Origin: Gordius albopunctatus
Lineage: Eukaryota
Length of the DNA stretch: 64,000 nucleotides
Reading direction: 5' to 3'
Assembly: GCA_964276515.1 (NCBI GenBank)
Contig: OZ193910.1
Span: 3,596,001-3,660,000 of the forward strand
Within the stretch, counting starts at the first letter, position 1. Each line of letters begins with the position of its first letter. This document shows positions 1 through 64,000 of this stretch, one piece after another. The notes beneath the pieces are model-generated. The model searched no databases. It was not told the origin of the DNA and saw only the letters and a program-made list of their open reading frames with translations. The position numbers were made by a program, and so were the translations under genes.

Positions 1-1027
1 TTTTCAATTCATAATTATAGTAATCTTTACAATTATCTTGAAAATGCTGATCTTGTTTACATATAATATAACTAACTTAATATTTTTTATCTCGATCCAT
101 GTTTTTAAATAAATAGAGATAAAACTCAAAAATGTTCAATCCATTGCATAAGAAAGTTGGTTTTATTAATGGTGGCGGCTGATTGATAAAAAAAGTGAGA
201 TAAAAAGGGTTGCAAATGCAACCCCTCTCCCACTTTTACTAAACCGACAAGATCGTTAATAAATAGAAACAGTGGTTGAATGTATGTAAAATTTACGATT
301 ATGTGGTTCAAAACGTAAGCACCTAAAGCGTTTCAATTGTAATAGAATTATCTAATTACAAATATATTCTCAAAAGGGTATAATTATGATAAGTGAAACA
401 GAATTTATAATCAAATCAAAAAAGAGCCACATTATTCATATTTATTCTGCCAAGGAAATTCAACTTAAAATCGGAAAATACAAATTAAACAATTAACTTC
501 GGTATTCAAATTTATTAATTATTTTTAAAATTAAAAGAAAGTAATTTTAACTTTAACAGTTACTAAAATAATAATCCCAACTACACTTACAATTCCCCTA
601 CAATTCAAATAACCATTTACGGTTACATTAAATTTTTTCCAACTAATATAAATATTTTAAAGACTTTGAAATTTGCCTTGAAATTGAACGTCACCTACAG
701 GTTACACTGGCATGATAAAGTCAACAACATAATCCGAAACGACAACAAAACTCCTATTTTTTATGACTATCGAATATTGAAACGTTTCACTAAATAAATA
801 TTAATTATGTACACTTTTGATAGCAGAATAACACACATTTTACATATCGAAATATCTTAAAAACATTGGAATTAAATGGGGCCAATAATTATTTAAGGAG
901 GGGCAAAATGATCATTTTTGAAATTTTAACCGTGACTTTAATAAATTTCAACAAAATTTTGGGGCAACCGCCCCCCCCCCCCGCCCGCCTAACCCCATGT
1001 ATAGATATGCCAAACAAGTTAAAATAA

Positions 1028-3114
1028 TCATTCGTTGGAAGTTCCAGGACTATTTGCCGTATCATTTAGGACATGGACAAAATCCCCATTTTCAGTTCCA
1101 AGCATAAAAGAGGAATTTGTGTGCGGGTTGACGGCTATAGCTGTAATGGCAGATTGAATAACTACTTGACTTAGCTCAGATGTGGCAATAGGTCGCCATG
1201 TCTTTATAATCCCTCCACTTTGGGCGTTGTAAATGTAAACTTTGCCATCGCTACTACCTGATAGCAGATATTTACCGTCGGCTGTTTGATCCATGCCTAT
1301 GGCGTAACCTTCTACCTGAATGAGAGATTAGAATTAAATATTACTAACAAAATCGTGAAATAGTTAGGATATATTTGCTTTGCAATTATTATAAGTAAAC
1401 TTTTTTAATAGAATTATATTGGCCCAGTAGAGTTGTTAAATAGCTTGCGTAAGCAATGCTCACTATGTGCTTTGCTGGAGCACGCACACTGAGCTGTTTA
1501 ATATGCTCGTTAGCACGAGTGCTCTCTGTTATGTGCAGTAGGCAGAACAGTAGCATATAAAAATGCTCGAGAGGCGAGTCAAATCAGAAAAATCTGTTCA
1601 AGCATTGACCCGATTGCCCGAGCATTAAACTTGAGCAGATAGCAAATTTAATAGAAGCAATTGCTACAAGTTAGTAACTTTAAATATTTGTTCATATTAT
1701 ATGCCATAAATAAATTAATAACTTTGTCCCCTCTCTTTTTTGTCCCGTTGGTTTCACATTTTAAGTTAAATAATTATAAATATTTTTTAATTAAGTCATT
1801 TTCAGCAACTTAATATAATCAAGGCAGTATATCTAGGTAAGGTTTTTCATAATACCCTATGTCCTTGATATCTTTTATGTTTGTTCATTTTGTATGGAGC
1901 ATTAGCTTGAAATATCGCAACATAATTTCCATTGGACTGGGCATAAAATTCTTTTTTATTTTTGGCCAAGCTCAACTTTGGGCAGGTGTATTTTTCCTAA
2001 CAACATTTTTAAGATAATTATAAAGAATTTAACATAAACATGCTAAAAATGCAAACAAGGTTTATTCATTTCTTTATGACTTTTACAGTTAAATTTATTT
2101 ATAATGAGACAAAATTGAAATTTTGTGGAGCACTTCACAATATTACATGTTCAAGTAGTCAATACAAAAATTTAAAATGCATTCTCAATGTTACAAAAAA
2201 TTCTCAAATTCATCAAACTATAAATAAATTCCAAAACATATATTTAGTGTCTTTTCATGGATGTCAATCGATAGAAAGGGCATATAAGTATTATAGTTAA
2301 AAGATAATTATTTTGTCATAATATAGTGTTTTACCTTATATATTTGATTTGACATTATGACTTTAGTCCTAAAGTCCCATGCAAGAATATTATGTTCAGT
2401 AGCATCTCTAGAAACTGAATCCCCTGAATTAATAAAAGTTTCACAATCTGGCAAGAATATAGTATCTAACGACTATTTATCCAACTTATATATTATGTTA
2501 AATACTACTAACATTTCCAAACAAAGCATGATAGTTTTTTTCTGGGTTTTTGTTGGATCTGATATCCCAACAAACTAGTTCATTGTATGACCCTAAAACT
2601 ACTAGATTATCATTAAGTGGATGAATTGCCAATGAGGTAAGATACTTAGGAAAATTAAAACAGATCTTAGCAGAGCCTTAGAAAATTTTAACTTTAATTA
2701 ATAGTATTAGATACCTGATTCGACATCAAAAATCACAGCATTTCTACAATAAGAAGTGCATACAATGTTTTCATTTGATTTTAACCATAAGGCTTTACTG
2801 ACTCCCTTATCAAATTTGAAACTTTGCAATTTTACAACATTTCTGGTATTCCAAATTTCCAGTGATCCATCCAGTGATGAAATGAGGCATAAGTCATAAT
2901 AACTGTAGCTCCAATCTATAGTAGATATTTTTGCATTGTATTTGTAGAAATGTTTAGTAGTTAGGTGGGAAAAGTTAACCCGATCCTTAACCAAGTTATT
3001 GCGTCTTTCGGGAAAACAAAATGTAGACCCAGTATGACAAAATGTGTTAAATTTTTCATCTTCATCGATTTTTGAACGTTTGCGCTTAGACACATATGGC
3101 TTGCATATGTTCAT
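1028..3114 (-). CDS. WDR25: WD repeat-containing protein 25 (5 exons, ~376 aa)
   Basis: Phase-consistent GT-AG exons 3114-2715, 2676-2513, 2472-2335, 1996-1856, 1315-1028 (1131 nt). The spliced product reads ...SLDTIFLPDCETFINSGDSVSRDATEHNILAWDFRTKVIMSNQIYK|EKYTCPKLSL...FYAQSNGNYVAIF...PYKMNKHKRYQGHR|VEGYAIGM..., matching the WDR25 signature as recalled (IIAWDFRT..SNQIFHERFTCP..AQTNGNY..RYEGHKVEGY). Confidence 0.9.
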
Positions 3115-3539
3115 ATAGAATATAACCAGATAATAGCGGATTCACACCTAATTTTTTGTGATATAAGCTAAATCCCGAAACCGCACAATCTCGAAGCTAC
3201 GATAATGCTATTGCTACGATTTTCAAATTTCCATATGTTTTTAATAATCATATTTAATTAACCCCTGCACCAAGTAACATAGTATAGCTTTATTTATGAA
3301 ATTTAGCATCAAATGGAAAACTAAATGGAACAAATACCAAACTTGTTGAAAACATCTCTAATATTATAAGGGATCCACAGGGTGATGATCAACCAACCCC
3401 TGCAATAGTTGAAAATTCACAAAGTAGATTTGTTTAGTTTTAATTATTATAACCCCCAAATAATTTAGATATATAATTTTTGCCATCCCAAAAAGGAAAG
3501 ACAATCTTGATGCTCAATGATTATCTATATGTCGGATGC

Positions 3540-3775
3540 CATTAATAATAATCCTTTGGAATCAATATCCACTACCCTTACAGCAATAGGTCCTAAAACC
3601 CAAGCCCTTCTGAAAAAATTGGGACGCCGTATAGCTGCCAATACCCTTGACAATAGGGAAACGTTTTTCCTTAAACAGAAAATCGGAATCATTATTTGTC
3701 ATTTCAACGCTATCGCAATTTTTGAATGTTTACCTCGAATATGATTTTTATACTTTCATTTAATAAAAATAATAT
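3540..3775 (+). mobile_element. 3' fragment of a CRE-type (restriction-like endonuclease) non-LTR retrotransposon
   Basis: ORF 3517-3744 ends TLTAIGPKTQALLKKLGRRIAANTLDNRETFFLKQKIGIIICHFNAIAIFECLP, like the CRE C-terminus pattern (G..A..FLK.LG.R....GD.R...FL.QRI.IA.Q..NA..I...LP). It is followed by AATAAA and an A-rich tail. Confidence 0.65.
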
Positions 3776-5249
3776 TTAAAATTTTTTTTGCATTTAACTA
3801 AACATTTTTATTTATAATTGTGATTTGCCTTCCCAAATAGTTTTTCTAAAGCATTTATTATTTATACAAATGATACTTCTTAGACCATCTCGTTTCACAG
3901 CAAGCAATGAGGTTTGGTCGTAATTTTTCCAGATAGCTGATTGATGAAAAAATTTTAATTATGAATAGAAGCTATTGAATTCAAATCATTTAAAACGAGA
4001 TTTATTTTTCATGTTTGTCACTAATTAGTTTTTGAAGTCCATGATTTTTACCAGCCATAGAATGATTCTTGAGTTAAGAAAGAATCAATTGTTCGTGCTA
4101 TTAACCTGCATCGATGTTCTTCGACCTATAAAATCTTCTCAAATAATATCTTTCTCTATCTCAAAAAAACTTGTTCTTTACCTAAAACGTCAACTGGTTC
4201 ATCTACCAAAATCTAATAGGCTTATGATTTTTTGCATCTTTAGATAATAACTTTTGCACCATATTTTGACACAAAATAATATTTCATTTTAAATTTGAGG
4301 GGGCAGATATGTAGACATTTTTTTTAATTTATCTTGTAAATGTATCCTTAAATCATTGTCTCCAGAATTTATTCTTAGCTCTATTAAATCATTAAATTAC
4401 TTCTTTATTTAATAAATTAAGCTTTTTACATTCATAACTAGTAAACGTTTGGATAAATTGACTATAACATATAAATTTGAAGCATGAAGTTTAATAAACT
4501 ATTTGCAAAAAAATTTATCGCATAATTTGAATCTGAACCCGATATTAAGACAAGTCCTAAATCTGATATTTTAGATTTCTCATGGATTTATGTCTCTAAG
4601 GGCTAAATTATGGGTTGCACAGAATATTATTATAGATAATTTATTAATCCATAAAAGAAGTTGGATATTAATAGGCACATTATCTACAAAAGCTGTTGTC
4701 ATGGTGGACTTTACGACATTCATCAAATTTTTTATACCGTATAAATGGTTTCGCAAAACTCGACTCTTAAGCTCCTTGCACGTGGATGGTGTCGTAATTT
4801 TGTATTTACAATATTAATATATAAAATTTTATTATAAACAAATATATAATCTAATAAACATCGTTTACATATCCTTTGTACACTGTTGATTAATAATGAG
4901 CTTTTATGTGGGTTGAGGCCAAAGAATAGCAAAATATTTTAATTACTAACGTTAAATACCAAAAAAAGGTCGCACTTAGTCTCGGCGAATTTTTTTGCTC
5001 GCTCCCCCCTAATCCGAAAGCTGGCTACGCCCATTTTGACATTTAATAAGATGTTTAAAATAGAAGGTACCGGACATTAGACTTCATATACCTGTTGGGA
5101 CTAGCGTTCTTATGTAATTATTTTTCAGCAGATTATGCGGATATCCTGATTTGGTTATTAACTCTTTTATATTTTTAACGTCAAATTATCCTTATCATTT
5201 CATTTCGGATATATTAATTGTAAGTACTCATGCCATAGGTTAGGCAATA

Positions 5250-5928
5250 TCTTCTTTATCAGTAATTTGGTCCCACATTGGTGGGGTTTGTTTTGATAAG
5301 TTTCTTCCATCTTGACCGGGTGAGTGCCATGTCTTGACTAATCTTTTTAATTTCCATAACTTTATCGACTTGCTCTTTCCACGTGACATGGGGTCGGTCG
5401 TCCTCTTCTCTCTTCACCTGTACCTCCATGTCCAGTACTTTTCGATTTACGTCATCCGTGTCCCTTCTTAGTATATGCCCATACCACCTTAGCCGATTTT
5501 TGTTAATCATGTCCGCCATAGGTGAATACCCATTTTCGTCATGAGAAAGTCATTCGTCATATGGTCGAGCTTAGTATACCCTAAGCTACACCGTATCATT
5601 CTCATCTCTGTGGCTTGTAATAGCTTTCCTTCCGTAGTGTTTAATGCCCATGTTTCACTTCCATAGAGTAACACGGGTCTTACGATGGATTTGTAAGCTT
5701 TGCTCTTCAGCCATATTGGCATTTTCTTGTCGCACATTACACCGGATATACTTCGCCATTTAAGCCATCTTTTTTAGATCCGGGAATTGACTTCCGTTGC
5801 GAAACCTCCCTCTTGATGTAGCATTGAGCCGAAATAAGTAAACCTGTCTACTTTTGGGTACTTTAGATGGTCATCCAGTGATGGGGTGCCTGTACCGTTC
5901 ATTTCCATGTATAAAGTTTTTCGGTCAC
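5250..5928 (-). mobile_element. RTE-clade LINE, 5'-truncated and frameshifted (family A)
   Basis: RT C-terminal motifs FTYFGS, RPVLLYGSETW, EMRMIR, RLRWYGHILR, and a (GAA)n 3' tail. Near-identical to the copy at 19612-20542. Confidence 0.9.
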
Positions 5929-5934
5929 TTTTAG

Positions 5935-6311
5935 TGGTCCGCTCCTTCAAGTAGGTTCTCCATACATTCCTGTACTTACACCAACTTCGCTTTAGCTCGT
6001 ATATTCTCAAGTCTATATCTATTTTATGTTTCCATGTAAGATTAGGCCTCCCTCTTTTTGCTTATCTTCGACTTGCACTTTCTTGCTACGATTTGCAAGG
6101 TCACTTTCCTCCCGTCTCTCCAAATGGCCATATCTCAATCTTCTTACCACCAACTTTTTCTGAGTCTGAAACACATTTATTTTATCCCTTATGTCTTGAT
6201 TCCTTATATAGTCCCTTTTGATTATTCTTAAGATTCATCTTACATTCGCATCTCAATTGTAGCCATGCTTTGCTCTTCTTTTGCCTTAATTGCTCAGGTT
6301 TCTGCTCCAGA
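5935..6311 (-). mobile_element. RTE-clade LINE 3' fragment (family B), degenerate
   Basis: The reverse complement resembles 6990-7162 (GAETWAI..EEQSLAT.EMRM) and continues into a RLRYGHLERR / KRGRP-type 3' region. Confidence 0.75.
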
Positions 6312-6929
6312 CAAGTTGCAATTTTTGCAAACATAAACACAAAAAACGACATTCTCGCCATCCATTGTAGACTTAAATTTTAAAAAATATCACTCAAACA
6401 AAACAAATTTGGTCTTATCTTAAATTGAAAATGCTCAAAATTATTTTTAATTTTTATAACCAAAATATATTAAAATGCTAAAACAAACGCATCAATATAG
6501 AATGTATCCGCTCTATTATTGCGCTTAATTGCTTTATATATGAAATTAAAATGATAGATAGGGGTGGCCTAATGATATTTCAAAAAGTGATTGTTGAATA
6601 AATTAGTTCCAACAGCACAAAAATCAACAAAACGCAATTACTTTTAAAGTAACGGAATTTGAATGTACACGATTTTCCTATCATCTCACACTTCTATTCC
6701 ACCGTCTGATATTATTACATTTTAATACATGTTCAAAAGGTGTATATAACCAATTCATTATAAGGTGTAATCCCATTGATCGGTTTTTTGTTCCTACTAC
6801 ACCTCTATTATTTATAGGTAACTCCTCTTGTATCTTTTTGATAATTTACACTTTCAGGAAACACGATTTTTAAGTTCAAATTCGCATATAGGCTGCTTAT
6901 AAGGGGAGTGAGTACTAGAGTTTATTCAG

Positions 6930-7165
6930 GGAGTTGAGTGGGGTCCTATGTGACAAGCACATACCCCTCAAATTGAAAACCCACGGTATTGTGTGGAGCG
7001 GAAACCTGGGCAATCAGGGAAAAAGAGGAGCAAAGCTTGGCTACAATGGAGATGCGAATGTTGAGATGGATCTTGGGAATAATCAAAAGGGACTATATAA
7101 GGAATCAAGACGAAAGGGATAAAATAAATGTGGTTCAGATTCAGAAAAAGTTGGTGGTAAGAATA
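6930..7165 (+). mobile_element. RTE-clade LINE fragment (family B)
   Basis: SGVLCDKHIPLKLK and CGAETWAIREKEEQSLATMEMRMLRWILG, typical of the RTE RT C-terminus. Confidence 0.8.
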
Positions 7166-7349
7166 TGTACGGCTCTTGGCTAAGCCTTGACATAATTTAA
7201 TGTTTCATTAATAAAAGTGGAATGTGGAACAAAGTTGATGTTTAACCGAGTTTGAATTGACCATTGCAAAGGTTGTTTGGGATGAATATGAAATTTCCAA
7301 CAGCTGTTTGTCACACTAAGGAGGCCTATTTCTTAAGATATTTGGATAA

Positions 7350-7497
7350 GGGGTGACGCTCGGCTATCCAGGCCTCCCAGCCGTGACGATGTGATATATT
7401 TTATATCTTTTCGAAAAAAAGTGCTGAAAGCGGGATTTGAACCGGCGAGCTCTTGTTCAAAGACAAAGCCTATTCCAACCACGCCCCAAGCCCCATC
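7350..7497 (-). mobile_element. tRNA-derived SINE (tRNA-Gln-like head) or tRNA pseudogene
   Basis: The minus strand reads GGGGCTTGGGGCGTGGTTGGAATAGGCTTTGTCTTTGAACAAGAGCTCGCCGGTTCAAATCCCGC. It has an A-box-like segment, a B-box GGTTCAAATCC and a TTG-containing loop, but a poor acceptor stem. A T-run and a GC-rich body follow. Confidence 0.55.
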
Positions 7498-8913
7498 TTG
7501 TTAGGATGAATTTAATGAGAAATATTGTCAATAAGCATGGTTTATAAGCTGTTAAAATTAAACATATATAAGACTAAGTGTTGAAGAAATTAACATTGTT
7601 TTATGGTATTATTTTCACAAAATAGTTGGATGTAGAATATCGTGAAAAGCATAGTTTTCTAGATATGGCACGCCAGAGACAATAATAATACATTTTAATG
7701 AGAAATAATGTTCCACCAAAAGCGTAATTACAAATTTATAATATATTTGAAATAAAATCTTTAATAAATGCCACAGTCTACTAAATTACACAAGCATGCA
7801 TGTTCGTACCAGGCCCATACGTCTGAAAGTTAAGTATAATATAAATAAGGGAATTACGGTTAAATCGATAATTTTGCCCTACCTAATATACCATTAAATT
7901 ATTATTTTTATGCTCATTACAAGCCTCCAAAAATATCCATGACTAGTAAAAATATAAATTTTATTCTAATATTATAAAACATCTAATATTTGTTATCAAG
8001 TTTTACAATAAAAATTTAAAAACTTTCCCCTGAATACCTCCTATATTAATTAGATCTCATGAATTAATGTACGTAGCCCTACATAATATAAATTTGTCTT
8101 TAAAGCTCTTGACCTTGAGTAATTAATTAATTATTATTATTAAATAGCTACCTATGCTGGCTAGAGTTTTACTGGCTGGCATAAATCGGCATCGCTTACC
8201 TTCATCGATACTACATTTTTTCCTCACTGCATAAATCATTCTTCTCGTTTGTCAGCAATCCCGCTCCTTATGACGTCATAGTATTTCCCTTTCTCAAACC
8301 CATTTAGCCAGTACATTGTGTGGTTAAAAGCTTTTTGATAAAAGGCATTAGAACCGGGAGTTATTAGCTCGCTTTAGCGATAAAAAACATAAATCAGAGC
8401 AATGTCATTCAGTCCATATTTAAAATTGATCGCTGTATTTGGCTAATTTACATGACACATCGTAAACAAAAGAGTGTTATGGGGAATAAGTCCTTGATCT
8501 GTTCATTCGAAATGGCAGGTATGTTGAATTTTTGGCTGTCGTAAGTAGGCTAAAACCTAATCAATATCAAAAGGGATATGAAACCTTTTTGGCGTGCTAG
8601 CCCCCCCCCCCCACTCCCTCAAATCAAATTTCGGTTAGAAAAGGGATAATAGGACCTCATTGCAATTTTACAAGGAGCGGGCTACTCTTATTGATTTTCC
8701 GTATTTAAATCAAAACAACCATTAGCTTCAGAGTCCTGCATACATATGAAATAAATTAAACAAACTGAACTAACCACATGAATCTCCTTTCACAACTCGA
8801 AAAAATTTATGGAATATTCAAAGCGCTATGCGCATCATAAAGTCACCATTATATCGTTATAAAAAGGCATTATGAATGTGATAAAGGAAATGATGGATCC
8901 TATTTAGGTCAAA

Positions 8914-11900
8914 ATGGGGACAGCATGCAGTGTGAATTGTCAAGAAAACGTCAAAAATATAAGTCCTAGCCATGTTTGCCCTGTGCTTAAAGGTAGTTTA
9001 AAGCTTTTTTGTATCATAACACAGCATTAAAAGGTTATGTTTACCAGATTACCCGGCATGAATGTTTATTATTATTGCCTCTTATTATTCGAATAAATAA
9101 GAAAAATTGCAATGTTACATATAATATATTCATACAGACAATTCTTTTCTCCAAAATTTTATTTAAAACTATTTAATAACCCCGAACTCCACCTAAAATC
9201 ATATATCTTGACCATGTATGTTTAAGCTTTTGGTAACTTTTACCCTGAGCGTAGTCAGGATTGGAATTACAGGATTGTCAAAATAAATTTTTAGTAATTT
9301 TAGCCGTTAATATATTAAATTTTGAAGAATTTTTTAATTTAGAGAGGGCAGCCGCCTTTCCCTGCCCCCTCTCCGGCTATGCCTATGACTTTTACTGTAC
9401 TGTTATTATACTCATTTATGAAATAATCAATTTGATCTCGTATCTAGATAAAATCATATGTCACGCTGTGGCACTCAAAAAATTGATTTCCAGAAAATCG
9501 GGATCTAGGAATAGCGTGGGGAGCGATCCACAGCCATTCAAATCTTCGACTTCTACCCTAACAAAATTTCCTCACCTTTATGAAATAATGAGACAAAGCG
9601 GGGTTTTTGGGTCCATGTTGATACCAGTTATAGGGCAAAATTACAGTTATTCCGATCACAGCATTTCCACTCAGAAGGCATCTTATACCAATGACCAATT
9701 ATCAACATCATCGCCCGTCAAAAGCAAACCTAAACCCACCATTATATTTATCTTCGGTGAAATTTTTTAGGACTTACGATAAAAATATTCGATATATATT
9801 GAAAGTGGAGATATATAAAGTTTAAATAGACGCTATCATGACCAATTAGTACTACTTTTTCATTTTGGAGTAGTTTATATGGTTTAAAAATTAAATTAGG
9901 GAAGTCTGGCAGGACAATTGTTTCAGCTGTTTACGTTGGAGACACGACAAATCCGCCTGAAAGCAGTGCACATTTTTTGATTTTTTAGGCACGTTAAGGT
10001 AATAATATAAGTTCGGCTTGAATTTATTCAACATTATTGGACATTAATAGGTTTAGTTTATTTTTAAATGCGCATTTATCTCCTATCTAAATATCATTTC
10101 AATATACGTCCTTTAATTGCAGGAAAAGAGATCATTAAATTTGTTTAACGGGGGAAAAGTTAATATGTAAAATTTTATTATAGGCTTATAATTTAAAATT
10201 GATATTTCATTAAAGTAGTTGTGTAAGTATTTTTAGTAATAGGCCGTATATAATTAAGTTTAATTTATAGAAAATTTTAAAACATTCTTTATTGTCTTGA
10301 CCTGACCTATTGTATTTGAAAAATTTATTTATGAGAATTCGGAAAGATACTATCGATGTATTTTGAAATAAAGGTGGACCAGGATCTTTCAAAAGCGAAA
10401 TAATAACGAATCTCTTGGACATGTTCGGATTTCATTTTATATCAGCCAACGATATTATTTTGGATTACATCTTGCCTAACTTAGATTCACAACTGCTTCC
10501 ATCTGAACTTAGAGAATACGCTGAAGTAATCAAAATTTGAATTTATAGGAATGCTTAGATTGTTAAAATAAAATACTATCATCGAAAATTATATTAAAAA
10601 AATTCAATAAATTTTACACACATGGAGTAAACAATTTTCTTTAAAATTCTGATTTAATTTTTTTTAGAAACTATGGCCTTAAATTTTTTGACGAAACTCA
10701 AAATATATCTTTTGCTGAAATCTTACTGAAAATTTTTAATTTGTCTTAATTTAGACGCACCGCTTTTTAACAGTTCGGTATTGTAGATAAATCGTATTTA
10801 ATCAATAATATTTAATAATCATATTTTAAGTGCACCGCGCATTAAGACATTAAGATTAGGAGCTCGGGACATGCCTATAAAATTAAAATAATTTAAAGTG
10901 GGGTAATTATGTACCCCAGCTAAATGAATTTAAAGTGCCGAAGGTCATTTCTTCAGTCATCATACTAATCAATATGAGCTTTGCATTTTAATCGCTTAGC
11001 TTTCTTTTTTTCCAAGGTTAAGACTGAGGCGGGGCACTTTTTAAAAATATTTACCGTAGAAAAATAAATAAATCAATCAATTATCCACGATTAATAATTA
11101 TTGATTGATTTGGTTTGGAGACAGTGATAAAAAGTGGGGAATTTATGCCGGAGAAACAACTATATATAAATGATTCATAAAAAATGGTGCAAAACGGCTT
11201 TTAATTATTCCTCGCTATTTTGTAAAGGCTAAAATTTTATGGTGTCGCCATTTAGATATGATCGATTTATGGCTGGAATCGTTATTTTTAAACAGTGTCT
11301 GACCATTTGAATTTAATGAAATAAGGCAACGCTTATATGCAATTTAATATGCTACACCTAGTTTTAACTGTAAATAAAACAAATTAAATTTAACTCTAAT
11401 ACTGATATAGCCACATGTGCGTAGACAAGAGACCTTGCCCCCCCCCCCTTTAAATGGAAAAATTTGTTAAAATTTATTAAAATTATGGCTAAAATTTTAA
11501 AAAATGATAATTTAGCCCCTTCCCTAAATCCTTATTACCCTCCTTTGATCCCAATGCTGGCTACACCTATGCCTAGCAGGATTTGTAGTAGAAGAAAGAA
11601 AAAAAGAGGACATGATATTATGAGAGGCAAAATGGAAATCTTTTAAAGATTATATATCATTATTAATTTTCTTATTTAGAAGTCTCCCTGGCTTTTCTAA
11701 AGTTTAGTGAAACATTTGCTTTTTTATATTATTTACTTAAACATTGATAAAACATTGAATTGTATGATTCAAAAGTGATTGTTTTAAATACAGGATTCTT
11801 CACAACAGTTTTCCTTACCCAACACTTTGGGGATAGTTAGTGACATTATTGAAGTTACATTAAACGAAGTACAAGAAACGAAAAAAACACATCAATCAAC

Positions 11901-14900
11901 AAAAAATGGTCATTTAAAACTGGGAAAAACTACTTCCAATACATGTTTTTTAATCGATATTATGCCATGTGTTAAATTTCTCCCGAATGGAACAGATTAT
12001 TTTGTTGACCCTGGGCCAGATCTTAAAAAATTCGAAAAATCAGTGAGTTGGTTTAACCAAAAAAATTTTCGCCTATTTATAAGAAATAATCATGTAAAAT
12101 TTTTTGGTTTTAAATTTTAAAATTAACCTTAAAATTCGTAATTTTGACGAATTAAAAAATATTCAATGGTGTCCTAATTTAATTTTGTTTATTTAGCATG
12201 CAATTGATTTTGCACTTTCCCTCAATATAAGCTCAAACAAAATTTCGACATTTGTTGCGGAATCAAGATTAGCTAAGAAAAGGGGTGGGAATAAGGGAAA
12301 AAATAAAATGACCTCCACTTCCAAATCTTCAAAAGGTCAGGAAACGACTTCGAAAAATCCGCCAGATGGCACTATGCTTCAAGTAGCGAATAGCGATGAT
12401 GAAAACGCCGAAGAGTTAGCTCAAGTTAGCGACGAAGAAGAAAAATGCAGATTAAAAGTAATCCTCATGTTTTATATGTTTTTATCTTAATAATAGACAT
12501 GTATTAAAGTATGTTAAAATATAAAAATGGCAATAAATTTTTTACAAAACTTAGAGATTTTGAATAATTATAAAACAGCGCGCCTAGTTGAAAACTTTGA
12601 TTTTAATGGACATGAGGGGGGGGGGGGGTAACCAGCATGGAAATTAGAGGGGGGGGCAATAATGATTTAAGCAGGAGTAATTTTAAAACCAACTGGGTTT
12701 TACCAAGGTCCGTTCAGAATGTCCCTCTCATTAAATTGTTTGAAAAAAGTGTATGATTTTTCAAATTTTTCTATAAAACTTGCAATATATTATGATGAAA
12801 TATTTCTAATTTTTAGCGTAGGATTTTCAAGTATCAACAAAATTCGGAAGATTTTTTGGAATATTTTCGTGCCAGTTCAAGGCTGATAGGCTTTGACGTT
12901 TCACAACACGATATTGATAATATATGGAAAAGGGTGCGTGCTTTTTTCGTTTCCTACCAGAATTCTCAGCTAAAATCGGTTAATCAAAGAAAAGGCAATC
13001 TTCACTCAACCCAAAATCTTAACAAATCCCTGCAATCTACAAAATCTACGACAATTCGGGTTCCATCGATAAAAAATGCCCAACTAATACATCTCGTCTT
13101 CAATTTAAGTAAAATTGCATAATTAACGAGGGAAAAATTAAAATTATTAATTTCTATTACTATTTTTTGCAAAACTTTCAATTTAAGGAATGTAAAAAAC
13201 TTTGAGTAAAAATACATTTTTTTAAATCATTGGAACGATTGTATTTGTTGTCCCCCCCCCCTAAATGGCGAAACAAAAATTTTTTCAATGCATAAACCCT
13301 TAAAAATTAAAAAAAAATTGCGTTTTGCCCCCCCCCCTAATCCAAAACGTGCCTATACCCATGAATAACTCTCTTTCATGGGCGTGCCCAGGGGGAGACA
13401 GGTCCCCCCCCTCCTTAATGACAATTTTTTTTCCAATACGAAAACTCTTTTAAATTAAAAAATTTATGTTTGTTAAAAAATTGAATGAATTAGAATCAAA
13501 TTTAACACTTTTTTCCTGGTCTCTGGTAAGAATGCTCATAAAAAATTGCATTGTTTAAATAGATATAAACATAATTTACATATAGGGATTCAGTCATCTA
13601 ATTATATTATGTCGTCAAATTATTTTTGTTTCGAACACTAAGAATCCATATTTAATAAAATTATTTAAAACCCCTTTGTGGTGGGTTTAATGATTTAAAT
13701 TCCAGGACTGTTTACAATCGGCCCGCCTGAGCCCGTTATTAGGCTTGTTTGGCCCGCCCGAGGTTGGCCGGTTAAATTTTTTTATTTTAAGAGCCAGTGC
13801 GTGTGCCAGGCCAGCCCGTGCAGGTCACTGTGGTGCCCTACAGTACCCATCATAACCTAATAAACAATTAAGGGAACAAATAATACCTGATAAGGAAATA
13901 TTGCTGCTAATTCTAACCTTGCCCCTGCAAGTGAAGCCATTAATTTTATTTTCCATCTTTTTATTCTCTCTAAAAAAGTTATATGAATACAAATTCCACC
14001 AATTATATATACAAATTTTTGTGTACTTTGATATTTCAACATGTCTAACATTAAAAAGTGCTATATATTTGATATTTTTTGTCTTGATATATAAATAAAG
14101 AAATAGAACATTTAATCAAGTTGTCCCAAATAAATAAACATTAAATCTTAGTTTGAGGAGTTTATACTTTATAGTTAATATTAATGTAGCTTAGGAAATC
14201 ATATTAATAATCTTATATTACTAATGACTGTTTAAAAGTAACTGAATTTAAAACTTTATTGTTAATTAAACAAATCAAATTTGACATTAAATATGTGTAG
14301 GAAGTGTCATTTTTATGCCAAATGGACTGTTCTTATAGCCTTATATAATGTCTGTTTTAAGATATTATATGAGGATTACTTTAATATTCTCAATTCTCAA
14401 ATATAACCTTCTTGTGATGTATTTTTATTGTAAATAAAAATGGATTTAGAAACAAGAGAAACATTTCTGTCTGAAAAAATAAAGGGCAAAAACTTCCTTA
14501 AGTTTGGACAACTCTATTTTTTGTTTTGATTTTTTATGCCAAATTTTTATATTTATAGTTCCAACCTTATTTTATATGATCTTATTAATAAAATTATGAA
14601 ATTGGAGAAAAAATTAATCGCATAGAGGAAAATTTTGGGGGTTGTACTAATTAAGGATATAAAATTCTTGTTCGAATACCCAAAGTAATATATTAATTTA
14701 CTCATGGGCGTAGCCAGGGGGCCGCCCCCCCCCCCCCCAAATGGCGAAAAAAAATTTTCCAATGCAAAAACCTTTAAAAATTAAAAAACTTTACGTTTTG
14801 CCCCCCCCCTCCCCCCTAATGGAACTTTTGAACGTTTTGCCCCCCCCCCCAATCCAAAACCTAGCTACGCCCATGACCCGGCCCGGTCCAAATTTTTAAT

Positions 14901-16564
14901 TATGTAATAGCGTATATTAAAGAATAAAAAAGACGAATTCCGAAATGGGGGAGCTTTGTTAGACCAAGATTTATTTGTTAAAAAAATTAAATGAATTAGA
15001 ATTAAATTTAACACTTATATGTGTATACATTGTGTGAAAATGGCATGACGTCTCTGTTTTAAGTATAGATGCCATATTTGTATTTATTTGTATTGCGAAC
15101 AATGAAAGGGCTATGCAAATATAAATATTTCCATCCTTTCCAATTTCCATAAACGTAGCTAGGGATCTGAAAGAAATGGAGCCGGGCAAAGACTATAAAA
15201 GTAACTTGGGAAGGGGGGGGGCAAAATTGTTATTTTAACATTTTAAGCATTCTCGATATACAATCTAATAAAAAAGTAACAAAATATCCGGCCCGCGGGC
15301 TTTCTGGTCTCTGATGCAGATTAACTACCCCTATAATTTATAAAAAGTCGACCTGCTAGATTTGGGAAGATCAGGTTAGTGGTGAAAATGCTCAAAAAAC
15401 CTTTGTTTTTTAGCAAGTGAACAAATGAATTGGGAAACAGAAAAATAAGGGATTAAAAGCCTTTTGTCTTGAATATAATTAAAAGGGAAAAAGTATAAAT
15501 TAACTTTAAAGTTATTTAAAAGTGTCTTAGTCCTAGATGCAACTATGAATACTCTAATTTCATCTAAAAATTTATTTATGAATCAAAAGAAAAATTTTAA
15601 ATTTTTTACATTAATCTTAAAATTAAAAAATACATATAATAGGTGTTGTTTTTAATTCATTAAAAAACATCGTTAAATTTATTTTAGAAAATTGGACGCT
15701 TAAATCTTCGACCTGCAATCGTTTGAACATTAAACAAGTCAATCTATACAACCTATTTAGACCACAAAACATTGCCCCGGTATTATATATTTTTTAGTAA
15801 AATTATGTTAAATAGACTGACAATTTAAAAAAAAGAATGAAAAATATTTTATCGCATCTTTTGATTTAAAATTAGGATGCCTTGTTGGCAAATCTTTCCT
15901 CTTACGTATCCAAAAATTGTTTTCACACTCAGGAAGTTTTCTTGGTTGAATGTTGGAAAACCAGTTTGATCAATGCTCAAGAATACATCGAAAATGTAAG
16001 AAAATTACGAATTATTATAAAAAATTGAGCATAACTCAATAATTTTTTTACATTTATTTATATAAGCAGTTATACAATATATTTAGCAAAATATATAAAT
16101 ATAAAAACGATATATCGATATCGACAATTTTATTTTAAATTTAACCTGCTTTTAAACAATTAGATAATCGAATAAATAAAAATTAACTATATTTTCGGAC
16201 TTTGAAAAAGTTTAATAACCCATCGTTGACTAGCGAATCATTTCTCACTTTTTAGTCTAAATTTTAATAAATATACCGAAAAATATAATAGGAACCGAGA
16301 GAACGTAGCAAAAAAACGTTTATCCTTGAACACACGCAATCGCCCATCAAACTTAGCGAAATAGTGTTCAAATCTTTGCAAGGCTTAGGTGGCACAGGCA
16401 AAAAACAATTAATAACGCACCTCATCTCAATGCACAAACGCGCTTTGAGCGTCAAATTTTTTGCTGCCGAAGCGTCTAAAAATGTTACTTGTTATTTCCA
16501 ATCCGGTACTGACTCGACCACATACAAATGGATCACTAAACGCATGGCATCACATTTAAAATGA
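8914..16564 (+). CDS. Adenylate-kinase-like domain protein with degenerate P-loop and predicted N-myristoylation (9 exons, ~608 aa)
   Basis: Phase-consistent GT-AG exons 8914-8992, 9448-9756, 10374-10525, 11794-12042, 12197-12457, 12817-13108, 15688-15779, 15876-15995, 16292-16564 (1827 nt). Splicing rebuilds PTIIFIFG|GPGSFKSEII...FGFHFISANDII, then CFLIDIMP, KKFEKS, DEEEKCRLK|RRIFKYQQNSEDFLEYF..IDNIWKRV. These are collinear with AK1/AK5/UMP-CMP kinase motifs. Confidence 0.78.
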
Positions 16565-17057
16565 GACAGGATTGACAATATTTACATCGGAAAAATAATT
16601 ATTCGCGATTTGTGTAAATTATTATTAACTTTGGAAAGGAGAATAAATTAGCAAAACTTGTTGCCCAAAATGGTCTTGACTACAGATATACATGGATTTT
16701 ATAATATTGTTCCAATTTAATTCGCATTTAAATTGTTTAATTATGTACTTTTTATAAACAAAGTTTAATTATCTTCAAATTTAATAGGCTCGCTGTTTAT
16801 TTAACAACTTGCTTTATTAATGTAAATAAATAAACCTTTAAAAATATAAAAATAATAAAATTAAATATCAATTTGAAAGCGACTTAATAACTCTCATAGA
16901 AAACTATATTTAAACTCATATTTATGTGTCGAAACTTTAAAGTATAATCCTTCTTCCATTAAACATTATATAAAAACTTTATTAACATAATAAATTCAAC
17001 AAATAAAAAAATCTTGTAAGTCCATCTTGACATTTACAATAATTTCGATTGAATGCT

Positions 17058-20000
17058 TCAATTAAGAACAGTTTCATCGAATAAGCATTGTTCTAACATA
17101 AGGCCATTCCAAGGTTTTATGGTAATTTTAACTTGGGTCCCCTTTTTGCTTTGGATCTTTTTTTGCAAAGTTCTCTCCACTAACAGCTTCACTTCTTCCA
17201 GCATCGATTTATTAGTGTCGTCCAATAATGCCTATAAACGTAAAAAGAAATATTAAAAAAAGGATAAAATTTTTTGAAATGGTTGACATTTTTCCCTTTA
17301 TTTTTACCTTTAAAATTAAATTAATTTTAAAATATCTATCAATAACAAAAAAAATCTTTAAAAATTTTATGTCCTTATTTTTATCATTATCTTGAATTTT
17401 TCATGTACTAAATGGCAAAATAGGATCAAAGTCCCAAAATCTAACTGCGGCCCAATCTTCAAATACGATTATAATCTCGAACCAGAAACGAATTTCAAAA
17501 AATTAAAAATCTAAAATCGAATCCTAAAAATCTTTAAAAAATCACCTTCAAACCAAAAAAGTAACGCTTCACTCTAAAAAACATTTCCCCGTAGTACTAG
17601 TTTGGCAAAGCACTAGCTAAAGTATAACATTAAACTTCTCGACACCTCAATGTCACAATTTAAAACCAAACGCATCCTTTTTGCAGCTAAATAAAAAGTT
17701 GTTTTACGTTCAAGTTTTCAGCGTCGTAAGCCTGCGCTTCAACCGATAGGATGCGTATAATGACATTTTCCCCTTGGTTCCTAACGATGGAATTGCCGTC
17801 ACTACAGGCTCTAGCCAAGATCCCCAATGCATTTTGCGCGTAAGATTTAACCGGCCCCCTGTGCAGAGAATCGACGCTCTTTTTGGCGACACTAGCTAAT
17901 GAGGAGCCTAGGTGTGGGTTCGTTTCGAATTGGTAATGGATCGAGTTGATGGCTAGCATCTTGACGTCGTGCGATTTGTGAACTATCGCCTAAAATGACA
18001 AAAATGCTTGCTAGAACCTTATATTATAATATGTTTGCCCTGCACACGGACGTAGCTAGGATTTGAACCAGAGGGAAGCAATAGTGATTGAGGGAGAGGG
18101 GCAAAATGATTATTTCTTGAAATTTTAGCCTTATAGAGGGGGGCAATCGCCCGTCCGTGTCTCTCCCTAGCTATGTCCATTGCTATGCAAACGCCGATTA
18201 TCCCTGGAAAAAATTTCTCGCCTATAAATTAATCATGTCTGGTCAAGGTTTGCGCATTAGGGGATAGTAATACTTCCCGATGAAATAAATAATTTTTCGT
18301 TAGTAAATCGTTCAAAATAATTCTTTTTGTTTGAATTTTTGCTGAAATTTAACAAAATTTTTAAATTTAGATAGGGGTATTTGCCCCCCCCCCGGATACG
18401 TCCATCATACTACTCAATTTAAAATCAACAAAAATACTAGTAAAGTTAATATTAAGGCTCAAAATCGTCTCTAAACACCGAAAACTTTATTTAAAATCGG
18501 TGTCACCCCTATTAAAACAGCAAGGAGAAGGTCGATGCGGTTTGGGACTGACATTAAAAAAATTTGATTAAAAACCATCAAAAGAAATCTATTTTTCGCG
18601 TTACTAATTATGGTACCACATAATTATTTATACAATGATGTAAGGATTCAACTAATAAATAAAATTAATTAAATTAAACTTAAAAGGTGATTTTCGGGAA
18701 TCATTTAAACATCGCAAATTTCAGTCGCAAAACTAATTCGACTGGTCCTATTGACACTCCCTTTAAAAATTATTCCATATTATATCGAATAATATTCAAT
18801 AACTTTCATCATAATTAAAATGACAAACATATACAAAGGTCCGCTATAACCAAGGATCGAGTGACATTGATATTAATGAAATAAAGATCGATATAAAAAG
18901 TGGAAAATTATGGAAATAAAGGGAGAGTATTTTATTCTCAAAACGAAAAGTTGTCAAAAAAAGTGTAAAAAATATATTAATATAGCGTACCTTTGTGGAT
19001 AGACTAAGTAATTGGTCAGGAATTTCAACGTTATTGTTGATATAATAAGATGCTAGGTAATTCAGCATTTTCACGGTAGAAATTGCCGCATTGATCTAAT
19101 ATAATAAATTATAAATACACATTCCTCGTCAAAATTTTCATCGCTATTTTTTCAATAATAAGAGGCTATAAGTGGTATGGGCATATATTGAGAGAGACGA
19201 ATGATGTAAATCGAAAGGTACCGGACATGGAGGTACCAGGGAAGAGAGGAAGAGGACGACCCCGTGTCACGTGGAAAGGGCAAGTCGACAAAGTTATGAA
19301 AACTAAGAAGATTAGTCAAGACATGGCACATACCTGGTCAAGATGGAAGAGACTCATCAAAACAAACTCCACGCCTAATTGCTAAATAAATATAAATTAT
19401 ATCGATCCTATTGCACGCATGTTTAGACATTCCTGCTAACGATTCTGGAAGGTATAAAGGCAAAACTTCTTGATCCATGAAAGATTCGAAACGCAAAGCA
19501 ACAACATTTGACGATGACCTTTTAAATCATCCATAAGCGTAGCCAACATTGGAATTACAGGGGGACAATAATGATTATGGGAGGGGCAAGCCATAATCCT
19601 AATAAGGTTTAACTCTTGCGTTAGGACGACAGTTGGAGATTCTAAACCTTTTCGTGTTAATACTGGATTGCATCAAGGCTCTGCTTTAAATCCCTTTTTA
19701 TTTAATATAATTATAGACACGATAACGAAGGACATTCTAAAGCCATCGCCATGGTGTATGCTATATGCCGATGATATAGTACTATGCGAGGAAACAAGGG
19801 AGAAAGTATTCGAAGAAGCCGAAAAGTGGTCAAAGCGCTTAGCTGGATATGGTTTAAAGGTCAACGATAGTAAAACGGTATACATGGAAATGAACGGTAC
19901 AAGCACCCCATCGCTGGATGACCACCTAAAGTACCCAAAAGTAGACAGGTTCACATACCTCGGCTCGATGCTACATCAAGAGGGAGGATGCGCAACGGAA

Positions 20001-23000
20001 GTCAATGTCCGGATCCGAGATGGATGGCTTAAATGGCGAAGTATATCCGGTGTTTTGTGTGACAAGAAAATGCCAATATGGTTGAAGAGCAAAGCTTACA
20101 AATCCATCGTAAGACCGGTGTTACTCTATGGAAGTGAAACATGGGCATTAAACACCACGGAAGGAAAGCTATTACAAGCCACAGAGATGAGAATGATAGG
20201 GTGGAGCTTGGGGTATACTAAGCACGACCATATGACGAATGACCTTCTCATGACAAAAATGGGTATTCAACCTATGGCCGACATGATTAACGAAAATCGG
20301 CTAAGGTGGTATAGGCATATACTAAGGAGGGATACGGATGACGTAAATCGAAAAGTAGTGCACATGGAGGTACCGGGGAAGAGAGGAAGAGGACGACCCC
20401 GTGTCACGTGGAAAGGGCAAGTGGATAAAGTTATGGAAACTAAAGAGATTAGTCAAGACATGGCAGTCACCCGGTCAAGATGGAAGAAACTTATCAAAAC
20501 AAACCGCACCAATGTGGGACCAAATAACTGATAAAGAAGAAGAATTCCAATAAAGGTTAAAGAAATTTGGGATTTAGATGGGGGCAGCCGCCCCTGCCTC
20601 TCTCCCCCTGGCTACGCCAAGGAATCATTCTCATTAGGATCTTTAAAAGGGGTAAAAGAAGCATTAATTCTATTTCTAATCCGATCATAGACTACAATTA
20701 TTTAAAAATTAGATTCATTTAGTGTTGCAACTTTGGTGTGCTGATGTTTAGTCTACTGAAACCAAAGGTGGACAAAACAAAACCCCGCAATTTTCGCAAC
20801 ACTACATCAACATTTAAGAAGATTTTTACCCTCATAATTAATGTTCTTCATAGATATATTTTAGTAGCGGGCTGCCTAGCACTACTCGACCTTACAATCC
20901 CGCTGTACCAAGAACATGACACGATCATCTATGCGGACGCGTCTGACACGCACATCGGCATATCCTGGAATGATGAAAAATTCTCGGTAACCTTCATTCA
21001 AGCGGCCGATGCGATTGGGCTTGACTGGGTTAATACGAACCACATAACAGCCTCAGAAACACTGGCAGCAGTATACGCGTACCTGGTGGCCTTCCACAAC
21101 GGGGCCCGCTACCCGAAAGTGATTACAGACTCCACCACGGCATACTTCGTACTAAGGAAAGGAGGGTCAAACTCCCCTGTGGTGGAAAAGATCATAGCCA
21201 GATTCGTAGCCACATACAACATCTCGCACCTGCTGAAACTGCACTTCAATTTGGGTTGGATCTCGACAACACTAAACCCAGCCGACGAACCATCACGGTG
21301 CTGGATGGACAAAGACCGTAACAACGACCCAGCCAACAACGACTCGTTCGACATACCTAACCTAGACAGCATCGAGGAAGACATCGACATGGAATTTTTG
21401 GAAAGCGAAAATATTAGCATAGAGGAAGGGGAGAACAGAACAAACCCCTGAGACACGTGACCGAGTCTTATATAAACGCACGTCGCACCGATACCACCAT
21501 TCGCTCTATTTTTCCTTCGCTCAATATTATTTTGCTCCCACGTTTATACGCACCTTGCCCCCTTTTACTTTTACTCTGCAATTTACCCTAAAATTTTCGC
21601 TTTTGTAATGATATATATAGTGTAGAGTAGAAACAATAAACGCCCCTGGTAGAACGATAGCGAAACCAGGGGATCTGGGAGAAGGGCCTAACCCTTCTTC
21701 CAGATTAATTAATTTAACACCCTCGACAATTCCCGAAAATATATCTATGAAGAACTACATCAACATTTCAAAATAACAGAAACTTGAAGTTTTACTTTGG
21801 AGTCGGGGAGTAGATAAGAGTTGAGCTGGTCCAGGAGTTGTTTCCAAAGGAGGGGATCAGTTTGGGGGAGACTAGTCAAAAGGGCAGGGCATTTCTTGGC
21901 TATAACGTAGAGGCACACGTCGTAGCCAACGTCATCTTCATCTTTTGATAGGGGAAAACCTAACGAGAAACAAAAATATTAAAAAAAGCTTTCAAACATT
22001 ATGTAAAACATTCATCTTCATCTTCAATTCTTTGCAATAAACGTATCGAAAGTCTTATTTATCAACATTTCCAAAATAAAATCTACTAATGTTCAAATTT
22101 ATTCAAGTCACATATGAAAAATGTGGCAAAGTTTATCAAGTCTGAGCATGTATTTATTGCATAATAAAAGGTTAAATATTGTGTGTGCTCTCCAAAGTAA
22201 CTTACAATAGACATCTAGCAGAACAGAGATGGCATATAGACAAAACTAGGTTTAAATATGATATACACCTATTCATAATCAATTTTGTACGATTCGGATA
22301 TACTAAATTAAAAAACAAGCTATTAAATACTTTTTCCCACACACTTCCAGCAAATAAAAAAAAATCTCAATTTTGTAAAAAGCAAAGCAATATCCATCAA
22401 TTAATTAAACCAAATCCATTATCTCAAGTATAAAAACTGGGCCTAAATGGTCAATAATTGCTCTAAAACATATAAAATCGGTGGCGATTTGTGGAAAAAA
22501 TCACGTACGTAATATGTATTGTGATAAGAGGTGGAGAAATTGAGATTTTGCAAGATGTTGACATAGGGTACCCAAACAACCCATGGCGATGCGTTTATTT
22601 TCATCGTCGAAACAAAGTAAATCAATCCCTTCCAAACTTTCCCCGCTAACTATGGATTGCGTGATGGGAATCAATTTTTCCTGAATAGATTTAGCTAAGG
22701 CATCACCTATATTGCTCGCCTCGGGGATGGCTAATCTTACAGCGTAAAGCGTGGTTTTCCTACACATTTTTGATTAAAATTGTAAAAGTGACATAAGCAG
22801 GTAAATACAAAAAATGGATGAAATTTATTAGATTAATGTTTATCCCAATGCTGGCTACGGGCATGAAAAGTGTACTTTAAATTTACTTGGTTTACTACTC
22901 AACTCCTTGAGTAAATTGAAGGCTTTAATCGATATGTAAGTTATATGATTAATTGAATGGGCGAAAAAAGAAATTTTTCAAAAATTTTAATTCATTTGAG

Positions 23001-26000
23001 GTTAAACTTTAAATTTCTTCATCAAACATGATCCAAAGCAAAAAATCTCCTTTTCCTAAAACTTCAACTTTTTAGAAATACTGTCTTTATTGTACTCCAA
23101 GAAGGGCTTTTAAGTTACTTTAAAAAATAGCGTAAAATCGAGACGTAAAAATGTAAAAAACAATTTAATAAAATTGCAGTTACTGGTCAATCTTAAATGC
23201 CTTCGTGAACTTTACCTTTTGGCGTATGAACTTTTAACGTAAACATTTGATTATCTCTTTCGAGCCGATTTGACTAAGAACTAATAGGATTCTTGATCAA
23301 TAATAATTATTAAAACTTAATCATTAGACATAAGCTTAATGTATAATTCGGTTTGTTCTACATTTCTCCGCTTAAAAGATATATGAAGTCGTTCAAATTT
23401 CATTAAAATCGTAATAATAACGCAACGGTGCCGATCAAATCGTGTAAAGCCATTTTCAATAAATAATTTCAAGATTATAAGTTTTATACAAAATCCATCA
23501 TACCTGAACATGACATAAAAAATAATTTTCCCATTTATGTCGAGCTAGTTTACTTCATATTGATTTCTCTGTATTCGGGCGTTTCGTGAGAGTAGTTGCC
23601 TCCGTCCCCGACATCGATGCAAAGGGAAGAATCACCGTTGGCTAGGTTGGGGGAATGTTGCAAAAGCAATTCATTGTACACGTTGATTGGTTTTGGGTGA
23701 ACGGACATGAGATGGGCCAAACCGCGAGCCCCGTTGACTCGCACATTGAAATCTTGCTCTTTGAGAGCCTTGAAAAATGTCGCCTGCAATTGTGGCACGA
23801 ACGCCTTCAGCGATACTTTATTCTGTATGGGCGTAAAAGTTGACATTTTCTATAATGTCTCAAAATAGGGAATGTCACTAAAATTGATTGTTCATTATAA
23901 TAACCCAACAAGTTAGACAAGACCATGAGCGTAGCCGGGGGGGGGGCAGGGAGGGGCGGCTACACCTTATAAATTCAAAAATTTGTTGTAATTTATCAAA
24001 AAAAATGCGGCACCAATTTCTTAAAAACATTTCGCCTCTCCCTAAATCATTATTGCCCCCCCCCCTTCTAATTCCAACGCTGGCTACGCCCATGGATATT
24101 ACGCCAAGACTCGCCATTTTTCGTCCAAGGTGACCTTAATTGCTTAGCAAACTAGTTTTAATTATTATTAAACAAATATATATCGGGATAATTAAAGAAG
24201 GTTGCAAATATTTTTGAGTAGTTTCTTTCCAAGCTATTCATTGAATCGGGGCATCCATAACGTTAATATAAGTGGAAAATCCAAATTCCAAAAAATTTAA
24301 AGCTTCCTTAATTATGAAATCGGTTTAGAAAGTGTGGGATCGAGATGGCTTATAAGTTAAGATGCCATATGACTGCGTTTAAACCTATAGAATTATAAAA
24401 GACTATGTTGATGGTTTTTATCAAATTTATAATTGGAAATATAAATCTCAGTTCAAAATCGGTGTAGTTGGATTGATAAAATAGGTAGAGAGAAAAGGAA
24501 CGCAATATTCGGGCAATTGCAGCCCATTTTCTAAAATAGAATATTTAGCAAATTATTTTAGAATCAAAAGTAACTTTTAATACACCTAACTCCCACAAAT
24601 AATTTGTAAGAAAAACTATGTTCGATAACGAGGGTACCTTGTACAGCAGGGCCGCGCATATTTGCAGAAGGGTCGCTTTAAAGCTCGGACTGTACCGTTG
24701 CGTTAACAACCTCAAAACCGGCCCCATAAATTTCAAGATGACCGGTTTAAGGGCCGAGGCCGGGCTAACTTTAACAAGCTCCAGCGCAGCTTGAACAGCT
24801 TGCTCTTTAACGGCGAAATCGGGGTTCAACATCCCTTTTTCCACGGCTAAGGTCCTGAGGGGAAGCAAGGCTTCTGGAAATAGCTGGAGACCGGGTAATT
24901 CTGCACAAACGTCTTTGGCTGAGGATCTGGCAAAATTCTTTAAAGCGACACAACATTCCCTAATAGCTTCTGTGTCGTCGGGATCAGAGCTTTCTTCAGA
25001 TGCTTCGCTTTCTCCATCACTAGAACTTTCATCTCCCTCGCTATCATCGTCGCGCCTAGCTTTACCAAATTTACCGGTCTTACTTGACGCGGCGGCGCCT
25101 TGCAACGGAAGTTTTAAAGCCTAGAATAAATTGGGAAAATATAAATAATAATAATAATGATTTACTAAAATTTCTAATTTTTTATCAAGGACATATAAAC
25201 ACAAACATCACAAGAAGAACCTCAATAGATAATCTCACTTCAAGCACTGAAACCCGATTTTTGTTTTGGATCATTACCTCGAAAATGATTTCCAATATGT
25301 CGCTAGTCAATCTGACAACGCGAATATCTTGGGATTTCAGGATGGGCAAGAGGGCTTTTACGCAACCCAATCGATATTCGTCAATGTCAAGATAATCGGC
25401 TCCATTAAGTAAATGCATGTGCAACATCACCAGGCCCGCTAAGCAAAGGGCATTAGGGATAGGCGCGGGGCTATCATCTGATTCTAGGGGTGTAGTATAT
25501 GCGAAGGATGGATCTAACGTTTTGAGCGAGGCGAAGACCGTTTGTTCGTAAAAATACTTTTCCGATTCCTCACTCTCGAATAATCCCAATATTTCACGAA
25601 TCGAATCTGTGGCCTTTAATATGTGGAAAATAAAAAAGATCATAAATAGTTTGCCTAGTTAAATTAGTTTTAACCCTTTTATGTTTCTAACCCCTAAACA
25701 TGTGTGCAGCAACTATTTCAATTAATGGAAAAAAATTACGTAATTGATGCAAAATGTGGCAATATTTTTCTAAAAACTTGTTAGATATAAAAATTTTAGA
25801 CGATTAAAAAGTGTAAAAATGGGTCTTTGTTATGACTAAAAAATAGGATTGCTATATTCCAAATTAAAATGTGTTTGATAAAATAATTGTGATTTTGAGT
25901 ATTAAAAAAAGACTGTATATACAGTCGTAAATAATATATATAGTTTTTAAATACAACATTGACCTAAACAGATTTCGAGATATATACACTTCCAGCAGTG

Positions 26001-29000
26001 CTTGTCTTTCAATCTCAAGCCAACCTTAATATCGTCATGAAATATTGTACAATTTCGTGTATTTTATCGCTTTTACCACAAACAATTCATATTCAAAAAC
26101 ACTTGTTGAACCTTTTCTCAATGAAATTTCATTGAAAATGGACGGTAAACATTAATAACCGAATAACTATTATATACTAATTCCCATACAATTTCCAACG
26201 CATAGGTTAACTATTTTCCAACAATTTTTTTTATTAATTTAAATAAGCAAACCATTACTTCCACACTCTCTCCTTCGCCATCTAACTCTTCACCCGCATC
26301 AGACTGGACAGACTGGACATCTTTTTCCCTTTCTCCTTTACTATCTTCACCCGAGCCCGATTCACCGGAATGCTGACTAACATCAGAGTCGTCATCAGGA
26401 CTTAGGTATAATTCCACGTCTATTTGACCGTCTTTTATCATTGCCTCCAAGGCGGCCAACATACGGGGTAGCACTTGTTCGGCATATTTGTCCAGGGATC
26501 CTTCCGACGAAAAGGCCAACAATTCGTATAGGTACGCGCATTTCGCGTAATCGGTACCCAGCTAAACATAAAGGAGAAATTGATACGTAAAAAACAGTGA
26601 ATTGCACTTTCATAGAAAAGTTTTGCCTAACTTTTTTGCACTTAAAAATTATAATTATAATAAGCACGGAAAATGGCCATACCAAAACAAATATTCCTTT
26701 TCGAAAAATGTTACAAAACATATAACCAAAAAAATTGCATGGGAAATGTCAAGGGGGGTAGGAAGGGGCGGCTGCTCCCCCTAAATTTTGAAATTTTATT
26801 AAAATAATGGCTAAGCTTTTTAAAAAAAGGATCATTTTATCCCTCCTTCCCCCCCCCTAGAAATTCAAATCATAGCTACGCCCATGTAAAATCCCAAAAA
26901 TTCTTAAATAGTTCTGACAATGGCAGAATCAGGGTATATGATATTAGAAAATATATACTGGGGAATGGTGCTAATGTTAAGTACTTTCGTTGAGCATAGA
27001 AATTTCAAATCACTTTTTTACCTATCCCCCTTAAATTTTTAAATAACCCGTTCACCTCGGGCAAATTTATCTTTTGAAAGACAAATAGCCATTTTTTTCG
27101 AAACATAGGAGTAAATAGTGTTATAAAAACGGCGAGGTTTTAGTTGGTCGATCCTTGGTTTAAGTCAACTAAACAAAAAAGGCCAAAGGTTTGGCCAAAA
27201 AACTTGGGCCTCTTAATGCGACTATAGGGCTGCTGTAATATATAATTTTACCAAGCATTTAAGAGCATATTGAAAAAATAGTGGCTCCTAATACGCAAAT
27301 TACCTTGGGTATAATGAAAGGTAGGATAGCCCTGCTTTTGAGTACGACTAATTCTTTCAGACCATCGAGTAGACCTGAGTTAGTTTCTCCCTCCTTTTCC
27401 TTGCAAATACGACATAAATGATTAATTTTATATTCGATTCCCCAAAATATTTAATTAAGTAACCTATAAACACATTACATAACTCATTGGTATAATTATT
27501 TTACAGGTTGATAACGCTTTATAGGTTAGAGCTAGCGCTAGTTCTAACTAGTGTAAGTAAGGTGACCTAAGTAAGCTTATTTAATCAAAGAAAAGACAAA
27601 CCTTATAATGAAAAAGGGCCTTATCAAGCTCAAAAGAGACTAAAAGTTGCAGATTTTTGGAAAATTAAAGCAAAAAATTATAACTCATACAAATTGTGAT
27701 AAGGTGAGATCGAAGGGAGTAACATCCATCCCTTTAATCGCTATTGTTAATTCCTCGCTATAACCAGTTTTTCTTATTTTTTTTAATTGTTTTTATATCT
27801 ATACTTTACTTCAAATCCACCGATTTTATACAATGACATTCGTGAGTAATACAATTTCTAAGGCTTATACAATCTAAGATGCCTCAAACGAGAATGGGAC
27901 ACTCACGATTTTATGCAGGAGATGGGGTATTATATTTTCGAACATCCTTTGCCCACAAACTTGGTGATATTTATCCAGAGCTTGTACCGCAGCCTCTCTA
28001 ACCGAAGGATCCTTATCCCCTAGGGCCGTACTTAGAATATGGTCGATAGCATCGTTGTACATGTTAACCTAATATCATTTAAAAGCACAAAATCATCATG
28101 TTCGTTTTCAGGGGGACAAATTTTTTTATAAATAAATAGCTTAGCATATACCCAAAAACACTTGTTATATGAAAGATGATTATTCCATTAAAGCTTAGTT
28201 GAAACCGGATGGAAAAATAGATTAGGTACTACTAAATATCACATTATTAAATTATTTATTTCATTTGGATATGTTAAAAATTAAGAAGGCCTCATATTAT
28301 AAAAATTTAATGAGTGCTCACTCTGCTAAAAACGTAATTTTAATAAAGGATTCATATTATTCTTACCCTAAGCCAATTGTTTTTATAAATTCCAATTATT
28401 CTACTCATAATTTTGGTTTTGTTAATTGATAGAAGTTTAAATATTAGCCAAGGAAACTGGTTGATACTAGCATCCTAGATAATTTGTCAAGCAAACGTAA
28501 CACATTTGCATATATATAATATTCTTAAGAGTACTCCACGATACAAAAGGATCCTATATATATCAATGATTTTACTTATTTCTACCATTTCCTCAAAATA
28601 TTGTAAAGAAAATTATAAATTAATATAAAAAAATGATTTTAACCATATCGCGAGATGCGTTTGAGAGTATCTCTTTGACGGCAAAACAAACGCCCCTCCT
28701 GATTTCGTAGGAGCTCTTATCATGGGATTCAACGAGAGATGCATCAAATCTTTGCCGGAGGATCGACAAAAACTCAGGCAAAACTCCCTCTAATTTACGC
28801 ACTACCTGTCCTATAGTCCGTCCGGCAATCTTAAATTTAACAAAAATAAAAATCAATTTTAATTTTATCACAAAATATATTAATTTTGAGTAAATATTAA
28901 GGTAATTAGGTAAATAATAGCGTTAAAATTAATTTTACCGCGTAAATATAAATATAAACACAATTTAAATCCATGGATGTATGGCGGTTCATTAATTAAA

Positions 29001-32000
29001 TAGATATACAACCTTTCCATTTACTACACCTTAATTTAGCGCTTTAAATAATTTATAATAGTCTTTAACATAACACTTTAACCCTTTAGATTTAATTATG
29101 TTTCTCAATTAAGCGATAAAAATACTTATTTAACGTTGATATTTTAAGTTTAGATTTACTAAAGTTTCGTTAAAAGATGAAAATCGTGAGACAAAATCAA
29201 CATTCTAATCGCTAAATATAATTACAAATCTTTATCTGACACATGGTCCTTGTTGTCTATTGACGAATCTGATGAATAGTTTTTTATTAATACTATTTTA
29301 TGTTCGCTTTTTGCATATTTTATGTATCAATATGCCTAATAAAAGCATTTTAAGAAAAAGAATCAACGGAGCGATTTATAATAAAAGTAAATCACTTTAT
29401 GGATATTCTCAAGTTTATATAAATCCGTTACCGATAATAAATCATAAATTTCAAAACTAAAACTATTTCTTTATAATATTATAACATTGAACGGTAGAAG
29501 AATCAATTAGCCAGCCGGCTCAACTGATTTTCTAATGCAGCACTTAAACTATCGTAAAAAATTAGAAAATTCATTATATCCCTAGAAATAGCAAAAACAA
29601 GCAACTTTAAATCGTTATTATAACACATAAAATCGCTAAATTTGCTCGTTAAACATACAAATTAAAAAAAACAATCGATTAAACTACGTTTTTGTAAAAA
29701 ATCTAGGCGAGATTTTATTAAATCAAATTATTTTTTTTGAATTATTCAAAATAAAAGTACGGTAATTAATTCTTTTTGCGTGGAAGAGATGTGAGAAAGT
29801 ATGAAGGGTATGAGTTGCGTAAGGATTTGTTTCAGCATTCGAGCGGTGTTATGAACGACGATCTTCCAAATGTGAAGAGAAGCGGCTGCTATTTCATCTC
29901 GCGTATCGCACGTACAAATGTACAGGGCTGACAATATTTTATTTTGCCGTTCCAGGCCCAGGGTTTGTGACAATACCTTATTCATTGTGCAAATGTCATA
30001 AAAGATTATTCAATCCTTACATGGGCGTAACAAGCGGGGGGGGGGACAGGGATGGAAGGGCGGCTACCCCCCCCCCCCTAAATCCAAAAATTTGTTGATG
30101 TTTATTAAAAGTATGGCTGAAATTTCAAAAAACGATTAATTTGCCACTACCTAAATCATTATTGCCCCCCCCCCAAATTACAAAGCTGGTTACGCCCATA
30201 AATCCTTATGAAAGATAAAAGCGGATTTAGTCTGAAAATAAAAAGCATGTCCATTATTTTGTTGTCCCAAGGGGCTAGGGTTTGAAACGACCGTTAATTT
30301 TGCAAAAGTAAATTCACATACCAGAATGTCGCTAAAATCTATTTAATCTAACAAAATAGTTGGTAATTTGGAAAAAAAAAATTTAAAGCTTTAACAGCGG
30401 AGATTTTGATAAGACATAAAAAATAATTTGTAATCGAATCAAATGATAAAAATTCAATTAGATTTAGAGCTTTCAATTGTTTATTGTTTACCAGATGATT
30501 CAAACACAGCTGCCTAAAATAGCTAACCGCTGATCCTTTATATATACAATTGGTGTGAAGTTAAGATAAATAAATCGGAAAAACATTCTTAAAAAACAAA
30601 AGAAAATGAACTATATTCCTAATAAAACCTTTTTGTCTCTTTAAAACCATTTTACATTTCATTCAGAATATAAACCGAGTAAAGTTATCAAGACAATAGT
30701 ATTACCTTATACATACAGATCATGTATTACAAATAATAATTATTGAGCCCCTGATTGTGCGAGACAAATAACCAAACTGCAAACATTGTTCAACTATTAA
30801 GCTCAAAACGATTGGCATTTAAATCCTTAAAATCTAGATTCCTAAAATAAATCCTTACTTCTGTGGCAGCTTCAGAAGCAAATGTTTCATCTTCTTCAGA
30901 AACTGTCGTCATTTTCCCCGTAACACCTGCACAAAAAAACATTAGTAAATCAATAATTAATAATTTTTCTATATAAATAGATTCCATTATTTTAAAATTT
31001 ATTTCATTATTTTATAGATGAAAATAAATCTTTCAAAACGCCATAGCTTTATTCACTGCAAAATATGTATAAAAAAACTTACCCAGTATATTAAACAGCA
31101 ATTCCCCTATCAATTGAACCGAGCTGTAACGTATTCTCCAATTGGGAACCAGCAAACCTCGCTCGATCTCGGGCAAGAAAGTTGACATGGTGGCTACGCT
31201 ATATATGCTTATAATGCGTTTACCAGCTTTTATACCCGTTTCTCTGACATATTCAGATTCGTCAGCCAAACCCTGAGAAAAAGCAAATTATTAATTTTTT
31301 AAATATTTTTGAGGTTTAAAGCAATCTTTAGGACAAGAATTATATATAAAGCAATGATTTTTTCCAAATATAACAAGTTTCAAAATCATCAAACCTTAAT
31401 AAAATTTAATGTAAATCTATAAAATATCATTTGCAATGTTAATTTAAGCCTTCGGGAATAAAATTATTTCTAATTTATAGCTTTAGTAAGGATCAAGAAA
31501 AATACCCACTTCTAATAAGGAATACAATGTTTATAAGAACAAAAGAGATTTTGCTTCAACAATTTTATGTTATACCATAATATAAAAATGAAATGGAAAA
31601 CACAATATGAAAAAAAATCATGGTATAAACATAGACTAGATAGAATGCTCATCAACGTTAAATAAGTGTACCAATTTTCCGCTAATTTGAAATGTGCACA
31701 AATAAGAGTAGATATAGTTTATAATAATTTTGGTTAAATAAATTGTTTATAAATGAAAAAAATATAGAACTATTTCAACATTAAAAACAGCATTTTTAAA
31801 TATATATCATTTACACAATTCATAAAAATAAAAATACTATCACGAGGTGATGTTAAAGCAATTTAGTGCCATATGGATTTCATTAAATACTCAATTCTTA
31901 AGATTCTTTTTTATTTATCAACTAATGAGAAAGGTAAATCCACTTTTTCTGTTTGAACAACGGGCTACACTGGAGAAAGAAAGAGGAGATTGTCAAATTA

Positions 32001-35000
32001 AAAATGGCGGATCTAATGGTACACATGTTTACCATACGAAACACATGACATTAGCAGTCGATCTATGTGGTAGTGTTGTAGGGACGGATGGGTTTTGCTT
32101 GGTCGGGCTCAGGGTTTAGTCGAAATTTGGAAAAAGGACGAAACCCAAAGGTGGACAAAACAAAACCCAACTGCCATGCAAGCATGTAGCCTACTATGGG
32201 TATTATTATAGAATACACGAAAAAAGCAGTAAAATATGTAGTATGCAGAGTTAAATCCCCGAATGTCACCAGTAAAAGGGAAGGCACAATTTTATCTAGG
32301 TAAGGGATGAAATCGTCTTTAAAGACGCTGGGCAAGTAGAGGAGCATAAGGAGGTAGCCATCTTTGACGGGGGATGGTAGGTTAGGGGTGTGCAAGGTTT
32401 GAATCACGTCCACTAAGATTGAATCCAATCGCGCTATACCCAATTTTTGAACCATCATACTCAAGCCTAAATTGCATGCAGTGAAATAGTGGCCAATAAA
32501 CGCGATATAGATTTGTGAGGAAACATATGACATTCAAAGCTCCAAACAGGATTTTATAGCCTTTTTATATATAGATATTTAAATAATTTATTAAACTTGT
32601 TCTAAATTTTGATGCTAATTAACATTTACTCTTTAAAAGCTCTAAAATTTGGCGTTCCCTTTTCCATGTTTTCAGTTTCACAAGAATCCATCGCATAAAT
32701 CTCTAATTATATTATCCTACATTTACCAATTTCAAAACTCCCCAATTTTCCATTATTAAAATTCGTCGGAAAAAATAAACTTTTTCCAACGCAGCCTCTG
32801 AATTAAGAATATATGTTCACAAAAAATTCATTTCGAACGCAAAACAAAAACTCCATATTAACCTTGGGCAGCGCCTGATCTATCTACGGCAGATGTTTCG
32901 GAAACGAGAGTTTTCGTAAGCCAGGCCACGAGCTGGTCAACCAAACTTTTATCAACGACACCTACCAAATTGCCTAGGGCATGCGATGCCTGACTCCTCA
33001 CTTCTGGCAAGGGGTCTACCAAACAAACTTTCATACGGGGCAACAAAGCTGGAAGATATGGTTTCACATCCTAAAAAGCCGTCATAAAACTAGATATGAC
33101 TAAATATCTAAAAGATTTAAAGTATTTACTATTTCACAAACTAAATACATATCATACATGGGCGTAGCCAGGGGGAGGGGGGCAGGGAGAGAGAGGCGGC
33201 TACCCCCCTCTAAATCCAAAAATTCAATAAAATTTCAAAAAATGATCATTTTGCCCCTCCTTAAATCATCCCCTCTAATCCCAACGCTCGCTACGCCCAT
33301 GCCATCATTAGCTAAAAAAATTTTTGATAAAAATGATATGCTTAGTTGAAGAAGGGATTGAAATGCAAGCTTAGCCGGATTAGTAAAACCTAAAAATTCT
33401 TAGTATCTTCCTAAAATTAGAATTTTGTTCATAAAAATGGTGGGAAAAACAGATAAAAGAGGCCCGATTATACACTAGTTAGAAAGCATGCTAGCCGAGT
33501 CAGTACATAAGCAAGATAAACCTAAAATATTTAAAGTGATTTTCTTCGGGAATTCCTGAAAAATCAGAATTTTGCATATGAATTGTCGCGAAATCAATTA
33601 AAAGTAGTCTTGTTATACATTAGTTTAAAATGCACGCTTAAATCGTCCCATTAAAAAACTCACGCTTTCGCTGGTTAAATCAAACATGTCAGCTAGAACG
33701 TTCAGTGCCATTCTCCTAATTTCGGAAGATCTATCTTGCATGGTCCTTTGAACGACTGGCATTAGCAGGGCTAGACTAGCTGTGTCAATGGCGTGTACGA
33801 ATAAGCGGGTACCTTACATAAACAAGAAAACGTAAAGCATAAGACTCAACAGATTTTAGTTAAAAGGAAAAGCAATTATTTTAGGCCTCAATTTAACATA
33901 AACATGCGATAAGTTCAAATAGTTGGTTACAACAAAACTTTTCCTCTAATGTTATTCATAGATATATTTTAGGGAATTGTCGAGGGTGTTAAAAAATTAT
34001 TGTAGTAAATATAATATTTTTTTAAAGTCAATACTTTAAGCTGGCTTATTAATCGAGCAATTCATTTATCGTCTTCACAATCCGCATATATTAAAGAAAT
34101 GGTTTATTTATATGAAAAATTCTGTTCTCTTGGATATCCAAATCAACTTTTCAATAATATTCTAAAAAAATGTTTTTTAACTGAAAATAAGCAAAAAAAT
34201 ATTAATGATAAAACATTTATACATTTCCCGCATCACCCATCGTTACCATTTACATTTTTAAAAAGCATTAAAAAAATTTAAGAAGTAATGATATTAATAA
34301 CATCATCATCACACAAAAACCTAATGAATCACTCTTAACAATATTACAAAATAACTATGAATCCGATTTACAGACAAATAACGTTATCTATAAAATTACT
34401 TGTAGTGATTGCAACCAGTTTTACATTGGGGAAACAAAAAGAGACTTAAGAGTTAGGCTTAAAGAACACTTGGCAGCTTTATTTCGCCCCAACGGGGTGT
34501 CTACAGGAATATCTAACCACATTTTAAAGGAAAATCATACGGCGAAACTCAAACAATCAGTTCTACTTTTTACAAAATCTTATTTTGAAAGGAAGACGTT
34601 AGAAGAGTCCTTCTTTATTAGAAGACTTAACCCCACTTTAAATGAAGATATGGGAAGAGTACCCCTCTACCCTTGGATACACACTAATTTATCACTACCA
34701 AAGAACATTCTATTTATTTTATATTTTATTTAAATCTATTTTACTTATCTGACGATGTCCTCTATGAGGACGAAATATTATATTTACTACAATAATTTTT
34801 TAACACCTTCGACAATTCCCGAAAATATATCTATGAAGAACATTAATTATGAGGGTAAAAATCTTCTTAAATATTTTCCTCTAATATTCTCAATGTTTAT
34901 CAATCAATTTTTGGTAGCCTGGTATAAGGGTATGGTGATTAAGAATGCAAATTATCTACGGGTATAAATTCCGCTTAAAATCTACAACTTAAAGGGTTAA

Positions 35001-38000
35001 AATCAAAATTACTTAAAATTATTGATTACCTATATTGTCACGGGGGTGGCGGGCAATAAAATTTATCCAAAGATGAAAAAATTTAGATATAGTAATTTTT
35101 TGGCAAAATTCCTTTTTGCGAGGAAAGGGGGAATCAGCACGTTCTTATAAAAAATATGATTATTTGGGGGACGAAACTCATTGCTGGTGCTGTAAAAAGG
35201 GCTAGGTTTTGATTGGTCTACCTATAAACATAAACAAATCAAAGGCATTTTTTGGTCTGGTTATTCTTAGTCGAAATTTGCGAAACCCGACAAGAATCTA
35301 CCGTTAGTCTTAGTAAAACCAAAGGTGGACCAAGCATAACCCAGCCGGTTTTGCGACACTACTCATTGCTACGCCGAAATTGAGAAAAAAAGCGACGTAA
35401 AAGGGGCTGTCAACCCTAATTTTCGGGTTGAACGCGGCAAACCCAGGAGTGCACCCGTTACCGAGTAAAGTTTTGAGGCAAGAAGCTGATTTAGTGTCGG
35501 GATCTTTCATAGCATCTATGAGGATGTCTACACGTTCCCTTATTTCTGGGTTTTGCATGACCGATCCTATGCTACGCAGCGCCAAGGCACCAGAATTCCG
35601 AACTTTATCGTGAGAATTCGACAAGGTGTCTACTAGCTTCGGGACTATGGTGGGCAAACAAGATGACAATTGATCTGGGGCACAATGGGACATCGAACCC
35701 AACATTTCGATAGAAGCTATACAAACGAGCAATTAAGCATGATATTTTTATTTTTCTAATTTTTGAACGCAATATCCTCTTGGACATACGAGTGTCATTA
35801 TTTCCATAGGCGTAGCCGGGGGGGGGTCAGGAAGGGGCAGATCCAAAAAATCTTTAAAATTTAATATAATTTTGGCTAAAATTTCAAAAGAATATCATTT
35901 TGCCCCCCCCTCTCATTCAAATCCTGGCTACGCCCATGATTATTTCTATTAAACGATGTTATTAGTAACATATGAAGCAAGAATTATGAGTTTGATTAAC
36001 AAAGCGTAAAATTATTTACGGTACAGGGATCAACAAAACTAGACCAAATTTTTGAGGCTAAGTTTACCTTAAACCGGCTCACTTTTTCTGCAAAACGATT
36101 GGGCAAACAACATTATTGGCCGAACCAATTGAAATTTATCGCGCCTTATTATTATCATCGAGAAGCTCGATCCGAAGATCGTATTAAATTTTGAAAGGTC
36201 TGACCAAAAGACATTCTCAATGTTATTTTCGTTTAAAAGATTGGACTAATCCGAATTAAATTTCAGAAACTACCAAAAATTCAGTACAATTATTATACCT
36301 TGGATATTTAATTTAGACTTGAAAAAGGCAAAACTCGTTATAGAATTGCTTAATACTCTTCTATGAGCTTAATTTAAGTGAGGATACTCAAAATTGAATT
36401 TGAATAAAAAGGTGAGTGAATTTAAGTGGGATGAACCAGTTTGCGTTCTCCAAGCGTCGTTGGAGAGGGCTTCTGTCAGGATCGGGATCAACAAATTGAT
36501 TCCGTGCGTGGTTAAGCAACTGGTGATGGCTTTAAAAGCATCTTGGGCCGCATCTCGCACGTACCCCAACCCATCCCCGAAACAATTTAGCAGGGTCGGC
36601 ATGAAAGATAGTGCGTACGGTTCCATTTGTTTCCCATAAATTCGCGTCAACGACTCAATAACGAACAAAGCACCTATTATTTTTTTTAAGTATATAGGAA
36701 TATTGATTGGATATTATTAATTACATATCTTGGGAGGGTGAGATAAATAAATTCAAAAAATTATGTGGTGTGTATTGAAATAAAGGGAAATAGCGATATT
36801 TATATTGATTTAAGGGAAAAGTAGCTGAAAACCAATAGAAAGTCATTAATTCTAGTCAGGATAATTGATGCTTAAGGGGTAGTAAAGTCACCTACAATGA
36901 TGTAAATTTGTTATGGTCTTAAGTTGAGGCAGGGTTTGAGGGGGACAGGAAGGGGTACCATGCCCCCCTTTATATATTTTTATAGGCTTCTTTAGCCCCT
37001 CGCTAACCCTTTCGTCGTTTATCACCATATATCAATTAACCTGATTTTAAATATTCTCCCTTTAGATTGAGTAAAATTAATAAATAGTGTCTGGGCAATC
37101 AAAGGATTAATTAGAAACTCAAGATTGCAGAAAATCTTGGTTTACTCTAGAAAATAGTTAAGACGGTGTAGTAAAACTAATTTTTTGTTTTTATTCGTAA
37201 TTATGACTTTTTGTTGTTGTAATTTTATAATTAATGGGTTGCTTCAACTACTAAACACGGACAAGGCAATGTTAAACCTTCATTTCTAACTAATTAGAAG
37301 ATCTTCATTCCTTTTACCTTCTCTGCGTCTACTATCCTTTTTATCAGCCAACGCGGTTTCGAGTCTATCGATGGAACCAAATTTTTTGATTCCAGCCAAG
37401 CCGAAACCTTTAGAGAGTCCGGCCACTCCGTAAGCAGCACCCTTTCGTACCGCAAATTTGGATTTTTCATCGATAGTGGTCGCCCAAAATTTATCGAATT
37501 GAACTTGTACCAAGGCGAAGGGCAGGCTGGGCGTTATTATGACCAAGCAACTCCCAACGGATTCTTGCACCTTAAAAAAAGAATGAAATTTTATTATTTG
37601 TGTGATATTTTAAATTTCTTTTTGGTCATTTTAAAAGAATAAACAATCAAAGTTTATTTCCAAATAATTATGTAATATATAAAATTAATGAGCCGGAATC
37701 GATTTTGGAACGAGCCTTTAATTTTTTGGTGTTAGTTATGAAATTCACGGGCCCAATCAATAAAACATCTATGTGTATAGGTGAAAGTTAATATGGAAAC
37801 TTTGTTATATACTCAACCTTGGGCGTAGCCAGAGGGTGGCAGAGAGGGGCGACTGCCTGCCTCTAAATTATAAAATAACTCAAAATATGATATAATTATG
37901 GCTAAAATTAATAAAAATTATCATTTCATCCTTCCCAGGATCATTATAGCTTCCCTTAAAATCCAATCTTAGCTACGCTCATGTAATTAAGCAATACTAA

Positions 38001-41000
38001 GGGAACAATACTCCCATCACTTCAAAAGTCAATGAGATTTAAATCTCAATGTTAGAGTTGTTTGTAAAAACGGCTGGATTTCATTTGGTCGACATTTGGT
38101 TTTAGACGACTAAACCCAACCAGACCATAGTTTTTTGGGGTCTGTTTTTCTTGGGCGACGACTAGGCTTAGTCAAAATTTTAAAATCACGCCAGAGTTGA
38201 CCAAACAAAACCACGTCTTTTTGCAACACTACTTAATCCATTTTAAATAAGAAGTATCAAAAAAATTAACTACTACCTCTGTGACATTTTGTTACTAAGG
38301 CGCTAGTGTTAATCTCTATTTCAAATTACGATTAATTCATAGCATAACGCTTTGTAAAGCATAAGAAATAAGTTGTAACGATAATGAAAAATACTATTAA
38401 ATTTCGATTGCGACTCATAGAACATAAAGGATTCGTGAATCATAAAAATTCTCACATTTTTACGTTTTTGCCATCAATTTTTTTAACTAACGAGAACGAT
38501 AAAAAAGGTAGAGCCTTTTTTTAAAAAAAGGTGAAGTCACGTCTGTTGGAAAAACCTTGTTTACATCTTATACTTATGGTACCATAGGACATTTTTGTAG
38601 TTAGTAAAAACGTATTGTCATTTCTAAACCATTTATTATTATTTTATTTTTTGTTGAAATCTATTTAAAAATAAATGTTTCCACTACTTTTCAACAAAAG
38701 CTAAAACTATTTTCCAGGAAAAATCTAAATTTCTTTAAATATTACACTCTGGGACGGTGTGTTGAGGGCTGAAATGAGTTTCGTAAATATGGATTCGATC
38801 CTAGGATCTCCGGCACCAATATTTTTGGCCAAATGTCCGAGCAAAATGACGAGGCCACGTCTCATATCGTCGTATTCCGCTGACAACGGTGCTTCCAATA
38901 ATTTTTTATCTGCCGCCTCCACAAATTTATCACCCAAAATTACCTACATAAATATAGATAGCTTAAACGATTAAATATTGTAAACATCACAAAAATGATT
39001 TAGACAGTGTAAATAATTTTTTTTGGTGGGTAATCGATTTTTGAGATGGTATTAAATTATAAGTTATATATATATAAATTCATAGAGCAACGAAATATTA
39101 AGTTTAAATTTATTTTTTCCCCATTTTTTTCAATTAATTATTTTATTTTATTTTTTAAAAGACAATAATTTTTTTATTAAATGGTTCATTTATTCGGTTA
39201 AATTTTTTTTAACGTTTTCGGTCGGCCCGAGTTGAAAAGGAGTCCCCCGACACTGAAAATTATACAGCTAATAATATTGTAAATCTAGGATTCTAGGGTT
39301 AGAGGGAAAAGCAACATATCATCTATGGAAATGAAAATGCTAAGATGGCTATTAGGGGTAAGCAAGAAGGAACAAAAAGGCAAAGATTATAAAATAGGAG
39401 GATCCTACGTACAACAACTATGGAGACGAAGCTATGGTGAATACACTAATATTGTATGGTCATGAAGAGAGACTAGAGCGGGCTGAAAAGAAATTTGAGA
39501 AGATAAAATTTGGTGGGAAAATCAAATGGAATCACATTATAAGGCAGGCATGTTGTGAAGACAAGGAATGTTAAAGGGAGTAATCACCGAAATAGTGGTG
39601 ACAAACACAATTGTAGGGGAAATGATATATTTGGTTGGTAGTAAGACTTTACATTTTCGTCGGCCATTTTAATTATGGCAAGTGCAGCCTTCAGCATGAG
39701 ATCCTGCGTCTCATCATCTCTATCTCTGAGCCCGTAGCCTATGATGAAGGAAAATAGCTTGAAAATGAGCGTATCCGTTTTTAGTCGAGCTTCGAGGTCG
39801 GTCACTAAGTGTGCTATTATTGTGGCTAAACAGCGACGAGCATTGAAATCATCCTGTACCAAAATCCCCAACGATCTCCCAAATTCATCGTATTGAGCGG
39901 GCAAAGGCTTAAAAATTGGTTGAAAAAATTATCAAAAAAAACTGTACGATTAATTTTTTACCCAGTTTTTATGGTTGTTTCCGTTTAAATTAGCTAGTTG
40001 TGATTTAAACATGCGCGCAACATACTTTTAGACGCGCATTCTCTGCCAGATTATCAAGATTACTTTCAAATATTAAAGTAAATCCAATTTTAAAATTTGC
40101 AAACATTAGCGAGAGGGTCGCGTTATTTAATTGCGACCAAAAAGCCACAGGGTTTGGTCGTTCTACTTAACCAAGACCAATGTATATGAGATAACAAAAA
40201 AAGATTTTATCAAATAGTATGCCTCCAACATAACTAATAGAATTATAATCACCGCTCTTATATCTTTTGTTACCTTAAAATCAGTAACAACAGCTAGGAG
40301 GCTTATTTAACAAAGCGAGCCATAGACCTGCCATAAACTTAAACTTAAGCGTATCAAGAACCTTGCCAATAGGGTGACCCCACCAGTAACAAACATAAAA
40401 AGTGTGTTTGGCTACCAAGGGTATAGCTTCTTGGATCACGAGAGTACACAAGCTCAACCACCACTACAAGGTATTTCTGGCTCGGTTGAGGAGAGCATAA
40501 ACTCATAGCTAATGCACTCGAAATATTTTATTTTTTATCATAAAACTTTGCTAGAACTAAGTTAAATTTGTGCTATGATCTTTGACAAATGCCTGTTTTT
40601 ACCTTGTGCTTTTCTTGGTACAGGGTAATTATGAGGTCGGCACAGGGCTCAATCTGTTGGGGGCAAGAGGTGTTTAGGTAGTTGGCGATGGATTGCCCAC
40701 AAAATGCGTGCATGAAATCCGGAGTGGTTGTAGCGTAGGAGACGAGATCTTGAGAAAATTTGGGTGATGATTTGACTTTGCACTCTTGCCATACTCTGCG
40801 CGTGAAGGCATTCAAAGATTTATAATTACTTTTTGTCAACATCTAAATTTGGTTCAATCCAATATAAAGTTTTGTATTATGGGATATAAAAATAAACCTG
40901 AGATAAGGCGACCCTTGTACAATATCAAATGAGTTTAGATAAAATGGATTATAAAACCCATCAATTGCGTAGCAATTAATCATTTAACATAACATTTTTG

Positions 41001-44000
41001 TATACTCCAAACAATTTTTAAGATAAATTGATAATTAAAAAGCGATTTATTTATGCACAGAAAAATGCTTTTAAAAGCACATTGGATAAAAAAATAATTT
41101 TTATTGACATTTGGGATATATTTAAAATGTTATTAATGAAACAATCTTAGAAAAATTTGATCCCTATAAGATTTTAAATGATTTATTAAGGTGTCTTTTA
41201 TCAAAATCTCGACTGTTTGGCTCCAGATTTTCAAAAATGCAGGTTATAAATCGTGTTTTAAAAGCGGCTGGATTCTATTTGGTCGGCCTGGGGTTTTAGT
41301 CGAGTAAACATATACAGAGAGACCAAAGATCTTTAGTCTATTTTTCTTAGCCCCCTTCTTAATACAGGAATCAACCTCAAAGCGCCATATTTTTCCCCTC
41401 CAAAAATTGGCGATGTAAATGTCGTGTACGTAGAATCAGCCTTTTTAGTTGAGTTACCATGTCAATATGCATTGGTGAGCGTAATTAAATGAAGAAAATT
41501 GCAATTACCATTTGTAAATACAATTCAATCGCGATATATGAATGTTTTCCTCATATTTATAGTAATGTATAATCAACTTATATACCTTTAAAAAAATTAT
41601 AAATTATAAAAAAAAATTAAATGATAAATATTTGTTTTACGAGCAAAAACACATCAAAAACAACGTGACGCTCCTCGTACTAGGACCTGGAGTTATGTTT
41701 TTACATTAATTCCCTTTTAATCTAGATTCAAAATCGCATCTTAAGACAGGTAGTCTCGAAATTTTACAAACAGGTCAGTGTCTACCGTTAGTCTTAGTTG
41801 AGCCAACGGTGAACCGAGCAAAACCCAGGCGTTTTTACCACAATAGTTGCAATTATTCAATTAAAATTATATTCTTTTAGCTACACACATAAAACATAAA
41901 ATGGTAGAAGAGCGAAATTTTAGATCCAAAATGCTCGATTAACGTCGGTCAAATTAGTGACATTTATCGCAACTTGGGTTTTTCCTATTCAAATGTGATT
42001 GTGTAGAGATTTTGTTCATGGTAAAGCTTGGGCGCTCATACCCTTTTTACAACAAATTTTTACACCGTTGTAGTGACATTTTACAACCTAACTCTGACCC
42101 GACCAGCAAAAAGCGCTGATTCTCGCCCCCACAACTTTATAAAATGGTTGTCATTTATTAATAAGATCCACGAAGAAATAATAACTCTTAATTAATACAT
42201 TTAAAACCTCAATTATAAAATTTTAAAGCCCAAAACCACTAATTTTCATATAATTTAAATTGAGCGAGTTCACATCACAGCATATAGACAAGTGTTGTAA
42301 AAACGGCTGGATTTGAACTAAAAACAAAGATAAAGCAAACTATACCCAGTCGTTTTTACAACACCACTATAGAGTACATACCTATCTGCAAGGAATTTAC
42401 AATTTTGAGCAGAGTCAAATTTTTCGATCCATAGAAAGCAAGTTAAATCTTGCCAAATCCTTTCCGCTTTAGCATCTGCCGTAGCGGAGGAGGTCGAACG
42501 TTGTTGATTTTTAAAGTGCCAAGCCAAACAATCTTTGTACGAGGCTAATAACGACAAACAAATCTCACGGACCTTGGGGTGCGGGGACAAGCTGTTCTTC
42601 AATATTAACTAAAGTCGCGAATCAAATATATAAAAATATAAATACAATAAAGTATATCTAGAACTTTAGTTTATAAAAAAAATTCAAAATTTGGAGGATC
42701 GAAGTACACACTATTGTTGTAAAAACAGCAGGGTTATGTTTGGTCTACCTCTGGGTTTAGTCGAAATTTGGAAAAAAAGGCCAGAATGGACCGTTAGTCT
42801 TTATGGAACCAAATTTCGACAAAACAAAACCCAGTCGTTTTAACAACACTAGCACACATTAACAATTTAATATAGGGCATAGTTTATGGTTAAATTCAAC
42901 GTCTCGAGAATGAAAATAAAACAATTGATTGACAGATATAGTTAAAAAAGGAATATTTAATAAAAGGTTCATATAAATAAATGACAGTTTGTATATAAAA
43001 TATAAGAAAATATAATTTGAATCGTTTGACTAATTGTTACCCAAAATAAGAGGCTATTATAACTAAGATCATTACACATTTCAACAAAAAAATAATCAAT
43101 TTTACAACCCTTAATTAAATAATAATCATTAAAATTACCTAAATATGCGTTAAATTGCAAGCAAGTTTTAAAATTAAAAAGTACCGAAATTTCTTCCAAA
43201 GTATTTTTCGTGGTCTCGGCAACAGCGTGTACTGCATTAAAGTCCACCAGAAGGCGCAGCAGTTGATGAGCCAATTGGTCCATATTATCGTAGCCCAAAG
43301 CTATAAAATGAGCGATAGAGTTGTTTAATTTATACTATAAAAAATAGTTTGTAATTTCACCGCAAATTCAACCACCATTTGCGGACTCAAAATAAAATGC
43401 GTGGTCGATCTTGGGGTTAGTCCAAATTTGGAAACCAGACCAGAATGGACCGTTAATCTTTATGGAACCAAATGTCGACAAAACAAAACTCAGCCTTTTT
43501 ACGACACTACTGTGTATAGCCAATGAAGGTCTAGAGAGTATGGGACATTTTACTTTAAAAAATAGAGCAAATAGCGACCGTTAGAAACTTTCCACAAATC
43601 TACGATCAATTTTATAAATCCCGGGTTTTCTGTTCTTAGCTAGCGAGGGAGGATTAAATCTTTATCGGTATAAAATTTTCCAAAACTTTACTCAATCACA
43701 GTTGGTGCGTGTGGAATTAGTAGAAAGGCATCAAATGAATCCTTGTTCAAATCCAGCTAACATTTTTCTTTGATTTCATTCATCACTTAAAAAAAGCAAT
43801 CTCACGTAATATATATAGGAGGCCAGCTAACTCGAACTCGACCAGCAAAAAGCGCTGATTTTTGCCCCCACAACTTTATAAAGTCGTTGTCATTTATTAA
43901 TAAGATCCATGAAGAAATAACTCTTAATTAATACATTAAAAACCTCAATTATAAAATTTTAAAGCGCAAAACCACTAATTTTCATATAATTTAAATTAAG

Positions 44001-47000
44001 TGAGTTCACAGCATATTGACAAGTGTTGTAAAAACAACTGTGTTTTGTTTGGTAGCCCTTTGGAGTTTTTTGGTCTCTTTTTATTAGTTGACCCCTGGGC
44101 TTAGTCGAAATTTGAAAGCCAGACCAGAAGCGACCGTTCTTCTAAGTTGAGCCAAAGACCGGCCTAACAAAGCCTAGCCGTTTTTAGAGCATTAATATAG
44201 GCTGGCTCAGCGCAGTACTCAATAACCGAACCGGACACAGGCATTATCGCTGTCCAGAACTATTATCAATTTTTTAGAAATGATCAAAGGCTAAGAAAAA
44301 TAAACATATTACAAATAAATCCAAAAAATAACTTCTTTTTTTGCAACTAACCCATAATTTTAAAGGCTATTTGAAGCAGTCTAAGACGTGGTAATATCTT
44401 AGGTTTGTAACGATAATTTTTCTCTTGGCCCACAGCGTCCGCTGTCCATATTCCAGGTTCGAGGTATTTGATCAGAGCTTTAACGTAAGCTTCAACCATC
44501 GGCATTATATTGTCATTGTTCCTAAAGCACTCTTTTTCCAAAACTAAGTGCCGCGCGTCGTCCAACATAAAATAGGACAAATCCAATATAGCAGAATGAG
44601 ATCCGGGACAATCCTCTGATTCCTGAAGTTATGTGTAATACAAGATTAATAACTACATCTTGCATGGGCGTAGCCAAGGGGGCAGGGAGGGGCGGCTGCC
44701 CCCTCTAAATCCAAAAGTTCGTTAAAATTTATTAAAATTATGGCTAAAATTTCGATGCCTCTTCCTAAATCATTGTTGCCCCCCCCTCTAATTCCAATGC
44801 TCAGTACGCCCATTCTTAAATTTTTGAAGAGTCCTTTATTGATGACATTTAAGAGTGAGTCATTATGCAATTAAAATAAATAGATGACAATTTAATAGAT
44901 AAGTAAGGTAGTACAGTCAAAACCGTTTAATTGCAAAGCCTTGGGCCTCAAAAAATTGCGATTAAACGATGGAAGAAGAGAAAACATCAAAAGACACATA
45001 GTAAATATTCATTTCTTACGATTCGCAATAAAACGATATTTTATATAATTGTATGGTTGATTTAAGGACTGTAAAATGTTTGTGAATATCCGATATTGTA
45101 TTATTAAGCGATTTGTCAATAAACGATGTTTTTTTAATATTATCGTTTGGAAAAAACAAAACTCGGGCCTTCGGCCCTCGTGGGAAGGGGGAGGGGGGAA
45201 GGGGAGGAGGGGAAGTGGGGAGGGAGGTGCAGGAGGGTAGGGGGAACGACTCATCTATACTCCGTATAAAATTAGCATATTTGCTATGCAATTTATGGGC
45301 GAGAAAGGTAAGAAGGGGCGAAAATGTCTATAGTGGGGTATTAAATGCAAAATGATTAGTTAATTATTAATACAAATTTTCCATTTAATTAAAAAATTTT
45401 TTGTCCTCTCCGGGATTTAAACCCACATCAGTAGAGGCATAAGCTTTTCTAGGGGAACAGGGACCCATATGAATGAAGCATAGGCCCTTGTAGGGGAGGG
45501 CTTGGGGTCATTATCAATGTTAAGCTAATCAGAAACAAAAAAAAATTTTCGAATCACAATTTCGTTAATGGTCATTTTTTTCATCGGTCAGTAGCCAGCG
45601 GACGGTCAAAAAGTCATATTATCAATGGTATTAACAAGAATAAAATTTAAATTTAATTAAAAAAATAAAAATTTTGCCCTCTCCGGGATTCGAACCAGCA
45701 AGTCAGAACGTGTTGTAGTGGTGGAGTTTAGGATTACCATGAATCGGCATACCCTCGGTATATGCAGTATCGATTAATTTTGGGGTTTACTCTACCGCGC
45801 CTATATTATAAAGGAGAGAGAGGGAGTGGAAGGTTAGGCTTTCTGATTGGTTGTTTTTTATAAATTATCAAGGTCACCAACACCACAACATAACCTATTT
45901 TTGGGTTGTGGATAAGAACTCGCGGATGATTATCTGCCGTCATCAAGTTAATAAATAAATTAAATAAATAAACATAGCAATTAATAAATAAATAAAGTAT
46001 AATCATATTAGATTAATCCTATAAATAATTATAGGATTGCATATAGGCATATAATACATGTCGGGTGGGAAGTTTTATCTCGCTGGCAGCATGTGCGGTG
46101 ATAAAATAATAACAACATACATGACATAGCAATTAAAGGCAGTTGCTGCTATAACCCAGTGGCGTAAATAAAGGGGGAGGGAAAAATAGTTAATAAGGTT
46201 TAAATGTATATATCGCTCGCATTCAGCAAATAAGCTTGGCTTGAGAGTATGTTTTTGGGGGACATTAATTAGGGTTAATAAATAACCTATCAAAATTAAT
46301 TTAGCGATAACAAATATTATTTTTTTAATTTGAAAAGATGCCTAACATTGAGATATATGTATTTATTAAATTACTATTAAATAAAAAATTTTATGATATT
46401 TCTAGCTGTCTCGACATTTTCATCTTCGAAATTGAGGGAGTCAGTTTGTGAAGCATAATACTTCTCTAAATCTTTAACAAATTTTGGGTGAACCGTAAAT
46501 TTATTGTCTAAAAACATTTTAGTGACCCAAGCAATTGTAGTAGATGCTTCGTAATCTTTGCAACTCTGAGGGGGGGAGGAGGAAAGTCGACGTTTCAGAT
46601 CATTACAACGGTCTATAAATACATACGAGTCAAAAAAACGAGAATTGGCCAATGCTCATTTTTTTCCATTGGTCAGTACCCAGAGATGGTCTATAAATAC
46701 ATACGAGTCAAAAAAAAACAAAAAAAATTTCGATTCACATTTTGGCCAATGGTCATTTTTTTCCATTGGTCAGTACCAACAGATACTCTATAAAAAACGG
46801 GAAAATTTTTTTTGATGCTCACTTTGGCCAATGGTCAATTTTTCCATTGGTCAGCAGCCAGCGGACGGCCAAAAAGTCATATTATAAATGGTATTAAGAG
46901 GAACAATCATAAAAGTCAAAAAAAAAACAGAAAAAAAAAATTTCGATTCACAATTTAGCCAATGGTCATTTTTTCAATTGGTCAGTAACCTGCGGACGGT

Positions 47001-50000
47001 CAAAAAGTCATATTATCAATGGTAGTAACGAGAACAATATATCAATTTAATTTAAAAAAAAATAAAAATTTTTGTGCTCTCCGGGATTCGAACCCACATT
47101 AATAGAGGCATAAGCTTTTGTAGGGGCACAGGGACCCATATCAGTAGAGGCATAGGGTAATTATCAATGTCAAACTATTCAAAAACAAAAATTAAAAATT
47201 TCGATTTATTTAGCCAGTGGTCATTTTTTTTTCACTGGTCAGTAGCCTGCGGACGGTCAAAAAGTCATATTATCAATGGTATTATCAAGAACAAAATATT
47301 AATTTAATTTTAAAAAAAAATAAAAAAATTTTGTCCTCTCCGGGTCTCGAACCCGCAACCTCCAGGTCGGGAGGCTGGTGTAAATAACTTGGTGGACGAC
47401 GGACGGACGACGGACAACCAAAAACGAGCCCATAAATTGCATAGCAATTAAAATGGTGGTTAACTTTGCGATTAAAAGATTTCGCGATAATCCGATTTGC
47501 GATTAAGAATTTTCGACTGTATATTCGATGTTTTTGTCGTGAAAGTTGTTTTCGTATATAATGCGTTTGTTAAATTATTTTCGCAATATTTTGCAATCAA
47601 TAAAAATAGTTAAATTTTAATGTAAATGAAATTAAAGTATACGCCATTTTCATATAAGGATATGATAAAGTACCAAATGGTCGTTTAATAGCTAACACTT
47701 TAGGTAATCGAAAAACATTAAAAATATGTGAAAGGTATTAAAAAACAAAAAAATATTTAATTACGAAATGTCTGCCATGATATTAGTCTAAGATCTGTAA
47801 ATAACAGGTTATACAAAATAAAACTCTAAATTACTTTGTAAATTATTGCATTAATTTGGCCAACCAAGCTTGACAGTGTTGAGAAATCATCGTTGGGAGA
47901 TAATGTAAAATCTGACAGGCCAGAGCCATCTGAATTCGCGCTATTCACGGCAATAACAACAGTTGCCATCTTACAACCTATGTATAATCAACAAAATCTT
48001 TGTTTAAATATATGATAATTCCAATTTCGCCTAATTTTATGGACTTATTATATAATGAAAAAAAATCGTTGATTTAATTATATATTTAATTCCATCTATT
48101 ATATCGTATCAAGCCATTTAACGGATGACTTTGTCATTCATAAATCATAATCCATAGCCAAGGTGAGTGTTACTCTGCGGACGTGAGAAGTGGGCATTAA
48201 ACAGCACGGAAGGAAAGCTATTACAATCCACGGAGAGGAGAATGATAGGGTGGAGCTTGGGGTATACTAAGCTCGACCACATGACGAATGACTTTCTCGT
48301 GACAAAAATGGGTATTCAACCTATGGCCGACATGATTAACGAAAATCGGCTAAGGTGATATGAGGGGCATATACTAAGAAGGGACCCGGATGACGTAAAT
48401 TGAAAAGTGCTAGACATGGAGGTACCGGGGAAGAGAGGAAGAGGACGACCCCCTCGTGTCACGTGGAAAGGGCAATTTGTAAGGAGATTAAATATGAAAG
48501 CCAGAACTATCGCGTCCCATTTCCCTCCTCTTCTACCTACGTTATCAATCCAACCCCACCGATTTTATACAATGACATTCATATTAATGGATTATGTATA
48601 TTATATTAATCAAGGCGTAGTACTTACCCGATTAAGATGGAAAATACTCGTAAAGAAAGAAACGGGAAGATATTTTAGAAGAAATAATAATTATTATTTT
48701 TTTTAATTCTTATTAAGTAAATACACTATTTTGGAACACAAATTATCGAAGGTGTATAAAATTTATGAAACTCATATTTAATCGACATTACCCAAGGAGA
48801 AATGCTTTTTAGACGCGATTAGTTGGCCCATTTGGTACAACAGAGGTTTGACGTATTTAGAAGTTAATGGATTTGTCTGTAGATGCCACACGAAACACGA
48901 TGTTAAATCGTCGAAGAAGCGAGCTAATTGTTGAAACTCACAAGACTGCTGCGCGGTAAATATAGACGCGATGAGGTGCGCTTTGAACTTGAATTCTTCC
49001 AAATCCTAAATTAATATTTGCAATTATAAAATATTTGCAATTTTAGATTGAAAGAACAACTATTTTCACATGTGCAAAACGCGTATATTACTAAAAATAC
49101 ATAAAAACTTGAAGCTCTTGATTACGTGAATTATTATGAGAAATATTAAATAGCATTTATTACGAGATAATAAGGTAAATGCAATCATAAAAAATGGGAA
49201 TTTAACTTATATACTTATATGGGAAAACAATGATAATTCACACATAAGAAATGTCTTTAAAAATTAATTGCTTATAGCATTTCAAACAAACAATAAAAAC
49301 AAATCTAAGCGTGCCTCTTAAAATGCAATTTTGAAGCTAAGCAAGGAAAAATAGCAAATATTGTTAAGAAAGACTAGAGGTGTGCATGGATCATATTTTT
49401 TTGATCCGATCCGATCCGAGGGGTTTTTGAAAAATTTCATATCCATCCGATCCGTCATGTCGGATCGGATTGATCCGTGCACACCTCTAGTGTGTATTAG
49501 AGGTGTGCATGGATCATATTTTTTTGATCCGATCCGATCCGAGGGCTTTTTGAAAAATTTCATATCCATCCGATCCGATCCGAGTTTTTTAAAATCTAAA
49601 TCCGATCCGAGTTTTGAAGGTCGGATCGGATTGATCCGTGCACACCTCTAAGAAAGACATAGCTCAAGAAGCGCGTCACTTCGTTTGGGAAGATTTATTG
49701 TATCGACTCGAGGGCGATTAGCGAGACGCAAAATTTTCAAACTATAATAAACTAATAAAACTATCAAATTCGCCAATAGCTGTTTTCACGAACCAAAACA
49801 AATAGCGCGTATGAAATTGAATCGCGCATTACAGCCTAAAACGATGTTTTAATTAGAAAAAAACATTTGAGTCGCCAAATGCTTATTCTAATATAATTTT
49901 GAGATGATTTTTACAACTTTTTTTTTTATAAATTATGAAACGGTCTCTTAACAAACAAAATAATTTAATACGCAAAATTACAATAAATTTCTACTATCTA

Positions 50001-62581: not shown

Positions 62582-62770
62582 ACAATTTGACGTCCATCAA
62601 CTTGTCCTTGAATAATTTGCTTAAAACGATACCGACCCCGTCTCTAGGATTTGGTGACCCGTTGTATTTGTATCCTTCTCTTAGCCCCGAGCTTTGGTTC
62701 CATTCCACTTCGTCTTCTGTAGACAGGCGATGTGTACCTTTCTTGTTTTTGCATTTGTGCAACCTCTATG
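62582..62770 (-). mobile_element. RTE LINE AP-endonuclease N-terminal fragment
   Basis: GYKYNGSPNPRDGVGIVLSKLFKDKLMDVK matches the RTE APE pattern (GYK..Y.G....NGVGI......K..V). Confidence 0.7.
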
Positions 62771-64000
62771 CTTTTTATAGTCAACCTTCCATTCGTATGT
62801 TATCCTCATTCTAACCACTAAATTTCTCAAACGCTTTTTTTATGAGTCAAGCGGTAACGCTAGAGTATTTTTTACATTGCACGGTCGGGAAGCGCGCGTC
62901 ATTTGTGGAGGAAGCCATAGATTTCAATTGTAAAGTTAATATCACGACTATGGAGAATGTTTTTACAATCGGTTTCCAACCTGAAGCCATTCTCAACCTT
63001 TTGCACACGGGCTTGGAAACGTCAAAGTTTTCCTTTATGGTTTATAAAGCTACATTGTGTCTTGAAATGGTAGGTTATGGCGGGTATACTTTATAAAGCT
63101 TTGGCTTCTTTTTTGTTGATATCCAAAGTCCGCAAATTAAAAGTTTTTAGTTCTGCCTTCCTGGCCCAGCGCCCCTGACAACTTGAATTTATTGTATAAC
63201 GCCCAACCCGCCCTGCCTTGCCCGGATAAAATATTTTGTTAAATGTAAAAAACAAGAGCAAACAATCTTTATATTGTGAAAATAAGCATCATAAATAACA
63301 TTTAATGTTTAATTAAAAATAAGTCATTTCTAATATCCAAGGATAAATAAATCCCTCTTTGGTAAGAATAACTGCTTCAAAGTTACAACGGGCCATTAAA
63401 AGAACTTTGGACCTTTGAATAATCATTAATTCTTTACCCAAGTACATCAGAATTTTTGTTTTATATTTTGTTGTTCTTTGCCATCATCTTCACTAAGATT
63501 TTTTCCAAACTAGCTAAAATGCTAAATAAATTATTTAAAGATATCTCTTTAAATTAACTTGATGGGTATTTTATGCAATGGCTTATAAGACTTTATCTGT
63601 TCCTGCTTTTTACATAAATCATTATTTTATTTCAAATGTTTGTTTAATCATTTTTAATAACTTACTTTATAACTACTAGATTTAGTACATTAATAAATTG
63701 CAAAGTAAAAAATTTTGAAATTGCAATTCTTATTAATTTAACGATAATAAATTTTTTTGTATTTCATATGTGTTGTAGTCGTAGTTCTCGTGATTGCAAT
63801 TCGACGATTTCACATAATCGCTATAAATTAGATATGAAATTACCATTTAATAAATTTCCTATTTAGGCATGTACTATTTAATTTTACACTTTATTTTTCT
63901 AAGTGAGAGTATCATTATTATTGAATAAACAACAAAAATCACCACTATACACAACGTTAAAACATATGTCTGCATATAAAAATATGCATAAAAGAAAGTT

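Follow-up and report, generated by a model that had tools for sequence, protein, structure and literature searches.

Chimeras formed by template switching of non-LTR retrotransposons, U6-L1 among them, arise when reverse transcription starts on the element's own RNA and jumps to another template, and they are one-off copies with target site duplications (TSDs). In VIPER, the frame encoding reverse transcriptase (RT) together with RNase H is the last one. In the parts of published reports drawn on here, the RNase H of VIPER was described as close to that of hepadnaviruses (PMC6681497), and the mobilization of HEART elements was called unresolved (PMC12440569). General features of Penelope elements include an inverted 5' arm and a tail at one side (PMC8557442). 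A lizard Penelope protein was reported to cleave in vitro at ATT and to start reverse transcription at two adjacent internal sites, the spacing of which equals the 30- to 40-nt genomic tail (PMC11167929). Noncoding Penelope partners have been described (PMC8557442; bioRxiv 10.64898/2026.07.22.740005), and capture of unrelated sequence in trans by Penelope, with an inverted pLTR and a TSD, was documented in the rotifer Adineta vaga (PMC3846280).

A 938-nt insert (20816-21753) in Gordius albopunctatus combined Penelope termini with an unrelated body, referred to here as the passenger. The insert was located in a window of 64,000 nucleotides, the whole stretch of DNA analyzed, which had a GC content of 33% and contained spliced genes and many repeats. 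The features of the insert and of a reference Penelope copy in the same window were as follows.

20801-20815, plus strand: left TSD copy, the last 4 nt of which also match the Penelope end
20816-20862, minus strand: inverted Penelope terminus including a tail of about 30 nt (reverse complement of 34822-34868)
20864-21451, plus strand: passenger open frame, cut at its 5' end, with RNase H, an acidic tail, and a stop at 21449-21451
21452-21642, plus strand: passenger 3' noncoding region (motif search; multicopy in contigs)
21643-21705, plus strand: two abutting GC-rich hairpins (21643-21672 and 21673-21705), the most repeated part of the passenger
21706-21714, plus strand: AT-only passenger end and its join to Penelope (junction sequence; loose contig ends at 21714)
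21713-21753, plus strand: direct Penelope terminus without tail (equal to Penelope 34799-34839)
21754-21768, plus strand: right TSD copy, the first 2 nt of which also match Penelope
33939-34885, plus strand: reference 5'-truncated Penelope copy with a 12-bp TSD, an inverted arm at 33951-34019, and a direct end with tail at 34873
34272-34733, plus strand: GIY-YIG frame of the reference Penelope copy (PF01541, 27.3 bits versus a cutoff of 22.6)
34749-34775, plus strand: hammerhead-like core of the reference Penelope copy (pattern scan; no hammerhead among the Rfam matches)

As originally predicted, the insert was flanked by a perfect 15-bp TSD: the same 15-mer was present at 20801-20815 and 21754-21768 (15/15) and was the sole one among 62,900 window 15-mers with a recurrence 933 to 973 nt downstream. 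At the 3' end, the predicted match of 21713-21755 to the Penelope 3' end at 34799-34841 with one mismatch was recovered (42 of 43 identities, E = 6e-15); the final 2 nt of this match are also part of the TSD, which puts the end of the insert proper at 21753 and gives a direct end of 41 to 43 nt. At the 5' end, 20809-20862 matched the reverse complement of 34875-34822 (53 of 54 identities), with the match running into the TSD. The inverted arm of 34822-34868 had likewise been predicted, but at 48 nt, one more than the 47 nt found (20816-20862). The 4 nt of overlap between the left TSD copy and Penelope presumably represent priming microhomology. At the join of passenger and Penelope, about 5 to 6 nt resemble the Penelope sequence immediately upstream of 34799 and were interpreted as microhomology at the point of the switch.

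The insert lies about 27 nt within an apparent minus-strand intron (GT at 21795-21794), and an X3 contig ends at 21796. The exon beside the insert may belong to a large spliced HEAT-repeat gene on the minus strand at approximately 24.5 to 43 kb, which is probably GCN1 and one exon of which matched PF24987 (E = 2e-16) and, weakly, PF23271. The insertion site coincides with the end of one copy (20745-20805) of a dispersed repeat of about 60 nt, which was found at 11 other places (27116, 32142, 35304, 38048, 38196, 41267, 42794, 43463, 44022, 53088, and 56245). Copies of this repeat were 71 to 96% alike over matched parts and occurred on both strands, and the two near 38.1 kb were opposed, in a MITE-like arrangement. 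A 5'-truncated LINE (19575-20544) with an RT frame (PF00078, E = 2e-14) ends about 260 nt to the left of the insert and was present at very high copy in the contigs of runs X1 and X2. An LTR retrotransposon remnant with an aspartyl protease (PF13650, above the cutoff) was located on the minus strand at 60619-62058.

The copy at 34 kb is a Penelope 3' fragment. The insert has its direct end at Penelope 34839-34841 and its inverted end at 34868-34872, and the 34-kb copy, with its direct end at 34873 and its inverted end at 34841-34845, is its mirror image; the two insertions, 13 kb apart, end at the same two sites about 30 nt from each other, with the usage swapped. A 30- to 40-nt tail was present at only one end of the insert, the inverted arm, and 2 to 4 nt were common to target and Penelope at each of the three insertion ends examined. 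Because the ends show the Penelope tail signature, the insertion was very likely made by Penelope machinery, and Penelope RT and endonuclease are strongly implicated. The architecture of a true Penelope copy, with a 5'-cut body, an inverted segment, and a TSD as at 34 kb, was correctly described in the original prediction, and its proposal of integration by Penelope agrees with ends, a tail signature, and a TSD that are those of Penelope integration. A pattern scan found no hammerhead core inside the insert, with cores at 34749 and 31239 only. The second of these hammerhead-like cores (31239-31265, minus strand) has a 5-bp stem and no Penelope context and may be a chance match.

Copy-level questions were put to the contigs of X1 and X2, two runs from the same organism and one study. 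The presence of a contig is informative and its absence is not proof, since contigs lose rare variants and records were filtered, and summed depth does not equal copy number. X1 contigs covered 20517-20838, 20834-21506, and 21728-22200 at depths of 201, 196, and 190, and X2 contigs covered similar stretches at depths of 536 to 588. All three outer joins were crossed by contigs of both runs at single-locus depth, without differences in the insert-side parts and with only 23 to 30 nt on the Penelope side, below the 31-nt bar for a bridge; one run may be the source of the window. Such short Penelope sides are expected because a high-copy repeat starts there. No contig covering the entire insert was found in the X1 and X2 listings. 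A half-depth variant at 20932/20940 in the X1 contig coverage looks like an allele of the insert locus.

Tiny head-to-head Penelope stubs were present elsewhere in the genome in both runs (joints 20860>21713, 20862>21715, and 20862>21726), mostly at approximately single-locus depth and with breakpoints nearly those of the insert (20855-20862 and 21713-21728). Another contig joint found in both runs, 20544>21451, connects the LINE 3' end to the start of the passenger noncoding region, at single-locus depth and with a shorter side of only 23 nt. Nine joints in 21105-21634 suggest passenger copies with internal deletions or diverged blocks.

No GIY-YIG domain was found by Pfam in the body of the insert, which encodes RNase H. 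The RNase H domain occupies approximately 20910-21300 within the frame at 20864-21451, and its residues D25, E65, D89, and D141 correspond in alignment to catalytic positions in relatives. The frame had no match in Pfam or in a PDB sequence search. Its AlphaFold model had a pLDDT of 89.3, with RNase H domains as the best PDB structure matches (E approximately 4e-4, TM approximately 0.5), and with the four acidic residues aligned, the foreign RNase H body named in the original prediction was upheld. The stop follows an acidic tail of about 50 amino acids (aa). A protein search of 1.84 billion representatives returned 12 matches at E values up to 0.001, the top four of which (phmmer, E = 4e-19 to 3e-6) were Gordionus proteins, one of them with RT upstream. 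Compared to other copies in the X1 and X2 contigs, 27 of 34 differences in RNase H fell at third codon positions (P = 5e-8) and 28 of 34 were synonymous, the corresponding figure for the acidic tail being 4 of 13, all counted on the in-frame differences among those listed (40 of 76 and 40 of 316). This excess of third-position and synonymous differences points to purifying selection on the RNase H of the family in replicating lineages. The copy in the insert, which is without RT, is a dead passenger. The assignment of the insert body as the 3' end of a foreign multicopy element with an RT-associated RNase H was thus supported.

The 3' region of the passenger contained a TATA-like word at 21469 and AATAAA at 21635, both putative signals from a motif search, and its longest exact direct repeats were 8 to 9 nt. 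The hairpins at 21643-21705 had a z score of -6.25, and none of 200 shuffles was as stable; in 16 X1 and 26 X2 contigs, G21679A turns the lone G-U pair of the second hairpin into A-U. The join lies about 70 nt past AATAAA, ordinary polyadenylated RNA would fall short of it, and its position remains an oddity under every RNA-based reading. No tyrosine recombinase was found downstream of RNase H in the insert. The insert had no match in Rfam, and two Rfam rows elsewhere in the window were below the cutoffs. A ribozyme role for the hairpins was rejected, since they lacked both a match in Rfam and a hammerhead core, and an LTR start at 21449 was dropped, as most copies carry another letter at 21450.

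The nearest relatives of the passenger were RT-RNase H proteins of Gordionus sp. (XP_065317776.1 [P0001], P0013, P0002, P0003, and P0004). Like the passenger, these are multicopy and carry a short acidic tail between RNase H and the stop, but they are only 31 to 37% identical to it and are annotated as uncharacterized. The passenger may be DIRS/VIPER-like or hepadnavirus/HEART-like, and the description "DIRS-like or hepadnavirus-like" in the original prediction was fair, but trees and fold matches did not separate the two. In a 49-row tree, the Gordionus RTs grouped with three unnamed RTs that are related to proteins with PF00336, a hepadnavirus polymerase domain (support, 96/88); the same grouping received 71/77 in a tree of 29 rows, after one of 30 had been dropped, so that its support was unstable, and the RT and RNase H trees took in no named HEART, VIPER, or virus reference. 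A grouping of the Gordionus RTs with DIRS-type RTs was absent from the best trees, but the AU test did not reject it (p-AU = 0.15). In the RNase H tree, from which 5 of 50 rows were removed because of insufficient length, the fragment joined the Gordionus proteins (91/72) and stood separate from the DIRS1-type and Gypsy rows.

A viral fold search returned an unnamed 634-aa protein and hepatitis B polymerases as best matches, from a library without DIRS elements that cannot choose between the groups. Searched by features, the Atlas placed Euglenozoa-leaning clusters first and a hepatitis B polymerase at rank 15; searched by structure, it placed a methyltransferase-bearing RT cluster first. Atlas look-alikes of P0013 were clusters of 538 to 548 aa, the few recorded members of which are Euglenozoa, and they serve as a lead only. 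These fold and Atlas signals do not separate VIPER from hepadnaviruses because the RNase H of VIPER is itself close to that of hepadnaviruses. After RNase H, the Gordionus relatives extend for 8 to 96 aa and the DIRS-type rows mostly for 130 to 190. A DIRS1-like layout was rejected, as there is no methyltransferase-length extension and the stop comes after the acidic tail. The terminal-protein domain PF00242 had no match in P0001 or P0013, predicted proteins that may miss the true start, and the structure model of the P0001 RT-RNase H was poor (pLDDT, 44). In metagenome contigs, 43 distant loci were found, and the 10 that were scanned yielded 22 frames, with a recombinase after RNase H at 4 of them. 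These four loci (L001, L002, L006, and L012) encode RT-RNase H and then a tyrosine recombinase, and their RTs clustered with P0007, P0008, and P0010 in a well-supported clade distinct from the DIRS1-type rows. The metagenome loci were rejected as a guide to the passenger, since the eight represented by an RT in the tree made up a clade of their own.

The passenger was multicopy and diverse, with 144 X1 and 233 X2 contigs, 94 and 112 of which, respectively, were <90% alike. The stretch used for the contig survey ended 18 nt inside the Penelope terminus, so only body-derived contigs could align there. Summed depth in X1 fell from 9563 and 7960 (21630-21689) to 2039 and then to 195 (21720-21730), with 190 to 201 for the locus's own contigs; in X2 it fell from 70718 and 65828 to 12572 and then to 1129 over the same positions, with 536 to 588 for the locus's own contigs. 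Relative to a single locus, the join thus had a depth of 1.0 times in X1, from one contig, and about 2 times in X2, from two contigs, and the 60 nt of body just upstream reached summed depths of approximately 40 to 50 times (X1) and >100 times (X2) that of a single locus. The higher depth at 21630-21689 would be consistent with a repeat of which each element has more than one copy, and the doubled X2 join depth may reflect fragment overlap or a second locus. Contigs passing an end of the surveyed stretch numbered 2 of 144 in X1 and 3 of 233 in X2; one in each run did so at the left end, and one X1 contig and two X2 contigs continued past the right end.

Among the loose ends listed, beyond which there were 165 more rows, four X2 contigs departed from the passenger at 21714 into unlike sequence, with an agreement of 0.58, and joins at mixed offsets would give low agreement too. 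Simulated agreement was 0.55 ± 0.03 for four unrelated sequences and 0.64 ± 0.03 when two were alike, with only 2% of the latter this low. The four loose ends were short (median, 33 nt), and their majority line, judged by eye, had an 8-nt word in common with Penelope upstream of 34799 (approximately 4% by chance). From this faint likeness, one further independent passenger-Penelope join at another offset is possible. Because join depth falls and the loose ends are unlike, the passenger family appears to end by itself near 21705-21714, and the Penelope terminus appears to be particular to the insert locus. A 1409-nt X1 contig matched 20865-21322 at 80% and had 231 and 720 more letters at its ends; longer passenger copies therefore exist. 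No near-identical donor of the RNase H part was found in the X1 contigs, in which 20834-21506 was unbroken at depth 196. A word-indexed search for longer relatives of the fragment, which is weak evidence, found none among 893 candidates, and none of the 46 pattern matches in each search of viral contigs was confirmed. The depth profile was not upheld as a 5'-truncation gradient, because at 80% likeness its peaks coincide with conserved motifs.

For the observed anatomy, swapped end sites, multicopy passenger, and low join depth, the favored explanation, held with moderate confidence, was a one-off template switch by Penelope RT during integration, onto the 3' end of an unrelated retroelement that is multicopy and encodes RT and RNase H. 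The Penelope GIY-YIG endonuclease would make a cut with a stagger of 15 nt at an AT-rich site in the intron, and both DNA ends would prime on Penelope RNA at two start sites about 30 nt apart, with 2 to 4 nt of microhomology each. The cDNA from the inner site would extend about 41 nt and then jump, via a short AT-rich microhomology, to the free 3' end of a foreign template just beyond its terminal hairpins, of which about 850 nt would be copied. Joining of this cDNA to the 47-nt cDNA from the tail site would yield the inversion, and gap filling would yield the TSD. The original prediction had allowed for either a stable family or a one-off event and had set a unique junction against a family. 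In the contigs the junction appeared unique, with the X2 departures at 21714 leading into unlike sequence, and of the two the one-off template switch is favored and the stable family is not, given a join at 1.0 times (X1) and about 2 times (X2) beside a multicopy body.

A stable nonautonomous family with a fixed Penelope terminus, sharing the 3' end of its partner in the manner of SINEs, would have anatomy identical to a Penelope insertion, and nonautonomous partners with common 3' ends are known for Penelope-like elements of Chlamys, as the cited account describes them (PMC8557442). A shared join would, however, lift the depth at 21720-21730 well over that of one locus, and the selection on RNase H seen at third positions indicates replication with the family's own enzyme; this reading is largely refuted and is considered very unlikely. 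Doubtful for other reasons is recurrent capture, in which an integrase-less passenger would enter chromosomes by repeated switches of Penelope or other non-LTR elements onto its structured 3' end, with the join varying from case to case. The coincidence of the join with the passenger family's own end, the short X2 loose ends with faint Penelope likeness, and the LINE 3' end joined to 21451 in both runs (by a 23-nt side only) are in line with it, but the four loose ends agree to the degree expected of unrelated flanks. It would also accommodate the lack of a recombinase frame after RNase H, in contrast to 4 of the 10 distant loci scanned, and the lack of a near-identical RNase H donor in X1 (contig 20834-21506); yet a recombinase could sit upstream, outside the fragment, and the donor could just as well be missing because a polymorphic source copy was lost.

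Read-through was also judged unlikely. In this case, a short Penelope copy would have landed behind a genomic passenger copy, at a parent locus now lost or polymorphic, and Penelope protein would have acted in trans to retrotranspose the joint transcript; this route has been proposed for pLTR-framed rotifer genes in the cited part of that report (PMC3846280). Read-through accounts for the copying of sequence past AATAAA, and the doubled X2 join depth could represent the parent locus, but the join and the RNase H part were at single-locus depth in X1, which argues against a near-identical parent there, and the Penelope copy would have to have inserted, by chance, precisely where the passenger family ends. 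An event at the DNA level, with a passenger fragment inserted or patched into the head-to-head junction of a tiny Penelope stub, has a precedent in the pure head-to-head stubs with near-same breakpoints found elsewhere in both runs. It is nevertheless a highly improbable source of the insert: there is no duplication around the body inside the stub, and the body ends at the family terminus on one side and is cut mid-gene on the other, the polarity expected of reverse transcription. An assembly artifact joining repeats would fit the fact that no contig spans the entire insert and that each join has <31 nt on the Penelope side, but the TSD is perfect, the Penelope end sites are swapped, and contigs from two runs match at an even depth, so that an artifact is exceedingly improbable.

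Taken as a single event, the template switch is a clean natural record of Penelope chemistry: two loci 13 kb apart show both of the start sites known in vitro, with their roles swapped. The template jump, which likely took place after a mere 41 nt, suggests that foreign templates lacking a pLTR of their own can be delivered by Penelope. The locus also exposes an unclassified multicopy RT-RNase H lineage that occurs in a horsehair worm (Gordionus) as well. If captures were recurrent, one class of retroelement would depend on the integration machinery of another, and the question of how HEART-like elements integrate, which the cited portion of the literature leaves unresolved (PMC12440569), would have a testable answer. 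It is conceivable, at low probability, that the passenger is an undescribed integrase-less agent of horsehair worms related to hepadnaviruses or HEART, integrating only by repeated jumps of Penelope RT onto its hairpin-capped 3' end, with every copy an independent capture that has a join of its own; HEART-like elements would then have a first route of integration.

Among known systems, canonical Penelope/Poseidon insertions share with the insert a 5' truncation, an inverted 5' arm, a 30- to 40-nt tail at one end, an AT-rich target, and a TSD, as described in the cited parts of two reports (PMC11167929, PMC8557442); the insert differs in its non-Penelope body, which has no GIY-YIG and encodes RNase H. 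In contrast to non-LTR chimeras, Penelope lacks a poly(A) end and initiates at two internal sites, and the captured partner here is a retroelement. VIPER-like and other tyrosine-recombinase retrotransposons resemble the passenger in their hepadnavirus-like RNase H and in repeats after the last frame, according to the cited source (PMC6681497), but no recombinase, gag, or split direct repeats were seen in the passenger fragment. HEART elements, nackednaviruses, and hepadnaviruses, in the portions of the reports cited, resemble it in a TATA-like word and AATAAA after RNase H (PMC12691608, PMC11551314, PMC12440569); in contrast to these, no terminal-protein domain was found in the predicted proteins of the Gordionus relatives and no capsid in the fragment. 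A literature search at the level of search results found neither a Penelope-ended RNase H element nor the horsehair worm family of the passenger. The closest likeness is to the captures in Adineta vaga, described in the cited part of that report as single events in which unrelated sequence is framed by Penelope termini, with an inverted terminus and a TSD, and in which an NRPS gene lies between two direct pLTRs, with one inverted pLTR in addition (PMC3846280). The insert, unlike that capture, has no upstream direct pLTR, a direct end of only 41 nt, and no hammerhead core. Capture of unrelated DNA in trans by Penelope is thus already known, and what is different here is a retroelement as cargo, delivered with a 41-nt terminus and no upstream pLTR.

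Follow-up and report, generated by a model that had tools for sequence, protein, structure and literature searches.

A young Penelope-framed insertion in a horsehair worm carries the RNase H end of an unplaced RT-RNase H family

VIPER retrotransposons have the gene order gag-YR-RT/RH, with the tyrosine recombinase (YR) ahead of the RT and RNase H (RH). HEART elements were reportedly described by Gong and Han in 2018. How they are mobilized is called unresolved in the accessible portion of PMC12440569. According to the available text of PMC6681497, the VIPER RH itself groups with hepadnaviruses, and poor resolution in this part of the tree was already known. Truncated copies of Penelope-like elements typically show an inverted-tail structure (PMC8557442, in the part available). 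In vitro, a Penelope-like protein cut and extended both strands, and its RT initiated at two sites flanking the tail, again on both strands (PMC11167929, partial text). In the rotifer Adineta vaga, the Pen3a/NRPS case shows that Penelope mobilized unrelated DNA in trans, between pLTRs and with a target-site duplication (PMC3846280, excerpted).

We analyzed a 64,000-nt stretch of Gordius albopunctatus DNA (assembly GCA_964276515.1, contig OZ193910.1, positions 3,596,001 to 3,660,000), hereafter the window. The insert of interest lies at 20816-21753, enclosed by a perfect 15-bp direct repeat, and runs from target-site duplication (TSD) through inverted tail, cargo of about 850 nt, and direct tail to the second TSD. 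Its frame, and the Penelope-like element that served as reference, are as follows:

20801..20815, unstranded: left copy of the 15-bp TSD, an exact repeat of 21754-21768, at the insert boundary
20809..20862, minus strand: inverted Penelope-like tail, 53/54 identical to the reverse complement of 34822-34875, its first 7 nt within the TSD
21713..21755, plus strand: direct Penelope-like 3' end, 42/43 identical to 34799-34841, its last 2 nt within the TSD
21754..21768, unstranded: right copy of the 15-bp TSD, 15/15 exact, at the insert boundary
33947..34875, plus strand: reference Penelope-like element, 5'-truncated, recognized by Pfam GIY-YIG and sequence reading
34272-34733, plus strand: GIY-YIG frame of that element (Pfam 27.3 bits, above cut-off)
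about 34750-34775, plus strand: hammerhead-like core of that element, in which only stem II folds

Both tails were found by searching the window against itself, and both ends of the GC-rich stretch proved to belong to another element. The reference element has its 3' end repeated in inverted orientation at its 5' end and carries its own ~12-bp TSD; the RNase H insert has the same layout of inverted tail, body, tail, and TSD. Moreover, the sense strand of the cargo is co-linear with the direct tail. Because the TSD is perfect and the tails are 98% identical to the Penelope-like copy, the insertion is young, and it is Penelope-framed. The TSD and the two tails explain how the RNase H piece arrived, and we consider it very probable that a Penelope-like element mobilized it in trans. 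An earlier sequence-only reading had also called the insertion young, which held up, although it had overlooked the tails and the TSD. Separately, according to the available part of the paper on the Gordionus montsenyensis genome, automatic annotation found Penelope elements to be lacking there; given the element at 33947-34875, nematomorph Penelope elements may be overlooked.

The insert sits about 30 nt inside a likely intron, antisense to the gene:

17990..21795, minus strand: likely intron of a GCN1-like host gene, with splice-like ends read from the sequence

The upstream exon at 35313-35732 was identified as GCN1 (E 1e-11), and the exon candidate at 17690-17989 had no match in the search; both exons flanking the insert likely belong to one GCN1-like gene. 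As an aside, PDB 8i9x chain LR (2,898 aa, named "Ribosomal protein L19") beat GCN1 itself as a match to the GCN1-like exon and is probably a mislabelled sequence. An RT at 19575-20531 was considered as partner of the RNase H and rejected: it has non-LTR-type motifs (Pfam RVT_1) and lies outside the TSD, so it is unrelated to the insert. This RT and the piece at 19190-19372 are two non-LTR retrotransposon 3' fragments, 88% alike over 183 nt, which we take to be RTE-like by their motifs. Both share the likely GCN1 intron with the insert, and related pieces occur near 5250-5860 and 48404-48706. Elsewhere in the window, an LTR-type element on the minus strand (about 60454-62600) has direct repeats 1,947 nt apart and an aspartyl-protease frame; it has no RT between the repeats and is likely internally deleted. 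Two abundant families of short dispersed repeats were also seen, a GC-rich one with GGGGGCAGCCGCCCC and another with AAACCAAAGGTGGAC (example sites 20564-20620, 20748-20805, 44667-44739, and 35304-35362).

The coding part of the cargo consists of:

20864..21451, plus strand: 5'-truncated pol ORF with thumb/connection end, RNase H, acidic tail, and stop, based on translation, homologs, model, fold search, and trees
about 20918-21304, plus strand: RNase H part of the ORF, with catalytic D25, E65, D89, and D141
21299-21448, plus strand: acidic tail of the ORF

Translation gives 195 open codons and a stop, and of 20,000 composition shuffles, 2 left the frame free of stops. The frame is open upstream as far as 20723; since the stretch before 20864 consists of Penelope tail and flank, 20864 is the correct ORF start. 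All the motifs quoted in the sequence-only reading are there, namely YADAS (D25), ASETLAA (E65), TDS (D89), KGGS, and LNPADEPSR (D141), and the four acidic residues fall on conserved alignment columns, leaving the D-E-D-D set intact. The acidic tail it had noted contains 16 D/E per 50 residues. The GC excess it had claimed over the host is likewise real (0.50, GC3 0.62, vs. 0.334 window-wide), although the contrast is mainly with introns, as GCN1-like frames (n = 10) reach 0.41-0.47 and LTR-element frames 0.51-0.54.

Its identification of an RNase H agrees with structure prediction. An AlphaFold model of the ORF, built on a 19-row alignment, had a mean pLDDT of 81, with 88-97 per block across residues 21-140, about 95 in the core, and a disordered tail. 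Searched with Foldseek against the PDB, the model matched RNase H domains (best E 5e-4); against BFVD, a virus-only library, the best match was an unnamed 634-aa protein (E 8e-7, 33% identity), followed by HBV P. Sequence searches with the ORF were less productive: Pfam gave no match at E ≤ 10, the hepadnaviral polymerase profile PF00336 included, a PDB sequence search gave one chance match (E 0.53), and a word-index search gave 0 of 119 candidates. The ORF encodes a retroelement-type RNase H with intact catalytic residues.

The nearest relatives are from another horsehair worm. A phmmer search of 1.84 billion representatives with the window protein returned 12 matches at E ≤ 0.001, and the best five of these were Gordionus proteins (XP_065317776.1, XP_065315139.1, XP_065315196.1, CAK9300581.1, and CAK9296139.1; E 3e-19 to 3e-5), with 31-38% identity to the window protein. 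These relatives occur in multiple copies and on chromosomes (contigs of 32-94 Mb). Two of the five have RVT_1 upstream of the RNase H, and a separate search supplied a third RT-bearing member. The window and Gordionus RH form one clade in the RH tree (100/98), and the acidic tail is common to five of the six Gordionus relatives examined. In the window protein and its relatives alike, the RH ends in the acidic tail and a stop, with no methyltransferase (MT) following. The window cargo belongs to a Gordionus RT-RH family that fell outside the MT-bearing DIRS in the trees.

The family RT carries YLDD and LPMG, and its DFS-x-VS-R/K and PMG-x-x-FSP motifs resemble hepadnaviral ones. No terminal protein (TP) was recognized in the 63-103 residues upstream of the RT in the family members P0002 and P0017: the best match to hepadnaviral N-termini had Prob 0.85% and E 0.065, and PF00242 found nothing in the N-terminal residues available. 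The short likeness to an avihepadnaviral TP was dropped as evidence at that E-value. In the ESM Atlas, the two best-ranked feature clusters for P0002 consisted mainly of Euglenozoa entries (0.96), and hepadnaviral Protein P came at rank 20 (0.93); in our view, the Euglenozoa clusters would fit VIPER/TATE. A structure model of P0002 was left out owing to its low confidence (pLDDT 48). Searches of viral contigs with the family alignment and with P0025, an unnamed RT-RNase H described below, confirmed no related locus. We found no published description of the family in the literature listings and abstract openings searched. "Gordionus" and "Nematomorpha" are absent from Data Set S4 of PMC12691608, a study that, by its available text, screened 5,500 animal genomes.

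The case for a hepadnaviral affinity had been built on motifs, with YADA, ETLAA, and LNPADEPSR read as HBV-like. This argument did not survive a wider comparison. The pattern W-x5-NPADxPSR was found at no fewer than 120 metagenome loci (at least 120), and 101 of the 120 among the matches listed lay in an ORF of at least 100 aa. From these 101 we chose 33, of which 26 had neighboring ORFs of at least 220 aa (64 ORFs). Among the matches listed, nine of the 26 chosen loci encoded a Phage_integrase, six of them above the Pfam cut-off; other NPADxPSR loci are presumably BEL-like or Ngaro-like, going by their motifs. PF00336 gave weak, sub-threshold matches in 14 of 30 locus ORFs, four of them YR-linked. 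Judged by this distribution, NPADxPSR is not hepadnavirus-specific, as it also occurs in many YR-bearing elements and in BEL-like ones, and because it is so widely shared it should not be used for calling hepadnavirus relatives.

Profile scores, which vary with group size and rate, likewise ran counter to the claimed hepadnaviral likeness of the RNase H. The window RH scored 57.2 bits against Ngaro-like (n = 7) and 56.2 against YR and YR-like profiles (n = 18), compared with 33.5 for HEART-like (n = 2), 19.8 for DIRS (n = 9), and 18.0 for hepadnaviral ones (n = 13). The window RH is also 131 aa long with a KGGS helix, vs. 103-105 aa and no KGGS helix in the 13 hepadnaviruses. The family RT scored highest to DIRS (121-140), then HEART-like (89-109), Gypsy/caulimovirus (36-66), hepadnaviral (25-51), and the YR set (31-44).

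Trees were built in IQ-TREE under LG+C20 PMSF. References comprised 8 of 16 fetched hepadnaviruses (7 in the 37-row RT tree), DIRS-like proteins (most of them MT-bearing), YR loci, one VIPER-like locus, Gypsy/caulimovirus outgroups, and the unnamed P0025, P0030, and L076; near-duplicate and poorly aligned rows were removed (25 of 71 RT rows for the 46-row RT tree). Patterns for PnNV and nackednavirus RTs gave 6 chance matches and 0 matches, respectively, so both groups are absent from the trees, which contain no published HEART sequence either; P0025 and P0030 serve as HEART stand-ins, and these two and L076 were judged HEART-like by eye against the PMC12691608 supplement.

The placement of the family shifted with gene and taxon set. 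In the 46-row RT tree, it grouped with hepadnaviruses, P0025, and P0030 (93/81), with DIRS separate (98/96), and a sister relationship to DIRS was not rejected (AU 0.18). With long branches dropped (37 rows), no placement was supported. Without hepadnaviruses (30 rows), the sister group was P0025 plus P0030 in 172 of 500 trees and a YR/VIPER/L076 group in another 172 of 500. In the 49-row RH tree, the family was separated from the seven DIRS rows that bear an MT (96/91) and shared an unresolved cluster with rows of Ngaro-like, VIPER-like, YR, BEL-like, and hepadnaviral type. In the 45-row RT+RH tree, it was a lone deep branch, outside both the hepadnavirus, P0025, and P0030 group (96/95) and DIRS (98/88). 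The 500 bootstrap trees for RT+RH placed it on the hepadnaviral side 270 times, with the YR group 188 times, and as sister to DIRS never; AU values were 0.46 for the hepadnaviral side, 0.19 for hepadnaviruses only, and 0.069 for DIRS, so that no placement was rejected.

The sequence-only reading had kept the family apart from canonical MT-bearing DIRS, and every tree agreed (98/96, 96/91, 98/88, and 96/97). Its proposed grouping with HEART or hepadnaviruses fared less well: it appeared in the RT tree and in the larger share of RT+RH bootstrap trees, but was lost in other taxon sets and countered by the 96/95 exclusion. On these alignments, the family is best regarded as a deep, unplaced RT-RNase H lineage whose HEART membership is neither shown nor excluded.

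Several of the sequences compared are of interest in their own right. P0025 (725 aa, from ENA/Logan) occurs on contigs of at most 3,760 bp, and Pfam recognizes nothing in its long N-terminal region. Together with P0030, it resembles published HEART RTs by eye, and the two are possible undescribed HEART/PnNV-side relatives; a search for more HEART-like proteins starting from P0025 recovered it alone among 7,993 candidates. L076 (488-2857) is a 790-aa RT-RNase H ORF whose N-terminal half is acidic and which is overlapped by an ORF upstream; its 3,007-bp contig has no ORF of YR size, and L076 was unplaced in the trees. At L079 (2-811), a DIRS-like RT-RH-MT ORF is followed directly by an ORF with an ALOG domain, a domain known from DIRS recombinases.

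Downstream of the pol stop, the cargo continues with a non-coding part:

21452..21712, plus strand: pyrimidine-rich 3' non-coding region of the cargo, which was probably a terminal repeat in the parent element
21469-21476, plus strand: TATATAAA, TATA-like, 17 nt past the pol stop
21635-21640, plus strand: AATAAA, a poly(A)-like signal by motif
21643..21705, plus strand: two adjacent hairpins with 8-bp and 14-bp stems, directly before the Penelope junction

The hairpins folded at -38.6 kcal/mol (z -7.3), and none of 200 dinucleotide shuffles was equally stable; an Rfam search gave 8 matches in the window, none inside the insert and none at the hairpins. A strict TATA+Inr pattern was unmatched in this region, so a promoter is only suggested, and we dropped it as evidence. 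The other frames of the region all close ahead of the Penelope junction. No YR frame opens within 414 nt past the RH motif of the window cargo, compared with a YR frame opening at -369 to +53 nt from the RH motif in eight of nine YR loci. The best reading of this part of the cargo is the end of a retrotransposon that has pol as its last gene and would be either a YR element with the YR upstream or a YR-less HEART-like element.

We put at about an even chance the explanation that the insert is the RNase H end of a deep RT-RNase H family, copied in trans by Penelope, from a divergent YR element of the order DIRS. In this scenario, the GIY-YIG endonuclease would cut both strands of an AT-rich site about 15 nt apart, and the Penelope RT would prime at either end on the tail of its own RNA, leaving one direct and one inverted tail. 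Between the tails, it would copy about 850 nt of sense RNA from the RT-RNase H element, reached either by a template switch or through a read-through transcript with a Penelope tail at its end. Copying would stop just upstream of the RNase H, giving a 5'-truncated passenger. Because the insert lacks an RT, it has no autonomous mobility, and it is the one cargo copy known.

The evidence on the parent itself, for which a divergent tyrosine-recombinase retrotransposon with RT/RNase H as its last gene is the likeliest reading at about an even chance, points both ways. The RH scores for YR and Ngaro-like profiles, the top RT scores for DIRS, and the mainly Euglenozoa feature clusters favor it, and the VIPER order, with YR upstream, would fit. 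Against it stand the missing downstream YR in the 414 nt of window cargo, the 93/81 RT grouping, the bootstrap count of 270 vs. 188, and the Foldseek matches to the 634-aa protein and HBV P, drawn from a library of viral entries only.

These same observations lend some weight to a less probable version, in which Penelope copied a recombinase-less HEART-like lineage next to Blubervirales. The RT tree, the AU value for the hepadnaviral side, the hepadnavirus-like RT motifs, and the TATA-like and poly(A)-like signals following pol with neither YR nor MT would all suit such a parent. However, the grouping disappeared with the long branches and was tied once hepadnaviruses were removed, the RT+RH tree put the family outside hepadnaviruses, P0025, and P0030, and RH scores favored YR elements. 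The trees, moreover, held stand-ins in place of true HEART, nackednavirus, or PnNV sequences, and Ixodes HEART RTs differ by eye from the family's YLDD and LPMG. A bolder form, which we regard as a long shot, would have a horsehair-worm lineage at the hepadnavirus base, with neither recombinase nor integrase, borrowing the Penelope RT and endonuclease; if true, this would give a mechanism for HEART-type mobility.

It is improbable that the Penelope tails are older and that the RNase H piece entered between them later, by its own integration or by repair. Penelope copies do make inverted-tail structures alone, as at 33947-34875 and in the available part of PMC8557442, and each junction consists of a short stretch that is AT-rich or microhomologous. 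Yet the cargo is not flanked by a second TSD, its 5' truncation coincides with the edge of the inverted tail, and it matches the direct tail in polarity.

An endogenized piece of a nackednavirus or proto-nackednavirus genome, running from the end of P across the pregenome promoter, is largely refuted. The best BFVD match has 634 aa, a size that we assume would fit a nackednavirus P. A TATA-like box right after the pol stop also recalls the circular-genome layout (PMC12691608, in part). According to the accessible text of PMC5604429 and PMC12691608, however, a bluberviral fragment of this kind should carry DR1/DR2, epsilon, and a core ORF. Exact direct repeats in the cargo reach 9 nt at most, which is chance level (shuffle mean 8.9), vs. 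annotated DRs of 12-14 nt (PMC12691608, available portion). The 100 nt after the putative start, itself only suggested near 21499, formed no epsilon-like fold (-1.6 kcal/mol), and no core-like ORF follows the RNase H in the cargo. The longer RH with its KGGS helix, the chromosomal, multi-copy relatives, and the lack of a significant TP match in the available N-termini also argue against a virus. Comparably far-fetched is a domesticated host exon kept open by selection, since the intact catalytic residues and the splice-acceptor-like ttttag at 20858-20863, ahead of the frame, are set against a frame antisense in the likely GCN1 intron and an insertion young enough to explain the intact frame.

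The locus joins a lineage that is unplaced within a debated region of the tree to a probable Penelope capture, as a single truncated copy with no supported hepadnavirus link. Sampling is sparse in the part of the retroelement tree that lies among YR retrotransposons, HEART, and hepadnaviruses. Because the Gordionus family is multi-copy and intact in a chromosome-level animal assembly, the question of the parent is directly testable. The insert is also a clean natural case of Penelope machinery likely copying the RNA of another retroelement, with tails of about 45 nt.

Among known systems, hepadnaviruses, nackednaviruses, and proto-nackednaviruses share with the window an RNase H of the class with NPADxPSR and supply the best Foldseek matches in the virus-only library; the window RH differs in its greater length and 18-bit score, and the fragment in lacking DR1/DR2, epsilon, and a core ORF. 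HEART elements resemble the family as invertebrate genomic RT-RH elements near the hepadnavirus base in some trees, and by a PF/KF-x-L segment after RT motif 2 (by eye, PMC12691608 supplement, in part). The family has YLDD and LPMG, whereas rows for Ixodes HEART in the same partial supplement show, by eye, [YH]xDN and LPFG(I/L)RP. Elements of the order DIRS and other YR elements share the highest RT scores and the nearest RH, that of YR-linked and Ngaro-like elements, with NPADxPSR and a KG-x-S helix in common with the window RH. Unlike the MT-bearing DIRS, the family lies outside their clade in all trees and has neither an MT nor a YR after the RH; the conserved acidic tail also sets it apart from DIRS/YR elements. 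As for the mode of insertion, the Adineta vaga Pen3a/NRPS case (PMC3846280, excerpted) likewise has unrelated cargo between direct and inverted Penelope ends, a TSD, and no internal Penelope sequence. The insert differs in having tails of 43-54 nt rather than full pLTRs, and in carrying the 3' end of another retroelement rather than a host gene.
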